Shown here in pieces: positions 1-64,000 of a DNA stretch of 64,000 bases. The stretch comes from Candidatus Woesearchaeota archaeon. Lineage in GTDB: Archaea; Nanobdellota; Nanobdellia; Pacearchaeales; GW2011-AR1. A program made the translations under genes and the position numbers. The DNA is taken from assembly GCA_964410025.1 (NCBI GenBank), contig CAYPFA010000001.1, positions 223,401 through 287,400 of the forward strand. Direction: 5' to 3'. How positions within the stretch are numbered: the stretch's first letter is position 1; the number at the start of each line of letters is the position of its first letter. Under the pieces are notes generated by a model. It saw only the letters and a list, made by a program, of their open reading frames with translations, was not told where the DNA came from and ran no database searches.

Positions 1-406
1 TCATGTCAAAGATAAATAATCCGTTTTTATTCAGATGGTTTTTAGATTTTGCAAAAACTTCTTCCCAATTTTTATATGGTTTGACTTCATTTATGCATTC
101 ATGGACTGAAAATATGACATCAAATTGTTCGTTTATATTTAATTTATCCATGCTTTGTATATAAAATCTTCCCCTTGGAATTAGTTTTTTTGCAATTTGC
201 ACATATTCTTTTTGTAAATCTAAACCTGATACATCAAATTTTTTAAAGTGAAACAAAACTGCGCCAAGTCCGACTCCTAATTCCAAGACTTTTTTTGCCG
301 ACGGATTATATTTTCTTATTTGTGTCAAAACTTTTTCTGCTCTAACTTTTGCAGCTTTTCTGTTCAAATTCTTTTCCCAAATTCTTGCTTGTTCTGATGT
401 TTTCAT
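1..406 (-). CDS. Class I SAM-dependent methyltransferase, C-terminus cut by window edge
   Basis: Absent from ORF track because no stop lies in the window. Reverse-strand ATG at 404-406. My translation is MKTSEQARIWEKNLNRKAAKV...KKVLELGVGLGAVLFHFKKFDVSGLDLQKEYV, which has the LExGxGxG SAM-binding motif I followed by an acidic motif II. Confidence 0.6.
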   Translation of the reverse strand, partial: MKTSEQARIWEKNLNRKAAKVRAEKVLTQIRKYNPSAKKVLELGVGLGAVLFHFKKFDVSGLDLQKEYVQIAKKLIPRGRFYIQSMDKLNINEQFDVIFSVHECINEVKPYKNWEEVFAKSKNHLNKNGLFIFDM

Positions 407-642
407 TTAAACCACCTTGTTGAAATTAGCCAAGAGCTGGCTATTAAAAATAGCAGTAAGGTAAAGAAGGATGTTGGTTTGTCTATAAAAAGTAAAATAA
501 CTGCTACGGCTAATAAGGCCGGAATTATAAATTTAAAATAAGTTTTGTAGATATCTTTTTCCCAGTTTGTTAGATAAGCTCCAAAAATTCCCATTAGAAT
601 TGCAATTAGGACGAAGAGAATGTTGTTTAATATTTCTAACAT
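403..642 (-). CDS. Small integral membrane protein (2-3 TM helices), unknown function
   Basis: 79-aa ORF made almost entirely of hydrophobic segments. It overlaps the downstream methyltransferase start by 4 nt. Confidence 0.4.
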   Translation of the reverse strand: MLEILNNILFVLIAILMGIFGAYLTNWEKDIYKTYFKFIIPALLAVAVILLFIDKPTSFFTLLLFLIASSWLISTRWFK

Positions 643-675
643 AAGATTTATAATGCTTGGCGGTTTTTAAGCGTT

Positions 676-1488
676 ATGAAGCTTGTAGATGTACATTGCC
701 ATTTGGAAGGAGAAAGGTTCGAGAAAGATATAAACGAGGTTATTAAGAGAGCTGAAGACGCTGGAGTTGTTCTGATTGTGAATTCTGGTGTTAATCCAGA
801 GACAAATAGGCTAGCACTTGAACTTTCTAAAGAAAATAAGATTGTAAAGCCCAGTTTTGGGATTTATCCAATTGATGCGCTTATTCATAAATTTAAGGAT
901 TTAAATGATGATTATCCTCGAAAGATTGAAGCATTTGATTATAAAGAAGAATTGAAATGGATTGAAGAAAATAAGGAAAGTTGTGTTGCGATTGGCGAGG
1001 TTGGTTTGGATTTTAAAGTGATTGAAAAGGCTAAAAATGTTGAAGAAGTTAAGAAAGAGCAGATAAAAATATTCGAAGATATTATTGGGTTTGCAAAGAA
1101 GATTAACAAGCCGCTAGTTGTGCACTCAAGAGGAGCTGAAGTGGAAGTTGTTGAAACACTTGAAAAACATGGAGTAAAAAACGTGATTATTCATTCTTTT
1201 AATGGAAATAAAAAGTTAATCAAAAGAATTGTTGAAAATGGTTGGTATTTTTCTGTTCCTGCAGTTATTACTCGACTTCAACATTTTCAGATGTTAGTTG
1301 AGATGGTTGATTTGAAACAATTATTAACTGAAACAGATGCGCCTTATTTGGCTCCTGTTGCAGGAGAAAGGTCAGAGCCTGCGAATGTTGCAATTACGGT
1401 TAGAGAAATTGCTAGAATAAAAAATTTAACAGAAAATGAGATTGCTGAACAAATATACGAGAATACGAAGAAAATTTTAAATTTATAA
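676..1488 (+). CDS. TatD-family metal-dependent hydrolase/DNase
   Basis: DVHCHLE at the N-terminus, then GEVGLDF, VHSRGA, IHSFNG and TETDAPYL, the canonical TatD metal-ligand series. Confidence 0.85.
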   Translation: MKLVDVHCHLEGERFEKDINEVIKRAEDAGVVLIVNSGVNPETNRLALELSKENKIVKPSFGIYPIDALIHKFKDLNDDYPRKIEAFDYKEELKWIEENKESCVAIGEVGLDFKVIEKAKNVEEVKKEQIKIFEDIIGFAKKINKPLVVHSRGAEVEVVETLEKHGVKNVIIHSFNGNKKLIKRIVENGWYFSVPAVITRLQHFQMLVEMVDLKQLLTETDAPYLAPVAGERSEPANVAITVREIARIKNLTENEIAEQIYENTKKILNL

Positions 1489-2076
1489 TTACTCTTTCTT
1501 AAAAGAATTACGTATCATTTTACCCAGATAGTGTGCCGCTCCAAATACAACCACTCCGGGAAGAAGTGTTATCCCTAGAGTTGGCGCGAGAAGCCCCACA
1601 CTAATTGTTCCAACAGTTCCTACTCCTATTGATTCCAAAATTCCCGCCGCACTAGATATAGATTCCTCCACATGTTTATTCTCAGGATCAATTTGCATCA
1701 CTATTTTTCCACCCTTAAAAATTCTTATCTTCTTATCTTCCTCTGAAACAAGTAAAACAAAATTCTCTTTAGCTTTTGATGCAGTCATCGCCGCGCTATG
1801 TCTTGTTCCAAAATTCTTAAAAGCAGAACTAGTCTTTATTAAAACACCATAGGCTTCAACAAAACCCTTCTTATTTATTATAACTGCACCATCAATAAGA
1901 GCGAGCGACTCCAGAAGCTTAGGATTTTTCATAGCCTCAAATTTTGGCATAGATTGGTCTATTAATTTTGAATATTTTGTTTTTCCAACTACAAACAAAG
2001 CGCCTTCATTTCTTTTTGCAATTTTAATTCCAATCTTTATTAAGAATTCTTGAACGTCTTCTTTTTTCTCTATCAT
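1489..2076 (-). CDS. Diadenylate cyclase (DAC/DisA_N) domain protein with C-terminal transmembrane helices
   Basis: EGALFVVG, LIDGAVII and GTRHSAAMTASK match the DGA and RHR-type DAC motifs. The C-terminal GVGTVGTISVGLLAPTLGITLLPGVVVFGAAHYLG is hydrophobic. Confidence 0.7.
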   Translation of the reverse strand: MIEKKEDVQEFLIKIGIKIAKRNEGALFVVGKTKYSKLIDQSMPKFEAMKNPKLLESLALIDGAVIINKKGFVEAYGVLIKTSSAFKNFGTRHSAAMTASKAKENFVLLVSEEDKKIRIFKGGKIVMQIDPENKHVEESISSAAGILESIGVGTVGTISVGLLAPTLGITLLPGVVVFGAAHYLGKMIRNSFKKE

Positions 2077-2106
2077 AATATTTTTTAGCTAACTGAATTT
2101 AAATAG

Positions 2107-3894
2107 TTATTCTTTAAGATATCCGCCCTTCTGCAGATTCCAAAGTTTTTTGTATTCTCCATCCTGACTAATTAGCTGAGAATGCTTTCCCATCTGAACA
2201 ATTTTTCCATTTTTCATTACTACAATTATATCAGCATGCATTATTGTTGAAAGTCTATGCGCTATAATTATTGAAGTTCTATTCTTCATTAAATTTTCCA
2301 AATCCTTTTTAATTTCATATTCTGTTTCTGAGTCCAATGCAGACGTAGCTTCATCTAAAACAAGTATTTTTTTATCTGCCAAAATTGCCCTTGCTATAGA
2401 AACTCTTTGTTTTTCTCCGCCAGAAAGTTTTACTCCTCTTTCCCCAACAATCGTATTTTCTTTTTCGGGAAATCTTTCTATCACCCTGTCTAGTTGCGCA
2501 AACTTAATTGCCTTAGTCACTTCTTCCTTTGTTGCATGAGGATTTGAAAACTTTATATTTTCAAAAATTGAATCATCAAACAAAATACATTCCTGAGGAA
2601 CCACTGCCATTTCACCTCTTAATGTTTCGCTTTTCACATCTCTAATATCCTTACCGTCTATCAAAATTTTTCCAGAATTTACGTCATAGAGTCTATAAAT
2701 TAATTTTATTAACGAACTTTTTCCACATCCTGAATGTCCTACAAGCGCAACTTTTTTACCTGCAGGAATTTTTAAACTAAAATTTTCAAACAATTTTCTA
2801 TTTCCGTAACTAAATGAAATATCACTAATATCAATTTCTCCTCTTTTTATTTCAATTTTTTTTGCGTTCGGTTTATCTTTTATACTGCTTTCAATTTTAC
2901 CATACTCAAACAAATCTTGAAAATCCGCCATTGACTTAGAAAATCCTCTTAATCCATGAACAAACATAAACATCGGTCCCGTTATGCTCATATAAGTAGT
3001 ATAAATGAATGTCAATGTACCTAATGTCAACTGTCCATTTATGAATTTAACAAACGAAAAATATAATAACAACAAAGTTCCCAATCCGATAATAAAACTT
3101 TGTCCAGCGCTCATAGATCTCCAAGCATGCCAAGCAATCAATGAATTACTTCTCGTTTCCTTTGTTAGTCGCACATATCTAGATTTAATATAATCTTCTT
3201 TACCAAAATATTTAATCGAATCTATATTTGTAAAAATATCTGCCACATAACCCTTCTCTATATCTTCCGATTTATTTTGTTGAACATTTAATGGATCAAT
3301 CTTTTTTTGTGAAATATAACTATACCCTATAAAAACCACGAATATACTACTGATTATGAGTGCCGAAAGCTTGTCCAAATATATAAGTGAACCAACTAAA
3401 ACAATCGACTGAAGAATTAATGGAGAAAACTCAAAAACAATAGAATCATTAATTCTTTCCATTGCACTCGCGCCTCTATTTAATCTTGAAATTAACGAGC
3501 CTGTTTTATTTGTCGTATAAAATTTACTATCTAAAGACATCAGATGCGACATATACTTCTGCTTCAAATCATAAATCATATCTGCATCTAAAATATTTAA
3601 AAAATGAAGTTTAAACCAATTAGAAAAAATACTAGATATGGCAGCAATCACAAAAAAAATTAATAATACCAAAAGTGCACTAATAAAAATTTGCGAAGAT
3701 ATTATTCCTGCCGAAAAATCCGTTGCCCGATCTATTGCCAGCTTAAAAATAAATTTGTCCACTATCTGCTTTCCTTCATGCACGAGAGCTATAAATACAA
3801 TTAAAAAAAATAAAAATTTATATTTACTTAAAAATTCAAGATAAACTTTAAAATTATACTTAAAATCTACCGTCTTCTCTGCCTTTTTTTCCAT
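2107..3894 (-). CDS. ABC exporter, fused permease + ATPase (MsbA/MdlB type)
   Basis: N-terminal six-TM region. Walker A GHSGCGKSS, signature LSGGEKQRVSIARA, Walker B ILVLDEATSALD. Confidence 0.9.
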   Translation of the reverse strand: MEKKAEKTVDFKYNFKVYLEFLSKYKFLFFLIVFIALVHEGKQIVDKFIFKLAIDRATDFSAGIISSQIFISALLVLLIFFVIAAISSIFSNWFKLHFLNILDADMIYDLKQKYMSHLMSLDSKFYTTNKTGSLISRLNRGASAMERINDSIVFEFSPLILQSIVLVGSLIYLDKLSALIISSIFVVFIGYSYISQKKIDPLNVQQNKSEDIEKGYVADIFTNIDSIKYFGKEDYIKSRYVRLTKETRSNSLIAWHAWRSMSAGQSFIIGLGTLLLLYFSFVKFINGQLTLGTLTFIYTTYMSITGPMFMFVHGLRGFSKSMADFQDLFEYGKIESSIKDKPNAKKIEIKRGEIDISDISFSYGNRKLFENFSLKIPAGKKVALVGHSGCGKSSLIKLIYRLYDVNSGKILIDGKDIRDVKSETLRGEMAVVPQECILFDDSIFENIKFSNPHATKEEVTKAIKFAQLDRVIERFPEKENTIVGERGVKLSGGEKQRVSIARAILADKKILVLDEATSALDSETEYEIKKDLENLMKNRTSIIIAHRLSTIMHADIIVVMKNGKIVQMGKHSQLISQDGEYKKLWNLQKGGYLKE

Positions 3895-3944
3895 AATTAA
3901 TAGACGAAAAATCAGTTTTTAATATTAACGTTTAGAAAAATTGT

Positions 3945-4298
3945 TTAAATCAAATCTTCTTCTGGTATATCTTGAAATGATGGCTTCTTTTGAACTGGCT
4001 TATCAATATTTCCTAAACTCTGCTGTGGTTTTTTAGAATTTTTAAAAGCCTCTGCTTTTGCAATAGCTTCCGCACTTGGTTGCAATCCATCCAGAGAAAT
4101 TGAATTAATCATATCTTTAAATTCTTGAAATTGATCAGCTGTTATTCTTGTTCCAGCTTTTGTAAAACCCTTATAACCTGTTTTTTGATCGTTTGTAAAT
4201 TCTCTAATCGTTACTCCAATCTTACCACCGAAATCATCCACTCTTACAATAATATCTGTATTATCATTCTTTTTTATTTTTCCAATATCTTTTTCCAT
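3945..4298 (-). CDS. PC4/YdbC-like ssDNA-binding domain protein
   Basis: IIVRVDDFGGKIGVTIREFTNDQKTGYKGFTKAGTRITADQFQEFKDMINSI follows the PC4 pattern (F-G-K-x-x-V-x-IRE...KG...F..L). The tail is low-complexity. Confidence 0.5.
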   Translation of the reverse strand: MEKDIGKIKKNDNTDIIVRVDDFGGKIGVTIREFTNDQKTGYKGFTKAGTRITADQFQEFKDMINSISLDGLQPSAEAIAKAEAFKNSKKPQQSLGNIDKPVQKKPSFQDIPEEDLI

Positions 4299-4343
4299 AT
4301 TTTATTTTATATTATGTTGTTTATAAATATTTATGTTGTGCAA

Positions 4344-4904
4344 TTAATATTCAGCAAAGTTTATTTCTGCTTTCGACATCTTTTGATAAAAATCAAATTC
4401 TGGTGTTTTTTCTCGTGCAGTTATGAAAATTTTTCCAAGTCCTTCCCAAAAAGAAAACCATCCAGCTGGCTCAAGCATCGTTTTAATAATCTGAATTAAG
4501 AATCCATGAAAAGCCGATTCTTCCAAATAAGTGAATGACATTATAAAAAATGTTCCCAATATAAACCACGAAATCCCCTCACGTTTTATAGATCTGATTT
4601 CTTTGTCTGCAATTTTGCTATGGTGCTCGAAATGGTCCTTTAATCTTTTCTTTATTTTCCACTCTTCTCTTTGATTTCTTAATACCTTCGGAACCAAAAT
4701 TCTCAATTCAAGCGCTTCGTTCTTGCCCCTAGCTGCACGTCTACATTCCTGCAAAAAATCGTCAGAAAGAGCACGCTCTTGAAAGGGTCTCGGATCAAAA
4801 TCTGAAAAAATATCTGTATAACTATTAATTATCAAACTAATATTCGCCTCTTTAATTTTTTCCGTTACCGGATCAATTAACTCTTCTGTCACCTCATTCG
4901 CCAT
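4344..4904 (-). CDS. Hypothetical protein with C-terminal membrane segments
   Basis: 186-aa ORF with a charged N-terminal half and hydrophobic ISWFILGTFFIMSFTYL. No family recognised. Confidence 0.4.
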   Translation of the reverse strand: MANEVTEELIDPVTEKIKEANISLIINSYTDIFSDFDPRPFQERALSDDFLQECRRAARGKNEALELRILVPKVLRNQREEWKIKKRLKDHFEHHSKIADKEIRSIKREGISWFILGTFFIMSFTYLEESAFHGFLIQIIKTMLEPAGWFSFWEGLGKIFITAREKTPEFDFYQKMSKAEINFAEY

Positions 4905-4990
4905 AATATTCTATAGAATGGGGATTTATAAATTTAGGGATTTATTTAAAACAATAGATTTTTAATGGTTAAAATTTGTTAATCTTTATT

Positions 4991-5004
4991 GCCCACATCG
5001 CATA
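4991..5004 (+). repeat. 14-nt copy of the 5' end of tRNA-Ser, followed by a small hairpin
   Basis: gcccacatcgcata at 4991-5004 is identical to tRNA positions 5045-5058. It then diverges into gcata-atgtCCGttcgCGG-tatgc. Confidence 0.6.
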
Positions 5005-5044
5005 ATGTCCGTTCGCGGTATGCTCTGTGAGTATAACAACAAAT

Positions 5045-5125
5045 GCCCACATCGCATAGTGGTATTGCACGGGACTGGAAATCCCGGCCCGCAAGGGCTC
5101 GCCGGTCCGATTCCGGCTGTGGGCG
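5045..5125 (+). tRNA. tRNA-Ser (anticodon GGA), class II with long variable arm
   Basis: Hand fold: acceptor GCCCACA/TGTGGGC; 3-bp D stem GCA/TGC; anticodon stem CGGGA/TCCCG with loop CTGGAAA; 14-nt variable arm GCCCgcaaGGGCtc; T stem GCCGG/CCGGC. The T loop TCCGATT is slightly atypical. Confidence 0.75.
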
Positions 5126-5126
5126 T

Positions 5127-5954
5127 TTATAATTCAAAAACTTCCTTGTCATAATATTCCTTAAAAAGTGTAATTAATCTTTTCGTAACTGGGCCTACGC
5201 CATTTTTACAAACAAAATTATCTATTTGAACCACAGGCATCACATTCATACTTGTACTGGTGATAAAAAATTCATCATATTTATCTAACTCGGAAAGTTT
5301 GACTTTTTCTTCAACAATTTCTATTTCATTTTCTTTCGCGAGTTTCTTTACAATTTTGAGCGTTACACCTTCGAGAACATCTGTTAGTAGAGCTGTATAT
5401 AATTTTCCAGCTTTAACAGCGAAGAAATTTGTTCTAGTTCCCTCCCTAATACACTCTTCAGAATCAACAAGTAGTGCGTCTCTTGCTTGGGCATTCGTAG
5501 CTTCTCTGAATGCTAAAAAACTAAGAAGAAGTTCTTTTGATTTGGCCTGGGGAACTTTTCTTTCGCCATGATATGTTACGACCTTAACGCCCTGATTATA
5601 ATCTCTGCTTGGATAAAATGTTAATCCAACTGAAAAAATGAAAAGTTGTGGTTGTTCGTCAGGTGAGGCTGCTCCTAGCAAAAGAAATCTAAAAAGAGAA
5701 TCTTTTATTTCATTAGCTTTAATTAATTTTTCGATCCAACTTAAAATTTCTTCTTTCGTGAATGGATGTTCAAGCTTTATTATTTTAGCAGAATCAATTA
5801 ATCTCTCAACGTGAAATTCCGGGAAAAAACTTTTTCCTTTCACAACTTTCATAGAATCATATACGGCAAAATTAAAAAACATGGCTTTGTTAAATACTGG
5901 AATATTTGCTTGATTTGAATCTATAAGTTCCCCATTAAGTATTACCTTTGCCAT
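5127..5954 (-). CDS. PLP fold-type IV aminotransferase (branched-chain/D-amino-acid aminotransferase or ADC-lyase family)
   Basis: 275 aa. The overall pattern (EGTRTNFF, ITSTSMNVMPV, GPVTKRL) is typical of class IV aminotransferases. Confidence 0.7.
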   Translation of the reverse strand: MAKVILNGELIDSNQANIPVFNKAMFFNFAVYDSMKVVKGKSFFPEFHVERLIDSAKIIKLEHPFTKEEILSWIEKLIKANEIKDSLFRFLLLGAASPDEQPQLFIFSVGLTFYPSRDYNQGVKVVTYHGERKVPQAKSKELLLSFLAFREATNAQARDALLVDSEECIREGTRTNFFAVKAGKLYTALLTDVLEGVTLKIVKKLAKENEIEIVEEKVKLSELDKYDEFFITSTSMNVMPVVQIDNFVCKNGVGPVTKRLITLFKEYYDKEVFEL

Positions 5955-5986
5955 GATATTTATTAGAAGAGCTTCTTTTTATAGTT

Positions 5987-6931
5987 TTAATTTAATTTAA
6001 CCACAAACTCATTATTCTCATAGAAAAATTCCGGCGTTTGTGTTTTTACCATAAATTTCAAATCATTTGTATTTCTAGATGGAAGCCTAAAATTTTCGAG
6101 AGTAATGGTATTCGACATTCCAGGCTCAAGAGTTCGCATTGAAAAATTTCCTATTTTATTATTATTTGATCTATCATAAATTTCTAGCTCTACATTATTT
6201 GCAGAAATCAATCCCCTATTTTCTATCGTAATCTCAAAATTCAAATAAATTCCGCCCTCCGAAACATTTGCCTTTTTAATCCATAAATCTGATTTTGCTT
6301 CAAATGAATAAAGTCTTTTTAATTCTGAAACTATTCCAGGAATTAATTTCTGTTCGCATGAAACATAGGGATAAAGCACGCTTTCTTTGTCCGCAAGATG
6401 ATCGAATCCAAAAACGTGCATCAATTCATGAGTTTCCACAATAGGAGAATCACACTGATTTTTTCCCTGGGTTCCGTAAAGATAAATTTGCCCAGAATTA
6501 ATTAGCGGATAAAGTGAAAGATTAATTAAACTATCCGGACCACCCTCACCCGCCACGAAACTATTATTTCTCGTTGGTTTTTTAACACCCGAACAATAAA
6601 TTTTTATTTTCGCATTTTCTTCTGACATTACTTCATAAAAAGAAATATCCTGAGATCCACTAGAAACAAGAGAGAAAGCCTCCAAGACCCTAGCCTGTTT
6701 TACAAGCTCACAATCAGAAAAATAATAAGAAATTCTATTTGTATTAAATCTCATATTCGGCATAAACATAACGAGCTCCGAACTTGCATTAGTTGCTGGC
6801 AACTCGGAATTTGTTAAGAAAATATTCAAACCTTGCTTTTCCTGCGGAGAAAGTTCATAAAATTTATAACCGAGAAAACCAACACTGCCAATTAAAATAA
6901 TAATTAGCAGGAAATTCATGATTTTTGCCAT
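5987..6931 (-). CDS. Membrane-anchored metzincin-type zinc metalloprotease with C-terminal CARDB-like beta domain
   Basis: N-terminal TM helix. HELMHVFGFDH matches the HExxHxxGxxH metzincin motif. The C-terminal ~100 aa resemble an adhesion/CARDB-type fold. Confidence 0.7.
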   Translation of the reverse strand: MAKIMNFLLIIILIGSVGFLGYKFYELSPQEKQGLNIFLTNSELPATNASSELVMFMPNMRFNTNRISYYFSDCELVKQARVLEAFSLVSSGSQDISFYEVMSEENAKIKIYCSGVKKPTRNNSFVAGEGGPDSLINLSLYPLINSGQIYLYGTQGKNQCDSPIVETHELMHVFGFDHLADKESVLYPYVSCEQKLIPGIVSELKRLYSFEAKSDLWIKKANVSEGGIYLNFEITIENRGLISANNVELEIYDRSNNNKIGNFSMRTLEPGMSNTITLENFRLPSRNTNDLKFMVKTQTPEFFYENNEFVVKLN

Positions 6932-6987
6932 AAAATTAGATGCCTTCAGTATTTATAAGAGTTGCTAAATCTATCCCAACCGAAACC

Positions 6988-6996
6988 CTTAAAAAT
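6988..6996 (+). promoter_or_regulatory. TATA-like box upstream of the SRP RNA
   Basis: cttaaaaat preceded by purine-rich cgaaa, about 21-29 nt upstream of the first paired base of the RNA terminal helix. Confidence 0.35.
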
Positions 6997-7016
6997 CGTC
7001 GATATCTTCTAAAATT

Positions 7017-7276
7017 GCAAACCAGACCTGCGTGTTAGTCCCACGCATTTTCGCAAACGGACTTTAGGCGAGTCGCAAGGGGGCGCGTGATGCTGAACTT
7101 TAAAAGTCAACTGTTTGACGTTGAGGTTTTGTCCTTCTCGATCTCCTTATGGTGAAACGAGTGAGGCCTTGATCGGAGCAACTCTAAATTATAAGCCAGA
7201 TGCTTGAAGGGTTGCAAAGCTGAGGATAATATTTGACCTCTTTAATGGGATACTGAGCTAGCTCCTGGGTTTGCGC
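7017..7276 (+). ncRNA. Signal recognition particle RNA (archaeal 7S/SRP RNA), boundaries approximate
   Basis: GC-enriched ORF-free island. The 5' gcaaaccag (7017-7025) pairs with 3' ctgggtttgc (7265-7274). Helix-8-like hairpin at 7146-7195: CTTAT-GGTGAAA-CGAGT-GAGGCC-ttgatc-GGAGCA-ACTC-TAAAT-ATAAG, resembling the conserved GGUGAA...GGAGCA...AAA of SRP helix 8. Alu-domain-like hairpins TGCGTG/CACGCA (7029-7047) and TCGC/GCGA (7051-7071) have loops carrying complementary AGTCC and GGACT. Confidence 0.6.
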
Positions 7277-7345
7277 TTAATTTGTTCTTAAATCTCCTGT
7301 GTCAAAATGTAAGGACAAAACGCTTTTATACTAAACTTCAAAAGA

Positions 7346-7443
7346 AAAATTTGATGCCTAATGCCCACTTCATTTCTGTTACACAGAAAAACCCGCCCTT
7401 GTTTTTATTTGAACTGCCAACGTTTTTTACGGCATCAAATTTT
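7346..7443. repeat. 13-bp perfect inverted repeat enclosing 72 nt
   Basis: aaaatttgatgcc (7346-7358) and ggcatcaaatttt (7431-7443), in the non-coding gap between the SRP RNA and the first pilin gene. Confidence 0.5.
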
Positions 7444-7566
7444 TCGAAATCAAACTTAAAGGCATATATTATTAGTGTAATAAGTGGGAGTTCACCGTTC
7501 GTATAACAAAACTTTCATTCCCAATATTTTTGAAACCTTTATAAATAATGAATGGCTTAATAACTT

Positions 7567-8175
7567 ATGAGAGGTTTGGTTGGTTCGCGAAATGCATTTG
7601 TTATGCTTAATAATGAATATTTTAAGGCAAAAGCGTTTCGCTCAAAGCGAGCGCAGTTTTTTATTTTAAGTGCAGTAATTATTGCGGCAATTATTGTAAG
7701 CATGGCATCCATAAAAAATTTTGTTATAACCGGCAACGTCCCAAGCAAAATGTACTATTATGGAGACCAACTAGACTCGGAATCTGGAGCAGTAATTGAT
7801 TACAACCTTTACAACTCGGCATCTGGAAATCTAAAAGACTTTCTACAAAAAGCAATAAATTATTCAAAAAACAATTTTCCAGGACTTGATGTCTATTCTT
7901 GTTACTCTTCATCGCCAAACTCAAATACCCTCTCTTGTCAAAACAACGGCTCTCTTACAATTTCCATAAATTCTCCCGCAACTACAATAAATCCACTAAG
8001 CTCTGCGAACATAGATATAACAAATTTAAACTCGCTCACAATGAACGTAAATGGAAATAACTATCAAGTTCCGCTACTAAATTCTTCAATAGTTCGTGAA
8101 CAATTTTATTTTATAATTAGAGTCAATACAAGCTCTGGAGAATTTATTGATGTCTCCAAAGAAATGAAAAATTAA
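7567..8175 (+). CDS. Archaeal type IV pilin-like protein (class III signal peptide); start may be the ATG at 7603
   Basis: FRSKRAQFFILSAVIIAAIIVSMASI has a basic K-R-A followed by a hydrophobic helix. It is the first of five tandem pilin-like genes. Confidence 0.55.
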   Translation: MRGLVGSRNAFVMLNNEYFKAKAFRSKRAQFFILSAVIIAAIIVSMASIKNFVITGNVPSKMYYYGDQLDSESGAVIDYNLYNSASGNLKDFLQKAINYSKNNFPGLDVYSCYSSSPNSNTLSCQNNGSLTISINSPATTINPLSSANIDITNLNSLTMNVNGNNYQVPLLNSSIVREQFYFIIRVNTSSGEFIDVSKEMKN

Positions 8176-8216
8176 TATATAAGAAAATTTAAATAGCTTA
8201 TTCTCAATATATTAAC

Positions 8217-8690
8217 ATGTTTAATAAAAGAAAAAGAGGTCTTAGCGAAATCGTTGCCTATGTTTTATTAATTTCCATCTCGCTTGCAATAGCTGGATCG
8301 GTTTTTTCCTGGCTAAAATTCTACACCTCTCCATCCAACGAAATCAATTGCGAAGAAGGCGTTTCTCTAACCATAAGAAATTATGTATATAACTGTTCAT
8401 CACAAGGCCTAAATCTAACGATCCAAAACAATGGATTATTTGACATTGATGGTTACATAATTAGAGTAAATAACATCTCCTCAACTTCAAAAATTGGAAT
8501 CCTAACTCTCAACAGAACCGGAGCCCCAATTCAAACAGAAGAAAGCCATTTAGATTCCTACTTAGAAATAAACAGAACAATAAAGGGAACAATTTATTTC
8601 GTAGAAGTTCAACCAATATTAAACCAAAGCAATAGCATAGTTTACTGCAAAGACAAAATTTCTCGACAAAGTCTAAGCTGTTCTCAATAA
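8217..8690 (+). CDS. Archaeal type IV pilin-like protein
   Basis: MFNKRKRGLSEIVAYVLLISISLAIAGSVF, a KRG-L prepilin-type N-terminus. Confidence 0.65.
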   Translation: MFNKRKRGLSEIVAYVLLISISLAIAGSVFSWLKFYTSPSNEINCEEGVSLTIRNYVYNCSSQGLNLTIQNNGLFDIDGYIIRVNNISSTSKIGILTLNRTGAPIQTEESHLDSYLEINRTIKGTIYFVEVQPILNQSNSIVYCKDKISRQSLSCSQ

Positions 8691-8720
8691 GTTTATAAAT
8701 CTAAACAGCATTATGAAAAT

Positions 8721-9173
8721 ATGAAATTATCGAAGAGAGGCGTATCGCCAGTTATTGCCACAGTGCTTCTAGTAGCATTGGTTTTAATTCTTGCATCAAT
8801 CGTATTTATTTGGGCAAAAAGTTTTATCAGCGAACAAATTGTTAAAAACGGAAAGCCAGTAGAGCAAGCCTGTAAAGATGTTTCCTTTGATATTGACTAT
8901 ATAAAATCCTTAGATGCAGTAGAGCTTCAACTAGTAAACACTGGAAATGTGCCAATCTATGATTTAGATATAAAATTTATTGAGGGGGGAAGTTCTTCCA
9001 TGAAAAGATTTGGTGTTGGCGCCGATGTTGGCTCTTCATCTGATCGAAAAATTCTACCAGCAGCAGGAATTACTCAAATAATATTATACCCTATGGTTTT
9101 AGGAAAAGTAAGCAATAAAGAATCCACTAAAGCAATTACCTGCCTAGACGACGGCAAGGTGATAGCTTTATAA
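8721..9173 (+). CDS. Archaeal type IV pilin-like protein (archaeal pilin N-terminal domain)
   Basis: MKLSKRGVSPVIATVLLVALVLILASIVF; RGVSPVIATVLL is the classic archaeal pilin/archaellin-like N-terminus. Confidence 0.75.
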   Translation: MKLSKRGVSPVIATVLLVALVLILASIVFIWAKSFISEQIVKNGKPVEQACKDVSFDIDYIKSLDAVELQLVNTGNVPIYDLDIKFIEGGSSSMKRFGVGADVGSSSDRKILPAAGITQIILYPMVLGKVSNKESTKAITCLDDGKVIAL

Positions 9174-9273
9174 AGTTTAAAATATTTACACAAAAGACAT
9201 AATAAAAGAATCAGACAAAAATTTGTTTGGCTAAATTTTAGTATTTGTCAAAATTTGAAAGGAGGTTAAGAAT

Positions 9274-9828
9274 ATGAACAAAAAAGCAGTAAGTGAAATC
9301 GTTTCTACAGTTTTAATAATTGCTATTACAATTGCAGCAGTCGGTATTATTATGGCATGGATCGTTCCTATGATCAGAACTAGTATTGATAAAGGCTCAG
9401 CATGTTTTGATGCACAAAGTGATATCTCTCTCGTAACAGACGGAGGATATACTTGTATCTCTAATTCTGTTTCAATGTGTCCAGATGGAAATTATGTTCC
9501 ATTCAATAATACTCATTGTAACGGTACAGATAATACTGGATTTAAAACAAACGTAACGGGTGCAATAATATATTTTCAAGTTAAAAAAGGTGCAAACACC
9601 AAAATTAATTTGACAGGTATACAAGCAATTATTTCAATCGCTGGAAACACACAATCAATAGATATTACAACTGGCTTACCCACAACAAACAACGAAAAGA
9701 CATTAAGTCTTAGCGGTGTAAAATACCAAAATGCTACAAGTATAAAAGTGGCACCAATGGTGAAGGTAGGAAAAGTACAATCTCTTTGCGAAACAACACA
9801 AGAAATAGCTTTAGCAAATTGTGCCTAA
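9274..9828 (+). CDS. Archaeal type IV pilin-like protein
   Basis: MNKKAVSEIVSTVLIIAITIAAVGIIMAW. A strong SD (aggaggt) precedes the ATG. Confidence 0.7.
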   Translation: MNKKAVSEIVSTVLIIAITIAAVGIIMAWIVPMIRTSIDKGSACFDAQSDISLVTDGGYTCISNSVSMCPDGNYVPFNNTHCNGTDNTGFKTNVTGAIIYFQVKKGANTKINLTGIQAIISIAGNTQSIDITTGLPTTNNEKTLSLSGVKYQNATSIKVAPMVKVGKVQSLCETTQEIALANCA

Positions 9829-9896
9829 ATAAATTTTAATATTTTTATTTTTATTTTTATTTTTACTATATTCAACAAAAATAACTATTTAGAAAA

Positions 9897-10409
9897 ATGA
9901 AAAAAAGAGGACAAATCTGGGTTGAAACGGTCATATATACACTAATTGGCTTAGCAATAATTGGAATTGTTTTAGCCGCCTCAAAACCAAAAATAGAGGA
10001 AATGAAAGATAAATTAATTATAGAACAAACCATCTCCTCTCTAAATGATCTCTCTAGTCAAATATACGATGCTCAAATGGCTCCTGGCAACAAGAGAATT
10101 ATTGACATGCAAATTTCTAAAGGAACATTTTACATAGACTCAGAAAAAGATGAAATAGGATGGTCTATTGAATCAGGCTATAAATATAGCGAAATTGGGA
10201 AAGCCATCTCTTTAGGAAATCTCAACGTACTCACAACATCCTCAGGCCCTTATGAGATCAAAATCTACAGAAACTTCAGCTCAAACCTAAGCGTTGACGG
10301 AGCACAAAAAAAATTACAACTAGAAAGCGCTCCAAAACCATATAAAATTTCTGTAACAAACAAGGGTTTATCTGGAGGACTAGTTAATATTGATATATCT
10401 GCATTTTAA
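9897..10409 (+). CDS. Archaeal type IV pilin-like protein
   Basis: MKKRGQIWVETVIYTLIGLAIIGIVLA, a KRG-Q class III signal peptide. Confidence 0.7.
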   Translation: MKKRGQIWVETVIYTLIGLAIIGIVLAASKPKIEEMKDKLIIEQTISSLNDLSSQIYDAQMAPGNKRIIDMQISKGTFYIDSEKDEIGWSIESGYKYSEIGKAISLGNLNVLTTSSGPYEIKIYRNFSSNLSVDGAQKKLQLESAPKPYKISVTNKGLSGGLVNIDISAF

Positions 10410-10452
10410 TAAAAATATTTAAAGAGATTTTTTCTAATAATAATGAGATGCC

Positions 10453-11979
10453 ATGGGGGTTACTAAAATAAACACAAATGTAAGAGTTCCAAAGATAGAA
10501 TACTCTGCAGATAAAAAAGCCATTGATGTAAGATATGCCTTAATTTCTCCCTATGCCAATGCCCATGTTTATTGGGATAATAAAATTGGAGAATTAGTTT
10601 ACGATCTAGAAGAACCAATCCTTAGTCTAGCGGAAAAAGAGAATTTAAAAAAATTAAAAAATTCTGTTCAAGAAATAATTAATATAAGTGTAGCTCGTGA
10701 TGAAACTCAAGAGTCTCTAGAGGAATATTTAGATAAACTCGCGAAACTAGTAATTTCAGAAACACAAATAAAAATATCTGAAGACAGTTACTACAAACTT
10801 TTTTATTATTTATACCGAGATTTCTATGGCTTAAATGAAATTGAAGCTCTAATGCACGACTATTTTTTAGAAGACATTCAATGCAACGGCGTCGGCCAAC
10901 CCATCTATCTTGTTCACAGGGTTTTCAGAAATATGCGAACATCTATTCAGTTTCCAGATCTAGATGAATTGGTAAGTTTTGTAGAAAAGCTAGCACAAAA
11001 ATGCGGAAGATATATTTCCTACGCATCACCACTGCTTGACGGAAGCCTGCCGGATGGATCAAGAGTTAACGCTACATATACGAAAGACGTTTCCTCTCGT
11101 GGTCCAACCTTCACAATTAGAAAATTTGCAAAAACACCATTTACGCCACTTAATCTAATTAGTCTAGAAACACTCTCTCCCGAAATGCTTGCCTTTCTCT
11201 GGATGATGATGCAATACAAACTCAATGTTCTTATTGCCGGAGGAACGGGTTCCGGAAAAACAACACTACTAAACGCCATTGCATTTTTTATTCCACCAGA
11301 GGCAAGAGTTGTTTCAATCGAAGATACTCGTGAGTTAAACCTCAGTAGAGAAAATTGGCTACCCTCCGTAGTTAGAACTGGAGTAACTGCCGGAGGAGTT
11401 GGTGACGTTGATATGTTTAGTTTACTTAAAGCGTCTTTTAGACAAATTCCAGACTATGTAATTGTTGGAGAAGTAAGAGGAAAAGAAGCTTCAGTTTTAT
11501 TTCAAGGAATGGCTTCTGGGCACGCATCCATGGGAACCATTCATGCAGACTCAATTGAGACGGTAATTAGAAGACTTGAAACGCCACCCATAGAACTTTC
11601 ACCAACACTAGTTAACGAACTAGATGCAATAGTTGTAATGACTCATGCCGTCATCAACGGAAAAGAAACAAGAAAACTTCGAGAAATTATTGAAGTCATA
11701 AATGTTGATGCAAATGGGACTGCGAAGACCAATACTCCGTTTCTTTGGGATCCATCAAAAGATAAATTCTACTCAAAACGAGATAGTCATGTTTTTGAAA
11801 AAATCCAAAAAGTAAATGGGATTTCCGTTGCAAAACTCCAAGAAGATTTTGACAAAAGAGTGAGATTAATTTACACTCTTTTTAACAAAAAAGTTTTCGA
11901 CTTTGAAGAGTTACAGAGAATAATTAATGACTTCTATAAAAATCCTCAAGAAATATATAAAAAATACGGCATACAATAA
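10453..11979 (+). CDS. Type IV pilus/archaellum assembly ATPase (FlaI/PilB/GspE superfamily)
   Basis: Walker A AGGTGSGKTT, VSIEDTRE, PDYVIVGEVRG, GHASMGTIHA, the secretion-ATPase motif series. Sits directly downstream of the pilin genes. Confidence 0.85.
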   Translation: MGVTKINTNVRVPKIEYSADKKAIDVRYALISPYANAHVYWDNKIGELVYDLEEPILSLAEKENLKKLKNSVQEIINISVARDETQESLEEYLDKLAKLVISETQIKISEDSYYKLFYYLYRDFYGLNEIEALMHDYFLEDIQCNGVGQPIYLVHRVFRNMRTSIQFPDLDELVSFVEKLAQKCGRYISYASPLLDGSLPDGSRVNATYTKDVSSRGPTFTIRKFAKTPFTPLNLISLETLSPEMLAFLWMMMQYKLNVLIAGGTGSGKTTLLNAIAFFIPPEARVVSIEDTRELNLSRENWLPSVVRTGVTAGGVGDVDMFSLLKASFRQIPDYVIVGEVRGKEASVLFQGMASGHASMGTIHADSIETVIRRLETPPIELSPTLVNELDAIVVMTHAVINGKETRKLREIIEVINVDANGTAKTNTPFLWDPSKDKFYSKRDSHVFEKIQKVNGISVAKLQEDFDKRVRLIYTLFNKKVFDFEELQRIINDFYKNPQEIYKKYGIQ

Positions 11980-12066
11980 AAACCACCATATTGTTTTTTA
12001 AAATATTTATACAATCAAAAATATAACGATAACAAGATTTAAATAAAACAGAATGCTTTTTCTTTA

Positions 12067-14517
12067 ATGAAAGAAACATTTGTGCCCATAGATTATTCTT
12101 ATTTTGATTTTGAAGGGAAAAATATTATATGCCTAATTGGAAGAAATAATAAGGGGAAAAGAATATGTGTACTTGACTCCTATGAGCCCAATTTTTACGT
12201 TATTCTCAATGATGGTACAAAAAACAACGAAATAGAAAAAATCAGAGAAAAAATAGAAAAAATAGAAATTTCAAACAATTCCAGAACATCCAATGTTACA
12301 AAAACCACAATTGAGAGAAAAAATTACTTGGGAAAAGAAGTAATTGCCATAAGAATTTTTGTTTCAAATCATAAAGACATGCATGATTTTGCCGATCAAA
12401 TTGATTTTAAAGAAGTTTTCAAAAGAAGAGAATATGATTTGCCCATAATTTCAAAATATATAATTGAAAAAAAAATTGAACCATTCCAATGGTTAGAAGT
12501 TGAAGGAGAGCTACTCAGAGATTCATTGGAATTTGGAAAATTTGATTCTGCACTAGATTTTAATCTTTGCATAAAAGCAGAAAAGATTTCCAAATCAAAT
12601 TATCCAGAAGAATTATCTCCCAACTTTTTAGCCTATGATATTGAAACAGACAATATTGAATTAGGCAAGGGAGAAATATTATCTATCTCTCTATATGGGA
12701 AAAATTTCAAAAAAGTTTTAACACATAAAAAATGCGAATCCAAACAAGAATTTGTTGAAATACTTTCCTCAGAAGAAAAAATGTTAAACGCTTTCGTTAA
12801 GGAAGTTAAAGAATATGATCCTGATTTTTTAGTTGGATATTTTTCTGACGGATTTGATCTACCCTATCTAAAAGCTCGTGCAGAAAAAAATAAAATGAAA
12901 CTTCCTCTTGGTCTAAATGGAAGCCAACCAACTTTTGCAAGAGGAATTTTAACATCTGGAAAAATATTTGGAATAGTTCATATTGACCTATTTAGATTTA
13001 TCAAATCTGTTTATTCCCAATATATGCAATCAGAAACACTTTCACTAGACGATGTTTGCCATGAGTTAATTGGAGAACGAAAAATGGAATTTGATTTTTC
13101 AAAACTTTCTAAATTAAAAGATGGCGATTGGAAAGATTTATTCGAATATAATTTACACGATTCCGTTATAACATACAAACTCGCCGAAAAAATTTGGCCA
13201 GATATTTTTGAGTTTACAAAAATCATGAGAGAACCAGTTTTTGATGTTTCAAGAAATTCCATGTCTGCAAATGTAGAAGATTATATTATCCACAATTTAG
13301 AAAAATTTAACGAAATTGCTGAAAAAAAACCCATGGGTGAAGAAGTTTCCAAAAGAAGAGAAAGAGAAAAATACGAAGGTGCATTTGTTTTCAAACCCTC
13401 TCCAGGACTCTATGAAAATATTGTATTCTTTGATTTTACAAGCTATTGGCCAAGCATAATAGTCAGCTATAATTTATCGCGTTCAACCTATCTGGAGAAA
13501 GAGGAAAACAATTCCCTGGAAGTAGACATCGGAGATAAAAAACTTTATTTTTCAAAAAAGCCAGGATTTTTTCCAAAAATATTAAACGAAATAATAGATA
13601 AAAGAAAACAATACAAACAAGAATATAATAAAGATAAAAGTCCAATAACCAAAGCTAGAAGTAATGCCTACAAGCTACTAGCAAATGCTTCCTATGGCTA
13701 TCAGGGGTTTTTCGGAGCAAGATATTATTGCCCAGAAGCAAGCGCTGCAACGACAGCAATTTCAAGAGATTTTATTAAAAAAATTATTGACAAAATAAAT
13801 ACAAAGGGATGCCAAGTTATTTATTCAGATACAGACTCCATTGCTTTCCTAAGAAATAAAAACACAAAAAAAGAAACACTAGATTTACTAAAAGAATTAA
13901 ATGACGACCTGCCGGGAATAATGGAACTTGACCTAGAAGATTTCTATAATCGTGGCCTATTTGTATCAAAAAGAACCACTCAAGAGGGAGCAAAAAAGAA
14001 ATATGCCCTAATAAACGAAGAAGGAAAATTTAAAATCAGAGGATTTGAAACCGTCAGAAGAGACTGGTGTGAATTAGCAAGAGAGCTACAAAACGAAGTA
14101 TTGGAAAAGGTACTCACCGAAGGAAATGAAAAAAGCGCACTAGAACTTCTTAAAAAAACTGTAGAAAAATTGAAAAATAGGAAAATTGAAAAAAATAAAC
14201 TAACCATAAGAACTCAACTAAAAAAATCAATAGATGAATATATTGCACAAGGGCCTCACGTTATTGCAGCAAAAAAAATGAAAGATGCAAATCTGCCAGT
14301 TTCTTCGGGAATGCTTATTGAATATTTTATTGCAGAAACAAACAAGAAAAAACCACTAATAAGAGAAATGGTTGCTCTACCTGATGAAAAAAAAGAATAT
14401 AATATAGAATATTATCTAAAAAATCAACTATTGCCAGCAGTTGAAAATATATTCGAAGTTTTCAACATAGATGTCAATGAAATAATTGACGGACATAAAC
14501 AGAAAACACTATTCTAA
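12067..14517 (+). CDS. polB: Family B DNA polymerase
   Basis: Exo I FLAYDIETD, motif A FFDFTSYWPSI, motif B KLLANASYGY, motif C VIYSDTDSI. No intein interruption seen. Confidence 0.95.
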   Translation: MKETFVPIDYSYFDFEGKNIICLIGRNNKGKRICVLDSYEPNFYVILNDGTKNNEIEKIREKIEKIEISNNSRTSNVTKTTIERKNYLGKEVIAIRIFVSNHKDMHDFADQIDFKEVFKRREYDLPIISKYIIEKKIEPFQWLEVEGELLRDSLEFGKFDSALDFNLCIKAEKISKSNYPEELSPNFLAYDIETDNIELGKGEILSISLYGKNFKKVLTHKKCESKQEFVEILSSEEKMLNAFVKEVKEYDPDFLVGYFSDGFDLPYLKARAEKNKMKLPLGLNGSQPTFARGILTSGKIFGIVHIDLFRFIKSVYSQYMQSETLSLDDVCHELIGERKMEFDFSKLSKLKDGDWKDLFEYNLHDSVITYKLAEKIWPDIFEFTKIMREPVFDVSRNSMSANVEDYIIHNLEKFNEIAEKKPMGEEVSKRREREKYEGAFVFKPSPGLYENIVFFDFTSYWPSIIVSYNLSRSTYLEKEENNSLEVDIGDKKLYFSKKPGFFPKILNEIIDKRKQYKQEYNKDKSPITKARSNAYKLLANASYGYQGFFGARYYCPEASAATTAISRDFIKKIIDKINTKGCQVIYSDTDSIAFLRNKNTKKETLDLLKELNDDLPGIMELDLEDFYNRGLFVSKRTTQEGAKKKYALINEEGKFKIRGFETVRRDWCELARELQNEVLEKVLTEGNEKSALELLKKTVEKLKNRKIEKNKLTIRTQLKKSIDEYIAQGPHVIAAKKMKDANLPVSSGMLIEYFIAETNKKKPLIREMVALPDEKKEYNIEYYLKNQLLPAVENIFEVFNIDVNEIIDGHKQKTLF

Positions 14518-14678
14518 AAACATCAACAAAATTATAAACTAAATTATTTTTCTTTACAAAATAAAAATTTCTCTAAATCCAAAATGGATGACCTCTAATT
14601 AGGCCTCAAAAAAGAAACATTTTTGGCTTTTCTCATTTCTTTCAAAAAGCTTATTAAACGAGGTTTCTATAGATTGTT

Positions 14679-15989
14679 ATGCCATATGATGTGATAGTCG
14701 GAAGAAATGAGAGTGATAAGAAAGCATTCGGAAAAAAGGGTTTAATTTTTCTTGGAAAGAGTTATGTAACCATGGGTCAATATACTTCACTTTCTAATCC
14801 TGTTTATATGGACGTAGCACGAAGCCACGTCATAATGATTGCCGGAAAAAGAGGCTCTGGTAAATCCTACACTCTTGGCGGAATGGCCGAAGCAATTTCA
14901 GATTTAAATTTTGAAGAAGCGCAAAATGTTTCCTCACTAATTTTTGACACCATGGGAATTTTCTGGACCATGAAATTCAAAAATCACAAAGACAAAGCAT
15001 TACTATTCGAATGGGGCTTAGAAGAAAAAAATATTCCCGTTCGTGTCTATGTTCCCTTTGGTTATTACAATCAATTTAGAGATAAGGGAATACCCATTGA
15101 TGGAGAATTCGCAATAAAACTTTCCGACCTAGAAGCCGACGACTGGATTTCTCTATTTGGACTAAAATTTACACAACCCGAAGGAGTTCTAATTGAAACA
15201 ATCGTATCCAGATTAAAAGAAAAAGGAAATTTTAGTTTTGAGGACATTAGGAATCTTGCAAGACAATCCGAAGAAGTTTCTCAAGATATTAAAAATGCTG
15301 TCATCTCACTTTTCAACGCTGCCGAAACATGGAAATTATTTGACGAAAAAATAGGAACACCTATAAAAGAACTTATTGTTGGCGGGAAAACCACAGTTAT
15401 AGATCTTTCAATGTACGCATCATCTGGAAGTTTCAATGTTAGAGGATTGGTAATTGGTTTGGTGTGTAAAAAATTATTTAATGAAAGAATGTCTGAAAGA
15501 AGAAATGAAGAAATTCAAGCCGTTCAAAGAGGCTACGATATGCAAAGTTTTTCAGTAAAAAGAGAAATGCCACTAGTTTGGATTTTCATTGATGAAGCCC
15601 ATGAATTTCTACCAAGAACCGAAGATGGGAAAACCCCGGCAACCGACGCGCTAATACAACTACTAAGAGAAGGTAGACAGCCAGGAATTTCTTTAGTTTT
15701 AGCAACCCAACAGCCTGGAAAAATTCATACTGATGCCATGACTCAATCCGATATTGTTTTATCTCACAGAGTTACGGCTGAACAAGATGTTAATGCCTTA
15801 AACTCTATCATGCAAACATATCTATACGAAGGCATCAAGGAAAAAATGAATAATCTGCCACACCTAAAAGGTTCCGCAATCTTACTTGACGACAATTCTG
15901 AAAGAATTTATCCAATAAGAGTTAGACCTAGATTTACATGGCACGGAGGCGATGCGCCTAGTGCTGTAAGAGAAGAAAAAATAGAATAA
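14679..15989 (+). CDS. HerA/FtsK-like (DUF87-type) P-loop ATPase
   Basis: Walker A AGKRGSGKSY, Walker B WIFIDEAHEFLP, then LATQQPGKI and SHRV. No NurA partner seen nearby. Confidence 0.7.
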   Translation: MPYDVIVGRNESDKKAFGKKGLIFLGKSYVTMGQYTSLSNPVYMDVARSHVIMIAGKRGSGKSYTLGGMAEAISDLNFEEAQNVSSLIFDTMGIFWTMKFKNHKDKALLFEWGLEEKNIPVRVYVPFGYYNQFRDKGIPIDGEFAIKLSDLEADDWISLFGLKFTQPEGVLIETIVSRLKEKGNFSFEDIRNLARQSEEVSQDIKNAVISLFNAAETWKLFDEKIGTPIKELIVGGKTTVIDLSMYASSGSFNVRGLVIGLVCKKLFNERMSERRNEEIQAVQRGYDMQSFSVKREMPLVWIFIDEAHEFLPRTEDGKTPATDALIQLLREGRQPGISLVLATQQPGKIHTDAMTQSDIVLSHRVTAEQDVNALNSIMQTYLYEGIKEKMNNLPHLKGSAILLDDNSERIYPIRVRPRFTWHGGDAPSAVREEKIE

Positions 15990-16124
15990 AATATCGCCGG
16001 AGTGCCTGGCACGGTGAGCAATTCGCTTTTGCCTTGAAAATTTTAAAATTCAAAACCGCAAATGCAAATTGCGAATAAGAGATGCGCCTAGTGCTGTAAG
16101 AGAAGAAAAAATAGAATAAAATAT
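15951..16124. repeat. Perfect 44-bp direct repeat (15951-15994 and 16081-16124) flanking an 86-bp insert
   Basis: gatgcgcctagtgctgtaagagaagaaaaaatagaataaaatat occurs twice. The first copy is the last 13 codons, the stop and 5 nt after it of the HerA-like gene. Confidence 0.9.
16015..16077. mobile_element. Small hairpin-forming insert, copy 1 of a two-copy family (MITE-like; mobility not proven)
   Basis: Left end tgagcaattcgcttttgc and right end cgcaaatgcaaattgcgaata are identical to 24959-24976 and 25009-25029. The ends are imperfect inverted repeats (ATTCGCtTTTGC / rc ATTCGCaaTTTGC). Confidence 0.5.
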
Positions 16125-16226
16125 ATTATAATAAAATAATATAATCTCACAATTTATTTAATATATATTATTATTCTAAAGTGGTAACAAATACAAAGGT
16201 TTAAATACTTGCTACGACTTATATAA

Positions 16227-16664
16227 TTATACAAAAAGATAGTAAATCAAAGCAAAAAACAAGATTCTCGATGTTGGGATAAATGGAAAGCTTCTGGTGC
16301 AGTAGGCTATGCGCTCGGAGAAGCATACGCATTTTTTAACTGCCAAGCATCTAGTGATAAAATTCAAAACGAGCTACCTTTTGTTCGTGAATTAACTCAA
16401 GCTCCTAATAAACTAGAACTATCTCTATCGGAAGGATTTTCTCCAGAAGATTTTATAGAATATGATTTAAAACAAATTGCAAAAAATGCGGGAATGAAAT
16501 ATGTAATGAAAGTAAAATCCCCAGAACAAAATAACAGACAAGCGGCTACAGAATTAGGCGCAATTTTAAATCAAGCCTATCAATCACCTCTTTATCAATC
16601 CGGCGAACAATTTAATGGTGGAGTTTTTTACAAAGATGCTGGACGATATAATTCTTTAGAATAA
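16227..16664 (+). CDS. Open reading frame of ~145 codons with no ATG/GTG/TTG start before codon ~90 (gene fragment, pseudogene or near-cognate start)
   Basis: The frame opens after TAA at 16224-16226 and ends at TAA 16662-16664. Translation: ...WDKWKASGAVGYALGEAYAFFNCQASSDKIQNELPFVRELTQ...GGVFYKDAGRYNSLE. The only near-cognate candidate is ATA at 16239. A TATA-like cttatataat lies just upstream. Confidence 0.3.
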   Translation, partial: LYKKIVNQSKKQDSRCWDKWKASGAVGYALGEAYAFFNCQASSDKIQNELPFVRELTQAPNKLELSLSEGFSPEDFIEYDLKQIAKNAGMKYVMKVKSPEQNNRQAATELGAILNQAYQSPLYQSGEQFNGGVFYKDAGRYNSLE

Positions 16665-16747
16665 ATATAAATCCGTATAAAAAAGTAATTACAAACTTTT
16701 TTAAATGAATACAATTTGAGTAAATCATAATCTAACCGATTAATCGT

Positions 16748-16822
16748 GGCCTCGTAGCTCAGCCTGGTTAGAGTACCAGACTCTTAATCTGGGTGTCAGG
16801 GGTTCAAATCCCCTCGAGGTCA
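16748..16822 (+). tRNA. tRNA-Lys (anticodon CUU)
   Basis: Acceptor GGCCTCG/CGAGGTC plus discriminator A; D arm GCTCagcctggttaGAGT; anticodon stem CCAGA/TCTGG with loop CTCTTAA; T arm AGGGGttcaaatCCCCT. Confidence 0.9.
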
Positions 16823-16891
16823 TTTAGCTCTAATTGGGCAACAGCGAAATTAGATTTAATGGTTTCTAGTGATTTAAAGTCTATACGAAAA

Positions 16892-16986
16892 TCAGGGGTT
16901 AAAATTTTTGCTTTTTATAACAACTTGCGAAGCAACTAAAACAAAAATCCGAAAAGTGAAAATTTTACAAAATCCCCTCGAGGTCA
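16892..16986 (+). pseudogene. Second, interrupted copy of the tRNA-Lys(CUU) 3' portion
   Basis: tcaggggtt (16892-16900) and aaatcccctcgaggtca (16970-16986) match tRNA positions 16796-16804 and 16806-16822. They are separated by a 69-nt AT-rich insert containing the hairpin TTGCgaaGCAA. Confidence 0.7.
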
Positions 16987-17092
16987 TAAATTTATTGAAT
17001 GAAGTGAAATAAATATCGTTACTTCTAGTAATTTAAAGTCTATATAAAAATTAAAAATAAGACCAACAAATATTATAAAAACAGCTATCTAA

Positions 17093-17380
17093 TTATCCTT
17101 CAACAATTCTTTTTATAGAATCAATATGTTCTGCGATTTCAAGTCCTCTCTTTGTTAATTTGATGATTTTTATTCTTCCTTTCTTTTCAAAAACAACCAA
17201 TCCTAACTCTTCAAGTATCTGTAAAATCTTAACAGCATGAGAATATGTACAATCTACCTCTTTCGCAAGAACAGAACCATATTTTGCCTTATTAACTCTC
17301 TTTAAAGCAAGGAGCATCATTGCCGGTTTCCTTCTAAAAAACAAATCGAAGTTCGCGTGTATGTTTGGTATGTCTGCCAT
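17093..17380 (-). CDS. Small winged-helix DNA-binding protein (ArsR/MarR-like)
   Basis: 95 aa. YGSVLAKEVDCTYSHAVKILQILEELGLVVFEKKGRIKIIKLTKRG is a typical wHTH. Confidence 0.55.
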   Translation of the reverse strand: MADIPNIHANFDLFFRRKPAMMLLALKRVNKAKYGSVLAKEVDCTYSHAVKILQILEELGLVVFEKKGRIKIIKLTKRGLEIAEHIDSIKRIVEG

Positions 17381-17524
17381 TTGAATATATATCTTTTAAT
17401 CTATATATTCGAGTTACAAACCGCTTTTAAAGCTTTCCCTAACTTTTCGTCCATGCGCAGTAGATACAAAAAAATTCAGAAATTTTATAGGAGTAACGAA
17501 AAAAATAAACTTTTTAAAAAACTT

Positions 17525-18598
17525 CTAAAAATATGCATCTCCTTCATGTGAAGAAACTCTTTTTAATGTTTCAACCTTCTTTTTGCCATTTTGCCCCTGA
17601 CTTTTATATCTTAAAAAAAATTCTCCTTCTTTGTCTAAAACTTCCAACCTTTCCTTTCCATCTAAAGTCAAATCAATTGCATTTGCCCGCTTATCATAAG
17701 TCGCCTCACCAAAAACAATAGGATAAAAACTATTTCTCTCTCTGCCCCTAGGTGTACTTTTTAATATTTTAGACTCATCCAAACAAAAACATTCGCCCTC
17801 AGATGGGACAACCCAATATCCAGCAACATCCGAAATGTATGGTGGAGCTATTGCCTCCTCAGCCATAGCCTTTATAGAAACAGTGCCGGCATCATCAAAT
17901 ATAAAATCGCCAATAAAAGCAATCTTAGTTCCTTCCTCGGACGTAGAAAAATTATACTGAAGAGATTTTCTCAATCCCTCGTAGAAAGTTCTAGAGCCGT
18001 AAGAAGAGCTAAAAGATGATTCACGAGCAAGAGGATCATTCCCGTCTAAAAAATAAACACTCAAACCAGAACACGAGAAATCTTTCTTAAAACGAGTATT
18101 TTTTCTTACAGAAGAAATCAGTTCCTTAGATTTTTCATTATCTTTTAACTCAAGACTTTCCGGCCCAATTCTCTCATTTTTTGAAAAAGAATGATATCTT
18201 AAATTATTCAATGGTTTTGAAGAAACAATATATAATTTTGACTGGGAATAATTTAATCTATTCAAACGCTCTCGATCACTACTTTCAAAAATCATCGCAA
18301 CAGAAAATTCACCCGCACTTTCACGAGAATCCCTGGGAATAGACGCGCCCAAAACAAGCTCACTATCTTCAACTAAAACACTAGTCTTTTGGCCAATATC
18401 TAACTTTAATAAATCACTATTCGAACTCTTAAAAAAATTTTTCTCCAAAGATCCAATTTTTGAAGAAACAGTCGATGATTCCTTATAATCTGAATAACCT
18501 GTTAATTTAGATTTAACATCACCGCAACCACTCAATAAAGAAAGCCCAATTAAACCCGAACCCAAAATAGAAACCAATGATTTCGACATCCCTTTCAT
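17525..18598 (-). CDS. Putative lipoprotein/secreted protein, unknown function
   Basis: Signal peptide with lipobox-like LSLLSGCGD. Ser-rich, no recognised domain. Confidence 0.45.
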   Translation of the reverse strand: MKGMSKSLVSILGSGLIGLSLLSGCGDVKSKLTGYSDYKESSTVSSKIGSLEKNFFKSSNSDLLKLDIGQKTSVLVEDSELVLGASIPRDSRESAGEFSVAMIFESSDRERLNRLNYSQSKLYIVSSKPLNNLRYHSFSKNERIGPESLELKDNEKSKELISSVRKNTRFKKDFSCSGLSVYFLDGNDPLARESSFSSSYGSRTFYEGLRKSLQYNFSTSEEGTKIAFIGDFIFDDAGTVSIKAMAEEAIAPPYISDVAGYWVVPSEGECFCLDESKILKSTPRGRERNSFYPIVFGEATYDKRANAIDLTLDGKERLEVLDKEGEFFLRYKSQGQNGKKKVETLKRVSSHEGDAYF

Positions 18599-18687
18599 TA
18601 AAAAAATTATGATTTCCTTATTTATAAATATTATTATATTAAAGTCAATATCAGAAACTTTAAATATCTTCTAAAACTCAAACAACC

Positions 18688-20016
18688 ATGATAGACATTA
18701 AAATACTTAGAGAAAATCCAGAACTAATAAAACGGAATACAAAGGAAAGAGGCTACGAGGTTTCTATCGTAGAAGAACTAACTTCGCTAGATATGGACTG
18801 GAGAAAATACAAGAAAGATGATGACGACTTGAGATGTGAAAAAAATAAAGTTTCCGAAGGGATCAATCAGGCCAAAAAAGCAAAGGATGAAAAAAAAGCT
18901 TCTGAATTCATCATAAGAGGAAAACAAATTTCTGAAAAATTAAAAGAAAATGAAGAAACAGAAAACAAACTTAAAGAAAAAATTGATGACCTAATTTCTA
19001 AAATACCAAATATTCAAAGCGAAGATTCTCCAAGAGGCGATGCTTCTCATAATAAAGAAGTTTCAAAATGGGGTAAAATTCAAACTTTAAAAAATCCAAA
19101 AGGACATCTAGAATTACTAGAAAATTTTGGTTTAATCGATATGAAGCGTGCAACAAAAATTTCAGGAGCTGGATTTTATATCTTAACTGGAAAAGCTGCA
19201 AAACTCCAAAGAGCACTTGTTCAATTCATGTTAAACTTCCATGAAGGAAACGGATTCACAGAAATAAATCCACCTCAAATGGTCAATCGAAAAGCAGCTT
19301 TTGGAACTGGAAATTTACCAAAATTCGACGACCAATTGTACAAAACAAATGACGAATTAATTTTGGTTCCAACAGCAGAAGTTCCCGTAACAAATATTTA
19401 TGCAGACGAAACACTAAACGAAAAAGACTTACCAAAAAAATTCTGCGCATTCACACAATGCTATAGAACAGAAGCTGGAAGAAAAGCTGGCGAAGAAGGT
19501 TTATTCAGATTACACGAATTTGAAAAAGTTGAAATGGTTTACATTTGTAACCAAGAAGATTCTTGGAAATTCCACGAAGAAATGACCGAATATGCAGAAG
19601 AAATTTTAAAACAATTAGAACTTCCATTTAGAAGATTGTTATTATCAACTGAAGATGCAGGATTCTCGTCAGCAAAAACCTACGATTTAGAAGTTTGGGC
19701 TCCAGGAATAAATCGATATCTAGAATGTTCATCCTGTTCAAACTGTACGGATTTCCAAGCAAGAAGAATGAATTCAAGATATTTCGCAAAAGACGGAACG
19801 ATAAAAATCTGCCACACATTAAATGGCTCTGGAATTGCACTTCCAAGACTAATGATCTCTCTAATCGAAAACAATCAACAAGAAGACGGTTCAATAAAAA
19901 TCCCAAAAGTTCTTTGGCCCTACACTGGATTTAAAATTATAGAGGCAGAAAAAAAGATAGACACAAAAAAAGAGACATCAATAGAAGAAGAAGACAAGAA
20001 AATCAAGAAAAAATAA
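18688..20016 (+). CDS. serS: Seryl-tRNA synthetase
   Basis: N-terminal coiled-coil arm. Class II motifs: FRLHEFEKVE, TQCYRTEAG, GSGIALPRL. Confidence 0.95.
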   Translation: MIDIKILRENPELIKRNTKERGYEVSIVEELTSLDMDWRKYKKDDDDLRCEKNKVSEGINQAKKAKDEKKASEFIIRGKQISEKLKENEETENKLKEKIDDLISKIPNIQSEDSPRGDASHNKEVSKWGKIQTLKNPKGHLELLENFGLIDMKRATKISGAGFYILTGKAAKLQRALVQFMLNFHEGNGFTEINPPQMVNRKAAFGTGNLPKFDDQLYKTNDELILVPTAEVPVTNIYADETLNEKDLPKKFCAFTQCYRTEAGRKAGEEGLFRLHEFEKVEMVYICNQEDSWKFHEEMTEYAEEILKQLELPFRRLLLSTEDAGFSSAKTYDLEVWAPGINRYLECSSCSNCTDFQARRMNSRYFAKDGTIKICHTLNGSGIALPRLMISLIENNQQEDGSIKIPKVLWPYTGFKIIEAEKKIDTKKETSIEEEDKKIKKK

Positions 20017-20037
20017 AATAGAAAAAGGAGGTAAAAT

Positions 20038-20238
20038 ATGAATCAAAAACAAGTAGGATTTTGGCAAATAGTCTTCGGAATAATTGCTTTGCTTTATGCA
20101 TTCGTTTCAATAATTTCAATTGAAAGCAATACACTTAGATTTGATCTAGTTGAATCAAATCTAATCTGGTTATATTTCGGACTATTCGCATTAATCACGG
20201 GTTGGTACGACTTAAAATCAAGTCAAAAGAAAAAGTAA
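20038..20238 (+). CDS. Small two-TM membrane protein
   Basis: 66 aa with two hydrophobic helices. A strong SD aaggaggt lies upstream. Confidence 0.4.
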   Translation: MNQKQVGFWQIVFGIIALLYAFVSIISIESNTLRFDLVESNLIWLYFGLFALITGWYDLKSSQKKK

Positions 20239-20760
20239 TTATTTCGTAAAATCTTTCCATATCTGACTAGTTTCCGGACCGACAGAATTTTTATATTTCC
20301 CCTTATATAACGTGATTTTTCCCAGAGGCTTCCAAAATAACATTTGCCCAACCTTCATTCCGGGATAAACTTTTAATCTGTGTATGCTATGTAATTCCAA
20401 AGTCCACTGATTCTTAAAACCAATATCTCCGAGGCCAGAATTAAGATAAATATACAGTCCCAAACGACCAACCGAACTTCTTGCCTGCATAATCGGCGCA
20501 AAAAAATCCGAACCCATTTCCTCAATAGTATGTCCTAAATAAAGTTGATTTGGCTCCAAAACAAAACCATCCTCTGGAATAACAATCTCTTCAAATTCAT
20601 TTTCCTTAGCAGAATCTAAACAATTATTTTTATAAATTTTTAATTTATTTCCTAATCTAAAATTATAACTATTTGGATTAATATTTTCTTCCATAAACGG
20701 GAAAATATGTATTTTACCCAAACCAACCTGCCGCCTAATCTCATTTCCAGTAAGAATCAT
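20239..20760 (-). CDS. dcd: dCTP deaminase-fold protein (Dcd/dUTPase superfamily)
   Basis: MILTGNEIRR...NPNSYNFRLG, ARSSVGRLGLYI, GFKNQWTLELHS and VGQMLF match Dcd motifs. It is the last gene of the overlapping five-gene operon. Confidence 0.75.
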   Translation of the reverse strand: MILTGNEIRRQVGLGKIHIFPFMEENINPNSYNFRLGNKLKIYKNNCLDSAKENEFEEIVIPEDGFVLEPNQLYLGHTIEEMGSDFFAPIMQARSSVGRLGLYIYLNSGLGDIGFKNQWTLELHSIHRLKVYPGMKVGQMLFWKPLGKITLYKGKYKNSVGPETSQIWKDFTK

Positions 20761-21464
20761 ATTTCGTCCCTCCAGCCTCTTCTAACAACTCCGTCGGCAT
20801 GCAAAGTCATTTCCGGAAATTCAAACTCCACATCAAGATTTTTATTTTTATAACAAGGATTTCTGCCAAAAAAAACACAATCTTTAACGCCGAGATTTTT
20901 AAAAAAATCTACAATTGATACATATTGAGAATTTTGATTACCATAATCTAAATTAAACATTTCCCTAACCACAACTTTTTTTGCACCGATCAAATTAGCC
21001 CAGTCAATATATGACTCAAAATTATTGCAATGAAAAATGCCTTTTCCATACAACATTAAAGAAAGTTTTATCGGCACTCTTTTTACCAGCTCACCAATAT
21101 CATAAGAAATTCCCATTATTCTTTCATTTTCTGAATCAATATGATGGGCACGTGAGACAGATAAAGTATTTAGCAACTCCAAATTTTTTACAGAAGAAGC
21201 CAGCGCCCCATTCGTATACATTTGAGTCGGAGCTCTATCACAACAAATTTTTATTATACTCTCAATCTGTGGATGCAAAGTTGGCTCTCCGCCACCGGTA
21301 ATTTCAATTCTACTAACATCATAACTCGCCAAAGATTTTTCCAAATTATCAACACTAAGAAAACCTTCTTTACAAAGAATTCCAGTCCTATCTCTAACTT
21401 TTGTTATACAAAAACCGCAATCAGCATTACAAAACTTTTCAACCGGAAGAACATACAATTTCAT
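20757..21464 (-). CDS. Small radical SAM enzyme (235 aa) with viperin/MoaA-like core
   Basis: CNADCGFC (CxxxCxxC) at residues 12-19, ITGGGEPTLHP, YTNG, LSVSRAHHIDSENERIMG. There is no SPASM or other C-terminal cluster domain. Confidence 0.8.
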   Translation of the reverse strand: MKLYVLPVEKFCNADCGFCITKVRDRTGILCKEGFLSVDNLEKSLASYDVSRIEITGGGEPTLHPQIESIIKICCDRAPTQMYTNGALASSVKNLELLNTLSVSRAHHIDSENERIMGISYDIGELVKRVPIKLSLMLYGKGIFHCNNFESYIDWANLIGAKKVVVREMFNLDYGNQNSQYVSIVDFFKNLGVKDCVFFGRNPCYKNKNLDVEFEFPEMTLHADGVVRRGWRDEI

Positions 21465-21945
21465 TTCTCACCTCCATTATTATTTTATCCAACTCTTCAT
21501 AGTCCTTAGATTGATAATGAATATTACAAATTCCACCCAATTCAGCCAAAAATAATTCACGTGAATATTCCAACTCTTCTAATTTTATTTGCTGAGGATA
21601 ATTCCTACCAAGATATCTTTGCTTAAGAACATCGGCTGATGGACAGACAAGAACAATAAGTGATTTTTGCGAAGAAAGTTTATCTAATATCTCTTTTTCA
21701 TCGAAACTAAAAGGACTACCCCCTCTCCACATTTTAGAATAAACCTCTTCTGAAAAATGACTTCTATCTATTACAGTATTTTCCAAAAACGCGTACTCCT
21801 TCAAGTATCTTTGAAATTGATTTCCAGGCCTATGATGAAGCGACTTAGCGTCCCACTTGAGAGTATTCTTAAGACGCTCCACTAAAGTTGATTTTCCAGA
21901 ACAATCAGGACCATCAACGATTATAGTGCTTATTCTTTTTTCCAT
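21439..21945 (-). CDS. P-loop nucleoside/nucleotide kinase-like protein (Tmk/dNK-like)
   Basis: Walker A VDGPDCSGKST at residues 10-20. Small size (168 aa), with DRS and LVCP segments arranged as in (d)NMP kinases. Confidence 0.55.
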   Translation of the reverse strand: MEKRISTIIVDGPDCSGKSTLVERLKNTLKWDAKSLHHRPGNQFQRYLKEYAFLENTVIDRSHFSEEVYSKMWRGGSPFSFDEKEILDKLSSQKSLIVLVCPSADVLKQRYLGRNYPQQIKLEELEYSRELFLAELGGICNIHYQSKDYEELDKIIMEVRNEIVCSSG

Positions 21946-22636
21946 CTTTTACAATCTGAAGATAACTTCTTCTTTCTCTTGGGAATTTATTTAACTCCAA
22001 ATACTTCAAAACATTTGTAATAACTTCCGGCTTATCCTCTACCTCAATAAATCTTTTTCCGTCTTCCAATACATCTAAAGAAATAGTTGCATGGCCATCC
22101 CAACCATCACCAAAAAGATAATTTGCCCTTCTCTTTGTATACTCTATATCTCTTTTCATTCCCATTCGTGAAAATAACAACTGTAATTTTTCAAAATCGT
22201 CAATCCCATAATCAAATTCAATTTCTTCTCTTGAATTAAATTCTTCAGATTTCTCTCTCTTGCCCTTGTAAGTTACCTTCACGTCTTCTCCAAATTTTCT
22301 CAATCTCAAAAAACCACTAGGAACCTTGTAAAATATATTTTTTTCTTCACAAAATTCCGGCTCACTATTCTCCCAAAGTTTTTTTACAACTCCATCAAAA
22401 ACTTTCAAACTTACAGGAATTTTCACCTCAACTTCAAGATTCTTTTTTTGAACTACTTTTTCAAGAGTCCATATTCCTCTTTCTTCCAAGTCTCTTTTTT
22501 CCAATTTCTTTGCATGTTCTCCATAACAGTCTAAATCCAAACCAGATCTATCATAAACAGGGTTCTCTCCATATCTACCACACAAAGCCAAATACGATTC
22601 CATGTCGTCATGTATTGCTTTCAAGATGTCGCTCAT
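21914..22636 (-). CDS. CYTH-domain (triphosphate tunnel metalloenzyme) protein with ~65-aa N-terminal extension
   Basis: ExExK (LEVEVKIPV), FLRLRK, VTYKGKRE, REEIEFDY, YTKRRANYLF, ISLDVLEDGKRFIEVE, the canonical CYTH strand series. Confidence 0.65.
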   Translation of the reverse strand: MSDILKAIHDDMESYLALCGRYGENPVYDRSGLDLDCYGEHAKKLEKRDLEERGIWTLEKVVQKKNLEVEVKIPVSLKVFDGVVKKLWENSEPEFCEEKNIFYKVPSGFLRLRKFGEDVKVTYKGKREKSEEFNSREEIEFDYGIDDFEKLQLLFSRMGMKRDIEYTKRRANYLFGDGWDGHATISLDVLEDGKRFIEVEDKPEVITNVLKYLELNKFPRERRSYLQIVKDGKKNKHYNR

Positions 22637-23175
22637 TTTAACCTCTCCACAAGTTCAACTACATAATCAGCTCTTTGCTCAGGAGTACCGACTATGGGAA
22701 CTCTAATTGGAAAATACCCATAATCTACGTATGCCTTTTGGATATGATCATGTATCCTCTCTGCCTCAGCATCATTAGATTCTAGCCTAAGTCCATCTTG
22801 AACAAGCGGTAATCTATCTAGTAAAAGAATAACATTATATCGGCCTTTCATCTGATGACAATCAAACACTTTAGGAATTCGATTTAAAGCATGTCTGGAA
22901 TAAGCAATTCCATCCACAACACTCCGATCGAGATATGCCAACTTGTCGGATGAACCTTCAAGAACGTCATCAAGATCTGATTCATTTGCCGATTGCCTTT
23001 CCAAAACTCTTGTCTGAAAATTTTCATAATCAGTTGCAGCCGCAGGTTCTTTTTCAAGAATTTCCCTAGCTGCCTCCCCGCAAATATTATGACCCTTTTT
23101 TCTAAGCTCATTAAGTAAAGTTGTCTTCCCACAGCAAGGTCCTCCTGTTAAAACAATCTTGATTTTGTCTTTCAT
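22633..23175 (-). CDS. AAA_28/COG3911-like P-loop ATPase (NadR-kinase-like)
   Basis: KIVLTGGPCCGKTTLLNELRKKGHNICGEAAREIL. 180 aa. First gene of the operon. Confidence 0.55.
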   Translation of the reverse strand: MKDKIKIVLTGGPCCGKTTLLNELRKKGHNICGEAAREILEKEPAAATDYENFQTRVLERQSANESDLDDVLEGSSDKLAYLDRSVVDGIAYSRHALNRIPKVFDCHQMKGRYNVILLLDRLPLVQDGLRLESNDAEAERIHDHIQKAYVDYGYFPIRVPIVGTPEQRADYVVELVERLK

Positions 23176-23279
23176 ATCTATACATAGACTTGTATTGTTA
23201 TTACATTTTTCTGCTCATAAATTATACACAGTGTTGTATAAAAGAAAAAGCTTAAATATATGATAAAATAGGAAATAGC

Positions 23280-24116
23280 ATGTTAGACAAAGAAATCGTC
23301 ACAAAAATTGAATCGTTTGTATATTCAAAACCTCGTTCAGTTCAAGAAATAGCAGAGTATATTGGCAAAAACTGGAGAACGGCAGACAGGTATATAGACG
23401 AAATAGAAAAAAATTTTGGCACACTATCTACCAGAGTTTTTAGAGAAGGCACAAGAGGCGCCCTAAAAATTGTTTATTTTGCAAGCATAGAAAAAGCATC
23501 AGGAACAATATTCCAAGAAAACCTAGAAAAAGAAATTCTCACACTAAAAAGAAAAGAAGACTTTTCCGCATTTGATATTTTTCAACTAGTTCCAGAAAAA
23601 AACAAAAAAGCAGAAAAAGAAAAAGCTATCGATGAAAATCACACTAATTTAAATAGTTTAAAAGAAATTCTAGAAAGCGCAGAAAAACAAGTATTGTTCT
23701 TTTCTGGAAATTTATCTTTCATCAATTTAAAAAATAAAAACTTCAGCATGCTAAACACAATTGAAAATTTAATCAAAGAAAAAATCCAAATAAAAATAAT
23801 TGCAAGAGTTGATTTTACAGCGAAAGAAAGTCTAGAAAAACTTTTAGCATTAAATTTTAAATACGGAAAAGAAGCAATTGAAATCCACCACAAAGATCAA
23901 CCAGTAAGAGCAATGATAATAGACAATAAAATAATACGACTCAAAGAACAGAAAGAACCAACCGGAAAAATAAACGAACTAGATGATAAAATGTACATCT
24001 TCTATACAATAAAAGACAAAGAATGGGCTGAATGGCTTTCTAAAATATTTTGGAAAATATTTTCTTTCTCAATAGATTCTAAAAAAAGACTAGAGGAATT
24101 AAACAAAATAAAATGA
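23280..24116 (+). CDS. wHTH transcriptional regulator, possibly TrmB-like
   Basis: N-terminal SKPRSVQEIAEYIGKNWRTADRYIDEIE is a wHTH. The C-terminal domain is of uncertain family. Divergent from the five-gene operon. Confidence 0.4.
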   Translation: MLDKEIVTKIESFVYSKPRSVQEIAEYIGKNWRTADRYIDEIEKNFGTLSTRVFREGTRGALKIVYFASIEKASGTIFQENLEKEILTLKRKEDFSAFDIFQLVPEKNKKAEKEKAIDENHTNLNSLKEILESAEKQVLFFSGNLSFINLKNKNFSMLNTIENLIKEKIQIKIIARVDFTAKESLEKLLALNFKYGKEAIEIHHKDQPVRAMIIDNKIIRLKEQKEPTGKINELDDKMYIFYTIKDKEWAEWLSKIFWKIFSFSIDSKKRLEELNKIK

Positions 24117-24739
24117 ATTCTCAACTAGCCATAAAACAACTCAACAACCTAAAGAAACTAGTCGAAAAACACTCTGAAAAACCAAGACTTGCAGCCGAAG
24201 ACTGGAGGGAAGATTGGCAAACTTTAATTGCAATAATTCTTTCGGCTCAAACACGAGACACAAAAACAATTGAAGTTTGCAAAAAACTATTTGCAAAATA
24301 TAATACTCCCAAAAAATTAGGAAATGCTTCTTTCGCAGAAATAAAAAATGCTATCCACGAAGTAAACTACCATAAAACAAAGGCAAAACACATTATAGAA
24401 ACAGCAAAGATAATTTCTAAGAAAGGAATTCCCATAACATTCGAAGGTTTACTAGAACTTCCAGGAGTCGGAAGAAAAACAGCAAACGTATTCTTAGTCG
24501 AAGCAAAAAACGCTCCGGCAATTGGAGTAGATACACATGTAGCTCGTTTATCTATTAAAATGAGCTGGACAACTAAGAAATTCGAGGACAAATTGGGAAT
24601 TGAAAAAGATTTAGAAAAATTATTCCCAAAAAAATATTGGAATTCAATAAATTATATTTTAGTTTCATTCGGACAAATATTCGGAAGAAGTCGAACGCAA
24701 GAAGATAAACTTTTAAAGCAAGTTAGAACTATTAAATAA
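24113..24739 (+). CDS. nth: Endonuclease III-like HhH-GPD DNA glycosylase
   Basis: ILSAQTRD, LPGVGRKTANVFL and GVDTHV motifs. The C-terminal four-Cys FeS loop is not evident. Confidence 0.75.
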   Translation: MNSQLAIKQLNNLKKLVEKHSEKPRLAAEDWREDWQTLIAIILSAQTRDTKTIEVCKKLFAKYNTPKKLGNASFAEIKNAIHEVNYHKTKAKHIIETAKIISKKGIPITFEGLLELPGVGRKTANVFLVEAKNAPAIGVDTHVARLSIKMSWTTKKFEDKLGIEKDLEKLFPKKYWNSINYILVSFGQIFGRSRTQEDKLLKQVRTIK

Positions 24740-24749
24740 ACAGTAACAA

Positions 24750-24780
24750 AGCCCTTTGGTCTAAAACACTGAAGTGAGCC
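24750..24780 (+). pseudogene. Degenerate partial copy of the tRNA-Gln 5' half
   Basis: agccctttggtcta...ctgaag..gcc parallels tRNA agccctttagtcta...ctgaagcc. It ends 20 nt upstream of the intact tRNA. Confidence 0.5.
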
Positions 24781-24800
24781 TAAAGAAATAATAAAAATAC

Positions 24801-24873
24801 AGCCCTTTAGTCTAGTGGTCAAGGATACTGGCCTCTGAAGCCGGTGACCCAGGTTCGAATCCTGGAGGGGCTA
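24801..24873 (+). tRNA. tRNA-Gln (anticodon CUG)
   Basis: Acceptor AGCCCTT/AGGGGCT, with the A1-U72 pair typical of archaeal tRNA-Gln. Anticodon stem CTGGC/GCCGG with loop CTCTGAA. T arm CCAGGttcgaatCCTGG. Confidence 0.85.
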
Positions 24874-24950
24874 TTTTTTGCAGATTGAATAAAATGAAAT
24901 CTGCAATTAAGATTTCTCTACTGTATACTTGTTAAAATATCAATTTTCAT

Positions 24951-25042
24951 TTCGAATCTGAGCAATTCGCTTTTGCATAAAAATTGCATCAGCACAAAAA
25001 TAAAAAATCGCAAATGCAAATTGCGAATATGGAGGGGCTATT
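24951..25042 (+). pseudogene. Second, interrupted copy of the tRNA-Gln 3' portion
   Basis: ttcgaatc (24951-24958) and tggaggggctatt (25030-25042) match tRNA positions 24854-24861 and 24863-24875. They are separated by the 71-nt insert. Confidence 0.7.
24959..25029. mobile_element. Small hairpin-forming insert, copy 2 of the family seen at 16015-16077
   Basis: Same 18-nt left end and 21-nt right end as copy 1, with a different AT-rich centre. Confidence 0.5.
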
Positions 25043-26039
25043 AATATTCCATCTCAATTCTTAATTCCATCAAACAGAATACGAACTTGCTAATCTGCAT
25101 AAAATGTCTTGTAATACTTCTAGCATCTTTATTTGGAGATTCCTTCCAATTAAAATGCTCATTATAAATCTTAAAATCATCTTCGCCAAAATCAATTACT
25201 CCCTTTCTATCAAACTTATAAAATAAATGATAATAATTATCAAAATGCTTTTTTACAGTTTCTGCAAACTCTAAAACATCATCCACCTTCTTCTTAGAAC
25301 GAGCTAAGTGATTTCCGATATATTTGAACTCATCTCCAAGTAATTCTAATAAAAACAAAGTTGAAAACATTACTGGCTTATTTTTATGAAAAGAAGAATC
25401 ATTTATTTTATTATTAATTCTACAACAATAATCAATAAATCTATCAACATTAATGTCCATCGTGTGTAAGTTTTTACACAAAGAAATATCTCCTACTTGA
25501 TTTGTTTTTATAGCATCAATAACCTTATCAAATAATTCCTGAATCAAAAGAAAAATTCTTCTAAGGGAGTTATCAAATTCCTTCGCGCTCGGCTCGCCCA
25601 TTTCTCTAATAATACAACCATCTTTAGAATTATCAATAACTTCTACGCCCACAAATCTATCCACCAGCTCCTGAATTGTCTCTAGGGGCGTTTTCTTAGC
25701 CGGTTTCTCTCCTAGTCTTCTATATTCAAACTGCGAAGAATAATAATTATAGGCTCCCTCGAAATCTTTCTTAGAAGAATCATAAACAATTTTTATCTCA
25801 TCATAACCTTCCCTATATGCTGACTGAAAAAATCTCCAAAGCATAGGAATTCTCAAACCTGTAATATCAATTGTAGTACTTTTAAAACCCGTATGCTGCT
25901 TTCCATTTACCACCAAACTGCCATCACTTTCTACAACATCTACTTCGTCCCCGGCTTGAAGATTAAGTTTCTTAGTCCACTCACTAGGCAAAGTTAAAGT
26001 CATTGTATTATGGCCCTGTTTAATGATTCGCCTTTTCAT
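25041..26039 (-). CDS. AbrB/SpoVT-domain + PhoU-like regulator
   Basis: N-terminal RRIIKQGHNTMTLTLPSEWTKKLNLQAGDEVDV is a swapped-hairpin AbrB fold. The helical C-terminal two thirds resemble archaeal PhoU-domain proteins. Confidence 0.6.
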   Translation of the reverse strand: MKRRIIKQGHNTMTLTLPSEWTKKLNLQAGDEVDVVESDGSLVVNGKQHTGFKSTTIDITGLRIPMLWRFFQSAYREGYDEIKIVYDSSKKDFEGAYNYYSSQFEYRRLGEKPAKKTPLETIQELVDRFVGVEVIDNSKDGCIIREMGEPSAKEFDNSLRRIFLLIQELFDKVIDAIKTNQVGDISLCKNLHTMDINVDRFIDYCCRINNKINDSSFHKNKPVMFSTLFLLELLGDEFKYIGNHLARSKKKVDDVLEFAETVKKHFDNYYHLFYKFDRKGVIDFGEDDFKIYNEHFNWKESPNKDARSITRHFMQISKFVFCLMELRIEMEY

Positions 26040-26227
26040 ACAAGTATAATATTGGCACTATTTTTAAACCTTATCCACTAGTGTGTATATTGTAAATATA
26101 TGCTATTATATTCAATATTCTTGAATATATGTTTAAATTCTTTTAATAAATATTCTTTATATACTCCCTATTGAAACACTCATTCACAATTGATAACCAT
26201 TAAAAGAAAAAATTTGCAATAAATTAT

Positions 26228-27448
26228 ATGGACACGCAAAACGAGCAAGCTCCCATAAGAACAGAAACACCCAATGAATCAGAACAAAGATTTCTGAAAC
26301 TCCTAAGAAGAAACGGCGCTCCTTTTGATTATGAAAGACAACTTTTTAATGATCATTATCAAAATGTATTAGGCGTTAGAAAAGGAGATCGTCCCATACC
26401 CTATGAATTAGAAATACAACCCACTTCTATTTGCAATTTAAAATGCGAACATTGCTTTGGCAAGGCACTTACATGCTCAAGATTAGAGGATAAGATGGAT
26501 ATGCCAGAACTAGAAAAAATTGCTCAAAGAATTTCAGAATTTCATGAAGGAGCATACACTGTTGAAACCGTTAAATTCTGCGGAACAACGGGTGAACCGC
26601 TAGTTAATCCCATAACAATTCCTGGAATAAATTTATTTAAAAAAATCGATAAAAAAGTAATATTATATACAAACGGACTTTGGCTAGACAAAAAAACCAA
26701 CCAAGGAATAACTTATGCAGAGGCAATAACCCAAGCAGATAAAGTAAATATAAGTCTAGATGCTGGAACTCCTCAAACATTTTTTGAAATAAAAAAAGTT
26801 GATGGATTTAATAGAACAATAAAAAATATTGAAAATCTCGTAGCCAGCAGAAATACACATCACTCGCCACTAAGAATAGATGTAAGTTATGTAATTGGAC
26901 CAAAAAATTATTTAGAAGTTGAAACAACTGTAAATCTTATCAGACAATTGGGAGCAGATCATTTAATTTTTAGAGTAGACTTCGCACATCCAAATTTAAT
27001 CAAATCTCTAGCTCCCATTATACTCGCTGAAAAAGCAAGAGCTATCAAATCGCTTTCTCCAGATTTTAAAATTTCTTTTGCCTATTCGGACAGCGAAATT
27101 TTGGACACAGATAAAGATCAAGAAGCGCATGCTCTAACTGCCCAAGGAAAAAAATGCTATAATCACAACTTTTGGGCTTGCATTGGTCCAGATTGCAACC
27201 TATATGTTTGCGGACATAGAACCTATGAAGGAGTCGAACATTTCGGTAACGTCCTAGACACCCCCTTAAACGAACTTTGGAATTCTAAAAAAAGAACAAA
27301 TATCGTAGACAACCTTCCAGACGACAAATGCAAATTTTGCTCTCCTTCGTGCCACAGAAGAGACTGCCTAATGAAAGATTTATCAGAACGTTCGATCGAG
27401 GAGATAGAACAACTACACGAAAAGTATGTTGTAAAAAAAACAAAATAG
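26228..27448 (+). CDS. Radical SAM enzyme with C-terminal Cys-rich (SPASM/twitch-like) domain
   Basis: CNLKCEHC, GTTGEPLVNP. C-terminal cysteines: KKCYNHNFWACIGPDCNLYVCGHR...DKCKFCSPSCHRRDC. Confidence 0.8.
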   Translation: MDTQNEQAPIRTETPNESEQRFLKLLRRNGAPFDYERQLFNDHYQNVLGVRKGDRPIPYELEIQPTSICNLKCEHCFGKALTCSRLEDKMDMPELEKIAQRISEFHEGAYTVETVKFCGTTGEPLVNPITIPGINLFKKIDKKVILYTNGLWLDKKTNQGITYAEAITQADKVNISLDAGTPQTFFEIKKVDGFNRTIKNIENLVASRNTHHSPLRIDVSYVIGPKNYLEVETTVNLIRQLGADHLIFRVDFAHPNLIKSLAPIILAEKARAIKSLSPDFKISFAYSDSEILDTDKDQEAHALTAQGKKCYNHNFWACIGPDCNLYVCGHRTYEGVEHFGNVLDTPLNELWNSKKRTNIVDNLPDDKCKFCSPSCHRRDCLMKDLSERSIEEIEQLHEKYVVKKTK

Positions 27449-27458
27449 TAAAAATAAA

Positions 27459-27920
27459 ATGGAAGACAGAAAAAACGAAACAATTGAACTCAAGTCACTT
27501 TTATTAGTATTTGATATGCACCAAAGAGCGAAAGAAATATGGGCAGAAAAACGAGGAAAAGCTCCTCCAGAAGGTTATGATTGGGACCTTTCATTTGCGG
27601 CAGAAACTTGTGCTTACGACGAACATTGGGATCAATTAGGAGACTGGCAGAGATGGATTTTTAAACAATATGGCGAAAACAGCCGCTTCCAATCGTTTTC
27701 AGAACTATTTGAAAAATATAGATACTGTGAAGAAGAGTTACATGAAATAAGTTATGACAATCGTAGAAGATTATTAGATAAAATTTTAGAAGATAAAGAA
27801 CTAGTGAAAGCCTATACTAACCACCAAGATACTTTTGCAGACTTGATTTTTTATAGAGAAAGAATGGAACTTGAAGATGCTCACGATGAGAGAATGAGGA
27901 AAATTAGAGAGCACATCTAG
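27459..27920 (+). CDS. Hypothetical acidic/Trp-rich protein
   Basis: 153-aa ORF 10 nt after the radical SAM gene. No family recognised. Confidence 0.4.
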   Translation: MEDRKNETIELKSLLLVFDMHQRAKEIWAEKRGKAPPEGYDWDLSFAAETCAYDEHWDQLGDWQRWIFKQYGENSRFQSFSELFEKYRYCEEELHEISYDNRRRLLDKILEDKELVKAYTNHQDTFADLIFYRERMELEDAHDERMRKIREHI

Positions 27921-27988
27921 AACTATAAAACTAAACAAATGATTCTAAAACAAAGCTTTATAAATCGTTTTTTTCTTGGAATAATACT

Positions 27989-28096
27989 ATGAAGAGATCA
28001 TCAAGACGTTGGAAGAAGAAAAATCAAATGCGTTGGAAGTGGCAACGTAAAAGATTGAAGAAAGAAAAACGAAAAAGAAAGCTTAAGCGAGGCTAG
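27989..28096 (+). CDS. 35-aa extremely basic peptide, possible ribosomal protein eL41
   Basis: Not in ORF track because it is too short. MKRSSRRWKKKNQMRWKWQRKRLKKEKRKRKLKRG resembles the W/K/R-only composition of eL41. Confidence 0.4.
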   Translation: MKRSSRRWKKKNQMRWKWQRKRLKKEKRKRKLKRG

Positions 28097-28161
28097 TTAG
28101 ATTTCTAAAATATATATTAACATACATATAATCTTATAAATCAAAACAATGAAATCTTTCC

Positions 28162-28893
28162 ATGAACAAAACCTTTATCTTTGATTTGGACGATACATTA
28201 ATTTATACAGCCTATCATTATTCTCATGCTCAACTAAAATTTGCTAAATTTATCATAGACACACTAGGCCCAAGATCCCCTAATGCGGATACAATTCTCG
28301 ATATGGAAGTTGCCCGAGATATGGAATTAGTAAAAGAAAAAGGACTAACAATAGATCGATTTCCTCGTTCCTTTTCAGACACATATTTAACAATAGCTAA
28401 AAAAATGAAAATAGACACGAGACGTGCTGAAGATGAAGCAAAACAAGCATATAAAATTGGAGAAGAAGTTTTTAATCAAAATTCCTGGGGAAAAGAACTG
28501 ATTCCACATGCTCGCCAAACTCTTGATTTTTTGGTTGCACAAAAAGATGAACTTTATTTACTAACCGCTGGAGATGAATCACTACAAAGAAAAAAAATAG
28601 GATTCTACAACTTACCGAACTGGTTTGGCGATAAAACCTTCGTTACGCCAAATCATAAAAAAGAAAAAATACTTGAAATTTCTTCATCCAGAGATAAGAA
28701 AAATGTCTGGTTTGTGGGAAATTCCATAAGAAGTGACATTAATCCAGCACTGGAATCAGGAATTGGTGCAGTGTATATACCCTTTGAATCTTGGGAATTT
28801 GACCAAGGCAAGTTAGATGAAAATCATAATCGCTTAGTTACATTGGAGAACATTAGAGACTTTCCAAAAATCTATTTTTCCAAATTAAGTTAA
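28162..28893 (+). CDS. HAD-superfamily hydrolase/phosphatase
   Basis: Motif I FIFDLDDTLI, motif II LLTAG, motif IV FVGNSIRSDI. Confidence 0.75.
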   Translation: MNKTFIFDLDDTLIYTAYHYSHAQLKFAKFIIDTLGPRSPNADTILDMEVARDMELVKEKGLTIDRFPRSFSDTYLTIAKKMKIDTRRAEDEAKQAYKIGEEVFNQNSWGKELIPHARQTLDFLVAQKDELYLLTAGDESLQRKKIGFYNLPNWFGDKTFVTPNHKKEKILEISSSRDKKNVWFVGNSIRSDINPALESGIGAVYIPFESWEFDQGKLDENHNRLVTLENIRDFPKIYFSKLS

Positions 28894-29006
28894 TATAAAC
28901 ATTTCAAAACATAAATACTTCCACCGTAGATGGTGACATAACAATGCTGATATTTATGTTGCTTCACAATATAAATACTTATAAACCAAGTTTAATTTTT
29001 CAGTCT

Positions 29007-29999
29007 ATGCAAACGAGTGATGTGTGGACAGAGAAATACCGTCCTAAAAAATTTGAAGAAGTGGTAGGTCAAGAAGAGATAATTAAGCGAGTTAAATCTC
29101 TTGTAAATTCTATGAATATTCCTCACTTACTTTTCGCAGGACCTGCAGGAACAGGAAAAACAACATTAGCACTAATTGTAGTAAAACAACTTTTTGGTGA
29201 AGCCTGGAGAGAAAATTATTTAGAATTAAACGCTTCCGATGAAAGAGGAATTGATGTCGTTAGACAAAAGGTAAAAGATTTCGCAAGAACAAAGGCAATT
29301 GGAGACGTTCCTTTCAAAGTTATATTCTTAGATGAAGCAGATGCTTTAACACGAGAAGCCCAACAAGCACTTAGAAGAACTATGGAAAACTACACCTCAA
29401 CCTGTAGATTTATTTTATCCTGTAACTATTCCTCTAAAATTTTAGACCCCATTCAATCTCGTTGTGTAGTCTTTAGATTTCAACTTTTAGAAAAAAAAGA
29501 TATCAAAAGAAGAGTAGAAATCATTGCACAAAACGAAGGATTAACAATTACTCCGGACGCATTTGATACCATCTACGAAGCCTCTGAAGGCGATTGTAGA
29601 CGAGTAATGAACTTTTTACAAGCAACTGCAGCAATCTCTCCTAACATCACTCCAGACCTTGTAAATACTATAGTTTCAAAAGCAAAACCTTCTGATGTAA
29701 AAATAGTTCTTGACTATGCGCTTGCAGGCGACTTCCAAGGTTCACGAGAAAAACTTCTAGACATAATGCTTAAAGAATCCATCTCTGGTCAAGACGTTAT
29801 AAAAACAATACAAAAAGAAATCTGGAACTTACCCATAGAAAATGAATTGAAAGTCAGACTAACTGAAAAAACAGGCGAAATAGAATTTAGATTAGTCGAG
29901 GGTTCCGACGAGTTTATTCAACTCGAATCACTTTTAGCTAGTTTTGTTTTAGCAGGACAGGGTGGCGGATTAAACGCAGACTCAGTTGGAAAAAAATAG
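29007..29999 (+). CDS. rfcS: Replication factor C small subunit (track ORF starts at 28944; ATG 29007 preferred)
   Basis: WTEKYRPKKFEEVVGQ, GPAGTGKTT, FLDEADALT, SRC motif SRCVVFRF. The upstream 21 codons overlap an AT-rich promoter-like stretch. Confidence 0.9.
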   Translation: MQTSDVWTEKYRPKKFEEVVGQEEIIKRVKSLVNSMNIPHLLFAGPAGTGKTTLALIVVKQLFGEAWRENYLELNASDERGIDVVRQKVKDFARTKAIGDVPFKVIFLDEADALTREAQQALRRTMENYTSTCRFILSCNYSSKILDPIQSRCVVFRFQLLEKKDIKRRVEIIAQNEGLTITPDAFDTIYEASEGDCRRVMNFLQATAAISPNITPDLVNTIVSKAKPSDVKIVLDYALAGDFQGSREKLLDIMLKESISGQDVIKTIQKEIWNLPIENELKVRLTEKTGEIEFRLVEGSDEFIQLESLLASFVLAGQGGGLNADSVGKK

Positions 30000-30009
30000 C
30001 GGAGGCTAA

Positions 30010-31209
30010 ATGATTAATCAAGAAAACATTCCTTGGGCGGAGAAATATAGAGTAGCCTCTTTTTCCGAAGTTCGTGGCCAAGAATTAGCAATTGATAAAG
30101 TAAAAATGTTTCTAAAAAGCTTTCCAAGAAAAAAAGCATTAATTTTACATGGTACACCGGGTATTGGAAAAACCTCTCTAGCCTACGCAACAGCAATAGA
30201 ATATGATACGGAAATTCTAGAAATGAATGCTTCTGATTTAAGAAACAAGGAAAAAGTAGCAGGAATAATTGGTCCAGCATCCCAGCAAAGAAGTTTATTT
30301 AAAAAAAGCAAAATAATACTTGTAGATGAAGTTGACGGAATTTCCACAAGAGACCGAGGCGGACTTACAGAACTCATGGCACTAATAGAAAAATCCTCCT
30401 TCCCAATCATTATAACTGCAAATGATATCTGGCAACAAAAGTTTAATCTATTAAGACAAAAGGCAGAAATGGTTCAGCTAAAAGATATTGAATATAAAAT
30501 AGTCTTAGATATTTTGAAAGATGTGTGTCAAAAAGAAAATATTTTTGTTTCCAACGATGTTCTAACTTCAATTTCCATAAAGGTAAGGGGCGACGTAAGA
30601 GCTGCCCTAAATGATCTACAATCCCTTTCAAAAATGGACGAGAAAACGCTCGTTAAAGAACTGGGAGACAGAAATAAAGAACTTTCAATCTTCAATGCAC
30701 TACAATATGTTTTCAAAAACGCACAAATTGATACAAAAATGTTAACGATCTATGACGAAGTAAACCTAAGCGTAGATGATATCTTTTTATGGATTGAAGA
30801 AAATATTCCCTACGAATATCACGGAATAGAATTATTCAAAGCATTTGATGCCCTTTCAAAAGCAGATGTTTTTAGAGGAAGAATCTATCGACAACAACAT
30901 TGGAGATTTTTAGTTTATGAAAATTTTTTACTTGGAGCAGGAATTGCAGCTGCAAAAAAATATAACCGAACCGGCTGGACAAGTTATAAAAAACCTTCAA
31001 GAATTTTAAAGATTTGGATGCAAAATCAACGAGCAGCAAAAAAGAAAACTATTTGCGAGAAATATGCTAAAGTCTGTCATCTTTCCATAAAAGGTGCAAT
31101 GAAAGACTTTCTTATAATAAAACAAATTCTACAAAATAACAAAATTAGAGAGGAATTAAAACTTTCCGAAGAAGAAACGGATTTTTTAGACAAACCACTC
31201 TCTATATAA
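30010..31209 (+). CDS. rfcL: Replication factor C large subunit
   Basis: WAEKYRVASFSEVRGQ, GTPGIGKTS, ILVDEVDG. Adjacent to rfcS. Confidence 0.85.
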   Translation: MINQENIPWAEKYRVASFSEVRGQELAIDKVKMFLKSFPRKKALILHGTPGIGKTSLAYATAIEYDTEILEMNASDLRNKEKVAGIIGPASQQRSLFKKSKIILVDEVDGISTRDRGGLTELMALIEKSSFPIIITANDIWQQKFNLLRQKAEMVQLKDIEYKIVLDILKDVCQKENIFVSNDVLTSISIKVRGDVRAALNDLQSLSKMDEKTLVKELGDRNKELSIFNALQYVFKNAQIDTKMLTIYDEVNLSVDDIFLWIEENIPYEYHGIELFKAFDALSKADVFRGRIYRQQHWRFLVYENFLLGAGIAAAKKYNRTGWTSYKKPSRILKIWMQNQRAAKKKTICEKYAKVCHLSIKGAMKDFLIIKQILQNNKIREELKLSEEETDFLDKPLSI

Positions 31210-31643
31210 TGAAATCTAAAAACTTTCACATAAATCATGGTAGAAAATCCATGCAACCAATAATGCCCTCAAAAGACCATCCTCACTATCATCAAATAGC
31301 TAAAAAAATTCACGACGACATCGTTGATAGACTTGAGGGAATACTTCTAAAAGAAAATATCCACTGCCTTAAATATGTTCCCTGGTCTAAAAATGGACAT
31401 AACGGAGAAATTGATTTAATAGCAATACATCCCTCTGGAAAACTAGAATTTTATGAAGTAAAATGCACCGAACATGAATCAAAGTTCTTTAAAGCACAAA
31501 GACAATATGCAAACTTCCGAGAAGCCTATAGACAAAAACCTCGAGATTTTCCGGGCTATGTATACTTCGGAAGCGGAACTCAAATACCATTACCAAAAAA
31601 TTTAAAATATTTTAATTATATCTGGCCAAGAAGAAAACGCTAA
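31209..31643 (+). CDS. PD-(D/E)xK nuclease-fold protein
   Basis: GEIDLIAIHPSGKLEFYEVKC gives the D...E-x-K arrangement. The ATG overlaps the rfcL stop. Confidence 0.45.
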   Translation: MKSKNFHINHGRKSMQPIMPSKDHPHYHQIAKKIHDDIVDRLEGILLKENIHCLKYVPWSKNGHNGEIDLIAIHPSGKLEFYEVKCTEHESKFFKAQRQYANFREAYRQKPRDFPGYVYFGSGTQIPLPKNLKYFNYIWPRRKR

Positions 31644-31706
31644 AAACCAAACACAAAAATTCTTAAATCAAATAAAAACATTTTAAAATAAAAAATTAAA
31701 TTCTAT

Positions 31707-32729
31707 TTAGCAATTTCCAGTTGTTGAACCAGCTGCTGTTGATAATGTAGTACCACAAGCTGCAGGAGCAGAATTAAATGCGCTACAAATTTCTGTTTTG
31801 TAAGCATCTGCAGTTCTAGCAGCATTAACAATCACGCCATTTACAACCAATGAAGGTGAGCCAGTAACGCCAAGAGTCTGAGCTCTTTGTGAATCGGCAG
31901 CAATCAAAGAAGCACCTTCGCTTGCTACACAACTGAATATCTTTGTCGAATCAATGCCTAATGATTTCATTATTACAGTAGATTCTGTCTTATCGCAAGC
32001 CGCATCTCCAGAACATTTTGTATATATTTTTGAAGAAAATTGAATTGCATAATCCCAATACTTTGCTTTATCATATTTTTGTATACATGCTTGGATTTTA
32101 TTTTGTTGTGTTTCATGAGCACCATGACCATCATAATATAATACAACCTTAAAATCAGCACTACTTCCTAATAATTTAGCAACTTCAGCGAATGGTGTTA
32201 ATGCAGTAACTCCGTATGGACAATATGACCAAATGAATAATTCAGAAACCGGCTTATCAGTCTTAGAAACAGTTGTTTGAGTTGGAGTATTTGTATTTTT
32301 AGCAGCAGCTGTTGCAGCAACCTTTAATGGCGTTACGGATAATAGATAATCTCCGCCCTTAGAAACATAAATTTGAAATTCTTGACCCTGTATATCTCCA
32401 CTTACTTGATACAATTTACCAAGACTTCCATTATTTACCTCTACAATAGAAGTAATATTAGGAGTTACTCCCATGCTTTCTTGAACAAAACTTGTAATAG
32501 ATTTTCCAATTGCAATATTGCCCGCAGCTCCATCAAAGCTATTAAATATTAAAACGCCAATCAAAACCAAAGCCAAAACAATAGTTGCAATCATCCAATA
32601 ATTATTTGCAAAAAACTTACCCACCTTTCCGTCGTCAGAACTCTTCTCAGAAGCTTCTTCATGATGCTCACCTTTTTTAGCCATAAAATAATTTATTTTC
32701 ATTCCTTTATAAATCTTATGGAATTCCAA
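31707..32729 (-). CDS. Membrane-anchored extracytoplasmic thioredoxin-fold (DsbA-like) protein; start probably at the MAKKGEHHEE methionine (32684)
   Basis: TM anchor IATIVLALVLIGVLIF, WSYCPYG motif, several further cysteines, C-terminal Cys. Confidence 0.45.
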   Translation of the reverse strand: MEFHKIYKGMKINYFMAKKGEHHEEASEKSSDDGKVGKFFANNYWMIATIVLALVLIGVLIFNSFDGAAGNIAIGKSITSFVQESMGVTPNITSIVEVNNGSLGKLYQVSGDIQGQEFQIYVSKGGDYLLSVTPLKVAATAAAKNTNTPTQTTVSKTDKPVSELFIWSYCPYGVTALTPFAEVAKLLGSSADFKVVLYYDGHGAHETQQNKIQACIQKYDKAKYWDYAIQFSSKIYTKCSGDAACDKTESTVIMKSLGIDSTKIFSCVASEGASLIAADSQRAQTLGVTGSPSLVVNGVIVNAARTADAYKTEICSAFNSAPAACGTTLSTAAGSTTGNC

Positions 32730-32838
32730 TCCATATTTTTATCTTTTTGCAGTGAAATGCTTTTTAAAATCAAACACAACTCAAAAATATATTTCAAATG
32801 AAAACTTTATTTAAATAGACATTAAAGTTTTATAAAAT

Positions 32839-34005
32839 ATGGAAGTCGAATTAAAAGGCACAACTGAAAAAATTAAAGATCCTAGCGCAGCTAAGCGATG
32901 GGTTCAAAATCACGCTCGAATTTGTTATACTGAAAAAAGCTGGGACGAATTATTAGACGAGGGATTTAAAGAAGGATTAATCGGAAATTTAATTGGAAGA
33001 GGACACCATAGTCCATTTGATCATTTCTATTTAAATTTTTATTTTGAAGGTCCAGAAAAAGCACTCGCAATGGTTTTCAATAATCAAGGAATGTATACAA
33101 CATCTGAAAAATCCGCAAGATATACTATTATGGAAGGAATACCTGATCATCAAAAAAATCTTTATGACAAATGGGATAATTGGTTCTCCGAAGAAATTAC
33201 AAACCAATTTCCAACAAGCACCTTTCCTAAATTATATCAAAAAGGCGGAGATGGAAAAACGACTGCAGAAAAATTAGCACAAGAGAATGCAAGATATATG
33301 GCAAGTGTTTTCACGCCGACGAAAATGACACATTCTCTAACCTGGAGACAAACAAATATTATCTTTCATCAATTTGAAGATTATATATCAGAAAATAAAA
33401 ATAATCCAGACCACTTTAAGAAAAAATTAGCAGATTCCATGAAAAGTTTTGTCGAATCAAAGGAAATCAAAAACTGGATAATTGACGAAGCACAAGTAAG
33501 AATGAAGGGAAATATACCTCTTAAATTTTTTAGAAATGAACTTGAAGAACATTTTGGAAAAGATATTTATTCTACAAATTATACTGCCAGTTTTGCCTCA
33601 CTTGCTCAACTTCATAGGCACAGACTCGTGAATTATACCGTTTCAGATGGATTTCAATTAAGAGCACCGATGGGAGTTTATGTTCCTAGACTTGTTGAAT
33701 CTCGTGAAAAAACAGACGAATGGTTAAGCGATTTAAAAAGTATTTCTGAATATGATATTCCTCAAGCCCAACTATTAAGAGTGGGCGAAAGAGGATTTCC
33801 AGAAAATCTTCCAGCAAAAACTGAAGAAAGAGAATGTGGACTTGCGCAATTAGAAACTGCTAGAGTTATTGGTGAATTTTTAGATAATTATGGAAAAATT
33901 ATTCCAGAAATAGCAAACCTAAAACAACCAATATGTACTAAAAACGGATGCAAAAGAGGAGGATGCACTTTCGGGACAAAATTATGCCTTGATAGATTAA
34001 TATAA
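32839..34005 (+). CDS. ThyX-like flavin-dependent thymidylate synthase, long and divergent
   Basis: GRGHHSPFDH parallels ThyX GHETPFEH, and SEKSARY parallels ELSGRY. HRHR occurs only much later (LAQLHRHRLVNY). The stop overlaps the tmk start. Confidence 0.5.
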   Translation: MEVELKGTTEKIKDPSAAKRWVQNHARICYTEKSWDELLDEGFKEGLIGNLIGRGHHSPFDHFYLNFYFEGPEKALAMVFNNQGMYTTSEKSARYTIMEGIPDHQKNLYDKWDNWFSEEITNQFPTSTFPKLYQKGGDGKTTAEKLAQENARYMASVFTPTKMTHSLTWRQTNIIFHQFEDYISENKNNPDHFKKKLADSMKSFVESKEIKNWIIDEAQVRMKGNIPLKFFRNELEEHFGKDIYSTNYTASFASLAQLHRHRLVNYTVSDGFQLRAPMGVYVPRLVESREKTDEWLSDLKSISEYDIPQAQLLRVGERGFPENLPAKTEERECGLAQLETARVIGEFLDNYGKIIPEIANLKQPICTKNGCKRGGCTFGTKLCLDRLI

Positions 34006-34619
34006 TGCGTGGAAAATTTATTACATTTGAAGGACCAGAGGGCGGTGGAAAAACTACAATCTCAAAATTATTATATAAAGATTTCTTAGATGGGGGAATG
34101 CAAGCAGTTCTTACTCGAGAACCGGGCGGAGTTATAGAAGGTGAAGCAATAAGAACAATTTTGAAAAGTACAGATTACAAATTAACAAATCTTGCTCAGA
34201 TGTACTTATTTTCAGCAAGCCGAAATATGTTTGTAACGAGATTGGTAAAACCCAACTTAGAAAATGGTGTTCATGTTATTGCCGATAGATTTGCAGATTC
34301 TACACGAGCGTATCAAGGATATGCAGGTGGCGGAGATATGGAGAGAATAGAAAGATTGATTACAGAAAGTACTGAGGGAATTTCGCCAGATTTTACAGTG
34401 ATTATTGACATCGACCCGGAAATTGGCCTAAAGAAAGAAGTAGAGGACAGTAGCTTCTCGAAATTAGGACTTCCTTACCACCAAAGAGTCCGCGCAGGAT
34501 ATTTAGAAATTGCAAAACAAAATCCAGAAAGATGCTTTGTTCTTCCATACCAAAAGGATAAAGTTCTCGAGATGCACAATCAACTAAGAGAAGAAATTAA
34601 GAAAAGATTAATCATCTAA
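34005..34619 (+). CDS. tmk: Thymidylate kinase
   Basis: KFITFEGPEGGGKTT, LTREPGG, DRFADSTRAYQG. Confidence 0.9.
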   Translation: MRGKFITFEGPEGGGKTTISKLLYKDFLDGGMQAVLTREPGGVIEGEAIRTILKSTDYKLTNLAQMYLFSASRNMFVTRLVKPNLENGVHVIADRFADSTRAYQGYAGGGDMERIERLITESTEGISPDFTVIIDIDPEIGLKKEVEDSSFSKLGLPYHQRVRAGYLEIAKQNPERCFVLPYQKDKVLEMHNQLREEIKKRLII

Positions 34620-34700
34620 CAAAATTTCCAAATTTATAATTATAATTCCAAATGTGTTCAAAAAGTGGTAACACATATTTATAAAGAAAAGATTAATCAA

Positions 34701-34748
34701 ATACAATATGTTGTAGTAAAACACTACAAAAAACACAATATATTGTGT
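34701..34748 (+). promoter_or_regulatory. Two NrdR-box-like palindromes 32 bp apart (centre to centre)
   Basis: atacaatatgttgtag (34701-34716) and acacaatatattgtgt (34733-34748) resemble the NrdR box consensus acaCwAtATaTwGtgt. A 7-bp hairpin tcgtcga-gctt-tcgacga follows at 34748-34765. Confidence 0.65.
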
Positions 34749-34788
34749 CGTCGAGCTTTCGACGATTAATAAAAAAGAGGTATAAAAA

Positions 34789-35241
34789 ATGCAATGCCCA
34801 TACTGTCAAAACGAAGAAACAAAAGTTACAGATAAAAGAGACGCAGAAGGCATGACAAAAAGAAGAAGGGAATGTTTGAAGTGTGAAAAAAGATTCACAA
34901 CATACGAACATGTTGAAATGAATTTAAACGTTATAAAAAAAGATGGCAAAAGAGAAAAATTCGACAGAGAAAAACTCAAAAGAGGAATATTTAGGTCCTT
35001 TGAAAAACGTTCACTAAAAACGGAAGAGATTGATGATGTGATAAGTGAAATAGAAGCAAAAATTTACAGAAATTCAAAAGATGAGGAAATTTCAACTTCA
35101 AAAATTGGCGAAATCGTCATGGACAAATTAAAAAAAGTCGACAAGGTTGCATACATTCGATTTGCCTCGGTATATAGAGAATTTGCAGATATTGAAGACT
35201 TTAAACAAGAACTAAAAGATTTAACAACAAATGGTAAATAA
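34789..35241 (+). CDS. nrdR: Transcriptional repressor NrdR (Zn ribbon + ATP-cone)
   Basis: MQCPYCQNEETKVTDKR...CLKCEKRFTTYE, followed by an ATP-cone. Confidence 0.9.
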   Translation: MQCPYCQNEETKVTDKRDAEGMTKRRRECLKCEKRFTTYEHVEMNLNVIKKDGKREKFDREKLKRGIFRSFEKRSLKTEEIDDVISEIEAKIYRNSKDEEISTSKIGEIVMDKLKKVDKVAYIRFASVYREFADIEDFKQELKDLTTNGK

Positions 35242-37267
35242 AGTAAGAAAAAGAGATGGAACGGTGGTTTTATTTGATAAAGAAAAAATTACTGATGCAA
35301 TTTGGAAAGCAGCGAAGGCAGTCGGTGGTCACGACAGAGAAAGAGCAGCAAGAGCAACAGAAATTGTTTGTCAAAAACTAAAAGATAAATATGGAGAAAA
35401 CGGCATACCAGAAGTTGAAGAAGTTCAAAACCTAGTAGAATCTGTTTTAATAAAAGAAGGACACGATCAAACTGCAAAAGCTTATATCTTATACCGAAAA
35501 TCCCACGAAGAACTAAGAAATGTAAAAGGACTTTTTGATACAATTGAAGCAGTTGAAGATTATATTGGCCTGAACGATTGGATGGTTAAAGAAAATTCTA
35601 ACATGGGTTTCTCACTACAAGGATTAAATAATTATATTGCAACAAAAATTATTACAAACTATTGGATGAGAAGAGTTTATCCAGAGTCAATGAGAAACGC
35701 ACATGAGAATGGCGAAATTCATATCCATGACCTGGGAACCCTTGGGGCCTATTGCGTCGGATGGGACCTTAAAGATATACTTACCGTTGGATTTACTGGA
35801 GTAAAGGGAAAAGTTCAATCCAAACCAGCAAAACATTTGAGAACCGCATTGGGACAAATGGTAAATTTCTTCTATACTCTTCAAGGAGAGACGGCAGGCG
35901 CCCAGGCTTTTTCTAACTTTGACACACTACTTGCTCCTTTTGTAAAATATGATAATCTGGACTATAACAGTGTAAAACAGGCTATGCAGGAATTCGTTTT
36001 TAATTTAGCAGTTCCAACTAGGGTAGGTTTCCAAACACCATTTACAAATATTACATTAGATTTGAAAGTTCCAAGCTATATGGCAAACGAACCAGTAATT
36101 ATTGGCGGCTTGCCTCAAAAAGAAACCTACAAAGAATTCCAAACCGAAATGGATATGATAAACAAAGCATTCGCAGAAGTAATGGTTGAAGGCGACGCAT
36201 CTGGAAGAGTTTTTACATTCCCAATTCCAACCTACAACATCACAAAAGATTTTGATTGGAGCAACCCAAACTACGACGCTATTTGGGAAATGACTGCAAA
36301 ATACGGAATACCTTATTTTTCTAATTTTATAAATTCAGATATGAAACCAGAAGATGCAAGAAGTATGTGTTGCCGTCTAAGACTTGATCAAACCGAATTA
36401 AGAAAAAGAGGCGGCGGATTATTCGGGGCAAATCCTCAAACAGGCTCAATCGGCGTAGTAACATTAAATATGCCAAGAATAGGTTTCACGGCACAATCGA
36501 AAGAAGACTATTTTAAAAAAGTTGGTGAACTAATGGAACTATCCAAAGAAAGTTTGGAAATCAAAAGAAGAACAATTGAAAGATTTACCGAAGTTGGCTT
36601 ATATCCCTATTCAAAATTTTATCTAAGACAAGTAAAACAAAGATATGGCCAATATTGGAAAAACCATTTTGCAACAATCGGACTTTTGGGAATGAATGAA
36701 AGCATAATGAATTTTATGCCAGGAGAAAACATAGCAACGGAAAAAGGCAAAGCATTCGCTATTGAGGTTTTAGATTTCATGAGAAAAAAACTTGAAGAAT
36801 ATCAAGCGGAAACAGGTAATATCTATAATCTTGAAGCAACTCCAGGAGAAGGAACAACCTACAGATTTGCGAGAATGGACAAAAAAAGATTTGGAAGAAT
36901 CCTTGTGGCTAATGATGAAGCGGTAAAAAAAGGAGCAAACCCTTATTACACAAACTCAACTCAACTTCCAGTAAACCATACGGATGATTTATTTTTAGCA
37001 ATGGAACTGCAAGATGAACTACAAACAAAATACACAGGAGGAACTGTTTTCCACGCATTCATCGGAGAAAGACTTCAAAAAGAAGGAGTAAAAAAACTTA
37101 TAAAATCCATGGCAGAAAATTTCAAAATGCCCTATTTTACATTAACTCCAACATTTTCCATCTGTCCAGTCCACGGATATATACAAGGGGAGCATGAGTT
37201 TTGTCCTAAATGCGATGATGAATCCAGCTACCAAGAAGGAGAAGAATTCAATCTCAGAACAGTCTAA
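35231..37267 (+). CDS. nrdD: Anaerobic (class III) ribonucleoside-triphosphate reductase, large part lacking the glycyl-radical C-terminus
   Basis: N-terminal ATP-cone (VRKRDGTVVLFDKEKI), central NrdD barrel with catalytic-loop MCCRLRLD. It ends CPKCDDESSYQEGEEFNLRTV without the RxxGY motif. Confidence 0.9.
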   Translation: MVNKVRKRDGTVVLFDKEKITDAIWKAAKAVGGHDRERAARATEIVCQKLKDKYGENGIPEVEEVQNLVESVLIKEGHDQTAKAYILYRKSHEELRNVKGLFDTIEAVEDYIGLNDWMVKENSNMGFSLQGLNNYIATKIITNYWMRRVYPESMRNAHENGEIHIHDLGTLGAYCVGWDLKDILTVGFTGVKGKVQSKPAKHLRTALGQMVNFFYTLQGETAGAQAFSNFDTLLAPFVKYDNLDYNSVKQAMQEFVFNLAVPTRVGFQTPFTNITLDLKVPSYMANEPVIIGGLPQKETYKEFQTEMDMINKAFAEVMVEGDASGRVFTFPIPTYNITKDFDWSNPNYDAIWEMTAKYGIPYFSNFINSDMKPEDARSMCCRLRLDQTELRKRGGGLFGANPQTGSIGVVTLNMPRIGFTAQSKEDYFKKVGELMELSKESLEIKRRTIERFTEVGLYPYSKFYLRQVKQRYGQYWKNHFATIGLLGMNESIMNFMPGENIATEKGKAFAIEVLDFMRKKLEEYQAETGNIYNLEATPGEGTTYRFARMDKKRFGRILVANDEAVKKGANPYYTNSTQLPVNHTDDLFLAMELQDELQTKYTGGTVFHAFIGERLQKEGVKKLIKSMAENFKMPYFTLTPTFSICPVHGYIQGEHEFCPKCDDESSYQEGEEFNLRTV

Positions 37268-37287
37268 AGAGGTAAAAAGGAGGTCCA

Positions 37288-37410
37288 ATGAAACAAAGAA
37301 CTAAATGCGAAGTATACAGTAGAATTTGCGGCTACATTCGTCCAGTAGAGCAATGGAATGAAGGCAAGCGTGCAGAATTTACTGATAGATCAAAATTCAG
37401 AGTTGAATGA
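37288..37410 (+). CDS. Stand-alone 40-aa NrdD glycyl-radical domain
   Basis: Not in ORF track because it is too short. MKQRTKCEVYSRICGYIRPVEQWNEGKRAEFTDRSKFRVE carries the NrdD C-terminal SRIxGY...RPV..WN.GK..EF..R signature. It has its own SD aaaggaggt 6 nt upstream, is in a different frame from nrdD, and its stop overlaps the nrdG ATG. Confidence 0.75.
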   Translation: MKQRTKCEVYSRICGYIRPVEQWNEGKRAEFTDRSKFRVE

Positions 37411-38114
37411 AAATAAAATATTTACAGAAGACAACTCTTGTTGATTACGCAGGCGAAATAGCCTGCACTCTTTTTACTTTTGGTTGTAATTTCCGTTGTG
37501 GTTTTTGCTACAACCCCGAACTAGTGCTCGAAGAAAAAACACCCGATCTTTCTCAAGATGAAATATTAAAATTTCTCGAACAAAGAAAAAAATATCTTTC
37601 CGCTATTTGTATAACTGGCGGAGAACCCCTAATTAACATAGATACAGAATTCCTGCAAAAAATAAAAGATATAGGATACAAAATAAAAATAGACACTAAC
37701 GGAAGTTTTCCGGAAAAACTAAAAGAACTAATTGATAAAAAACTTATTGACTTTGTCTCCATGGACATTAAAACAAAAAAACAAAACTACATAACCCTAA
37801 CAAATTCCCTAATTGAAATTGAAAAAATAGAAGAAAGTATGAAAATTATTTCCAATTTAGAAAATTATGAATTTAGAACTACTATCGTTCCTCTTCTGCA
37901 CAAAAAAAATGACATTATAGAAATGCTTGTTTGGCTAAACGAAGTAATTGGTAAAAAGCCCAAAAAATTCTCACTTCAAGGATTCAAAAACAAAGGAAAG
38001 TTTATAGATGAAAATTTTAAGAAAGAAAAGAACGCAACCGAAGAATTTCTTCAAGAAATTAAAACAGAAATTTTAAATAGTGCACTTGCGGAAATTGTTG
38101 AGGTAAAAATATGA
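37407..38114 (+). CDS. nrdG: Anaerobic RNR activating radical SAM enzyme
   Basis: FGCNFRCGFCYNPE cluster motif, ITGGEPL. Sits directly after nrdD. Confidence 0.85.
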   Translation: MKIKYLQKTTLVDYAGEIACTLFTFGCNFRCGFCYNPELVLEEKTPDLSQDEILKFLEQRKKYLSAICITGGEPLINIDTEFLQKIKDIGYKIKIDTNGSFPEKLKELIDKKLIDFVSMDIKTKKQNYITLTNSLIEIEKIEESMKIISNLENYEFRTTIVPLLHKKNDIIEMLVWLNEVIGKKPKKFSLQGFKNKGKFIDENFKKEKNATEEFLQEIKTEILNSALAEIVEVKI

Positions 38115-39181
38115 TAATTGGACTAACGGGAACAAAGGCATCCGGCAAAGGAATTGTTGCAGAAATACTAAAAGAAAAAGGCTTCTTTTACTTATCAACT
38201 TCCGACCAAGTTAGAAAAGAAGCTCTCTCAAGAGGAATGATAAATTATACCATTTCTGATTTACAAAATATAGGAAATGAAATTAGAGAGAAATTTGGTT
38301 CTGAAGAATTAGTTATACGATGTATAAAGGAAGCAAACGAAAAAGAAAATTTAGTTATTGATGGAATTAGAAATCCTGGAGAGGTAAAAGAAATAAAAAA
38401 AGTTGGTGGAATAATGATTTCTATTGATGCTCCTGTTGCATTAAGATTTGAAAGATTACTTTCCCGAAAAAGAGATAGTGATCCAAAAACACTTGAAGGA
38501 TTTAAACAAATGGAAGCAAGAGACCGTGGAGATAAAGAATCGGACAAGGGTCAACAAGTAGACAAATGCATAGAGATGTCAGACCATTTAATATTAAACG
38601 ATAGTACACTTGAAACATTAAAAACAAAAATAGAATATATTTTACTAAAAGAAAAGTCAAAAGACAATTCATCAATAAATCAGGGAGACGGAATTAATGA
38701 TTATAAAAGACCATCCTGGGATGAATATTTTATGGAAGTTTGTAAAGCCATTGCAAAAAGAGCAACCTGCGACCGAGGAAGAAGCGGATGTGTAATCGCC
38801 AAAAATAAACAACTTTTAGTAACTGGCTACGTTGGTTCTCCCATAGGAATGCCACATTGTGATGAAGTTGGACATTTATTTAAAAAAACAATTCACGAAG
38901 ACGGAACAATTACAAATCATTGCGTCAGAACCGTTCATGCAGAACAAAATGCAATTTGCCAAGCAGCAAAATTAGGAGTTGCACTAGAAAATGCAACACT
39001 TTATTGTAAAATGACTCCATGTAGGGTTTGCGCCATGCTAATAATAAATTCTGGAATTAAAAGAGTTGTTTGTGAAAAAAAATATCAAACAGGAAAAGAA
39101 TCCGAAGAAATGTTCGAAAAAGCTGAAGTAGAATTAAAAATACTTAATCCTGAAATAGAAGATTATTCCAATCAAAAATGA
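38111..39181 (+). CDS. Fusion of a P-loop (nucleotide/dephospho-CoA-kinase-like) domain with dCMP deaminase
   Basis: N-terminal IIGLTGTKASGKG. C-terminal half has HAEQNAI and PCRVCA zinc motifs of ComEB/dCMP deaminase. Confidence 0.8.
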   Translation: MIIGLTGTKASGKGIVAEILKEKGFFYLSTSDQVRKEALSRGMINYTISDLQNIGNEIREKFGSEELVIRCIKEANEKENLVIDGIRNPGEVKEIKKVGGIMISIDAPVALRFERLLSRKRDSDPKTLEGFKQMEARDRGDKESDKGQQVDKCIEMSDHLILNDSTLETLKTKIEYILLKEKSKDNSSINQGDGINDYKRPSWDEYFMEVCKAIAKRATCDRGRSGCVIAKNKQLLVTGYVGSPIGMPHCDEVGHLFKKTIHEDGTITNHCVRTVHAEQNAICQAAKLGVALENATLYCKMTPCRVCAMLIINSGIKRVVCEKKYQTGKESEEMFEKAEVELKILNPEIEDYSNQK

Positions 39182-39603
39182 TTCTCAAAATAAAAAAATT
39201 ACATCCCGATGCAAAAATTCCTAGCTATGGGCATCCCGGAGATTCCGGAATGGATATATTTTCCATAGAAGATAAGCTAATCAAGGCGGGCGAAAGAGAA
39301 ATAATTGGAACCGGAATTTCCATGGAATACCCTGAAGGATTTTGCACTTTAATTTGGGACAAATCTGGTATGTCAGGAAACTTTGGAATAAAAGTAATGG
39401 GCGGAGTTTTTGAACATAGCTATAGGGGAGAATATAAAATTATTTTATTAAACACAACAAAACAAGACTACGGAGTAAAAAAAGGGCAGAAAATCGCTCA
39501 AGTTTTGGTTCAACCAATCATTAATGCTACAATCGAAGAATCTCAAGAACTTTCTGAAACAAAAAGAGGCGAAGGCGGTTTCGGCTCAACAGGATTATTC
39601 TAA
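39178..39603 (+). CDS. dut: Trimeric dUTPase
   Basis: PSYGHPGDSGMD, GLIDSGYRGE-like YRGEYKI, C-terminal RGEGGFGSTG. Confidence 0.9.
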   Translation: MILKIKKLHPDAKIPSYGHPGDSGMDIFSIEDKLIKAGEREIIGTGISMEYPEGFCTLIWDKSGMSGNFGIKVMGGVFEHSYRGEYKIILLNTTKQDYGVKKGQKIAQVLVQPIINATIEESQELSETKRGEGGFGSTGLF

Positions 39604-39676
39604 TCTCTATTTCGCTCCCCAACAATCTTTATAAACGCCCTTAACAAGAAATAGCTAATGTTAGTTACTAAAACAA

Positions 39677-40003
39677 ATGAGCTTTCAAAATCAAATCTGG
39701 GACATAGACGAAACCAACCATCAAGATTTTTTAAAAAATAATTTTTCAATTATGCACTTTTTCTCCGAATGGGAAATGGACTGTCTAATGTTTATGCCAA
39801 TCATTGAAAGTATTGCAGAAGAATTTACAGGTAGGGTTTTATTTGGCAAAGTTAATATAGAAGAAGCCGAAGCAATTGCAAAAAAGCATAAAGTCTTCAA
39901 GTCTCCAAGTATCTTATTTTTCAAACACGGAAGCCTAATTGATCGAATAGACAAATTTGATTGCGAAGATCTTTTGCGAGAAAAAATCAATTGTATGTTG
40001 TAG
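39677..40003 (+). CDS. Thioredoxin-fold protein with a single-Cys active-site position
   Basis: Trx-like length and the pattern FFSEWEMDC...VLFGKVNIEE...KSPSILFFKHG. WEMDC replaces WCxxC. Confidence 0.45.
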   Translation: MSFQNQIWDIDETNHQDFLKNNFSIMHFFSEWEMDCLMFMPIIESIAEEFTGRVLFGKVNIEEAEAIAKKHKVFKSPSILFFKHGSLIDRIDKFDCEDLLREKINCML

Positions 40004-40087
40004 GTTTGTTATACTTCTTTAAAAATATAAGATAAATATTAAAGATTTGACTTTTCATAGAATAACCTACGGATTCAAATCCCTGAG

Positions 40088-40155
40088 AATATACGAATGA
40101 CCTCGAGGAAAAAATTTCGCTTTCGATAACATTTTTACGAAGCAACAAACCCCTC
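40088..40155 (-). pseudogene. Second, interrupted copy of the tRNA-Lys(UUU) 3' portion
   Basis: On the minus strand, gaggggtt (40155-40148) and cctcgaggtcattcgtatatt (40108-40088) match the tRNA T arm, acceptor end and trailer. They are separated by a 39-nt insert with the hairpin GCTTCG...CGAAAGC. Confidence 0.65.
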
Positions 40156-40253
40156 GTTCTTCACGAATACAAAATTTTTTGTGGACTTGACGCCTCAACA
40201 GAGGTGATCCCTTTGGGAAACCCCTTGGGGTGAAAATCCAAAAATATACGAAA

Positions 40254-40328
40254 TGACCTCGAGGGGATTTGAACCCCCGGCACCCGGATTAAAAGTCCGG
40301 TACTCTAACCAGGCTGAGCTACGAGGCC
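40254..40328 (-). tRNA. tRNA-Lys (anticodon UUU)
   Basis: The reverse complement folds as GGCCTCG/CGAGGTC acceptor, anticodon stem CCGGA/TCCGG with loop CTTTTAA, and T arm GGGGGttcaaatCCCCT. The first 30 and last 24 nt are identical to tRNA-Lys(CUU). Confidence 0.9.
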
Positions 40329-40486
40329 ATCGTTTTTGATCTCTACTCGCATTAACAAGTAGAATCAGAGCCTTAACATTAAGACCCCAATCCTGGTGAT
40401 TATCTAGAGAAAAATGCCTTTAAAAAATTAACTTATTTATAAAATAACATCATAAACTATATAACCGAAAATATTCAAAGAACTTT

Positions 40487-40882
40487 ATGTTAAAAACAAA
40501 ATCAATCATCGCCCCAATAGAACCATCAGACGGAATCAGAATATCTGTTATGTCCAGACATACGCTCAACGACGGAATAACTCCTCATCCCAAAATAAAC
40601 GCAGAAAACTATGGCACTTGGGACAAAGCACTAGCACCTCCAGAAACACTAATAGGAGATTACTATAAAAGAAAATTACCATGGGAACAGTTTGAAATAA
40701 AATATCAAGAATATATTAGACAGCCCAATTTAAAAACGCAAGTTCAGGATCTGGCACAAAGAAGCCTAGAAACAAACATTACAATCCCTTGTATTGAAGA
40801 TTCACCAGAACACTGTCACAGAAAATTACTAGCAAAAGAATGTCAAAAATATTATCCGGAACTAATTTTAGAAATTAAATAA
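40487..40882 (+). CDS. DUF488 (YeaO-like) family protein
   Basis: MLKTKSIIAPIEPSDGIRISVMSRH parallels the DUF488 N-terminus (YDP-E-DG-R-LVDR). Confidence 0.55.
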   Translation: MLKTKSIIAPIEPSDGIRISVMSRHTLNDGITPHPKINAENYGTWDKALAPPETLIGDYYKRKLPWEQFEIKYQEYIRQPNLKTQVQDLAQRSLETNITIPCIEDSPEHCHRKLLAKECQKYYPELILEIK

Positions 40883-41086
40883 CTAATACTTTCCCCAACT
40901 CACATCTTTCCATGCTCTTTCATGAATAAAAAACAATATCATTTTAACCGCCGTAAGTACTAAATTAAATTTTATAGCTAAATTAAAATTTCCATATATC
41001 GCATAAATAGCCGCAAGAGTAATTAAAAACGAAAAACCTTCCCAGACAACTCCTTTCACTAAACTCCTTTCGTATGTTGATGGCAT
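40883..41086 (-). CDS. Small membrane protein, DUF2061-like
   Basis: RSLVKGVVWEGFSFLITLAAIYAIYG, then a second helix. Confidence 0.4.
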   Translation of the reverse strand: MPSTYERSLVKGVVWEGFSFLITLAAIYAIYGNFNLAIKFNLVLTAVKMILFFIHERAWKDVSWGKY

Positions 41087-41127
41087 TATAATATCAAGAA
41101 ATAGCTATTTTTAATTGTTTGGAAAAT

Positions 41128-41316
41128 TTACTCTTTAGATTCATCCAAATCATCTAAATCACTTTCTGTTTTTTCTAAATCAAACTCTGCTTTTGCAAAT
41201 TTCTTAATCTTCTCATCGCTATCTGCCTTCTTACCCTCAGTTGCAATTAGGTCTGCCGCAAGATCTATATGCTCTTTAGCTAATTCAAGATTTTCTTTGC
41301 TCGAAGTTTTTGCCAT
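41128..41316 (-). CDS. Small acidic helical protein
   Basis: 62-aa ORF, Lys/Glu/Asp rich. No family recognised. Confidence 0.3.
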   Translation of the reverse strand: MAKTSSKENLELAKEHIDLAADLIATEGKKADSDEKIKKFAKAEFDLEKTESDLDDLDESKE

Positions 41317-41354
41317 AATTATAATTTAAATTAGAAGTTTATAAAAGTTTGGAA

Positions 41355-41705
41355 TTATTCCTTTCTAATTCCAACTAAGTAACCAAAAGAATGCAAACTT
41401 CTGACTTTTCTACCAACCAATCCCAAATCATCCGCCACGCTAAAATCCTTATATAAACTTTTAATCACCTCGGGTAAACCCTCAACTCGTTCACATTCGC
41501 CATCAAAATCCACATTAGACAAAAACAATTTTTTCTCCAAACCATCCTCGCCTTTTATAGAAATAGAAAGCGCTTGGTTTTTTTCATCATACAAAGTTTG
41601 AGTAATCATCGCAGGATATTCAAATATCCTGTCTGTATCAACTGCCATCACTCCGCTTTGCCAATGAACTTCTGCTCTATTTTCAGCTACCATAAAATAA
41701 ATCAA
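41355..41705 (-). CDS. Hypothetical protein
   Basis: 116-aa ORF with normal composition. No family recognised. Confidence 0.35.
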   Translation of the reverse strand: MIYFMVAENRAEVHWQSGVMAVDTDRIFEYPAMITQTLYDEKNQALSISIKGEDGLEKKLFLSNVDFDGECERVEGLPEVIKSLYKDFSVADDLGLVGRKVRSLHSFGYLVGIRKE

Positions 41706-41789
41706 ACACTCAAAGAATATAAATGTTTTACTTTAATAAAATAACCTCCTATAAACAACCTAACAAGACTTTATTAAAAACTCACAACT

Positions 41790-41852
41790 CGCACAACGAA
41801 GTTGTGCGCATAATAAAATTTATTTTGCAACACAAATTCAAAAGCAAAATTA
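41790..41852. ncRNA. Double-hairpin element, copy G of a three-copy family (strand and function unknown)
   Basis: CGCACAAC-gaa-GTTGTGCG, then CATAATAAAA, then ATTTTGC-15 nt-GCAAAAT. Same architecture as 44103-44151 and 52447-52494. Confidence 0.45.
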
Positions 41853-41894
41853 ACAACTTCTTTAAAAGAAAATCTAAATCCTATTATAAAGAAC

Positions 41895-42203
41895 TCACTT
41901 ATACTCACGCCAAGTGTGTTTACACTTAGTGCATCTATAGAATTTCGTTTCAGCTTCATCAGAAGAACGAGTTTGAGAAGTCCAGAAATGAGCTTCGGTA
42001 TGTTTACACTTTTTACAAACCGCTTCAACCGTTGGCATTGTGTCAACTTCTTTTTCTTTCATAACAGCAATTTCTTGTTTCTCTTCAACCTTCTCACTTA
42101 TTTTTAAATTCGGTTTTTCCTTCGTAGAATAGTTACATCTAGGACATCCGTAGTTTTTAGTTTTCTGCACAAGAAGCGCACCACATTTTGGACAAAATTG
42201 CAT
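41895..42203 (-). CDS. tfs: Transcription factor S (TFIIS/RpoM-like)
   Basis: N-terminal CPKCGALL...CPRC ribbon and C-terminal CKKC...QTRSSDEAETKFYRCTKC TFIIS ribbon with the acidic hairpin. Confidence 0.85.
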   Translation of the reverse strand: MQFCPKCGALLVQKTKNYGCPRCNYSTKEKPNLKISEKVEEKQEIAVMKEKEVDTMPTVEAVCKKCKHTEAHFWTSQTRSSDEAETKFYRCTKCKHTWREYK

Positions 42204-42227
42204 TTTCTAAAATAACCTTCACGATAT

Positions 42228-42737
42228 TTAAGCCTTTCTATTGAACTTTTCCGCATCAATTAAACTTTGTAAATCTAAATTTCTAAATCTATAAAGCACC
42301 GCCAATGCTGCCCAACCATAAGGCCTACCTAAAATATTCAACTTCACATCATGATATCTCGAAGCCATCTCTAAGAAGTATTTTGTCTGTAAATATGCAT
42401 CAACAACAAAAAGAGTTGATCCCATCCAATCCTCGTTAGTTTTAGGAGTAAAACTTTGGGAAAGCGCATGTTTAATCAAAATAGTATATCTATCATTCAA
42501 ACTTTTTTTTTCTTTCGGATCCAGCTCTTTCAGTAATTCATAACCGGACGCAGTAAATCTATTTGCCTGAAAAACTTTCTGAGAACCATAAAAATAACAG
42601 TACATAATTTCTTCATAACCCGTTCTTCTTTGGCTAGCACCCTTCAAACAACTATTAATCCTTTTTTTATTATTCTGTATATTTTCCAATAACTTTTTTT
42701 CTAGTCTATTTTGCTCTGTAATATTAACACATTCCAC
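42228..42737 (-). CDS. Hypothetical protein
   Basis: 169-aa ORF that overlaps the upstream signal peptidase gene by 14 nt. No family recognised. Confidence 0.35.
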   Translation of the reverse strand: MECVNITEQNRLEKKLLENIQNNKKRINSCLKGASQRRTGYEEIMYCYFYGSQKVFQANRFTASGYELLKELDPKEKKSLNDRYTILIKHALSQSFTPKTNEDWMGSTLFVVDAYLQTKYFLEMASRYHDVKLNILGRPYGWAALAVLYRFRNLDLQSLIDAEKFNRKA

Positions 42738-43335
42738 GTTGGTCCACCGGCTTCATCCAGTCAAAGAAAATTAATTTTATCCATCCGATTGCCGGAACTC
42801 TAAAAACTGCTTTTCCTACAACAGAATCTTGAGTTATGTTTGTTTCATCAGTTTTCCAACAAACCCCACCAGCACTACAGCCGGGAGTTATTTGTCGTAA
42901 ATTATTATCTCCTTTTGTTCCATAAATAATCTTTCCATTTTCTTCTTTAATACTTATAACTCTATGAATTATTGGATTCGCCTGTCCACCATTAAAAATA
43001 ATTACATCTCCTACATTTACATCTTTAGCACCAACTACAAAAATTATATCTCCCTTCGTAAACCCATTTCTCAAAGACCAATCCGTCGTATTTTCAAAAC
43101 TCAAACCATAATCTGAATAAACTTTATTTTTCATAATTATATCCAAATCTTGCGAATGATACATAGAACAGCTCTCAACAATAACTAGGGGCAATGCAGT
43201 CCCTGTAAAAAAAGTTAATACCGGAAAAATTACAAACTTAATCACTATCAATGCAATCACTAGACTAACAAGAAAACTTGGCCAACTATCTTCTTTCAAA
43301 AAATTCCAAAACTTCACAAAAACATTTTCATTCAT
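42724..43335 (-). CDS. Signal peptidase I, archaeal/eukaryal Sec11 (S26B) type
   Basis: N-terminal TM, then VESCSMYHS (catalytic Ser box), GDIIFV and IIHRVI (His box). Confidence 0.7.
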   Translation of the reverse strand: MNENVFVKFWNFLKEDSWPSFLVSLVIALIVIKFVIFPVLTFFTGTALPLVIVESCSMYHSQDLDIIMKNKVYSDYGLSFENTTDWSLRNGFTKGDIIFVVGAKDVNVGDVIIFNGGQANPIIHRVISIKEENGKIIYGTKGDNNLRQITPGCSAGGVCWKTDETNITQDSVVGKAVFRVPAIGWIKLIFFDWMKPVDQRGMC

Positions 43336-43366
43336 AAAATACAGAAAGCTCAGCAGTTTTTAAAGA

Positions 43367-43891
43367 TTAGCACCGATCTAATCTAATAGAAACAACGTCG
43401 TCACGTTCAATATATTCGCCACTAAATATTTTCATTGGCTGTCTTCTTTGAAAAGCGGCATTTCTTCTAGCAACATTTCTAACTTCTGGAACACCACATC
43501 TTATTCTGTCTGCTAATTTATCAAAAAAACCATCTCGAGGACCAGACAAATAAGGTTCAAATTTTTTATCTGCCAAATCATTTTCTTTATTTAAGTAAAG
43601 AACATCAATTCGACCATAATCATTCATAACAGAACGAAACTCACCACAATATCCGTCAACACCAGGAATAGAAATTCTTTTTGAACCGTCATAATCTCGC
43701 ATTAAAGAAATATTTCCCGCACTATTCATTCTATCTGCTTTTTTTGTCATCTGGCCACCAACAAAAAGCCATTCTCCCAAATGTAAATCAACAGAAAAAC
43801 TAGGATATCTAGGACTAGTTGGAGTAGCCTGCGTTAATGGACCTTCAGATAAATCAACCACATTAAAACTAACTTGATTATGTTTTCTCAT
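43367..43891 (-). CDS. Hypothetical protein
   Basis: 174-aa ORF. No family recognised. Confidence 0.35.
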   Translation of the reverse strand: MRKHNQVSFNVVDLSEGPLTQATPTSPRYPSFSVDLHLGEWLFVGGQMTKKADRMNSAGNISLMRDYDGSKRISIPGVDGYCGEFRSVMNDYGRIDVLYLNKENDLADKKFEPYLSGPRDGFFDKLADRIRCGVPEVRNVARRNAAFQRRQPMKIFSGEYIERDDVVSIRLDRC

Positions 43892-44102
43892 AAAAACTAT
43901 ACAAAAATTCCCTTTAAAAACCTTAGCATTTAACCACTATAAAGTTACACTAAAATAAATTAATAAAACACAAATCTGGGAAGCCCCATAAACTTCCCAA
44001 ATCTGTAATGCATCATCCTCGAGTGATTTTGATATTTTTAATTTATCTTTTATTTTCTTAATTACATCTACCTGTTATCAAGCCTCATCATGCTATCAAA
44101 TC

Positions 44103-44151
44103 GCGTGCGGAGCACGCACATAATCAAATTGATTTTGTGAAACAAAATCAA
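44103..44151. ncRNA. Double-hairpin element, copy E
   Basis: GCGTGC-gga-GCACGC, a, CATAATCAAA, TTGATTTTGT-gaa-ACAAAATCAA. Lies 10 nt beyond the cdc48 stop. Confidence 0.45.
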
Positions 44152-44160
44152 CCATTGCGT

Positions 44161-46516
<2,356 letters not shown>

Positions 46517-46527
<11 letters not shown>

Positions 46528-46858
46528 ATTTTACTCCTGCATATTTTGCGCCAGTTTCTTCCTTAACATGCTGACGACAAAACGGACACCTATGCTCCGC
46601 ATTTTTCTTTAAATATTTTTCAAAATCACTTTTATAGCCCGGCAAACCACGACCATTTCCACGTGCTTTATCTTTTTCATAAGACGGTAAATCATAGCCC
46701 TCGCTAGCTGTTCTCGTTTGACCAAAATTATCTCCGAATAAAGAAGCCAAATCATAACCTGCATCACTATCTCTCTTACCACTATAATTAAGATTAATAG
46801 TTACATTATACTTTGCGCCTGTTTTTGTACTATCTTCCATTGTTTTCCTCGTCCTCAT
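46517..46858 (-). CDS. Hypothetical protein with C-terminal CPFC motif
   Basis: 113-aa ORF overlapping both neighbours (cdc48 by 11 nt, the upstream ORF by 29 nt). Confidence 0.35.
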
Positions 46859-47417
46859 TTAATTTATCATCTCTTAAAATAACTTTCTTATTATTCTGCG
46901 GATTTACTGAATCTGAAACTTGTTTTATATGAAACACCTTTCCGTTCTTTATGATTTTCACTTCCTTTGATTTTAAAATCCTTGCATTTGCCCCCTTAAG
47001 AGCGGGTACACCGAGCGGTGCTGCATTTTCCTCATCAGCACCGGGAGTATTAAATTTTAAACTAATTTTTCCAGCTTCTTCAAAACACATCTTAACCATA
47101 TTGTTCATCATATTTTCCTGGTCCTGCATAAAAGAAACAATTTCTCTTGGAATAGAAACAGCATAAGAATTTCCAACCATTCTCATCTTAACTTCATATT
47201 CTTTATTCTTTAATCTCATAAATTCTTCATACTCTGTCTTATCATTTGGATGAATAATTATCTTAGAACACTTTTCACATTTAACAGCTCTCAAATTAAA
47301 CCCATTCTTAGAAATAAGAACATTTTTCATTTCTTTTCCGCATTCATTACATAAAATCTTGTTGTCGAATATATCCATGTTTTTAGCTACCTTCTGTGTA
47401 TACACATACATATACAC
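46830..47417 (-). CDS. Zn-ribbon + AbrB/SpoVT-like domain protein; start probably at the MDIFDNK methionine (47378)
   Basis: CNECGKEM...CEKCSK ribbon, then MRMVGNSYAVSIPREIVSFM, an AbrB-type swapped hairpin. Confidence 0.5.
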   Translation of the reverse strand: MYMYVYTQKVAKNMDIFDNKILCNECGKEMKNVLISKNGFNLRAVKCEKCSKIIIHPNDKTEYEEFMRLKNKEYEVKMRMVGNSYAVSIPREIVSFMQDQENMMNNMVKMCFEEAGKISLKFNTPGADEENAAPLGVPALKGANARILKSKEVKIIKNGKVFHIKQVSDSVNPQNNKKVILRDDKLNEDEENNGR

Positions 47418-47475
47418 ACCTTTATAAATCTTTTGGTAGAAAAACAGCGATGAAAAATTCGACGAGAAAAATTAT

Positions 47476-47892
47476 CTATCTCTTTTTACCACTTCTTACC
47501 AAATCGTATGTTTGTCTTATGTCTCTAAAAAGTGTTGCAATATCCGTAGGCTTTTGAAATACACGATTACTACCTAATTCTCTAACAATATCAAACCATT
47601 TTTCATGATATCCGCTACATACATAAATTTCCGGCCTTAATATCTCTCCTGCTCCGACCTTCTCTTTTACATTTGCAATAAATTCCAAACCATTCATCAT
47701 TGGCATGTTTAAATCTGTAAGAATCACGGGATACGACTCTCCCAAAACACAATTTACTACAACAAACGCATCTGCGATTAATCCATTTACCGCTAAATCT
47801 GCAGGTATTCCATTCATAGAAGCGCCAATGCCAAACAAACGCCTTATGTTGTTCTCATCTTCTATTATTAGTATTTTATCGCTGTATTTCAT
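47476..47892 (-). CDS. Stand-alone response-regulator receiver domain
   Basis: ILIIEDENNIRRLF, ILTDLNMPMMNGLEF (phospho-acceptor Asp), FQKP. Confidence 0.75.
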   Translation of the reverse strand: MKYSDKILIIEDENNIRRLFGIGASMNGIPADLAVNGLIADAFVVVNCVLGESYPVILTDLNMPMMNGLEFIANVKEKVGAGEILRPEIYVCSGYHEKWFDIVRELGSNRVFQKPTDIATLFRDIRQTYDLVRSGKKR

Positions 47893-47956
47893 ATTTTCAC
47901 AATTTTTTACATATTTAAAAAACTTTCTATTATACGGCTAGATAATTAATAAATTC

Positions 47957-48985
47957 CTACTCCGTCGTCACATACACTTTATCAGCAAAAACAATTGTAT
48001 GTTCTGCCTGAGAAACCGCTTTCTTTTCTTTTTCAACTAAAACTGGAAAATTATAAATAATTCCTTCCTTAACCAAAATACTCAAACAAAAATTTACTTT
48101 GGGAATTGCTGCTTTCTCTAGCCATCTTTTACAAAAAGGTTTTGTCCTATAATTTTCTTTAATATGCGCTAATAAATTTCTGACATCTCTATCTCTCGGC
48201 ATTCTTTCCTGCTGTAAAACATAAATCTCCGAAGGTTTTCCCTCATAAATTTCTCCAGCACCCGTTGTCAAAAACGGCTCAATTGCAACTGCACAATCTT
48301 CAAGCTCAGCATTGTTCTCATTTTTCAAATTACTAATTGTCATACCGGCATGAATATTATCTTCATCAAGTCCATGTCCAGCTAGATTTCTAATAACCTT
48401 ATACCTTCCATCCTTTTGTACAAGCTCACCAATTGTATTTCCAATAATTTTAACAGCACAACCAACTTCCAATTTTTTCAAAGCCTCGCCCAAAACAAAT
48501 TCATTAAATTTGATCATTTCAGAATACTTTTTATCGTCGGTCAAATCAAACGAAAATGCCAAATCAGCAATAAACCCACCAACCTCCACGCCCAAATCAA
48601 CTTTCAAGAGTCCCTCAGCTTTTGTTTCATCTTTCAAGCCAGGAGTGTAATGGGCCGCAATTTCATTCAAAGATAAATTAAGCGGAAATGCAATTTTTCC
48701 CCCAAGCTCAAAAACCTTTCCCTCAATTTTTTCAGCAATATCAATCAATAACATATCTTTCTTAACAAATCCCCTCGCAAACTCTCTAACTTTTTTTCCA
48801 ATCTCTCCAGCTTTCATATAATTCTTCAGAATATCTGCAGAAATTTCCTGCTCATTCTTACTATCAGATATAACTCCCGTAGAGCTAACACTTGGCTTTT
48901 TTAACTCAACAGCACCTTGTTTAATATCAGTAGACTTCCCTTTAAATCCATGCGAACTAGCGCCACCATATTGCTTTTCAGTCAT
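47957..48985 (-). CDS. map: Methionine aminopeptidase, type 2 (archaeal)
   Basis: AAHYTP, VDLGVEVGGFIADLAFS, GHGL, IEPFLTTG, AEHTIVF. N-terminal ~45-aa extension. Confidence 0.9.
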   Translation of the reverse strand: MTEKQYGGASSHGFKGKSTDIKQGAVELKKPSVSSTGVISDSKNEQEISADILKNYMKAGEIGKKVREFARGFVKKDMLLIDIAEKIEGKVFELGGKIAFPLNLSLNEIAAHYTPGLKDETKAEGLLKVDLGVEVGGFIADLAFSFDLTDDKKYSEMIKFNEFVLGEALKKLEVGCAVKIIGNTIGELVQKDGRYKVIRNLAGHGLDEDNIHAGMTISNLKNENNAELEDCAVAIEPFLTTGAGEIYEGKPSEIYVLQQERMPRDRDVRNLLAHIKENYRTKPFCKRWLEKAAIPKVNFCLSILVKEGIIYNFPVLVEKEKKAVSQAEHTIVFADKVYVTTE

Positions 48986-49088
48986 AACCTACCAAATTAA
49001 GTGCCCGTTTTAAATATTGTGATAGAAGAATATGCCCACTATTCAAAATATGGAAAATCATTAAATATTGAAAAAACTAAATTAAATT

Positions 49089-49652
49089 ATGAAAAATAAA
49101 TTAAGCATAATTATCCTCGTATTTTTTTTAATATTATCTATAAATTTCATCTCTGCAAAAACAGCAGTAATCACTAAAAACGGATATGATTTTTCGAGCT
49201 CAACTGGAGCATATGTCAAACCTGGTCAATGCGGAAATATTTGTAGCTGGATCGTACAAAACCAAGTTATCATTGGAGCAGCCGACTCAAACTACACAAA
49301 ATGGGGTGGAACATTAAAATATGATTTTGACCTTTCAAAATATAACAACATTCATAGCGTTAAAGTTTTAGTTGAATGGCCTCATTATCGAGGAAAAGGT
49401 TTACACTCACCTAGCTCAACTGGCGGCGGTTCAATATCTATAAATCAAATAACAAATGTAATTAAAAAATATTCTCTAAACTATCCATGCTCGCCATCCT
49501 CAGACAAGTTCTCAACACAATGTGGAACATGGAGCAGCTCGGTAGACATTCCTAAAGCATCTATAAAAGATAAAACAAAAGTTTTCCTTACGGCAAATTC
49601 TAAATCAGCTTGGGATGTTGCAAAAGTTTCTTTAGTTGTTAATTACGGCTAA
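49089..49652 (+). CDS. Secreted hypothetical protein
   Basis: Signal peptide LSIIILVFFLILSINFISA. No family recognised. Confidence 0.4.
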   Translation: MKNKLSIIILVFFLILSINFISAKTAVITKNGYDFSSSTGAYVKPGQCGNICSWIVQNQVIIGAADSNYTKWGGTLKYDFDLSKYNNIHSVKVLVEWPHYRGKGLHSPSSTGGGSISINQITNVIKKYSLNYPCSPSSDKFSTQCGTWSSSVDIPKASIKDKTKVFLTANSKSAWDVAKVSLVVNYG

Positions 49653-50140
49653 TTTTTAATCCAACGTTCTTTCGGTAAAAAACTAATTATAATTCCTTGG
49701 TTACTTAATTTTCCAGTTCCAACAAAATCATTCTTATGTTTTATAGCACAATAATCTTTTATCTTAGCATATTTCTCTTTCTGTTCTACGGTCAACTCAA
49801 TATTATTTCCTCTAAACCATTTCTGCAACTGCTCATCATCCAATTCAATAATATTTTCTGTAATCAAATCTTTCAATAAATGAATTGCGTCCAAACTTAA
49901 CCTAGCTTCCTTTCTACCGTGTTTATCAATCATTAATTTTCCAAAATAAAGTCCGAATCCCTCCACCGGATAGTGTCTCCAAATTTTCATAATTTCATCA
50001 TACCCTAAATGTCCAGAATAAGCTCTCAATGTTTCTTTTCCAGAAGAAATAAATAAGTAAGGCAACTTAAATTTTCCCAAATACGAAACTTCTTCTAAAA
50101 ACGCTTTCTTCTTTGTGCTGTCGAGAATGTCAATTTTCAT
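49649..50140 (-). CDS. Hypothetical protein, weakly NIP7/pre-PUA-like
   Basis: 163 aa, last gene of a four-gene overlapping operon. The family assignment rests only on general pattern similarity. Confidence 0.3.
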   Translation of the reverse strand: MKIDILDSTKKKAFLEEVSYLGKFKLPYLFISSGKETLRAYSGHLGYDEIMKIWRHYPVEGFGLYFGKLMIDKHGRKEARLSLDAIHLLKDLITENIIELDDEQLQKWFRGNNIELTVEQKEKYAKIKDYCAIKHKNDFVGTGKLSNQGIIISFLPKERWIKN

Positions 50141-50643
50141 TTTGAATGTTTCTTAATAAAAGCCTCCTTTAGTTTTCTATAAATTTTTCCTTCACCCTTA
50201 GCAATAATTATCGCTCTTTTCTTAAGCATGACATAATCACTCAAAAGTTTCGGATTAGATTTTAACTTATCCCTAAATTTTACAGCCTGCTTCCACACAT
50301 CACTTCCAATCAAAGTCAAATGAATATGAAAATGTTTTCTAAATAAAAATCCACGGCTAACCTTAAAAGAAACTCTGTCATCTCCTGATAAATTTGTCAT
50401 AATAATATAATTATTTTTCAACAAAACTTTCTCAGCACTTATCAAATCACCTTTCTTCCTGAAACTAACAAGAATATCAATAATTCCCTTACCGCCAAGA
50501 CCAGGAACAGCCGTACTTCCGACGTGCTCTAGTCCAAAAACTCCCGGCAAAATTCTAATCAAAAAACTCTTTTCTTTCTCAAATAACTCTGGATATTTTC
50601 TATCGTATTCTCTAAAAACATATTTATTCATTTTTTCCTCCAC
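50137..50643 (-). CDS. GrpB-family nucleotidyltransferase-fold protein
   Basis: LEHVGSTAVPGLGGKGIIDILV is the GrpB signature. Confidence 0.65.
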   Translation of the reverse strand: MEEKMNKYVFREYDRKYPELFEKEKSFLIRILPGVFGLEHVGSTAVPGLGGKGIIDILVSFRKKGDLISAEKVLLKNNYIIMTNLSGDDRVSFKVSRGFLFRKHFHIHLTLIGSDVWKQAVKFRDKLKSNPKLLSDYVMLKKRAIIIAKGEGKIYRKLKEAFIKKHSK

Positions 50644-51175
50644 CTATTTCAAATCTTCTATAAACTTCCCACAACCCGCCAACCTTTTTTAACAAACTAA
50701 GATTATCCAATTTCATTTCATATTTTGGAACTGGCAAAGACTGCAAATAATCCCAAATTCCATCAAAACTTTCCTTACTATTTCCATAGGAAATTGTTAA
50801 ATGCGGATGAAATTCCACATCGTGTTCTCCTAAAACAACCTCAGGAAAAACTTTTATTTCTTCAAGAATATCCCTTTGAATTTGCAAAGCTTCTTTAGAA
50901 AAATCCGTATTCAAAAATGCAACATATCTTCTAAAATCTCCAAATCCCTTAACAGAAATTTTTGCTTGCTTTTGTTTTTTAGCAAACTCTTCAATAGCTT
51001 TTTCTAATTTTTCAGGATTATCCATAAAAAATGGAGATTTCAAAGTTGCATGCACCGGGCGAGGCTGTTCAATCATATAATTCTCACCAAATTTCGGTCC
51101 AACTTCACCAACCAATTTAGAAACATATTCATCAACTTCCTTGCTAGGCAAATAAACTAAAACATATCTACCCAT
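50624..51175 (-). CDS. 2H phosphoesterase (LigT / 2'-5' RNA ligase family)
   Basis: Two HxT/S motifs, HATLKSPF and HLTISYG, with appropriate spacing. Confidence 0.7.
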   Translation of the reverse strand: MGRYVLVYLPSKEVDEYVSKLVGEVGPKFGENYMIEQPRPVHATLKSPFFMDNPEKLEKAIEEFAKKQKQAKISVKGFGDFRRYVAFLNTDFSKEALQIQRDILEEIKVFPEVVLGEHDVEFHPHLTISYGNSKESFDGIWDYLQSLPVPKYEMKLDNLSLLKKVGGLWEVYRRFEIGGGKNE

Positions 51176-52334
51176 TATTCACTTCCTCCTCTACTATTTC
51201 TTCTGCATCCGTTTCCATCTCCAGCTCAGCAGCCGCATCAGTATATTTCTGCCCGTCTAGACTAACGCCCGCGTGTGCCTCTTCAAACTTCGCGTACTCA
51301 TCTTTCTCATTCAACAAACATTTCTCACTCAACTTAGTAATCTTCGCCAAAAAAAATCCATCGCTATCGTTATCTTGCGGATAAAGTCTTACACAATTTT
51401 TAAGTTCTTCATCAAACTTTTCTCCTTCCCAATCAATAACTCCACTTCTTGTTTTCAATGGCAATTCCACTTTTTCAATTCTAATATCAAAATTTTGTTT
51501 CAAATAATTAACAACCATCTCATCCTCTTCTGGCCCCAAAGTGCAAGTTGAATAAATCATTTCTCCACCAACTCTCAAAAGTTTTAATGCTTCAGAAGCA
51601 AGCCTCCTCTGAACTCTAGACAAACCTCTGATAAAATTCATATTCCACATCTCAAATGTCTTTGGAGACTTCCTCAGCGTTCCTTCACCAGAGCATGGAG
51701 CATCAACTAAAATTTTATCAAACTGAATTTTAATTTCCCGCGCCCACTTTAAACAAAAAGAAACTCCTTCCATTCTTGTAATCATTGTATTCATAACTCC
51801 AGACTTCTCTAGATTCGCACTCAAAATCCTAATTCTTCCAATATTAATTTCATTCGCAATAATAGTCCCTTTGTTTCCCATTATCGCCGCAGCCTGAGTA
51901 GTTTTACTTCCAGGAGATGCACACAAATCCAAAAACAATTCATTTTCCATTGGTTGCAAAACAAACATTGGCAACATTGATGAAATTTCCTGCACATAAA
52001 AATAACCTAATAAATGTTCAATAGACTTACCAAGCTCTCCGGGTTTCAAATTACTTTCCCTTAGAACAATCATCGCCTCGGGAAATTCCCTATACGGCTG
52101 TCTGATTTTCCAGCCATGCTCCTCAAGTCTTTTCTTTAACTCCTCTGGAGAAATTTTCAAAGTGTTACATCTAATAAAATCAGGTGAAGAAGTATAAGAA
52201 ATCTCAAAAAACTTTTTAGTATCTTCTTTTCCAATTAACTTTTCCATTCTTCCCACAAACTCTGGCTTAGGCTGAAATCTCTCCATCAATTTTTCCTTGT
52301 TTGTTTTCTTCACATAATTCTTATCAAAGTCCAT
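51168..52334 (-). CDS. NOL1/NOP2/Sun-family RNA (cytosine-C5) methyltransferase
   Basis: DLCASPGSKT, DAPCSGEG, YSTCT motifs. Confidence 0.85.
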   Translation of the reverse strand: MDFDKNYVKKTNKEKLMERFQPKPEFVGRMEKLIGKEDTKKFFEISYTSSPDFIRCNTLKISPEELKKRLEEHGWKIRQPYREFPEAMIVLRESNLKPGELGKSIEHLLGYFYVQEISSMLPMFVLQPMENELFLDLCASPGSKTTQAAAIMGNKGTIIANEINIGRIRILSANLEKSGVMNTMITRMEGVSFCLKWAREIKIQFDKILVDAPCSGEGTLRKSPKTFEMWNMNFIRGLSRVQRRLASEALKLLRVGGEMIYSTCTLGPEEDEMVVNYLKQNFDIRIEKVELPLKTRSGVIDWEGEKFDEELKNCVRLYPQDNDSDGFFLAKITKLSEKCLLNEKDEYAKFEEAHAGVSLDGQKYTDAAAELEMETDAEEIVEEEVNNG

Positions 52335-52446
52335 AAAATAGAAACCAAAAAGAGCAATTTAAATCTTGTTATTGGCAAATTCTTAGAAAAATAATTATAA
52401 TTAAAAATTTGTACCCAACTATTAAAAAAACAGATTCTTACTAACT

Positions 52447-52494
52447 CGAGTGCGGGGCACTCGCATAATCAAAAAAAATTTGCGAAGCAAATTT
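52447..52494. ncRNA. Double-hairpin element, copy F
   Basis: CGAGTGC-ggg-GCACTCG, CATAATCAAA, AAATTTGC-gaa-GCAAATTT. A TATA-like actattaaaaaaac sits ~23 nt upstream on the plus strand. Confidence 0.45.
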
Positions 52495-52582
52495 GACAAT
52501 TCCCTTTAAAAAACCCTATCGTCATAATATAAACAAACAATATCACAACAATCCTTTTAAATAATACTATTATAATAATTTT

Positions 52583-52900
52583 ATGACACATACATTTAGA
52601 CTCTACAATTTGCAAGGAAGAACAATGTTGCCCGCACTCCAAATAGACGTGAGAAGATCCGGCTATTCTACACAACACATTGCAAGTGAAGGACTTAGCG
52701 GACTAGTTGATGATTTGAAAAGTTATGTAAATGTTTCTATGAAAGATGCAGTACAAATATCAATCATTCCACAAGCTCATCCGTTCTGGGCAGAAAAAGG
52801 AATGCACTACCTACCAGCAACACTGGCTCAACAATCAGAATTCACAAGATTAGCAAAAGAAAAGGGACTTGAATTAATCTGGACACAAGAAAAAGATTAA
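52583..52900 (+). CDS. Hypothetical protein
   Basis: 105-aa ORF. No family recognised. Confidence 0.35.
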   Translation: MTHTFRLYNLQGRTMLPALQIDVRRSGYSTQHIASEGLSGLVDDLKSYVNVSMKDAVQISIIPQAHPFWAEKGMHYLPATLAQQSEFTRLAKEKGLELIWTQEKD

Positions 52901-52907
52901 TTAAAAC

Positions 52908-53315
52908 TTACTTTTCCCAAACATAAATTCTCACAAGCTTCGGATCATATTTTGTCAAATTAGCACTAATCATTCTTCCTTCCACAAAAACTTCCTTACT
53001 GGAACTAATAGAAATTATGCAATTAGAACTCTGATCTAGATTACAAACAACCACATCTGAATTAAAATTTGACGGAATATTTGCAACTATATAATTTTTC
53101 AAAAAACTAGTATTTGAATCTAAAACCGCAGCTCGTAAACTTTCATTAGAGCCAATATTATCTAATAAATTAATCTCCAAATTTGAAACATAATCAGAAT
53201 AACTTATAGCCACTGGTTTGTTTGTATAAATAACAATCAAAACACTAGCCATAATCAAAACAGCTATAACTGATTCTAAAATCCTCATCCACCCTCTTTT
53301 TGCCATCATTATCAA
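52908..53315 (-). CDS. Archaeal type IV pilin-like protein
   Basis: MIMMAKRGWMRILESVIAVLIMASVLIVIY, a KRG-W class III signal peptide. Confidence 0.6.
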   Translation of the reverse strand: MIMMAKRGWMRILESVIAVLIMASVLIVIYTNKPVAISYSDYVSNLEINLLDNIGSNESLRAAVLDSNTSFLKNYIVANIPSNFNSDVVVCNLDQSSNCIISISSSKEVFVEGRMISANLTKYDPKLVRIYVWEK

Positions 53316-53347
53316 TCAAACCCCTTCTGGTTTATAAAGTTTTCAAA

Positions 53348-54181
53348 CTAAGCAGAAAACAATAACTTCGCGCCAAACGAAACAACCAACGCAATAGTTA
53401 ATAAAATAAACGAATGCTTAATTCCATCCTTAACATTTCCCTCTGCAATTTTTCCTATAACTAATCCGGCAAAAAACGATTGAACCAATAATAAAATAAG
53501 CAATGGCCTACTCAGATCGGCAGTTTCTCTTATCGCAACCGTTTCATTTAAATCTATCCCGCTACTTCCCGCACCACTAACCATTGGTAAAATATAATAT
53601 TGAAGCACTAATATTATCAAAATGAAAACAATAAAAATAATATATCCCTGTACAACGAGATTGTAAACTGCCGATGTCTGTTCTTTTTTTAACTCCTCAA
53701 TTTGATTAACTGAATTAGCAACTGAATTAAGTATTGTGTCAATTTCCCCTCCAGAACGCTCTGCCTCTGCTATTAATCCCACTGCTCTAGAAATAACCCT
53801 ACTCCCCGTATCGTTTGCAAAATTAATCAATCCGCCCGTTAAAGTAATTCCTATATCTAACTGATTAGAAAGTTTTTGTACATGCGGACTAAGTACACCA
53901 TAATCTCTTTTTCTTAAATTATGAATAGCGCTATTTATTGGAGTTCCAGATCTAACACTTTCAACTAAATCACGAGCAAATTCCAAAAATCTGGATTCCT
54001 TTTCTCTTTGTATTTTGGCACCAATTGCAAATTTATAAACAAACGGGGCAGATGCTAAAACAAAAATAAGAATTCCTATAAAATACATCAAATTAGGATT
54101 TTTATAAAATACAATTAAGTCTAACAATAAAAAGAATATTGCTACTCCTGCCACAATCATCTGACCTTTTTCAAATTCCAT
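53348..54181 (-). CDS. Type II secretion system F-domain membrane protein (FlaJ/TadC-like, C-terminal half equivalent)
   Basis: TM helices flank a cytoplasmic helical bundle (SVRSGTPINSAI...GITLTGGL...AERSGGEIDTIL), typical of T2SSF. Confidence 0.7.
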   Translation of the reverse strand: MEFEKGQMIVAGVAIFFLLLDLIVFYKNPNLMYFIGILIFVLASAPFVYKFAIGAKIQREKESRFLEFARDLVESVRSGTPINSAIHNLRKRDYGVLSPHVQKLSNQLDIGITLTGGLINFANDTGSRVISRAVGLIAEAERSGGEIDTILNSVANSVNQIEELKKEQTSAVYNLVVQGYIIFIVFILIILVLQYYILPMVSGAGSSGIDLNETVAIRETADLSRPLLILLLVQSFFAGLVIGKIAEGNVKDGIKHSFILLTIALVVSFGAKLLFSA

Positions 54182-55440
54182 TATATTTTTGGTTGCTTAA
54201 TTTGAAGAAACAATATAAAAAACACATTCAAAAGCGCAACACCTCCTATTGCTAAACCGACGATAGTATTAACTGATAATCCGCCCAAATTCAAATTAGT
54301 AAGTCCCATTATAACAACCAACATAACTAAAATTAACGGAGCGGTAATTAAAATACTAATATAAACATCCATAAAAGTTCCGGCTACCGAATTATATCTC
54401 ATTCTTTCCGCTCGATAATCACTCAGTAAATTTTCCGATTTCTTTTCCAGATAATTTTTCAATGATGAACCAGAAGAAATATTTGTTGCTATTCCGCCAA
54501 GTAATTCTGAAAGTTTTTTGTTTGGCGTAGACTTGGCAATATTTTTCAAAGAAGTTACTAAATCAAAACCATAAATTTCCACCTGATTAATTACCTTTCT
54601 CATCTCAATTCCCACATGAGGATATTCATCTGACTCCGAAATAATTTTAAATATTTTAGTCGGATCCATATTAGATCCGGCAATGGAAGACATATATATT
54701 GTCACAAATGGCAACTCTCCACCCAGACCTTGCTCAAACGAAGATTTTTGCAACGAAGGGAATAAATAAAATCCTACACCTACTACAAAACTAATAAACA
54801 ATGGAGCCCAGATAAATAACAAAGCAGATATATTAAAAATAGCGAATAAAGCCACGACTAATAAAGACAAAATAAAAGAACAAGTTATAAAAAAAAGAGC
54901 AATTGAAAGATAACTCACTAATAAAAATCTAGAATTCGCTCCACGCAAATCTGCCTTTAAATCATCAAAATGTCCTATACTTATTTTCTCAGCCAAACCA
55001 CCAAAAAATCTGTTTGAAACAGCCGCCAATTTACTCGGAGTATTTAATTCTTCACGTTTTTTCTTTTTACTAAACTGCCGCAAACCCAAATCCGAAAGAC
55101 TAAGCTCTTTAAGATATTTTTCCCTATCTTCTTTCTTTAACGTAACCATTCCTTTTTTATTTTCAGCTCCCGTATAACTCACATTAACAAAATCTCCTCT
55201 AGGGATATAGCCTGAATATTCACCCGAAATATCTAATTTTTTAATAGCAGAAATTTTATCCAGCATATCCGGTATAACTCCATTAACCAACTTCATCCTT
55301 TGTGTTAAAGATTTCACAATATTAAAATAAAATTCTCTCTCACTTGAATCAGCGTAAAGAATATTCTCATTAACTTTTTTAAAATCTGCAACTATTTTTT
55401 TCAACTCTTTAATATTATTTTTTAAATCGTCTACGGTCAT
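54181..55440 (-). CDS. Type II secretion system F-domain membrane protein (FlaJ/TadC-like, N-terminal half equivalent)
   Basis: Soluble N-terminal region, then TM helices and the T2SSF repeat (IAGSNMDPTKIF...YGFDLVTSLKNIA...ISSGSSLKNYL). Confidence 0.7.
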   Translation of the reverse strand: MTVDDLKNNIKELKKIVADFKKVNENILYADSSEREFYFNIVKSLTQRMKLVNGVIPDMLDKISAIKKLDISGEYSGYIPRGDFVNVSYTGAENKKGMVTLKKEDREKYLKELSLSDLGLRQFSKKKKREELNTPSKLAAVSNRFFGGLAEKISIGHFDDLKADLRGANSRFLLVSYLSIALFFITCSFILSLLVVALFAIFNISALLFIWAPLFISFVVGVGFYLFPSLQKSSFEQGLGGELPFVTIYMSSIAGSNMDPTKIFKIISESDEYPHVGIEMRKVINQVEIYGFDLVTSLKNIAKSTPNKKLSELLGGIATNISSGSSLKNYLEKKSENLLSDYRAERMRYNSVAGTFMDVYISILITAPLILVMLVVIMGLTNLNLGGLSVNTIVGLAIGGVALLNVFFILFLQIKQPKI

Positions 55441-55673
55441 TTTAATTCCTCAGAAAATTTATTTGATAAATCCAAAATAATTTTTTTAATTTTGGCCGTA
55501 TCGTCCCTATTATTAACCGTAACAGCCTTATCCAACTTATCGCAAGCTTCACTCATTGCATTAAGAATATAATTCATCACCTCTACATCACTACTCATAT
55601 AATACAAAGCAATAAATCGTTTATTAATCTTGCGAAGACGAAAAGTAATCCTCCGAGGATCAAAACATCTCAA
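55437..55673 (-). CDS. Small hypothetical protein upstream of the platform genes
   Basis: 78-aa ORF with a 4-nt overlap to the next gene. Confidence 0.3.
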   Translation of the reverse strand: MRCFDPRRITFRLRKINKRFIALYYMSSDVEVMNYILNAMSEACDKLDKAVTVNNRDDTAKIKKIILDLSNKFSEELK

Positions 55674-55716
55674 AAATAATATAATATCTTAAATTTATTT
55701 AATTTAAACTTTTCAC

Positions 55717-57156
55717 CTAATCAGCATTTTCTCTATCCCACTTAGCAACATAATCTGCATATCTTTTTTCCAAATCACCAAAAACTCCTTCTATCCTACC
55801 AATTGCTACCCTGGATTCTGGAGTCATTTCTCTCCCATCAAAACTCTTAACAAGTCTATTCAGCTCTTCCTTTCTTAAGGTTTGCAAAAGATCTACTGGT
55901 CCTATCCCTTCATACGGAGAAAATTTAAAACCCCCCGTTGGTCCGTAATTAAACAAAATAGTCTTAAGACGTCCATCCCAAATTGTCTCTAGGGCACCGC
56001 TAGGAAGATTTATATGCGTTCCACATTTTATTCCCAAAGATTTTGCTAATGCTCCAAGCTTTTCATCAGCCAGATGATCATCTCCACGAGCATCTTCCCA
56101 ATGATGCGGACCCTGAGGCTTATAACTATATCCTCTTTCTCCAATTCTTCTTATAACACTGTTCGGCAAAGATTCTCCCTCCTTACCAATACTCACAATT
56201 CCGGCTCCCGACCCTCTCTTGATAATATCACATACACTTGGACTTAAAAGATGCGCAAATCTAGAAGCCACGATAATCTCCGAAGCTGCACTCATAGGAA
56301 CAGCTCCAAGTGTATAACTATCAGTTGGATAAATTGCAGCCAATCTATTTTTTAATAATTCCATCGGCTGAAGAATCGCAAACTTTTTATTACTCCACAC
56401 ATTTGCCTCATTTCCTCCATCCCTATGATCGTTAACCATAGAATTCAAAGAAAAGTGAACTGTTTGCCTTGGACTTTTCCCGGCGAACATAATTCCATCC
56501 TTCCCCTCTACACGAATCCTCTCCGAATCACCATTACATCCGATTTTACCACGAGGCAAATAATTAGTTGCATGTACTCCTATTAGTTGTTCAAGTTTCA
56601 AATTTTCAAAATCCAATTTTCTTTTTTCACAAACTATTTCTCTAGGAGAAAGCCCTTCTTTAAAATCGGGAACTCTCTCTAAAACATACTGTCTATCTTC
56701 TTGAGATAATCCATTCAATCCGTCATAAAAAGTATTTGCTCCATACAAACAACTGCCAACAGCAGCTCTTTTGTCGCCACCTTCGTCTTTAGATTCACTA
56801 GCAGTCCTAAGTAAATATTTTATAATTGGGTCATCACTAGAAACCACCGAATTATGTATAGAATCGACCAATTTTCCAGTCAACTCTGAATGCGCCTCCA
56901 ATCTTTTTTGAGCTGTTGCCTTTGCAGAATTAAGTTTTGTATTTTGTTTTAAAAATTTCGAATAATCATTACTGACTCCGTGCTCAACGCCCACTTTTCT
57001 AATATACCTTCCAATAGCGCTATGAGAATTCATATAATCTTCTTTATTTTCTTTGATAGAATCATCTAATCTATTTAAATAATACAAATATTTTCCTCGA
57101 GAGTTATCTGCATTATTCAATCTTTCAAAAACTTTTGTTTGTTCTTGTATCCCCAT
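55717..57156 (-). CDS. Large hypothetical protein (479 aa), no recognisable domain
   Basis: Long uninterrupted ORF with normal composition. No motif I can assign. Confidence 0.45.
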   Translation of the reverse strand: MGIQEQTKVFERLNNADNSRGKYLYYLNRLDDSIKENKEDYMNSHSAIGRYIRKVGVEHGVSNDYSKFLKQNTKLNSAKATAQKRLEAHSELTGKLVDSIHNSVVSSDDPIIKYLLRTASESKDEGGDKRAAVGSCLYGANTFYDGLNGLSQEDRQYVLERVPDFKEGLSPREIVCEKRKLDFENLKLEQLIGVHATNYLPRGKIGCNGDSERIRVEGKDGIMFAGKSPRQTVHFSLNSMVNDHRDGGNEANVWSNKKFAILQPMELLKNRLAAIYPTDSYTLGAVPMSAASEIIVASRFAHLLSPSVCDIIKRGSGAGIVSIGKEGESLPNSVIRRIGERGYSYKPQGPHHWEDARGDDHLADEKLGALAKSLGIKCGTHINLPSGALETIWDGRLKTILFNYGPTGGFKFSPYEGIGPVDLLQTLRKEELNRLVKSFDGREMTPESRVAIGRIEGVFGDLEKRYADYVAKWDRENAD

Positions 57157-57435
57157 TTTTCTATAATTTTACTATAACTCTAAACCTTATAAACCTTTCC
57201 ATTTGTAACTACTATATAGTTACTAACACAATGCAGAATAATCCTCCATTTTCCCCAAACCCCAAACTTTATTAATTCTCACGTCATTAAAATATTGACC
57301 AAGGGTTTAGCGTAAATCCAAATTGCAGAGTGGCAAGATTACTTGCTATATAATATAATCATGAACAAAGTGAATAAACCTACCTTCTGCAATTTAATTA
57401 TAGACAGCTTGCTGGTAACTAGGAGAGTTGTTAGC

Positions 57436-57455
57436 AAGAGAACCTAGGTTCTCTT
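57436..57455. promoter_or_regulatory. Perfect 20-bp palindrome immediately 5' of the FEN1 coding start
   Basis: aagagaacctaggttctctt is its own reverse complement. It ends 3 nt before the ATC aligned with the FEN1 initiator. Confidence 0.5.
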
Positions 57456-57458
57456 ACA

Positions 57459-58493
57459 ATCGGCGTACAAATATCCGACATCATTCCAAGAAAGCCCATA
57501 GAACTCTCAGATCTAAAAGGAAAGGTTATTGCCATAGATGCTTTCAATACTCTCTATCAATTTCTCACAACCGTACGACAAGCCGACGGCACACCACTAA
57601 TGGATTCCAAAGGAGGAATAACTTCTCATCTGTCTGGCTTATTTTACAGAAACGTAAATTTACTCATTGAGGGAATAATCCCTATCTATGTATTCGACGG
57701 AAAACCACCTGAATTGAAACAAAGAGAAATTGAAGAAAGAAAAAAAGCAAAAGAAATTGCCGCTCAATTTTATGAGAAAGCAAAATCTGAAGGCAATGAA
57801 GCCGAAATGAAAAAATATTCTTCACAAACAGTAAAGATGACCGATGAAATAATTCAAGAAAGTAAAAGACTTTTAACAGCCATGGGAATTCCAGTTATTC
57901 AGGCAGAAGGCGAAGGGGAGGCAGAAGCTGCACTAATGGCATCCGAAGGCCTTTGCTGGGCCTCCGCATCCCAAGATTATGACTCTTTGTTATATGGAAC
58001 ACCCATATTAATAAGAAATCTGACGCTTGCAAGAAAAAGAAAAACATCCTCCGGAGCAATGGTTGACACTCAAATTGAAATGATTGAATTTCAAGAAGTT
58101 TTAAACAAATTACAAATCAACAAAGATCAACTTATCTGCCTCGCAATTCTCGTCGGTACAGACTACAATCCTGGCGGAGTTAAAGGCATAGGACAAAAAA
58201 GAGCACTTGAAATTGTACAAAAATATCAATACCCTGTAACAATTTTTGATTACATAAAACAATCAGAAAAATATGAAATGGTTTTTGACTGGCAAGAAAT
58301 ATTTAAACAATTCAAAGAATTAAAAGCGACAACTTTAGAAAAACAAAATTTAAAAAAACCTGACCGACAAGAAATAAAAAAAATCCTCGTTGAAGATCAC
58401 GAATTTTCAGAAGAAAGAATTGACAATACGCTCGATAAACTAAAAGTTTTAGACGAAGCAAAAAAACAAAAAGGCCTAAAGGATTTTTTTTAA
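57459..58493 (+). CDS. fen1: Flap endonuclease 1; conserved N-terminus begins at ATC 57459, whereas the track ORF starts at internal ATG 57600
   Basis: The in-frame upstream translation (I)GVQISDIIPRKPIELSDLKGKVIAIDAFNTLYQFLTTVRQADGTPLMDSKGG matches the archaeal FEN1 N-terminus [36 protein letters not shown]. An in-frame TAG lies at 57432-57434, and there is no ATG/GTG/TTG between it and 57600. Confidence 0.8.
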   Translation: MGVQISDIIPRKPIELSDLKGKVIAIDAFNTLYQFLTTVRQADGTPLMDSKGGITSHLSGLFYRNVNLLIEGIIPIYVFDGKPPELKQREIEERKKAKEIAAQFYEKAKSEGNEAEMKKYSSQTVKMTDEIIQESKRLLTAMGIPVIQAEGEGEAEAALMASEGLCWASASQDYDSLLYGTPILIRNLTLARKRKTSSGAMVDTQIEMIEFQEVLNKLQINKDQLICLAILVGTDYNPGGVKGIGQKRALEIVQKYQYPVTIFDYIKQSEKYEMVFDWQEIFKQFKELKATTLEKQNLKKPDRQEIKKILVEDHEFSEERIDNTLDKLKVLDEAKKQKGLKDFF

Positions 58494-58909
58494 TGAAACA
58501 GCCCATTCTCCAAAGCAGATATAACGAAAGATATGATGAATTAATTGGTGCCATAAAAGATATTGGATTTAAATTTGATAAATCAGACATCATGCGAGGA
58601 ATTTTCGAAGGATCTATAAGTATTCATGACGAAATGAAAAAAAGAGAAGATGTCCCCAGAGAAATTAAAGAAAGAATAAATCACCCTTCCTATCTTCTAA
58701 ATATAATGGAAGCTGAACTTGAAGATTTATATGTCACCTGTGCAGAATTACTAAAAGAGGTTCCAAAGGGAGCAATCCCATCAGTAGATTTCAAAAATCA
58801 CCCTGTAAAACCTGGCTATGTAGAATATAAAACAAAAAGAAATTTTATAGATTTAGCCATAGAGCAAATGGAATTTGAAGCTCAATATAAAGAATCGAAC
58901 AAAATTTAA
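58493..58909 (+). CDS. Hypothetical protein
   Basis: 138-aa ORF whose start overlaps the fen1 stop. No family recognised. Confidence 0.35.
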   Translation: MKQPILQSRYNERYDELIGAIKDIGFKFDKSDIMRGIFEGSISIHDEMKKREDVPREIKERINHPSYLLNIMEAELEDLYVTCAELLKEVPKGAIPSVDFKNHPVKPGYVEYKTKRNFIDLAIEQMEFEAQYKESNKI

Positions 58910-59385
58910 TTTTTCTCAAGTACTCTCATTAGTGTTTCATACACATGATTATTCGGACCAGCATCGTGTCTATGTTTCAAATCTTCTTTATCATATTCTA
59001 ATCTATAATGTTCTCCCAATGCAATTCCAACCGCAGTACTTCTACTTAAACCAGCGTCACAATGCACCATAATATCTTCAAATTTTCCCCTATTTGCCTC
59101 AACAAATCTCTTTATTTTTTTTGCAGTTGACTCCCTAAATATGACATATTTCGGATCATCCTCGTCAGGATTCCTAATATCATCAAAAACTAAGGGTAAA
59201 ACAGCAACATAAGAACCTCTCAAATAATCATATTTTGGCACCGTTATATTTAACCTCGGCGCTCTTCTCGCATAAGCTTCCAGTCTCATTAAATTATATT
59301 TAGAGCTCAAACATCTAATTGCAATCGTATCCTTATCAGGAAACCAATCATCCTGCACCTTCCTATGATCAAACACATATATCAT
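58906..59385 (-). CDS. Cys-based protein/dual-specificity phosphatase-like protein (CX5R)
   Basis: VHCDAGLSRSTAVG is the HCxxGxxRS P-loop of PTP/DSP enzymes. Confidence 0.65.
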   Translation of the reverse strand: MIYVFDHRKVQDDWFPDKDTIAIRCLSSKYNLMRLEAYARRAPRLNITVPKYDYLRGSYVAVLPLVFDDIRNPDEDDPKYVIFRESTAKKIKRFVEANRGKFEDIMVHCDAGLSRSTAVGIALGEHYRLEYDKEDLKHRHDAGPNNHVYETLMRVLEKN

Positions 59386-59702
59386 TTGAAATTAGGATAA
59401 AAATCTGTCTCCGTTGTAATCCCTCTATACAATTGTCCCACAAGATCTCTTGCGCCCTCTACATCTTCAACTCTCACCTTCATTTTAGAGCCTAATCCTG
59501 CTTCCAAGGTCATTATACCCATTATAGATTTACCATCGACCTCATTTCCACTCTTCTCAATAAAAACCTTCCCAGGAAACATACTGCAGGCCCTCGCAAG
59601 AAGAGCAGACGGACGAGCACAGAATCCATATTTTACTTTTAATTCTATTCCATCTACAACTAGATATCCATTCTCTTTGCGCACGTTATAGGCATTTTCC
59701 AT
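59382..59702 (-). CDS. HPr-like phosphocarrier-fold protein with Cys at the His15 position
   Basis: YGFCARPSALLARACSMF...GNEVDGKSIMGIMTLEAGLGSKMKVRVEDVEG aligns with HPr GIHARPATVLV...[32 protein letters not shown]. The Ser46 context KSIMG is retained. Confidence 0.65.
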   Translation of the reverse strand: MENAYNVRKENGYLVVDGIELKVKYGFCARPSALLARACSMFPGKVFIEKSGNEVDGKSIMGIMTLEAGLGSKMKVRVEDVEGARDLVGQLYRGITTETDFYPNFK

Positions 59703-59756
59703 AGTTCATAAAAATCAAAACAGTTTAATTAGTTAATCAATATAAAAAATATACTA

Positions 59757-61061
59757 TTACTTTTTAGCTTTCTTAATAGGCTTAGAACTTCTTCTTTTCA
59801 TTACAGTTACAATAATCCATAATAATGCAAGAGCTACAATAAATATAACTAAAACAATACTTCCAGTTGTACCCAAAGCACCAATAACCGCACCAGTGAA
59901 TGCAGAGAAGAATGTTTTATCTTGAGTATTATCGCCTATTGTGATTCCCTCGTCAGGTGTTGATTCCACTGAAGTGCTACAACTCTTTATCTCTTCTGGT
60001 CTAGCTGATGCCTTACAACTTGAAACTGGTAAAGAACATTCTCTTGTTTGAAGTCCATTAGATGAACATTCAGACCATTGTGTACATGTCCAATCAACAT
60101 AACAAGTGCCGGAACCACTGCCAGAAACAGTAGCTTCATTTCCAAACATTCCCCAAGATGAGAAGTGATTTGTTTTAGCCCATACATAATTTTCAGCAGT
60201 ATTTACTCCAGAAGATAATGGTAAAACCCAAGTGCTTCCGTTCCAATAATATAATTTCAAAGTGTTTTCATTTATTCCAGCAGCTTCAACTTCTGCATCA
60301 CTATAATAGAATCTAAGTTCTGTATCGTTGGATAATGTTCCACTACCGCTAAAATCAATTACAAAGAATTTATCCAAACCAGGTAATGAGAATGAGCCAA
60401 CATCAGCTGGAGCTTCAGAATATTCTTCAATAACTATTGTACCGCTTCCGCCATCTTCAAATACTAAACTAATTGTAGCATTAAATTCGTCGCTTGTAAT
60501 ATTAGTATCACCTTCAAAGTCAATTTCATAAACAGCGTCTGCTTCACCCTGAGAGCTAATAACTAGTGTTTGATTAGCAGAAGATGCAACAATTTTATCA
60601 GTTGTAACAATCATTTGAACAACATAACTTCCTAAGTCAAAATCTGTAGTGTCGAATGTAATATTATAAGATAATTTTGAAGAAGCTCCATCGTAGCCAT
60701 AACCATATCCATATCCGTAGCCATAACCATATCCAGCAGTTGAAGAAGACAACTTATCAATTGAAATTCCTTCACAAGCAGTTAGCTTGTTTCCAGCAGC
60801 ATCAAAGTCGCACGTATCAACACCATTTAATAAGATTGAAATTGAAGAAATATCCGCTCTTTCATTTGAACTCATATCTACATCAAAAACTGTACTAACT
60901 GAACTTCCTTGTTTTGGAGAATCATTAGAGAAATTTCCAAGTGAAACCACAAACGCGTTTGCAGGTCCAGCCCAGATTAAAAGTGTTAAAACAGCGATGG
61001 TGATAAAACTAGCAAAAACTTTTGTTGAATGTTTGCCGTATTTGTCGTTTAGTGATATCAT
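59757..61061 (-). CDS. Cell-surface protein with signal peptide, (GY)7 repeat, Cys-rich stalk and C-terminal TM anchor
   Basis: N-terminal FASFITIAVLTLLIWAGPANA. GYGYGYGYGYGYGY is encoded at 60693-60734. C-terminal TM helix followed by a KRRSSKPIKKAKK tail. Confidence 0.6.
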   Translation of the reverse strand: MISLNDKYGKHSTKVFASFITIAVLTLLIWAGPANAFVVSLGNFSNDSPKQGSSVSTVFDVDMSSNERADISSISILLNGVDTCDFDAAGNKLTACEGISIDKLSSSTAGYGYGYGYGYGYGYDGASSKLSYNITFDTTDFDLGSYVVQMIVTTDKIVASSANQTLVISSQGEADAVYEIDFEGDTNITSDEFNATISLVFEDGGSGTIVIEEYSEAPADVGSFSLPGLDKFFVIDFSGSGTLSNDTELRFYYSDAEVEAAGINENTLKLYYWNGSTWVLPLSSGVNTAENYVWAKTNHFSSWGMFGNEATVSGSGSGTCYVDWTCTQWSECSSNGLQTRECSLPVSSCKASARPEEIKSCSTSVESTPDEGITIGDNTQDKTFFSAFTGAVIGALGTTGSIVLVIFIVALALLWIIVTVMKRRSSKPIKKAKK

Positions 61062-61264
61062 TTTACGTCCTTTTTAGAGTAAAAATCGCTTTAAAAACGT
61101 TTCCATTATTGTCACTAAAATGTCAGTACATACTGGTAGAGAATTTTAGACTACCTTTTACACAAATATATCTTATTTATTAAATTAAGGTTTAAAGTTC
61201 TTTTAGCCACCCCCCAATAACTACTTTTAGCAAAGTTTAAAAGAGGAATGTTTGTGGGAATTAT

Positions 61265-62206
61265 ATGAAGCTTGTAATACAAATACCATGTTATAATGAA
61301 GAAAAAACTCTTCCTCTAGTTTTGAAAGAATTACCTAAAAAAGTCCCCGGAATTGACCAAATAGAAGTTCAAATAATTGATGACGGTTCTAAAGATAATA
61401 CGATTGAAGTTGCTAAAAAATTCGGCGTTACTAGAATTATCAGACACAAAAGAAACCTCGGCCTTGGAACTTCATTTAAAGACGGAGTTGACGCAGCTTT
61501 GGCAGCTGGCGCAGATATTCTAATTAATACAGATGGAGACAATCAATATCCTTCAAGATACATTCCAGAACTAGTAAAACCAATTCTTAACGGGAAAGCA
61601 GACATAGTAATAGGAAACAGACAACCTTGGAAAGTTCAGCACTTCTCTCCTTTCAAAAGAATACTTCAATGGTTTGGAAACGGACTTGTAAGAAGAATCG
61701 CAGGTTCAAACGTTCCGGACACAGTTTCGGGTTTTAGAGCCTATAACAAAGAATCAATGCTTAGAATAAACGTAACAACAAAATTCTCCTACGTTCTTGA
61801 TACAATAGTTCAGGCAACAAACAAAGGACTTACAATAACTTCAATTCCTATTGATACAAACGCACCAACAAGAAAATCTCGGCTTTTCAAAAACATCTTC
61901 CAGCACATGAGAAAATCCGGCTCAAATATCATAAGATGCTTTATTGTGTATCAACCATTCCAAACATTCGGTATTCTTGCCTGGCTTTTTGCAACTCCCG
62001 CAATTATTCTTCTAGCTAGATTTTTAATAAACTACTTCCTTAACACAGGCGCAGGACTTATCCAATCTCTTATAGTCGCAGCAATCCTATTCTTCTTTTC
62101 TGGTTCAATGCTCGTACTTGGAATTCTTGCAGAACTTTTAGGAACAAATAGAAAACTCGTAGAAGAACAAATCTATCTAAAGAAAAAAGAGATGTTTGAG
62201 AAATGA
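61265..62206 (+). CDS. Family 2 glycosyltransferase, dolichyl/polyprenyl-phosphate sugar synthase-like with C-terminal TM helices
   Basis: IQIPCYNEE, QIIDDGSKDNT, NTDGDNQY, two C-terminal TM helices. Confidence 0.8.
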   Translation: MKLVIQIPCYNEEKTLPLVLKELPKKVPGIDQIEVQIIDDGSKDNTIEVAKKFGVTRIIRHKRNLGLGTSFKDGVDAALAAGADILINTDGDNQYPSRYIPELVKPILNGKADIVIGNRQPWKVQHFSPFKRILQWFGNGLVRRIAGSNVPDTVSGFRAYNKESMLRINVTTKFSYVLDTIVQATNKGLTITSIPIDTNAPTRKSRLFKNIFQHMRKSGSNIIRCFIVYQPFQTFGILAWLFATPAIILLARFLINYFLNTGAGLIQSLIVAAILFFFSGSMLVLGILAELLGTNRKLVEEQIYLKKKEMFEK

Positions 62207-63057
62207 ACAAGGTTTCTGTAATAATTCCCACACTAGGCAGAGAATCTCTTTATCCGCTAGTTGATGATTTACTAAAACAGAAAGTTAATTTCGGCTTTGA
62301 AATAATTCTTATTCCACAAGTTCCACTTAAAGAAAATCTTCTAAAAAATAAAAAAATAAAAATCCATTATGCATCTCCCGGAAAAGGATTTGCCTATTAT
62401 AGAAATACTGGGATAAAACTCTCTAAATCAGAAATTATTGTATTTATAGACGACGATGAACTACCAATGAACTCAAGCTGGCTTAGGCAAATTACCGAGC
62501 CGGTAATTAGTGGAAATGAAGATGTCGTAACATCTGGATGTGACATTAAACTTAATCAAGGCTATTTAACAAACTCTGTTTCACTATTAGGATTTCCAGG
62601 TGGTGGGGCAATCGGATTTGAAACCATGTGGCCACTAAAAAATCCACCCTATACAGACCACCTATGCTCTGGAAACCTAGCAATTACAAAGAAGATACTT
62701 TCTAGGGTAAAAAACTTTTCAAATGAAATGAAAAACGGAAATGAAGATGTTAACCTGGCGGAAAAACTCGTGGAAAATAATATCAACATTTTTTATCAAA
62801 AAAATGCTACTGTTTATCATGTTGCAAGAAAAGGATTTTTTAATTTTATAAAATGGAACATCATGAGAGGAAAATCTGCAGCAGAATTTTTAAAGCAGAA
62901 AAAAAATTCTGGAAAAGTTGGAGGAAGACTCTCTTCTTCAAAAAGAATTTTAACAAAAACTATCAAAACTAGATATTTTATAGGAGTTTTATTTATGATG
63001 TTAAATCAATACATTTGGCAGACGGGAGGATATTTATGGAAAAAGTTAAAAAGTTAA
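62203..63057 (+). CDS. Family 2 glycosyltransferase
   Basis: VSVIIPTLGRE, VFIDDDE. Confidence 0.7.
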   Translation: MNKVSVIIPTLGRESLYPLVDDLLKQKVNFGFEIILIPQVPLKENLLKNKKIKIHYASPGKGFAYYRNTGIKLSKSEIIVFIDDDELPMNSSWLRQITEPVISGNEDVVTSGCDIKLNQGYLTNSVSLLGFPGGGAIGFETMWPLKNPPYTDHLCSGNLAITKKILSRVKNFSNEMKNGNEDVNLAEKLVENNINIFYQKNATVYHVARKGFFNFIKWNIMRGKSAAEFLKQKKNSGKVGGRLSSSKRILTKTIKTRYFIGVLFMMLNQYIWQTGGYLWKKLKS

Positions 63058-63893
63058 AATCTTGTACGATTGTAGTTACCCGGTATGGAGAAACAAATAA
63101 GTTACTTAACCCATGTCTAAATGCACTATCCAAACAAGAAAAATGCGAATGTACGATTTTATTTCTAGATCAAAAAATAGATAAAGAAACAGAAAAAATA
63201 TGCAAAGAACTATCGACAGAAAAGATAACTTTCATATATAAAAATATTCCGGCAATTTCTTTAGTTTATGCTAGAAATTTTGGTATAAACATAGCTAAAA
63301 CAAATCTTATTTTTTTCATTGATGCGGATGCAATCCCAAATAAAGATTGGGCCTATGAGCTATGTAAAACATTTGAAATTGACCCAAAAATAGGGATTGT
63401 GGGTGGAAAATCTGACCCTTTATGGCTAAGCAAACCGAAATGGTATAATAAATCAAACATAGCGAGGGATGTTTATTCCTTATTGGACCTTGGAAACAAA
63501 ACGAAAGAAACAGAGAAAGTAATTGGAGTATGCTTTGCCATTGATAAAAAAAGATTGGGTAACCTTGCTAAATTTGATGAGAAGTTTTCAAGGAAGAAGG
63601 GTATTTTAATAAGCGGAGACGACACTGCATTATGCAGAAAAATAAGAAAACAAGGACTCTTAGTTTATTACACGCCCTTTGCTAAGGTTATGCATCAAAT
63701 ACAGAAAGAAAGAATAAGCTTAAAGTGGTTAATAAAAAGATTCTTTTACGGAGGATATAGTAAAGCGATTCTCGGAGGACTACCAAAAACATATTCTACA
63801 AAGAGAAATGTCTTCGATTGGTTGATTATACCTATAATAGCCATACCTTATATCTTGGGAAATTTAAAAGCGAGAATTGAAAATGAAAAATAA
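63036..63893 (+). CDS. Family 2 glycosyltransferase (ATG 63036 preferred over the TTG 63015 of the track)
   Basis: CTIVVTRYGE, FFIDADA, GDDTALC. SD gggagga lies before ATG 63036. Confidence 0.7.
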   Translation: MEKVKKLKSCTIVVTRYGETNKLLNPCLNALSKQEKCECTILFLDQKIDKETEKICKELSTEKITFIYKNIPAISLVYARNFGINIAKTNLIFFIDADAIPNKDWAYELCKTFEIDPKIGIVGGKSDPLWLSKPKWYNKSNIARDVYSLLDLGNKTKETEKVIGVCFAIDKKRLGNLAKFDEKFSRKKGILISGDDTALCRKIRKQGLLVYYTPFAKVMHQIQKERISLKWLIKRFFYGGYSKAILGGLPKTYSTKRNVFDWLIIPIIAIPYILGNLKARIENEK

Positions 63894-64000
63894 AACTAAA
63901 ACAATAATATATTATTTTGCATTTATACTTATAATTATTTTACTTATATCTCTTTTTTTAAAATATAGAGGATCCGTAGTTGAAGGAGATGGAATAAGTC
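63883..64000 (+). CDS. Membrane protein, N-terminal fragment cut by window edge
   Basis: The ATG at 63883 overlaps the previous stop. MKNKTKTIIYYFAFILIIILLISLFLKYRGS... is a signal anchor. Confidence 0.35.
   Translation, partial: MKNKTKTIIYYFAFILIIILLISLFLKYRGSVVEGDGIS

Follow-up and report, generated by a model that had tools for sequence, protein, structure and literature searches.

A mobile hairpin element of DPANN archaea at the end of a HerA-like gene, inserted with duplication and regeneration of its target

In the window, by which we mean the whole 64-kb stretch of DNA analysed here, an open reading frame of 436 aa with a DUF87/HerA-like domain runs into a direct repeat of 44 nt, GATGCGCCTAGTGCTGTAAGAGAAGAAAAAATAGAATAAAATAT, whose two copies are 100% identical, have a spacing of 130 and form, by a wide margin, the longest local repeat of the window (Table 1). 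The first copy comprises the last 12 sense codons of the gene, its TAA stop codon (15987-15989) and 5 nt; the original prediction had counted 13 codons, which is correct only when the stop is included. The 86 nt between the copies (15995-16080) are free of ORFs and consist of a short filler, an 8-nt sequence termed A, a hairpin element termed E and the trinucleotide AGA (16078-16080), while the repeat itself is termed X. A is a copy of gene sequence that lies 4 nt upstream of the first repeat copy, and the second copy has other nucleotides in place of the 4 that follow A in the gene, AGGC (15947-15950). The filler joins with A to form the palindrome GTGCC-T-GGCAC; short filler pieces, here CGGAG and CGCC, can also be read as direct copies. 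The 63 nt assigned to E by the original prediction coincide exactly with the match of a covariance model derived from related copies, and the two ends of the element had no match in dinucleotide shuffles of the window, which argues against chance. E entered the gene on the 5′ side of a hairpin in the target DNA, between 15946 and 15951, and the stem-loop AGGCG-ATG-CGCCT of this hairpin supplies the codons for GGDAP in the HerA-like gene end.

Table 1. Positions of the HerA-like gene end, the parts of its insertion and the further E units of the window
Feature	Position	Strand	Remarks
Intact target gene, HerA-like ATPase with DUF87, 436 aa	14679-15989	+	Native C-terminus ...WHGGDAPSAVREEKIE kept; matches C-terminus of the L018 orthologue
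Target DNA hairpin in gene end, GCAC GG AGGCG-ATG-CGCCT A GTGC	15941-15964	+	-8.5 kcal/mol, z = -2.9; 3/200 shuffles fold equally well
A in intact gene, TGGCACGG	15939-15946	+	8 nt directly 5′ of insertion point
X1, first 44-nt repeat copy	15951-15994	+	Regenerated gene end: 12 codons, stop, 5 nt
Filler CGCCGGAGTGCC, inverted copy of target GGCAC-GGA-GGCG	15995-16006	+	3 mismatches, exactly at insertion point
Second A copy, TGGCACGG	16007-16014	+	Directly 5′ of E
Hairpin element E, TGAGCAATTCGC...GCAAATTGCGAATA	16015-16077	+	Covariance model 67.6 bits; followed by AGA
X2, second 44-nt repeat copy	16081-16124	+	Runs into original downstream flank
Sister unit at tRNA-Gln(CTG) 24801-24873	24801-25042	+	A = TTCGAATC 24854-24861; X1 = TGGAGGGGCTATT 24863-24875
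tRNA-Gln unit, remaining parts	24951-25042	+	Second A 24951-24958; canonical E 24959-25029; X2 25030-25042
Older unit at tRNA-Lys(CTT) 16747-16823	16747-16987	+	X1 16806-16823; partial T-arm copy 16892-16905; X2 16970-16987
Diverged E of tRNA-Lys(CTT) unit	16900-16969	+	By model (32 bits); ~16906-16969 read against T-arm copy
Unit at tRNA-Lys(TTT) 40253-40329	40089-40329	-	Different insert of ~105 nt; 3′ end + trailer at 40244-40264 and 40089-40108
Orphan E variant	7582-7644	-	36.9 bits; closing helix covaried to GCGAAA/TTTCGC; no flanking duplication seen

The upstream copy of X completes the HerA-like gene, and the downstream copy, split by E, is a dead remnant. A perfect 44-bp repeat with a hairpin element between its copies had been predicted originally and is borne out without a mismatch; the accompanying ideas that an insertion left the upstream copy to keep the ORF whole, and that a small element with inverted ends has split the downstream copy, which is a second gene end (TGGCACGG...GATGCGCC), are likewise supported, the 436-aa ORF being intact. 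The window holds two canonical and two diverged copies of E, and at the tRNA-Lys(TTT) unit an inverted copy of the T-loop follows the tRNA.

These copies belong to a larger family. A pattern scan identified 16 E loci in species-representative genome assemblies (all of them uncultured, most labelled metagenome-assembled genomes), every one from a DPANN archaeon and with several loci per genome, and a further 25 true loci on metagenome contigs, where five other pattern matches were discarded as chance hits in a GC-rich bacterial ORF. As far as sampled, the family is confined to DPANN archaea labelled Pace-, Woese- or Nanoarchaeota. Approximately 70% of the loci lie next to a tRNA gene, although such frequencies are biased because the loci were gathered by E sequence. 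The targets of E are GC-rich stem-loops situated a few tens of nucleotides from the 3′ end of a gene, usually the T-arm of a tRNA. Individual copies are 51-75 nt long (typically ~65 nt), lack an ORF and are closed by the helix GCAATT/AATTGC, and their core is a conserved irregular helix with a C-A mismatch, two G-C pairs and a U-U mismatch. E is a real hairpin, which folds on its own: over 45 copies 95% of cells pair, with compensatory changes at 10 of the 12 pairs, while none of 500 shuffles did as well and slid controls gave 20-49% pairing. This covariation is silent as to whether the folded strand is RNA or DNA. At the Rfam gathering threshold only tRNAs were found, with only weak, chance-level matches around the element up to an E-value of 10; literature on tRNA introns, MITEs, DPANN archaea and the raw motif yielded no description of E, and the family is apparently undescribed. 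No integrase, transposase, reverse transcriptase or Cas1 was present among the precomputed Pfam hits to called genes, which cover most of the 64 kb, no lone E ends of the kind expected from an autonomous partner with the same termini occurred within 49 loci, and the IMG/VR, plasmid and phage collections gave no match to E. Because no enzyme is encoded by the element, E must move in trans or by means of host enzymes.

The order of parts seen at the HerA-like gene recurs at most loci, namely an intact gene end (A, a short stretch x and X), a short inverted copy of the target, the 8-nt A, E, the second X and the old flank, and it is unchanged whichever way E is oriented (L004, L007 and L042). A measures 8 nt at nine of ten curated loci; at these ten, 0-1 nt separate the left edge of A from the start of the inverted copy, which extends 3-10 nt past the insertion point, with mismatches located mostly within 5 nt 5′ of that point. 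In the HerA unit X is identical at 44 of 44 positions while the filler is mismatched at 3 of 12, so the filler errors must arise in the process rather than by later decay. X measures 11-89 nt, reaches 1-60 nt beyond the gene end and differs from locus to locus (the HerA gene end, tRNA-Gln, Lys, Thr, Trp, Ile, Ser, Pro and others); this flanking repeat lies asymmetrically, and the 8 nt preceding E do not recur behind it. Between E and the second X stand 1-4 A-rich nucleotides (A, AAA, AAAA or AAGA). Units are 117-170 nt long and ORF-free, and identical ones may be arrayed in tandem, with three of 117 nt inside a 19-kb contig (L026) and at least two each at L001 and L004. E occurs without a recognisable duplication as the orphan variant of the window, at L002 and L015 and in a ~110-nt composite repeat shared by L005, L006 and L013. 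At L014, L025 and L036 it lies inside full-length second tRNA copies or an intron, placements which imply that insertion without coupled duplication also occurs or is tolerated. Several units have TATA-like, AT-rich boxes ~25 nt upstream.

Neither E nor the repeat follows the stop codon in relatives of the HerA-like gene whose proteins are 92% and 82% identical and, together with the absence of any mismatch over the 44 nt of the repeat, this identifies the 130-bp block as the product of a recent insertion by a non-autonomous, ~65-nt hairpin element. The recent date proposed in the original prediction is supported on both counts, including by the comparison with these empty sites. The 130-bp block was not found at unrelated positions without target duplication, as a contrary explanation would have had it: only the ~63-nt core recurs, and its copies mostly carry a local target duplication of their own. 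Near-identical copies at different genes, varied successive units and empty relatives together demonstrate that E moves. The copies at tRNA-Arg and tRNA-Thr of one assembly (L007 and L008) are in opposite orientations and show two differences, one internal and one at the last base, and successive units with different E variants are found behind a single tRNA at L012, L022 and L045. For the tRNA-Gln unit no clean empty site was found among relatives of the neighbouring MazE-like gene; an 88% relative of that gene has lost the tRNA-Gln and retains an orphan X and a decayed E end, which indicates that this unit is old.

We propose, with a probability of roughly 0.6, that the block arose by insertion of a hairpin element belonging to a multi-copy DPANN family, that the insertion was resolved by host displacement synthesis and short copy-back, and that the downstream remnant is dead. 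The mechanism itself we infer as follows. E would enter one DNA strand at a stem-loop, and the strand bearing it would be opened 8 nt 5′ of E. Host displacement synthesis would then copy the unmodified complementary strand through the site once more, over a length that varies but is mostly short, yielding A and X without E, while the displaced flap, bearing a hairpin, would be refractory to trimming. Hairpin-bearing 5′ flaps resist FEN1 and yield duplications, as the rad27/FEN1 and repeat-expansion literature describes. Rejoining of the flap after a short, error-prone copy-back would account for both the inverted filler and the palindrome that borders A on its left, and selection would retain only those events in which X reaches beyond the gene end. 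The palindrome centres of 0-1 nt are hard to obtain by simple fold-back priming, and an enzymatic, hairpin-capped intermediate may be involved instead. Transposition with an 8-bp duplication, hAT-type flank hairpins, HUH self-priming and target-primed reverse transcription were considered and set aside, because each needs extra assumptions to produce the order inverted copy, A, E, X. To our knowledge, no known transposase or integrase chemistry fits a signature of this kind, in which an 8-nt offset and a palindromic junction accompany a variable duplication that hugs the gene end. A bolder reading, which we hold only tentatively and would sooner bet against, is that E represents an undescribed form of DNA movement, in which an enzyme-less, structure-targeting hairpin enters stem-loops such as tRNA T-arms, the event is resolved by way of a flap or a hairpin-capped intermediate at a constant offset of 8 nt, and the essential target is always regenerated.

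Retroposition deserves the closest attention among the alternatives, although we regard it as unlikely. Here, E would be a small structured RNA inserted by target-primed reverse transcription at a nicked stem-loop, with X as a target-site duplication of variable length and the filler resembling a product of twin priming. The variable duplications, the A-rich nucleotides before the second X, the irregular 5′ junctions with their inversions and the stand-alone fold of E all agree with such a route, and DPANN genomes often carry reverse transcriptases of diversity-generating retroelements. However, an RNA of fixed polarity should flip both the irregular junction and A when E is reversed, and both stay gene-proximal at L004, L007 and L042, where E is reversed. 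Moreover, A is local target sequence 5′ of E, which is not expected in an E transcript, no reverse transcriptase is among the recorded Pfam hits of the window, and the covariation does not separate an RNA fold from a DNA fold.

It is quite improbable that E is an immobile cis-element or noncoding RNA that serves the host downstream of its tRNA genes, for example as a terminator, processing signal or intron, with incidental duplications. Its strong association with tRNA genes, the conserved irregular core helix, the TATA-like boxes and the one E-like hairpin in a canonical tRNA intron (L036) would suit this role, but E occurs in both orientations and also at the end of a protein gene, copies with two differences sit at different genes of one assembly, and close relatives have no E at the HerA locus. 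In addition, neither inspection nor folding revealed a bulge-helix-bulge at the E borders, Rfam contains no match, and an intact tRNA copy adjoins the split one.

Several defined classes of RNA or RNA-guided element were tried and rejected. As to a bulge-helix-bulge intron, E and its flanks fold, as judged by inspection, into an unbroken helix that ends in short single-stranded tails (UGA and GAAUA) and contains no 3-4-3 motif, and an intact tRNA or ORF copy adjoins the split copy, with the exception of L036, whose E-like hairpin is contained in a canonical 37/38 intron. By inspection of the consensus, E is not a hammerhead (core CUUYGAG versus CUGANGA), the polarity of its bulge is wrong for a K-turn, and it has neither C/D boxes nor the pseudouridylation pocket of an H/ACA RNA. 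Split or permuted tRNA halves were rejected because the neighbouring tRNA is complete; a diversity-generating retroelement, because there is no reverse transcriptase among the window's Pfam hits, the repeats are identical at 44 of 44 positions and tRNAs are also targeted; and a CRISPR-like or guide RNA with E as scaffold and X as guide, because no effector gene accompanies it, X is of variable length (11-89 nt) and a guide of this kind would be sense-oriented.

Integration of a mini-circle or rolling-circle unit of 117-170 nt, made of X, filler, A and E and amplified by homologous recombination in X, would account for the tandem arrays of identical units (L026, L001 and L004), yet unequal crossing-over between X copies explains these equally well. 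We consider this route very improbable, as it leaves unexplained how a unit made of local target sequence originates at a new gene, and different E variants often lie behind one tRNA (L012, L022 and L045).

The original prediction likened the duplication to that at an att site; in such a reading, a recombinase would have integrated an element carrying the gene 3′ end, with the repeats as attL and attR and the 86 nt as its remains. The 3′ ends of tRNA genes are classic archaeal att sites, and the direct repeats over the gene end are indeed perfect (44 of 44) and the ORF is regenerated intact. This analogy nevertheless fails to hold, and integrase-type recombination is highly improbable: the insert is only 86 nt, no integrase appears among the recorded Pfam hits of the called genes, and one and the same E is flanked at dozens of loci by unrelated repeats of variable length (11-89 nt), rather than by the single att core of an integrase. 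Furthermore, conservative recombination yields neither the extra 8-nt A nor an inverted filler with errors at the junction, and the body of the element would have had to be deleted precisely and independently many times.

Finally, the suspicion of a de Bruijn graph loop through the 44-bp repeat, raised by contigs that break at E units in several cases and by one that stops inside its second unit, can be laid aside as scarcely credible, given that the 86-nt insert is unique sequence that must derive from reads, that both junctions reappear in independent assemblies and that the same architecture is found at dozens of loci in differing genomes, studies and assemblers. The independent JGI assembly (L001) has the same repeat-insert and insert-repeat junctions as the window, and that of sample 3300059473 has the same 505-nt gap between the HerA-like gene and the next gene, so the repeat is no private assembly artefact. 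The number of units assembled at the locus differs, with one in the window versus at least two in L001 before the contig ends.

As a widespread repeat family of DPANN archaea that has neither an Rfam family nor a literature match for its motif, E adds to a group from which we know of few mobile elements. Its insertion signature indicates that either a new enzyme is at work or a parasite is taking advantage of the host's replication and repair, and E shows a route by which an element can strike essential genes such as tRNAs and survive. E accounts for the many partial tRNA copies that follow tRNA genes in the genomes bearing it and that confuse tRNA annotation, as well as for contigs that break at these units. 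T-arms and D-arms split by E, and the E-like hairpin in a canonical intron, provide concrete intermediates for the debated origin of disrupted tRNA genes in archaea. If movement were enzyme-less and directed by structure, the split, intron-bearing and fragmentary tRNA genes that characterise DPANN archaea and Nanoarchaeota could have arisen partly from E.

Among known systems, MITEs and REP/BIME repeats (Correia elements, RAYT-mobilised REPs and Rickettsia palindromic elements) resemble E in being small, ORF-less, multi-copy and usually located just after genes, and in forming a hairpin with conserved ends and a variable middle. Unlike these, E targets stem-loops in tRNA T-arms and has no partner transposase or full-length insertion sequence with the same ends among the 49 loci, the window's Pfam hits and IMG/VR; a MITE has a fixed short duplication on both sides, in contrast to the variable duplication of 11-89 nt, the 8-nt copy and the inverted filler of E. 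Integrative elements of the pNOB8/SSV type at tRNA genes likewise duplicate a gene 3′ end, keep the gene intact and displace a partial copy downstream, but E has no integrase, no cargo, many "att" sequences and a variable repeat length, and its partial copy is split by the element. With SINEs and LINEs, E shares its small, structured, non-autonomous nature, variable duplications, a short A-rich 3′ tail and 5′ inversions, whereas its junction polarity follows the target gene, local target lies 5′ of the element and no reverse transcriptase was identified. Integron attC sites and CTX-phi attP (XerCD) are also imperfect hairpins, of 50-140 nt, with conserved ends and mismatches and a variable centre, and their use regenerates the target and permits tandem arrays. 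Integrons exist in archaea, including the GTDB Nanoarchaeota (PMC9668308). E lacks the R″/R′ boxes of attC (RYYYAAC / GTTRRRY) and has no gene cassettes between hairpins. Judged on these box motifs, identity with attC was rejected: the ends TGAGCAATTCGC and GCAAATTGCGAATA are without boxes and the 117-170-nt units are ORF-free. Neither target duplication nor inverted filler, both features of E, belongs to the attC and CTX-phi systems. Both features recall instead the FEN1-resistant hairpin flaps and the snap-back filler of alternative end-joining, in which a hairpin gives rise to variable direct duplications and to short, error-bearing inverted insertions; these are sporadic mutations, whereas E, which would be linked to them through a similar flap, is a conserved element with a reproducible signature and a fixed 8-nt offset.

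The DUF87 ORF that some sources name HerA-like is followed by a second, perfect copy of its last 12 sense codons, the TAA stop codon and the next 5 nt, a 44-nt direct repeat recovered by a repeat finder and by reading the sequence from 15700 to 16400. The original prediction of a real and recent insertion scar, in which the target was regenerated and the second gene-end copy split, is borne out: the same junctions of repeat and insert occur in an independent assembly (contig L001) and the spacing to the next gene is identical in a further one, so that the structure is not a private assembly artefact, and both the repeat and the ~65-nt hairpin element between its copies (E) are absent from relatives whose proteins are 92% and 82% identical and in which the gene ends normally. 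The analogy drawn with att-site duplication fails. The presence of 0 mismatches in the 44 nt marks this unit as the youngest of the window, where it is assembled once, versus at least two units before the contig end in L001. In the 92%-identical relative (L018, 3857-4288), a homing-endonuclease-like HNH_3 (PF13392) ORF starts 46 nt past the HerA-like gene, whose end draws selfish elements in at least two lineages.

Insertion units and accompanying features in the window
Feature	Position	Strand	Remark
HerA-like target ORF	14679-15989		436 aa, PF01935/DUF87
44-nt direct repeat	15951-15994; 16081-16124		perfect
Insert between 44-nt copies	15995-16080		86 nt
Second A, TGGCACGG	16007-16014		repeats gene positions 15939-15946
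E in HerA unit	16015-16077		63 nt, long imperfect hairpin when folded
29-nt repeat bracketing tRNA-Lys(CTT) unit	16864-16892; 17023-17051		90% identical, with TTTAAAG box
E at tRNA-Gln	24959-25029		86 nt past tRNA-Gln
X of tRNA-Gln unit, TGGAGGGGCTATT	24863-24875; 25030-25042		second copy directly after E
tRNA-Lys(TTT) unit	40089-40329	-	same layout, other insert family
Orphan E variant	7582-7644	-	covaried closing helix
tRNA-Ser(GGA) 5' repeat	4990-5007; 5044-5061		17/18
NrdD (anaerobic ribonucleotide reductase)	35231-37410		678-aa ORF, then separate 40-aa ORF also matching NRDD family
20-nt perfect repeat, CGTAGCCATAACCATATCCA	60692-60735		24-nt spacing; inside ORF 59757-61061 (- strand)

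At most loci the layout in gene sense begins with an intact target (..A-x-X), followed by the filler, which inverts A together with 3-10 nt of target beyond it, and then by A, E, X and the downstream flank, where A is the target copy just 5' of E, X is the direct repeat running past the gene end, and x, lost at the split copy, separates A from X in the intact gene. The HerA locus obeys this layout, with A = TGGCACGG, x = AGGC and the 44-nt repeat as X, its right edge 5 nt beyond the stop codon. Among the curated loci, A is 8 nt long in 9/10 and x is 0-5 nt; a gap of 0-1 nt between inverted copy and A in all 10 creates palindromes such as GTGCC-T-GGCAC at the HerA locus and CTGGGAC-T-GTCCCAG and GTGAC/GTCAC elsewhere. 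X spans 11-89 nt and ends 1-60 nt beyond the gene, most commonly 1-6 nt, and E orientation leaves the layout unchanged (L004, L007, L042). The HerA filler, CGCC-GGA-GTGCC, inverts the target GGCAC-GGA-GGCG with 3 mismatches, all exactly at the insertion point; inverted-copy mismatches at the curated loci are mostly within 5 nt 5' of that point. Since X is perfect at the HerA locus while the filler is not, the filler errors were made during the insertion event. The target there, GCAC..AGGCG-ATG-CGCCT..GTGC, folds as DNA into a stable hairpin (-8.5 kcal/mol, z = -2.9) analogous to a T-arm.

In the tRNA-Gln unit, TTCGAATC precedes E and equals the 8 nt immediately 5' of the same point within the tRNA; this unit is old: all that an 88% relative keeps of it is an orphan X and a decayed end of E. 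A second copy of the last 18 nt (3') of tRNA-Lys(CTT) stands 164 nt farther downstream and follows a diverged E; the 29-nt repeat that brackets this unit could be a promoter-like element or a piece of an older duplication. The 3' end and trailer (~20 nt) of tRNA-Lys(TTT) recur ~155 nt downstream, beyond a T-loop copy in inverted orientation and another type of insert (~105 nt). The orphan variant, which overlaps the start of a predicted ORF (7567-8175), has no recognisable target duplication, and the layout is missing at some other E copies. A copy of the initial 18 nt of tRNA-Ser(GGA) lies 54 nt upstream of this gene; no E adjoins this 5' fragment.

Elsewhere, tandem arrays comprise three identical units within one contig (L026) or four with chimeric E variants (L045), and successive independent insertions occurred at one place in L012 and L022. 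Among rarer forms, L014 has two complete tRNA-Trp copies with E in the first, the layout in mirror image, and L025 carries E within the D-loop of a second tRNA-Leu; in L036 (199-256), an E-like hairpin and a partial second one occupy the canonical 37/38 intron of a tRNA gene that otherwise looks normal. The same scar accompanies other hairpin families at tRNA-Gly of L012 (5850-5950, -) and tRNA-Leu of L042 (1650-1800, -), genes not picked through E, whose 3' ends are repeated 90-145 nt downstream behind one GC-rich hairpin and one E variant. In the genome of L005, L006 and L013, E is embedded in a ~110-nt composite repeat; a 59-nt unit in four tandem repeats (L005 7300-7540; L013 1770-1812) has 43 nt in common with an E flank in another contig of that genome. 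Metagenome contigs stop inside or beside E units at the ends of L001 and L028 and the starts of L038 and L045, and such units appear to fragment short-read assemblies.

The aligned consensus of E is T-GAGCAATTCGCTT-(variable hairpin)-AAATGCAAATTGCGAAT-A. Its closing helix, GCAAUU/AAUUGC, covaries (AAGAUU/AAUCUU, GCGAAA/UUUCGC, AAAAUUUU), as does the apical stem, freely, and the best-conserved part is an irregular core of a C-A mismatch, two G-C pairs and a U-U mismatch. Over 45 copies, 95% of cells are paired and 10/12 pairs change on both sides, a level reached by 0/500 shuffles, and slid controls fell to 20-49% paired; neither terminus of the 63-nt HerA-unit element was present in shuffled sequence. 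Judged from sequence, the fold could form in RNA or single-stranded DNA alike.

When one genome from each species was scanned with the pattern, 16 E loci emerged, up to four per genome and all in DPANN assemblies that carry the label Pace-, Woese- or Nanoarchaeota. Another 25 true loci came from scanning metagenomes, where five further matches, all in a bacterial ORF, were due to chance. A tRNA gene lies within ~110 nt of ~70% of E loci. E was absent from the viral contigs, plasmids and phages searched, had no Rfam match, and no description of it was found in literature searches; it appears to be an undescribed, DPANN-wide hairpin element.

E is mobile, given its absence from the HerA-locus relatives and the near-identical copies, with two differing positions, at different tRNAs of one assembly (L007 and L008). 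Each insertion is coupled to a duplication with its left edge fixed 8 nt from E and its right edge variable. We propose that E would enter one of the two strands at a stem-loop, that a 5' end would then arise 8 nt upstream on the E-bearing strand, and that A-X would be rebuilt by displacement synthesis across the unmodified strand; the hairpin-carrying flap may evade trimming and be rejoined following a short copy-back in which the hairpin is skipped. Two features weaken this proposal: the loop-less palindromes suggest a hairpin-capped intermediate, and the layout is missing at some E copies. Selection for an intact gene explains why X invariably extends just past the end of the gene, why occupied stem-loops are limited to those near 3' ends, and why layout polarity tracks the gene and not E. 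Integrase att sites, retroposition, mini-circles, a host cis-element and assembly artefact were considered as rival explanations.

The window is ordinary DPANN chromosomal DNA (PolB, RFC, NrdD, ThyX, thymidylate kinase, CDC48, FEN1, SerRS, glycosyltransferases), in which the C-terminal piece of NrdD may have been split off or recoded. No transposase, integrase, reverse transcriptase or Cas1 domains are recorded for its called genes, and E is accordingly non-autonomous. The signatures of bulge-helix-bulge, hammerhead, K-turn, C/D, H/ACA and attC elements do not fit E. The insertion signature is unusual and reproducible, and we put the chance that it reflects a truly new mobility mechanism at about one in three; among known systems, E is filed with the small non-autonomous repeats.

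Follow-up and report, generated by a model that had tools for sequence, protein, structure and literature searches.

Split copies of tRNA gene ends and a genus-restricted hairpin repeat at the tRNA-Lys(CUU) locus of a Candidatus Woesearchaeota archaeon

At the tRNA-Lys(CUU) locus of this archaeon, an intact tRNA gene is followed by a second, dead copy of its own 3' end, which is split by a hairpin insert. We judge the chances to be about even that the locus is one instance of a genus-restricted repeat, hereafter H, acting as a non-autonomous, strand-specific mobile DNA element, with a gene-end duplication and an H-split dead copy. As no transposase was found, the mechanism is one that we infer. 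H is a non-coding element of ~60-75 nt with conserved inverted ends, present in ~30-37 copies in this genome (G000, 830 kb; 30 copies by model R1 plus ~7 of type A). The window referred to below is the whole stretch of 64,000 nt that was analysed.

The intact tRNA-Lys(CUU) gene (16748-16822, + strand; ARAGORN; Rfam RF00005, 67.1 bits) does not encode CCA, and its T arm and 3' end (16796-16822, 27 bases) supplied the duplicated pieces. The T-stem 5' strand, TCAGGGGTT at 16796-16804, is repeated in 9/9 positions at 16892-16900 (+ strand), where it forms the left piece (X') of the split second copy. The following AAATCCCCTCGAGGTCAT, at 16806-16823, is repeated in 18/18 positions at 16970-16987 (+ strand); this right piece (Y') covers what remains of the T loop and the 3' strands of T stem and acceptor, together with the discriminator. 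Between them, at the junction between T-stem 5' strand and T loop, lies a 69-nt H of the type-A subfamily (16901-16969, + strand; nhmmer and folding), with ends AAAATTTT... and apex TTGCGAAGCAACTA. It is AT-rich and contains cTTGC-gaa-GCAAc as well as 15-nt A/T-rich inverted ends. Only 69 nt separate the tRNA end from the split copy.

The gene and its split copy are each followed by a trailer hairpin and a 29-nt block. Hairpin T1 (16829-16854, + strand; TCTAATT / AATTAGA, loop GGGCAACAGCGA; folding, z = -2.3, and family comparison) is a variant of the ‘T hairpin’ found 3' of tRNAs on the contig + strand in H-rich genomes, and hairpin T2 (16990-17014, + strand; ATTTATT / AATAAAT; folding and family comparison) has the canonical T-hairpin loop, GAATGAAGTGA. 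These two hairpins, lying between the repeats, have related loops (ATTG...GAAAT) but different stems. Repeat analysis placed the first copy of the block, R, at 16864-16892 as part of the tandem unit, and the second, R', which is 26/29 identical, at 17023-17051 (both on the + strand). No further occurrence of the block was found in the genome or in the fetched loci; being unique to this locus, it is not a dispersed promoter element. No open reading frame of at least 50 aa lies in 16823-17092, and the tRNA was the sole match in Rfam 15 at both gathering and permissive thresholds, all other best scores falling far below threshold. A bacterial-type promoter and terminator scan of the locus is uninformative for an archaeal host. 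Two further candidates were rejected: the copy is same-sense and without CCA, unlike a retroelement primer-binding site, which is the complement of a tRNA 3' end, and C and D boxes, as expected for a C/D-box guide RNA, are absent on both strands. The folding energy of the 69-nt insert is not better than that of shuffled sequences (z = +0.2 as DNA), and that of other H copies is not or only weakly better, a weak signal that is owing to the AT-richness of these sequences. Since folding energy is not significant, the status of the insert rests on family membership and not on thermodynamics.

A sequence-only reading of the window had described this locus as a tandem duplication of the tRNA 3' end and its trailer, with the second T loop split by a 69-nt AT-rich insert carrying a TTGC-gaa-GCAA hairpin, a description borne out to the base by the repeats above. 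It had also seen the same layout at three other genes of the window, and each of these indeed has an insert-split self-copy. At the end of the HerA-like gene (15951-16124, + strand), a 44-nt perfect repeat (15951-15994 and 16081-16124) encloses the fold-back GTGCC-T-GGCAC, the 8-nt target piece TGGCACGG and a type-B H at ~16015-16078. The split copy of tRNA-Gln(CUG) (24951-25040, + strand) consists of TTCGAATC (24951-24958), a type-B H (24959-25029) and TGGAGGGGCTA (25030-25040). That of tRNA-Lys(UUU) (40097-40189, - strand) consists of TCAAgTCC, a type-A H (~40109-40181) and CCTCGAGGTCAT (40108-40097); here the H apex motif reads on the + strand and the tRNA lies on the - strand.

The pattern is not a one-off. 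Counting as a self-end copy any match of at least 10 nt to the tRNA's own end, with the wrong side as control, we found such copies on the expected side at 24 of the 30 tRNAs of G000 and on the wrong side at 0/30, which excludes chance. Of its congeners, G005 had self-end copies at 17/25 tRNAs (wrong side, 0), while the H-free G006 and G002 had them at 1/29 and 1/18, respectively (wrong side, 1/29 in G006); H and tRNA-end duplications thus co-occur at the genome level. The copies are found 70-160 nt away from the gene, neither cargo nor a remnant of an integrase lies in between, and the order of modules recurs: T hairpin, small hairpin, X', H, Y'. Some copies start inside the T arm and are unsplit (e.g. 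Thr-GGU, Ser-CGA). Exact tandem units at Val-UAC (53 nt x2), Leu-AAG (137 nt x2) and Ile-GAU (90 nt) indicate recent duplication. At nine tRNAs, copies of the 5' end, followed by an imperfect complement of the same, lie upstream.

The inserts align as homologous members of one hairpin family. A type-A profile matches the Lys(CUU) insert on the + strand (nhmmer, E = 8.5e-6; - strand, 0.42), with further matches at tRNA-Lys(UUU), Leu(CAA), Leu(TAA), Ile(UAU) and two other sites. The core common to types A and B reads TTCGCTnTTG...TTGCGAAGCAACTA...CAAATGCAAA, and the ends read YGAGC...GCGAR. Among 12 predicted pairs of the stem, nine show changes on both sides. The outer pair is C-G in 13 copies, T-A in 10 and broken in none; next to it lies an invariant tandem G.A/A.G, and a C.A mismatch is conserved too. 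Judging from these alignments, the conserved entity in H is a folded single strand. Copies also occur outside gene ends and without duplication, for instance between a GGAGG motif and ATG, as well as in protein-gene ends and intergenic sites; they stand in either orientation relative to the tRNA pieces, and a locus has 0 to 4 of them. We found no published description of the family, the literature giving only kb-scale att fragments and general MITE and REP papers, and no viral contig of IMG/VR with two of its patterns.

H is restricted to some species of one genus. Model R1, run on 41 genomes including the eight of the genus (G000-G007), found 30 copies in G000, 42 in G005, 24 in G003, eight in G001, four in G007, one in G004 and none in G002 and G006; outside the genus, there were only weak partial matches in one genome (G018). 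These genomes are metagenome-assembled genomes, 52-88% complete, so that absences are weak evidence. The earlier reading had called for a genome-wide scan, an alignment of the inserts and a comparison with relatives, and the results of all three support it. The comparison with relatives revealed orthologous sites that are empty or differently filled: the locus made of tRNA-Lys(CUU) followed by a wHTH gene is empty in G006 (~80 nt) and carries in G003 a different 255-nt module, H included. Relatives are ~75% identical, and no near-identical strain pair differing only by the Lys(CUU) insert was found. In the closest strain, synteny breaks at the Lys(CUU) module, and many relatives have the tRNA-Lys gene turned round with respect to its neighbour.

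The orientation of H follows the contig. In G000, + and - copies number 11 and 2 on contig C1, 8 and 0 on C2, and 5 and 0 on C3; in G005, 18 and 1 on C5, and 2 and 15 on C3. Across the five contigs with at least five copies, 57 of 62 H agree with the contig majority. Four tRNAs of the - strand (Cys, Leu-AAG, Phe and Ile-UAU) have H on the + strand, and in G005 H is, by reading of coordinates, sense to the adjacent tRNA in 12 cases and antisense in 9. Contigs C1 and C2 have a negative GC skew, with genes mostly on the - strand. An orientation set per contig, whatever the strand of the tRNA, points to an element at the DNA level with strand asymmetry and speaks against an RNA that is part of the tRNA transcript.

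The flanks of H also follow a rule. In 15 of 21 distinct cases, the target piece, from duplication boundary to H, is 7-9 nt long (mode 8), whichever way H points and whichever junction of the T loop it occupies; in metagenome Lys(CUU) loci it is GTCGGGG. A tight fold-back hairpin, that is an inverted copy of the target piece, abuts H in 15 of 55 copies, against 1.8% of random positions. A left piece that usually measures 7-9 nt, with an inverted copy of itself often standing before it, suggests that duplication and hairpin are mechanistically linked; the rule could also partly reflect T-arm geometry and not mechanism, since unsplit copies starting in the T arm exist (Thr-GGU). On one side, H is flanked by X' (7-9 nt), and on the other by the next target bases (Y'), with 0-3 nt lost. 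X' is not repeated after H, which thus lacks the classical two-sided target-site duplication. The left flanks vary (...AATC, ...GG, ...GAC, ...TTT), with no fixed tetra- or pentanucleotide.

No Y1/HUH transposase was found in G000, and no Y1_Tnp/TnpA in G000, G001, G003 or G007; G005 has one IS200-type TnpA, which is flanked by unrelated hairpins and at which model R1 found nothing significant. Cas1/casposase was not found in G000, nor TnpB in the genus. The tyrosine recombinase family of the integrase at C3:141-1286 in G000 occurs in 8/8 genomes of the genus, including the H-free G006 and G002, and was rejected as the enzyme of H for this lack of correlation. Another integrase, at C3:137233, adjoins tRNA-Asp at 138236; none of the three recombinase genes of the genome lies near the Lys(CUU) locus. 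No autonomous parent with matching ends and a transposase was seen in G000, in the relatives searched (incomplete metagenome-assembled genomes) or in IMG/VR, and a half-site pattern search for a long parent with H-like ends was noisy and gave nothing convincing. The sequence-only reading had proposed targeting by a small insert or an integrative element: the small insert is supported, whereas a classical integrase-borne element at Lys(CUU) is not. Neither integrase nor cargo lies between the repeats.

Several known systems resemble H in part. Archaeal integrative elements of kb scale leave partial tRNA copies (PMC9897764), and those with SSV-type and pNOB8-type integrases, as well as PYG1 of Pyrococcus yayanosii (PMC9897764), share with H loci a direct repeat of the 3' part of a tRNA, an intact gene kept beside a dead displaced copy, tRNA hot spots, and arrays grown by accretion. 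The Lys(CUU) locus has the direct tRNA-end repeat of such att duplications but neither an integrase or cargo between the repeats nor an integrase that tracks with the pattern. Moreover, and unlike att duplications, the repeats of H loci stand 70-160 nt from each other and enclose no gene, a hairpin interrupts the distal copy, 24/30 tRNAs are affected, and the pattern is missing from congeners that share the integrase family. MITEs, REP/BIME elements (REPINs; RAYT-mobilised REPs), Correia elements and Rickettsia palindromic elements are, like H, short non-coding hairpins in tens of copies, patchy among close relatives, located at gene ends, forming mosaics with small motifs, and tolerated in or by genes. 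H is as small, non-coding and dispersed as a MITE and has inverted ends, but differs from this group in having no fixed two-sided short target duplication, in targeting T-arm junctions, in its long one-sided duplication that regenerates a gene end, and in its DPANN host; no RAYT or other transposase was found, nor, in carrier genomes, a Y1 HUH gene flanked by the repeats.

IS200/IS605 elements and PATEs, which rely on the ‘peel and paste’ Y1 HUH TnpA, resemble H in their imperfect hairpins of one strand and their lack of a terminal target duplication, and IS200/IS605 also in an orientation bias by chromosome strand (lagging-strand template for IS608); however, H has no conserved left tetra- or pentanucleotide, and IS200/IS605 leave their target unduplicated. 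Integron attC sites and Xer-exploiting elements likewise conserve structure over sequence, use unpaired or mismatched bases to mark one strand, and form cassette-like arrays. At the Lys(CUU) locus, by contrast, there is no IntI, no attI and no R''/R' core site; the ends of H are YGAGC...GCGAR and not RYYYAAC/GTTRRRY, and, unlike integron cassettes, H units contain no open reading frames and repeat the target piece in each unit. Finally, palindrome-initiated rearrangements (tandem inversion duplications in the Salmonella lac system, FoSTeS/MMBIR, flap ligation in FEN1 mutants) share with H loci sense / antisense / sense junctions, hairpin-bounded duplications of tens to ~190 nt, strand asymmetry and a useful product fixed by selection; these are sporadic under laboratory selection, whereas the H pattern is recurrent, lineage-wide and tied to one conserved hairpin family.

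Other explanations have to be weighed against a mobile H. Two separate processes could be at work: tyrosine-integrase elements would integrate at tRNA genes and be lost, leaving attR-type copies that start in the T arm, and an unrelated MITE favouring T-loop sequence would later hit these dispensable copies, hits in real genes being purged by selection. Integrase-bearing elements do sit at tRNA genes here, as at tRNA-Asp, archaea offer well-documented cases of partial copies left behind by kb-scale elements (PMC9897764), copies starting in the T arm exist unsplit, and selection alone would account for the intact copy being always on the gene side. Such a history is nevertheless rather unlikely, given the near absence of copies in H-free congeners that have the tested integrase family, the short distances without cargo or integrase remnant, a left target piece of 7-9 nt that holds for a protein gene as well, and the 15-fold enrichment of its fold-back copy. 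Transposition might also be dispensed with altogether, if the duplications arose through errors of replication or repair at tRNA genes, which are rich in hairpins and highly transcribed (by fork stalling and template switching, by snap-back synthesis, by tandem-inversion duplication or by flap ligation), with H as filler templated from other H loci and a changed replication or repair machinery in the affected lineages. The sense / antisense / sense junctions (an inverted copy and then X' by H; the 5'-end copies upstream of nine tRNAs), the exact tandem units, the per-strand orientation bias and the missing transposase speak in favour of this process; yet the family-wide conserved ends and non-Watson-Crick features of H resemble a protein recognition site, H occurs without duplication away from gene ends (GGAGG-ATG), and its range from 0 to 42 copies among congeners is like that of transposon bursts. 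We regard it as distinctly unlikely.

The trailer hairpin, small hairpin, H and tRNA-end copy could instead work together as a functional RNA unit, transcribed along with the tRNA or after it, such as an L7Ae-type protein-binding site, a 3'-processing or termination signal, or an acceptor/T-arm decoy. The compensatory changes in the stem fit this idea, and so does the tandem G.A motif, which is typical of K-turn-like RNA, as do the recurring module order and a Y' that is 18/18 identical despite diverged neighbouring sequence. It becomes very improbable in view of the strand of H, which is that of the contig and antisense at Cys, Leu-AAG, Phe, Ile-UAU and 9/21 sites of G005, of its absence from whole congeneric genomes, of the variable number of copies per locus, of the missing Rfam match and of a folding energy no better than shuffles at Lys(CUU). 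Lastly, archaea, DPANN included, have tRNA introns at non-canonical positions and split tRNAs, and the insert lies exactly at a T-loop boundary, so that the second copy might be the remnant of a tRNA with a T-loop intron at a bulge-helix-bulge or a trans-acting 3' half. This origin, to which we give hardly any credence, is largely refuted: tRNA models find only the intact gene, and the copy lacks a complete set of exons, holding only positions ~50-76 and not 1-48. Furthermore, the 34 tRNAs that the Rfam model finds are all either contiguous or interrupted by anticodon-loop introns, which by eye look unrelated to H, and none exists solely in an H-split form; H itself stands in both orientations and is found in protein-gene ends and intergenic sites too.

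Returning to H as a mobile element, we propose that it would insert where stem meets loop in small GC-rich hairpins of gene ends, mainly the tRNA T arm. In an essential target, the persisting product would be an intact gene end, a short spacer of other small hairpins and an H-split dead copy. At Lys(CUU), a unit of ~96 nt (T arm, 3' end, trailer hairpin and 29-nt block) would have been duplicated in tandem, the distal copy carrying H between T-stem 5' strand and T loop. H and the duplication may stem from one replication- or repair-linked process. A nascent strand might pass the palindrome, dissociate ~8 nt beyond it and switch template (snap-back, re-copying); alternatively, a break ~8 nt from the hairpin foot might be repaired on the sister copy. 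Selection would then retain only products with an intact gene. It speaks against a mobile H that a single-copy tRNA interrupted by it would be a lethal intermediate, except in polyploid cells or if the events are concerted. Recurrent targeting and gene-end regeneration, which had been offered as two competing readings of the window, are not alternatives: both occur together, with H at the T-arm junction and the intact end on the gene-proximal side.

More tentatively, and with more doubt than confidence, H could represent a new type of mobile element, a single-strand hairpin; its insertion would be mechanistically tied to a tandem duplication of the target, templated and on one side only, which begins ~8 nt from the hairpin foot. 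A gene that is hit would thereby regenerate its own end (‘self-healing’), on one replication strand, through host replication and repair enzymes or an unseen nuclease. If self-healing insertion is true, a parasite could colonise the essential single-copy tRNA genes of a minimal genome. If the coupling is real, it would be a way for selfish DNA to enter essential single-copy genes without killing the host, distinct both from integrases carrying a replacement gene end and from transposons making short duplications, and it would provide a natural system for palindrome-provoked template switching or breaks in archaeal replication. In practice, H modules give rise to tRNA-like fragments and break contigs at tRNA genes in metagenome-assembled genomes of DPANN archaea, and, as tRNA-Lys is inverted in many relatives and synteny is broken in the closest strain, they seem to mark rearrangement hot spots.

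Behind the tRNA-Lys(CUU) gene called at 16748-16822 (plus strand), in a genome (G000) of 830 kb, six contigs and 33% G+C, lies a second, broken copy of the tRNA's own end; the window spans 223401-287400 of contig C1 in that genome. Repeat search places the copied 5' strand of the T stem (TCAGGGGTT) at 16892-16900 and AAATCCCCTCGAGGTCAT, 18/18 identical to the tRNA end, at 16970-16987; between the two pieces is an AT-rich insert of 69 nt (16901-16969) with the mini-hairpin TTGC-gaa-GCAA. A 29-nt block at 16864-16892 returns at 17023-17051 with 26/29 identities and, as it is absent elsewhere, belongs to a tandem duplication at this locus rather than to a dispersed element. Small hairpins, with ATTG...GAAAT loops but different stems, follow both copies of the tRNA end (at 16829-16854 and 16990-17014). 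The neighbouring gene is a winged-helix regulator at 17093-17380 (minus strand), and the stretch separating it from the tRNA has no ORF of at least 50 aa. The sequence-only reading had described this duplicated end, insert and repeated trailer correctly base for base, and its interpretation, recurrent targeting of tRNA ends or gene-end regeneration, is right in outline: the finding is real, and the locus is no isolated event but one more case of a hairpin-element system.

The insert belongs to a hairpin repeat family of about 60-75 nt, here called H, of which a profile made from eight inserts finds 27 copies in G000 (E < 0.01) and a covariance model 30. It is of subtype A (ends AAAAAATTT...AAATTTTTT), present in about seven copies, at Lys-CUU, Lys-UUU, Leu-CAA, Leu-UAA, Ile-UAU and two other sites; the main subtype, B, has ends YGAGC...GCGAR, and the core TTCGCTnTTG ... 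TTGCGAAGCAACTA ... CAAATGCAAA is common to both. The alignment fits a long hairpin of 12 predicted pairs with compensatory changes at nine. Thirteen copies have C-G as the outer pair and ten have T-A, and no copy has it broken; it encloses an invariant tandem G.A/A.G, and a C.A mismatch is also kept. Since these conserved features are present only once a single strand has folded, and are not the same on the two strands, it is a folded single strand, DNA or RNA, that is recognised. The folding energy of the window's AT-rich copy, no better than that of shuffles, was given no weight. Exact-pattern matches to the family fall in MAGs labelled Nanoarchaeota and Woesearchaeota, which places the host among the DPANN archaea. 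Several non-tRNA copies lie in sense between a Shine-Dalgarno-like GGAGG and an ATG (G000 C4:73609-73688; relatives' loci L039, L041, L051 and L063), where hairpin folding in the mRNA would bring both signals together. An intergenic mosaic without tRNA (G000 C2:157380-157760) combines a full H, an orphan H 3' end with the same 9-nt flank, which makes a 25-nt repeat 139 nt apart, a repeated A-rich block and further small hairpins.

The duplication of tRNA ends extends far beyond the split self-copies already pointed out at the HerA-like gene end, tRNA-Gln(CUG) and tRNA-Lys(UUU), all of which are confirmed. When every tRNA of G000 was searched for exact repeats of its terminus (10 nt or longer, no more than 400 nt away), 17 had a 3'-end copy downstream and nine a 5'-end copy upstream; at least one copy on the correct side was present at 24/30, and on the wrong side at 0/30. 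tRNA ends also stand out among all direct repeats of the genome that are 13 nt or longer, lie no more than 400 nt apart and are not of low complexity. At Val-UAC, Leu-AAG, Ile-GAU and Leu-UAA the tandem units are exact, which shows that their number is still changing. The upstream copies of the nine tRNAs have the sense, antisense, sense layout of H junctions, without H: a copy of the first 12-18 nt sits 50-75 nt upstream, followed by its own imperfect reverse complement (C1:51697-51806 at Val-UAC, where the 53-nt unit is exactly doubled; window 4991-5043 at Ser-GGA; C3:149411-149468 at Ser-GCU; six more tRNAs). Arrays by tRNA-Val(GAC) and tRNA-Leu(UAA) are only partly readable, runs of N (withheld or masked sequence) lying inside them (C1:332400-332640, C2:94560-94660).

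Among 41 related genomes searched with the H model, matches are confined to the window's genus, the only exception being weak partial matches in G018, and copy number is patchy: 42 in G005, 30 in G000, 24 in G003, eight in G001, four in G007, one in G004 and none in G002 or G006. H is accompanied by local duplications whose gene-side copy keeps the gene whole, and across four genomes, which as kin provide no statistical proof, H and tRNA-end duplications go together: self-end copies occur at 24/30 tRNAs in G000 and 17/25 (sampled) in G005, versus 1/29 in G006 and 1/18 in G002. In G006, seven contigs (C6, C27, C36, C38, C39, C1 and C13) stop at a tRNA gene or about 400 nt or less away from one; assembly seems to break at tRNA flanks in this MAG too, so variable sequence may have been lost from it.

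The order tRNA-Lys(CUU) then winged-helix gene is common to G000, G006 and G003. In G006 the gap is about 80 nt without module, so the orthologous site is empty there; in G003 it holds a different module of 255 nt including H (G003:C8:297-366). On metagenome contigs encoding the same regulator, tRNA-Lys(CUU) lies alongside in 28 loci, many of them empty. Five (L146, L148, L163, L169 with two units, and L193) have the window's anatomy, GTCGGGG(GT), then H, then (G)TTCAAATCCCC..., with differing H sequences, which indicates that this tRNA was hit repeatedly in different lineages. The two genes adjoin in either orientation in many relatives (L013-L032, L132-L209), convergent in G000, G003 and G006, with the tRNA inverted in G001, G002, G004, G005, G007 and many metagenome contigs, which suggests repeated small inversions. 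The closest strain found (L131, Ga0247841_10000536; regulator protein 99% identical) has no tRNA-Lys beside the regulator gene, and in a comparison with window 17051-17100 its synteny is lost no more than a few tens of bases from where the module ends distally.

H is found where stem meets loop in hairpins at gene ends. Of 21 distinct 3' copies split by H, ten have a target piece, from copy start to H, of 8 nt, three of 7 nt and two of 9 nt, while in the other six it measures 10, 13, 5, 5, 3 and 1 nt; at the HerA gene it is 8 nt. The 7-9 nt hold whether H lies at the 5' or 3' T-loop boundary and for either H orientation, though unsplit copies also start in the T arm and the rule may partly be T-arm geometry. 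At the insertion point 0-3 target bases are lost, and beyond H the piece does not recur, which speaks against a target-site duplication of the classical type. In many cases an inverted copy of the piece directly adjoins its outer side, and the two close into a tight fold-back, for instance at Pro (GGATTTGAAC/GTTCAAATC), at HerA (GTGCC-T-GGCAC) and in L163 (CCCGAC-a-GTCGGG). Perfect stems of 5 bp or more, with loops no longer than 4 nt, lie against 15/55 H copies, versus 1.8% of random positions.

Along a contig, the direction of H is constant regardless of the adjacent tRNA's strand. On the five contigs with at least five copies, 57/62 copies match the majority orientation of their contig (plus/minus: G000 C1, 11/2; C2, 8/0; C3, 5/0; G005 C5, 18/1; C3, 2/15). 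Plus-strand H stands at the minus-strand tRNAs Cys (two), Leu-AAG (two), Phe and Ile-UAU of G000 C1-C3, and coordinates in G005 give 12 copies sense and nine antisense to the nearest tRNA. As part of a tRNA transcript would follow the tRNA strand and H does not, the pattern fits a process that acts on DNA and is bound to one strand of the chromosome, with replication direction as the obvious candidate cause. Negative GC skew and mostly minus-strand genes mark G000 C1 and most of C2. The trailer hairpins with a TTGAAyrAArtGAAAT loop occur only behind tRNAs on the contig plus strand, in six and four cases in H-rich G000 and G005 and in none in H-free G006 and G002. This second family combines the conserved loop with variable stems and possible tandem G.A pairs, 2-8 nt after the tRNA 3' end and after each of its copies (G000 C1:170131, 170424, 248286; C2:94382, 94544; C3:104289, 104438, 104677; in the window, 16990-17014 and 24886-24900).

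H resembles several known systems in part. MITEs and REP/BIME resemble it in length, hairpin, number of copies and position at gene ends, but lack one-sided duplication and T-arm targeting, and no RAYT is present in G000 or the relatives searched. IS200/IS605 elements share single-strand hairpin recognition, absence of target duplications and strand bias, whereas the left flank of H is not conserved and TnpA is missing. An IS200-type Y1 transposase gene does exist in the most H-rich congener (G005:C1:18407-18835; L066 6407-6835; 95 bits), with a tyrosine recombinase and a tRNA 2.5 kb away at the contig end; it was rejected as the H enzyme, its own flanking hairpins, both after GGATACCTC, being unrelated to H. 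Integron attC sites have structure over sequence in common with H, and nothing else.

We give roughly even chances to H being a non-autonomous mobile element whose arrival and duplication occur in one replication- or repair-linked process. A nascent strand might copy through the palindrome, come off about one polymerase footprint beyond, snap back briefly and re-prime further back, much as in palindrome-initiated tandem-inversion duplications and FoSTeS; or a nuclease might cut 7-9 nt from the hairpin foot, the end being joined to the sister copy. Each of these is compatible with the 7-9-nt rule and with the fold-backs, and selection would then retain only products with an intact gene. Against this reading count the T-arm start of unsplit copies noted above and the failure to find an enzyme (candidates searched included Y1/HUH, Cas1, TnpB and one tyrosine-recombinase family, as well as viral contigs) and to catch H moving between near-identical strains. 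That errors of replication or repair alone made the modules, H being a filler copied from a template, appears unlikely to us.

Partial tRNA genes beside intact ones are, in archaea, a known scar of kb-scale integrative elements (PMC9897764), and old att scars visited by an unrelated T-loop-seeking MITE are a rather doubtful alternative. Here, by contrast, cargo is absent, spacing is 70-160 nt and the copy is split; moreover, the tyrosine-recombinase family tested is in all eight genomes of the genus and does not track the copies, which are nearly absent in the H-free congeners that have it. The contrast between H-rich and H-free genomes argues against clade-wide old integrase scars. A functional RNA module is improbable, as H orientation and its absence in congeners speak against it, and an intron or split-tRNA remnant has next to no probability, being refuted by a copy without 5' part, an intact tRNA set and variable H orientation.

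Literature searches found no published description of H, and the system is apparently undescribed. New here are the contrast between H-free and H-rich genomes, the constant orientation within contigs of two genomes, subtype A, the spread of lengths of the left target piece, the excess of fold-backs next to H and the empty orthologous Lys site. H would represent small palindromic mobile repeats with an unusual link to gene-end regeneration.

What the first reader, a model, noticed from the sequence alone, without database searches (positions are those of the whole stretch)
20239..23175. Five-gene translationally coupled operon centred on nucleotides: P-loop ATPase, CYTH, P-loop kinase, minimal viperin-like radical SAM, dCTP-deaminase-fold protein
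**Gene order and coupling (seen).** Five minus-strand ORFs overlap one another by 4, 32, 26 and 4 nt, so they are almost certainly co-translated. In transcription order they are:
- a COG3911/AAA_28-like P-loop protein (GGPCCGKTT);
- a CYTH triphosphate-tunnel enzyme (EVEVK, RLRK, EIEF, IEVE) with an extra N-terminal ~65 aa;
- a 168-aa Tmk/dNK-like kinase (GPDCSGKST);
- a 235-aa radical SAM;
- a dCTP-deaminase-fold protein.

**Radical SAM.** Its cluster motif CNADCGFC and the following GGEP / xNG / LSxS..D.E.N...G blocks follow the layout of viperin (CNYKCGFC). It lacks the viperin C-terminal extension.

**Context.** A wHTH regulator (23280-24116) is divergently transcribed from the shared 104-bp promoter region.

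**Established knowledge.** Prokaryotic viperins make chain-terminating ddhNTPs and are often next to nucleotide kinases. dCTP-deaminase-fold enzymes are used in nucleotide-depletion antiviral defence. CYTH enzymes act on triphosphorylated substrates.

**Inference.** This combination in one operon is not a pathway I recognise. It could be a nucleotide-analogue or modified-nucleotide synthesis module, either antiviral or for DNA/RNA modification, rather than housekeeping. The same window already holds a complete dUMP/dTMP route (dCMP deaminase, dut, ThyX-like, tmk).
Basis: partly seen in the sequence, partly recalled or inferred. Interest (0 to 1): 0.8.

Follow-up and report, generated by a model that had tools for sequence, protein, structure and literature searches.

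The report
Kinase–radical SAM–dCTP deaminase operon
A tiny symbiotic archaeon carries a tightly packed five-gene operon whose conserved core (a nucleotide kinase, an uncharacterised radical-SAM enzyme and a specialised dCTP-deaminase-type enzyme) recurs in distantly related archaea and bacteria and probably makes or converts an unusual deoxycytidine-type nucleotide that nobody has yet described.

Summary
The five minus-strand ORFs, their 4/32/26/4-nt overlaps and the quoted motifs are all present, and HMMs confirm AAA_28, CYTH, a P-loop kinase, Radical_SAM and Dcd.

The operon is not a one-off. Kinase–rSAM–Dcd is contiguous in more than 20 independent loci from DPANN archaea (Nanoarchaeota/Woesearchaeota) and CPR bacteria, and the full five-gene order recurs in seven. 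AAA_28 and CYTH are an optional pair, fused in one clade.

The rSAM belongs to a small uncharacterised family of 43 representative clusters. It fails every curated family cut-off (viperin, MoaA, QueE, activases). Its nearest solved relatives are viperins and MoaA, at a distance.

The Dcd is a specialised subfamily, 75-83% identical across domains, always next to the kinase, with its catalytic residues intact. The genome separately encodes NrdD/G, a dCMP deaminase, dUTPase, ThyX and Tmk, so the operon is not the housekeeping dUMP route.

The divergent gene is a TrmB-like protein that is very common in these archaea. Its conserved promoter region drives different cargo operons in other genomes.

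Best reading (about 0.4): an accessory, horizontally mobile module that phosphorylates a deoxycytidine nucleotide, modifies it by radical chemistry and deaminates it. The product and its purpose are unknown.

The parts
22633..23175 (-). AAA_28 P-loop protein, related to the ribosylnicotinamide-kinase domain of NadR. It is the first gene of the operon and an optional component across loci.
   Evidence: Pfam AAA_28 E=3.5e-29. TIGR01526 matches only its kinase domain, E=2.2e-5. PHROG NadR-like E=3e-11. It occurs with CYTH in about 10 of about 24 distinct loci, and the two are fused into one 346-aa protein in L045.
21914..22636 (-). CYTH triphosphate-tunnel enzyme with an N-terminal extension of about 65 aa. 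It is optional and always accompanies AAA_28.
   Evidence: Pfam CYTH E=3.8e-14 on residues 66-214. The EVEVK motif is in the translation. Homologues in L010 and L022 are 154-157 aa and lack the extension.
21439..21945 (-). Small (168 aa) nucleotide kinase of the dNK/TMPK-like P-loop class, most like YorR of the B. subtilis SPbeta prophage. It is a core component.
   Evidence: The family profile against PDB sequences finds YorR (2axp/3kb2) at E=3.9e-11. PHROG 'thymidylate kinase' E=1.8e-13. Pfam gives only sub-threshold hits. It is 50-64% identical across loci and always lies immediately upstream of rSAM or Dcd.
20757..21464 (-). Radical SAM enzyme (235 aa) of a small uncharacterised family in the MoaA/viperin/twitch structural neighbourhood. 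It is a core component, lost in one clade.
   Evidence: - **Motifs:** CxxxCxxC at C12/C16/C19 and GGGEP are invariant.
- **Structure model:** pLDDT 89.7.
- **Foldseek:** SuiB, MoaA (TMq 0.71) and viperins (TMq 0.64-0.68).
- **Profile against PDB sequences:** viperin-like enzymes 4e-9, MoaA 4e-6.
- **Curated families:** no cut-off is reached.
- **Family size:** 43 representative clusters at E<=1e-30 among 1.84 billion.
20239..20760 (-). Dcd-family (dCTP deaminase / dUTPase fold) enzyme of a specialised, very conserved subfamily. It is a core component and the last gene of the operon.
   Evidence: Pfam DCD E=8.4e-38. TIGR02274 93.3 bits against a cut-off of 92.8. The best PDB match is the M. tuberculosis bifunctional Dcd, 2e-19. 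S95, S96, R99, D112 and E122 are conserved. It is 75-83% identical between archaeal and CPR loci. It has no PADLOC hit.
23176..23279 (.). Divergent control region. It holds a TATA-like element (23252-23261) about 20 nt from the start of the TrmB-like gene, box 1 TACAACACT (23230-23238), a second A/T-rich element, and box 2 TACAAGTCTAT (23184-23194) just upstream of the operon.
   Evidence: An alignment of 10 intergenic regions shows invariant CAACAC and TACAA boxes about 37 nt apart, including in loci whose cargo is different. Both motifs are unique in the window. Their roles as promoter or operator are inferred.
23280..24116 (+). TrmB-family protein (wHTH plus a PLD-like C-terminal domain), divergently transcribed. 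It is the probable regulator of the operon but is not specific to it.
   Evidence: Foldseek finds TrmBL2 (5bpi) at 5.6e-9, then PLD-fold proteins such as NucT, Zucchini and PLD3. The model has pLDDT 72. There are 1598 homologues, and the top 120 are all 61-71% identical. It sits divergent to other cargo in L127 and L128.
24113..24739 (+). Endonuclease III-like HhH-GPD glycosylase, overlapping the TrmB-like gene by 4 nt. The linkage is seen only in close relatives and may be incidental.
   Evidence: Pfam HhH-GPD E=2.9e-22. TIGR01083 150.8 bits against a cut-off of 211.7. The same Nth-REG pair occurs in L019, L025 and L047. The translation has no C-terminal Cys cluster.

Best explanation
This is an accessory, horizontally mobile operon that processes a deoxycytidine-type nucleotide.

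**Proposed sequence of steps** (only gene content, linkage and conserved residues are shown; every chemical step is inferred)
1. The AAA_28 NadR-type kinase, where present, and the YorR/TMPK-like kinase phosphorylate a (deoxy)cytidine nucleoside or monophosphate towards the triphosphate.
2. The radical SAM enzyme uses a 5'-deoxyadenosyl radical to alter that nucleotide. The closest precedent is viperin-type hydrogen abstraction and dehydration on the sugar.
3. The Dcd-family enzyme deaminates the cytosine of the 2'-deoxy triphosphate to uracil.
4. CYTH, where present, acts on the triphosphate.

The expected product is a non-canonical pyrimidine deoxynucleotide rather than ordinary dUMP. Expression comes from a conserved promoter shared with a TrmB-like DNA-binding protein. 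The purpose is not settled. It could be antiviral or antagonistic, or it could be cleaning up or converting scavenged nucleotides.
For: **Linkage**
- Kinase-rSAM-Dcd is contiguous, usually with overlapping stop and start codons, in more than 20 distinct loci from Nanoarchaeota, Woesearchaeota, Patescibacteria and Saccharibacteria.
- A divergent variant keeps the same triad in a different order and with a different kinase family: DNMK-like kinase, rSAM and Dcd in L018 and L027.

**Cytosine link**
- In L026 and P0334 the rSAM is fused to a dCMP/cytidine-deaminase domain with HAE and CxxC motifs.

**Deoxy link**
- The Dcd keeps its catalytic Ser, Arg, Asp and Glu.
- It also keeps the aromatic residue F115 at the position that, from my knowledge of the dUTPase/Dcd superfamily, gates against a 2'-OH.
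- The kinases resemble phage dNMP and thymidylate kinases.

**Not housekeeping**
- The window separately encodes NrdR, NrdD, NrdG, a dCMP deaminase, dUTPase, ThyX and Tmk.
- The rSAM family is rare: about 22 loci with a near-full-length match among 185,579 species representatives, and 43 representative clusters.
- The Dcd is 75-83% identical across the archaea/bacteria divide, which points to recent horizontal transfer of the module.
- The site next to the TrmB-like gene carries different cargo in other genomes.

**Precedent**
- The nearest solved relatives of the rSAM are viperins, which act on nucleoside triphosphates.
- Viperins are linked to NMP kinases, and in four eukaryotic cases they are fused to triphosphatase/cyclase domains, a category defined to include COG1437 (doi 10.1101/2023.09.13.557418). 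From my own knowledge COG1437 is the CYTH-type class IV cyclase. The paper does not say how many of the four are COG1437.
Against: - **No chemistry is shown.**
- **The viperin similarity is weak.** It scores 31 bits against a cut-off of 180, and an unrelated rSAM in the window scores higher on pVip models. The viperin C-terminal extension is absent.
- **The rSAM can be dispensed with.** One clade (L045, L050, L052, L053) has lost it while keeping a well-conserved kinase and Dcd. Kinase plus Dcd therefore has a function without it.
- **The window's own clade differs from most of the family.** Most family members carry four extra cysteines that could hold an auxiliary cluster. The window's clade has lost three of them.
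- **No defence context.** No known defence genes flank the loci, and there is no PADLOC hit for the Dcd or CYTH.
- **Regulators look metabolic.** They are of the TrmB type and, in two CPR loci, the NrtR type.
Confidence: 0.4

Rival explanations
1. Deoxypyrimidine salvage or pool conversion in nucleotide-scavenging symbionts. The kinase phosphorylates scavenged dCMP, and the Dcd turns dCTP into dUTP or dUMP for ThyX. AAA_28 and CYTH handle nucleosides and triphosphates. The radical SAM enzyme adds an auxiliary step, for example converting a modified or ribo-cytidine nucleotide into a usable one.
For: - The kinase-Dcd pair persists without the rSAM in one clade.
- The next-closest Dcd relatives (44-56% identity) are tandem pairs next to DNMK-type dNMP kinases. 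In L069 and L073 they also lie next to TLC nucleotide transporters.
- A nucleoside 2-deoxyribosyltransferase-like gene is inserted in one locus, fetched twice as L004 and L009.
- The Dcd active site is intact, and TIGR02274 is at its threshold.
- The regulators are TrmB-like and NrtR-like, which are metabolic types.
- The hosts are DPANN and CPR organisms. From my own knowledge these typically lack de novo nucleotide synthesis.
Against: - The window already has a complete dUMP/dTMP route plus a class III RNR.
- The module is rare and patchy, not a lineage-wide salvage function.
- No known salvage step needs a radical SAM enzyme, yet the rSAM is retained and translationally coupled in most loci.
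Confidence: 0.3
2. Antiviral chain-terminator synthase in the strict viperin sense. The rSAM makes a ddh-type nucleotide from (d)CTP supplied by the kinases. The Dcd either converts it to the uracil analogue or depletes competing dCTP. This is a specific sub-case of the best explanation.
For: - Viperins are the top hits of the family profique against PDB sequences.
- The kinase hits the PADLOC viperin-associated kinase VakA weakly but along its whole length, E=9e-4.
- The kinase and triphosphatase/cyclase partner set parallels that of viperins.
- Distribution is patchy and cross-domain.
- One locus (L043) lies beside an integrase, a LAGLIDADG gene and Hjc.
Against: - It fails the viperin membership thresholds and lacks the C-terminal extension.
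- The pVip hit is generic.
- Flanks show no defence-island context.
- Loss of the supposed effector (the rSAM) leaves a conserved kinase-Dcd operon.
- Dcd-fold enzymes are expected to reject 2'-OH nucleotides such as ddhCTP. This is an inference from family knowledge.
Confidence: 0.15
3. Synthesis of a modified dCTP or dUTP precursor for genomic DNA or RNA modification, analogous to phage pyrimidine hypermodification pathways.
For: - The toolkit resembles phage nucleotide-modification sets, with a dNMP kinase and a dCTP deaminase.
- Radical SAM enzymes occur in thymidine hypermodification clusters (PMC5889632, listed).
- An EndoIII-like glycosylase is co-transcribed with the neighbouring TrmB-like gene in four loci.
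Against: - No dedicated polymerase, transferase or restriction partner is linked.
- IMG/VR viral contigs hold no close homologue of the rSAM.
- The glycosylase linkage is limited to close relatives.
Confidence: 0.08

Closest known systems
Viperin / prokaryotic viperins with neighbouring NMP kinases (RSAD2-CMPK2, pVip-Vak)
   Same: - Both are small radical SAM enzymes of the same structural neighbourhood.
- Viperins are the best-scoring solved relatives of the family profile.
- Both are encoded next to a nucleotide kinase.
- Viperins can be fused to triphosphatase/cyclase domains, a category that includes COG1437. From my own knowledge COG1437 is CYTH-type.
- The fusion to a deaminase links this rSAM to cytosine nucleotides.
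   Different: - It scores 31 bits against the 180-bit cut-off of the viperin model.
- Only residues 10-152 align.
- The viperin C-terminal extension is replaced by a short beta-rich subdomain that carries a CxC motif in most members.
- The kinase is YorR/TMPK-like rather than demonstrably CMPK2-like.
- A Dcd-fold deaminase is an obligate partner, which is not reported for viperins.
- The partners point to deoxy rather than ribo substrates.
MoaA (GTP 3',8-cyclase)
   Same: It gives the highest Foldseek TM-score (0.71). It is a nucleoside-triphosphate-binding radical SAM enzyme. Most family members have extra cysteines that could hold an auxiliary cluster, as in MoaA.
   Different: It scores 30-31 bits against cut-offs of 284-325. 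No MoaC or other molybdopterin genes are linked. The window's clade lacks three of the four extra cysteines.
dCTP deaminase / bifunctional dCTP deaminase-dUTPase (E. coli Dcd, M. tuberculosis Rv0321, M. jannaschii DCD-DUT)
   Same: Same fold and catalytic residues. TIGR02274 is at its threshold. The best PDB hits are these enzymes.
   Different: - It is only about 33% identical to ordinary Dcd proteins.
- It forms a tight subfamily, 75-83% identical across domains.
- That subfamily is always adjacent to the small kinase and usually to the rSAM.
- Whether it is mono- or bifunctional is unknown.
Anti-phage dCTP deaminase (nucleotide-depletion defence; PADLOC 'dCTPase')
   Same: Both deaminate deoxycytidine nucleotides and are paired with a P-loop kinase-like domain.
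   Different: The defence enzyme has a zinc cytidine-deaminase fold fused to a kinase domain. Its model matches window gene 38111-39181 (131.7 bits), not the operon's Dcd (no hit).
TrmB/TrmBL2 family of archaeal wHTH regulators and chromatin proteins
   Same: The predicted wHTH plus PLD-like C-terminal domain matches TrmBL2 structures. The gene is divergent from the operon and shares a conserved promoter region with it.
   Different: There is no Pfam or PDB sequence-level match. The ligand and DNA site are unknown. The protein is far commoner than the operon and pairs with other cargo.

Membership tests
Viperin (NF038283 viperin_w_prok; PADLOC pVip) | Whole-protein score above the curated model cut-off | tested here: not met
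   31.3 bits against a cut-off of 180, and only residues 10-104 match. PADLOC pVip gives 31 bits on the same stretch. An unrelated SPASM rSAM in the window scores 53 bits.
Viperin (NF038283 viperin_w_prok; PADLOC pVip) | Partial (beta-alpha)6 barrel closed by the conserved C-terminal extension that binds the NTP (as defined in doi 10.1101/2023.09.13.557418) | tested here: not met
   The protein ends at residue 235. The profile alignment to viperin structures stops at residue 152. The C-terminal 40 residues are modelled as short beta strands. The core barrel does resemble viperin, with TMq 0.64-0.68.
Viperin (NF038283 viperin_w_prok; PADLOC pVip) | Converts an NTP to a 3'-deoxy-3',4'-didehydro-NTP | not testable with these tools
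   This needs enzyme assays and LC-MS.
Radical SAM superfamily (PF04055) | CxxxCxxC cluster motif and the GGE SAM-binding motif; score above the gathering threshold | tested here: met
   36.7 bits against 29.5. C12, C16, C19 and G57-E60 are invariant in 27 homologues.
MoaA (TIGR02666/TIGR02668) | Score above cut-off, and a C-terminal three-Cys auxiliary cluster | tested here: not met
   29.9-31.3 bits against cut-offs of 284-325. The window protein lacks the C-terminal CxC and the LCIS cysteine that most homologues carry.
QueE and glycyl-radical activases (NrdG, PflA) | Score above cut-off, or closest structural or sequence relatives | tested here: not met
   QueE 29.4 bits against 260. Activases do not appear in the profile search of PDB sequences at E<=1. 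PflA-AE appears only at Foldseek rank 37. The window's own NrdG is 26% identical over 88 residues.
dCTP deaminase (TIGR02274 / PF22769) | Score above cut-off and conserved catalytic Ser, Arg and Glu | tested here: met
   93.3 bits against 92.8, which is marginal. PF22769 scores 130 bits against 27. S95, S96 and R99 are invariant; D112 is nearly invariant and E122 is conserved within the subfamily. Activity and substrate were not tested.
Defence-type dCTP deaminase (PADLOC dCTPase) | Match to the PADLOC model | tested here: not met
   The operon's Dcd has no hit at E<=0.1. The model instead matches window 38111-39181.
CYTH (PF01928) | Score above threshold and the N-terminal ExExK motif | tested here: met
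   53.3 bits against 23.2. EVEVK lies at residues 68-72. It is below the class IV adenylate cyclase cut-off, 35.5 against 57.95.
Thymidylate kinase / deoxynucleoside kinase (PF02223, PF01712) | Score above the gathering threshold | tested here: not met
   15-17 bits against 27, on the P-loop only. The closest relative is the uncharacterised YorR, 3.9e-11. PHROG 'thymidylate kinase' gives 1.8e-13.
TrmB family regulator | N-terminal wHTH plus a PLD-like C-terminal domain | tested here: inconclusive
   TrmBL2 is the top Foldseek hit (5.6e-9), followed by PLD-fold proteins. However, TM is only about 0.4, the model pLDDT is 72, and there is no Pfam hit.

The most novel reading that the evidence does not exclude
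The kinase-rSAM-Dcd triad is a new radical-SAM route to a non-canonical pyrimidine deoxynucleotide. One candidate is a 3'-blocked (ddh-type) deoxynucleotide that would terminate DNA synthesis. Another is a base-modified dC/dU triphosphate. Ultra-small DPANN archaea and CPR bacteria would use it against viruses or competitors, or to reshape their nucleotide pools. It would be a deoxy-nucleotide counterpart of the viperin-CMPK2 system, with its own enzyme family.
Probability: 0.3. Interest if true: 0.85.

Novelty: new variant of a known kind. Interest (0 to 1): 0.66.

Why it matters
Radical SAM enzymes that act on free nucleotides are few: viperin, MoaA, QueE and a handful of antibiotic-pathway enzymes. 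Each of them opened a new area of chemistry or immunity.

This one is a compact, well-delimited enzyme family with a high-confidence structure model. Its partners are fixed (a dNMP-type kinase and a Dcd-fold deaminase) and it is occasionally fused to a cytidine deaminase, so the candidate substrates can be counted on one hand and tested directly.

The module also moves between DPANN archaea and CPR bacteria. These two groups of ultra-small symbionts depend on scavenged nucleotides and their accessory metabolism is largely unknown.

If the product is a chain-terminating or modified deoxynucleotide, it would extend viperin-type biology from RNA to DNA precursors. If it is a salvage step, it would be the first radical SAM enzyme in deoxynucleotide salvage.

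Tried and rejected
1. **Kinase-rSAM fusion in L011.** Rejected. The ORF runs through a scaffold gap, a run of N translated as X.
2. **The divergent wHTH protein as a dedicated regulator of this operon.** Rejected. Its family has 1598 homologues and sits beside other cargo.
3. **The same protein as a WYL/BrxR-type defence regulator.** One source names a homologue YafY. Rejected by the fold search, which gives TrmBL2 and the PLD fold.
4. **rSAM as a substitute ribonucleotide reductase or a folate-independent thymidylate synthase.** Deprioritised. The window encodes NrdD/NrdG and ThyX/Tmk, and nothing in the sequence supports either chemistry. Neither is excluded for other carriers.
5. **Viral origin.** IMG/VR holds no close rSAM homologue (at most 34% identity over the N-terminal core) and only distant kinase relatives.
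6. **Wider regulon.** The two conserved promoter boxes occur nowhere else in the window.
7. **Domain fusions in the next-nearest rSAM relatives.** They include aminotransferase, PHP, B12 and SPASM domains, which are heterogeneous and uninformative.
8. **Residues separating Dcd or kinase sequences of rSAM-less loci from the rest.** There are only a few lineage-specific substitutions, and the rSAM-less loci form one clade.
9. **Literature.** Five searches combining radical SAM, viperin, dCTP deaminase, CYTH, NadR, DPANN and CPR found no description of this operon.
10. **Organism name.** The cluster look-up returned no taxon. The DPANN assignment rests on the closest loci, which are Woesearchaeota and Nanoarchaeota MAGs.

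Full report
**What is in the window**

Five minus-strand ORFs occupy 20239-23175. In transcription order they overlap by 4, 32, 26 and 4 nt. HMM scans confirm four of the five identities:
- AAA_28, E=3.5e-29. It is related only to the ribosylnicotinamide-kinase domain of NadR.
- CYTH, E=3.8e-14, on residues 66-214. The protein therefore has an N-terminal extension of about 65 aa.
- Radical_SAM, E=6e-9.
- Dcd. PF22769 gives E=8.4e-38, and TIGR02274 scores 93.3 bits against a cut-off of 92.8.

The 168-aa kinase gives only sub-threshold P-loop hits in Pfam. A profile of 16 homologues matches the uncharacterised YorR protein of the B. subtilis SPbeta prophage at E=3.9e-11. PHROGs files the kinase with 'thymidylate kinase' at E=1.8e-13.

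**The genome does not need this operon for ordinary dUMP/dTMP supply**

The same window encodes the following:
- ThyX and Tmk.
- NrdR.
- A class III ribonucleotide reductase, NrdD, with its activase NrdG.
- A kinase-dCMP deaminase fusion.
- A dUTPase.

The rest of the window carries PolB, RFC, SerRS, archaeal pilus genes and tRNAs, at 33% G+C. The closest related loci come from Woesearchaeota and Nanoarchaeota MAGs. The organism is therefore a DPANN archaeon.

**The operon recurs, and its core is three genes**

The rSAM has 83 full-length homologues of 235-260 aa, all from metagenomes or MAGs of Nanoarchaeota, Woesearchaeota and Patescibacteria. I fetched loci by three routes:
- through the rSAM, from one genome per species;
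- through the Dcd, from metagenome contigs;
- through exact-protein look-ups.

I then annotated the loci with phmmer. The findings are:
- **Core triad.** Kinase-rSAM-Dcd is contiguous in more than 20 distinct loci, usually with overlapping stop and start codons.
- **Five-gene order.** The full order AAA_28-CYTH-kinase-rSAM-Dcd recurs in L010, L016, L019, L021, L022, L025 and L047.
- **Rearranged order.** In L043 and L054 the AAA_28-CYTH pair follows the Dcd instead.
- **Partial or absent pair.** In L007 and L009 only AAA_28 is present. In the CPR loci neither gene is present.
- **Fused pair.** In L045, AAA_28 and CYTH form a single 346-aa protein. This ties the two together functionally.
- **Loss of the rSAM.** One clade (L045, L050, L052, L053) has lost the rSAM but keeps the kinase and the Dcd.
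- **Divergent variant.** L013, L018 and L027 rebuild the same triad in another order. The kinase there is DNMK-like and the Dcd proteins are more distant.

An apparent kinase-rSAM fusion in L011 is an assembly gap and was discarded.

**Conservation is very uneven**

| Protein | Identity to the window copy |
|---|---|
| Dcd | 75-83% |
| Kinase | 50-64% |
| rSAM | 34-47% |
| AAA_28 and CYTH | 28-38% |

For the Dcd, the range includes copies in Patescibacteria. That level of identity across the archaea/bacteria divide implies recent horizontal transfer of the module.

The Dcd forms its own subfamily, with more than 120 clusters at 73% identity or higher. In every locus with enough flank it is found next to the kinase. 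The next tier down, at 44-56% identity, consists of tandem Dcd pairs. Ordinary Dcd proteins are about 33% identical.

The catalytic Ser, Arg, Asp and Glu of Dcd enzymes are conserved. So is the aromatic residue that, from my knowledge of the dUTPase/Dcd superfamily, packs against the deoxyribose and excludes a 2'-OH. I therefore infer a 2'-deoxy substrate.

**The radical SAM enzyme is a distinct, small family**

- **Size of the family.** A profile search of 1.84 billion representative proteins finds 43 clusters at E<=1e-30. Scores then fall to unrelated, heterogeneous rSAM proteins.
- **Curated families.** No curated family is reached: viperin 31 against 180 bits, MoaA 30-31 against 284-325, QueE 29 against 260.
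- **Structure model.** An AlphaFold model built on 27 homologues has pLDDT 89.7.
- **Fold search.** Foldseek finds SuiB, MoaA (TMq 0.71), viperins (TMq 0.64-0.68), BlsE, DesII and NifB. Glycyl-radical activases rank far lower.
- **Profile against PDB sequences.** Viperin-like enzymes come first (4e-9, 39.5 bits, residues 10-152), ahead of MoaA (4e-6). QueE and the activases are absent.
- **Control.** The window's unrelated SPASM rSAM scores 53 bits on the PADLOC pVip model, against 31 for the operon enzyme. The HMM-level 'viperin' signal is therefore generic.
- **Missing viperin feature.** The C-terminal extension that defines viperins (doi 10.1101/2023.09.13.557418) is absent.
- **Extra cysteines.** Most family members carry four extra cysteines (C74, LCIS and SCxCE) that could bind an auxiliary cluster. 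The window's clade keeps only C74.
- **Deaminase fusion.** In L026 and P0334 the rSAM is fused to a dCMP/cytidine-deaminase domain with intact HAE and CxxC motifs. This is the most direct evidence that its substrate or product is a cytosine nucleotide.

**The partner set has a precedent**

Viperins are frequently next to NMP kinases. Four eukaryotic viperins are fused to 'triphosphatase or cyclase' domains, a category defined as COG2114, PF00211 or COG1437. From my own knowledge COG1437 is the CYTH-type class IV cyclase. The paper does not say how many of the four carry it. Kinase plus CYTH plus a nucleotide-directed rSAM is thus a plausibly familiar logic.

The Dcd-fold partner is not reported for viperins. 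The PADLOC dCTP-deaminase model matches the window's kinase-cytidine-deaminase fusion at 38111-39181 (131.7 bits) and not the operon's Dcd.

**The neighbour is a common TrmB-like protein with a portable promoter**

- The 278-aa divergent protein has no Pfam hit. It is modelled as a wHTH plus a PLD-like domain, and its best structural match is TrmBL2.
- Its family is about twenty times larger than the rSAM family: 1598 homologues, with the top 120 all 61-71% identical.
- In L127 it is divergent to a pair of other, very conserved rSAM genes of 288 and 265 aa. The same pair follows the Dcd in L017, and the 288-aa gene alone follows the Dcd in L015 and L051.
- In L128 it is divergent to an unrelated cassette that again contains AAA_28.
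- The intergenic region is conserved regardless of cargo. A TATA-like element lies about 20 nt from the start of the TrmB-like gene. Beyond it are two boxes, CAACAC and TACAAGTCT, about 37 nt apart, and several loci have a TTGACAA-N-TTGTCA palindrome between them.
- In the window these elements lie at 23184-23261 and occur nowhere else.

I read this as a conserved regulator-plus-promoter unit with exchangeable cargo. That regulatory role is inferred. In two CPR loci the upstream gene is instead an NrtR-type Nudix-wHTH regulator.

**Context does not look like a defence island**

The flanks differ from locus to locus and hold ordinary genes such as SecDF, tRNA-maturation genes, RtcB, peptidases and transporters. 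Only L043 lies beside an integrase, a LAGLIDADG gene and Hjc. IMG/VR has no close homologue of the rSAM. Five literature searches found no description of the operon.

**Interpretation**

Shown:
- A rare, cross-domain, translationally coupled kinase-rSAM-Dcd module.
- An optional AAA_28-CYTH pair.
- Independence from the genome's housekeeping dNTP genes.
- A new rSAM family whose nearest characterised relatives act on nucleoside triphosphates.

Inferred:
- The three core enzymes act in sequence on a deoxycytidine nucleotide, by phosphorylation, radical modification and then deamination.
- The result is a non-canonical pyrimidine deoxynucleotide.

I give this reading about 0.4. Within it, a strict antiviral chain-terminator reading gets about 0.15.

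The main rival, at about 0.3, is deoxypyrimidine salvage or pool conversion in nucleotide-scavenging symbionts, with the rSAM as an auxiliary step. Three observations favour it:
- The kinase-Dcd pair survives without the rSAM.
- Related Dcd pairs sit next to dNMP kinases and TLC nucleotide transporters.
- The regulators are of metabolic types.

A DNA-modification precursor pathway gets about 0.08.

**Verdict**

The finding is real and the operon is not housekeeping. The 'viperin-like' label should be softened to 'MoaA/viperin-branch, own family'. The functional unit should be redrawn as a three-gene core plus an optional two-gene pair under a shared TrmB-type promoter. It is a good, directly testable candidate for new nucleotide chemistry.

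Noticed in passing
window 35231-37267 and 37288-37410: The class III ribonucleotide reductase NrdD is split. The 678-aa ORF ends inside the C-terminal zinc-ribbon region. A separate 40-aa ORF, in another frame and with its own AAAGGAGG ribosome-binding site, carries the glycyl-radical motif RICGY. It could be a natural two-piece enzyme or a pseudogene.
   Followed up: partly
window 38111-39181: A P-loop kinase fused to a dCMP/cytidine deaminase sits in the NrdR-NrdD-NrdG-dUTPase operon. It matches the PADLOC anti-phage 'dCTPase' model at 131.7 bits (E=9.7e-39), over residues 155-484 of the 630-residue model. The defence-type architecture therefore appears here in a housekeeping-looking dNTP operon.
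   Followed up: partly
L127 3213-4881; L017 9407-11068; L015 9248-10114; L051 3469-4335: There is a second, very conserved pair of paralogous radical SAM genes of 288 and about 265 aa (the 288-aa protein scores about 530-560 bits between loci; motifs CNANCSFC and CNANCSHC). The pair lies divergent to the TrmB-like gene in L127 and directly after the Dcd in L017; in L015 and L051 only the 288-aa gene was seen after the Dcd. It matches no curated family. It may belong to the same regulon or pathway.
   Followed up: partly
L056-L093 (for example L069 4855-8130 and L073 4902-8071); L027 9185-10229; L029: Tandem pairs of Dcd paralogues, 44-56% identical to the window's Dcd, are common in metagenomes. 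In L069 and L073 they are flanked by a T4 gp1-like dNMP kinase and a TLC nucleotide transporter. Elsewhere the neighbours are ATP-grasp/PPDK_N, TIR or a conflict-type glycosyltransferase. In L027 and L029 one copy has the catalytic Glu replaced by Gln. In L027 the other copy has the Asp replaced by His.
   Followed up: partly
L128 2412-4800; L021 2050-2583: Another cargo operon lies next to the TrmB-like gene. It has unknown proteins of 168, 266 and 188 aa plus an AAA_28 protein that is 40% identical to the window's. The 168-aa protein is homologous to a 177-aa protein inserted between CYTH and the kinase in L021.
   Followed up: no
window 24113-24739: The endonuclease III-like glycosylase keeps the catalytic Lys and Asp (GVGRKTAN, VDTH) but has no C-terminal cysteine cluster for the usual [4Fe-4S] centre. 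It scores below the Nth cut-off (150.8 against 211.7) and overlaps the TrmB-like gene by 4 nt.
   Followed up: no
window 26228-27448 and 25041-26039: A 406-aa radical SAM/SPASM protein has its best match in the tungsten-cofactor oxidoreductase maturase family, at 93.5 bits against a cut-off of 380. It lies divergent to a 332-aa protein with an AbrB/MazE-type N-terminal domain. No obvious substrate gene was identified.
   Followed up: no
window 17093-17380; L007 9254-9607: A 95-aa protein, which reads like a small wHTH protein by eye, lies about 3 kb from the operon in the window. It has a 65%-identical homologue immediately downstream of the Dcd in L007. This hints at residual synteny or a second regulator.
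   Followed up: no
L046 6554-7042 and 1039-3793: In one locus the Dcd is followed by a CxxCxxCC (PF03692) putative Fe-S/zinc protein. The neighbourhood also holds Maf, an HD-domain protein and an AAA_28 protein; Maf at least suggests nucleotide house-cleaning.
   Followed up: no
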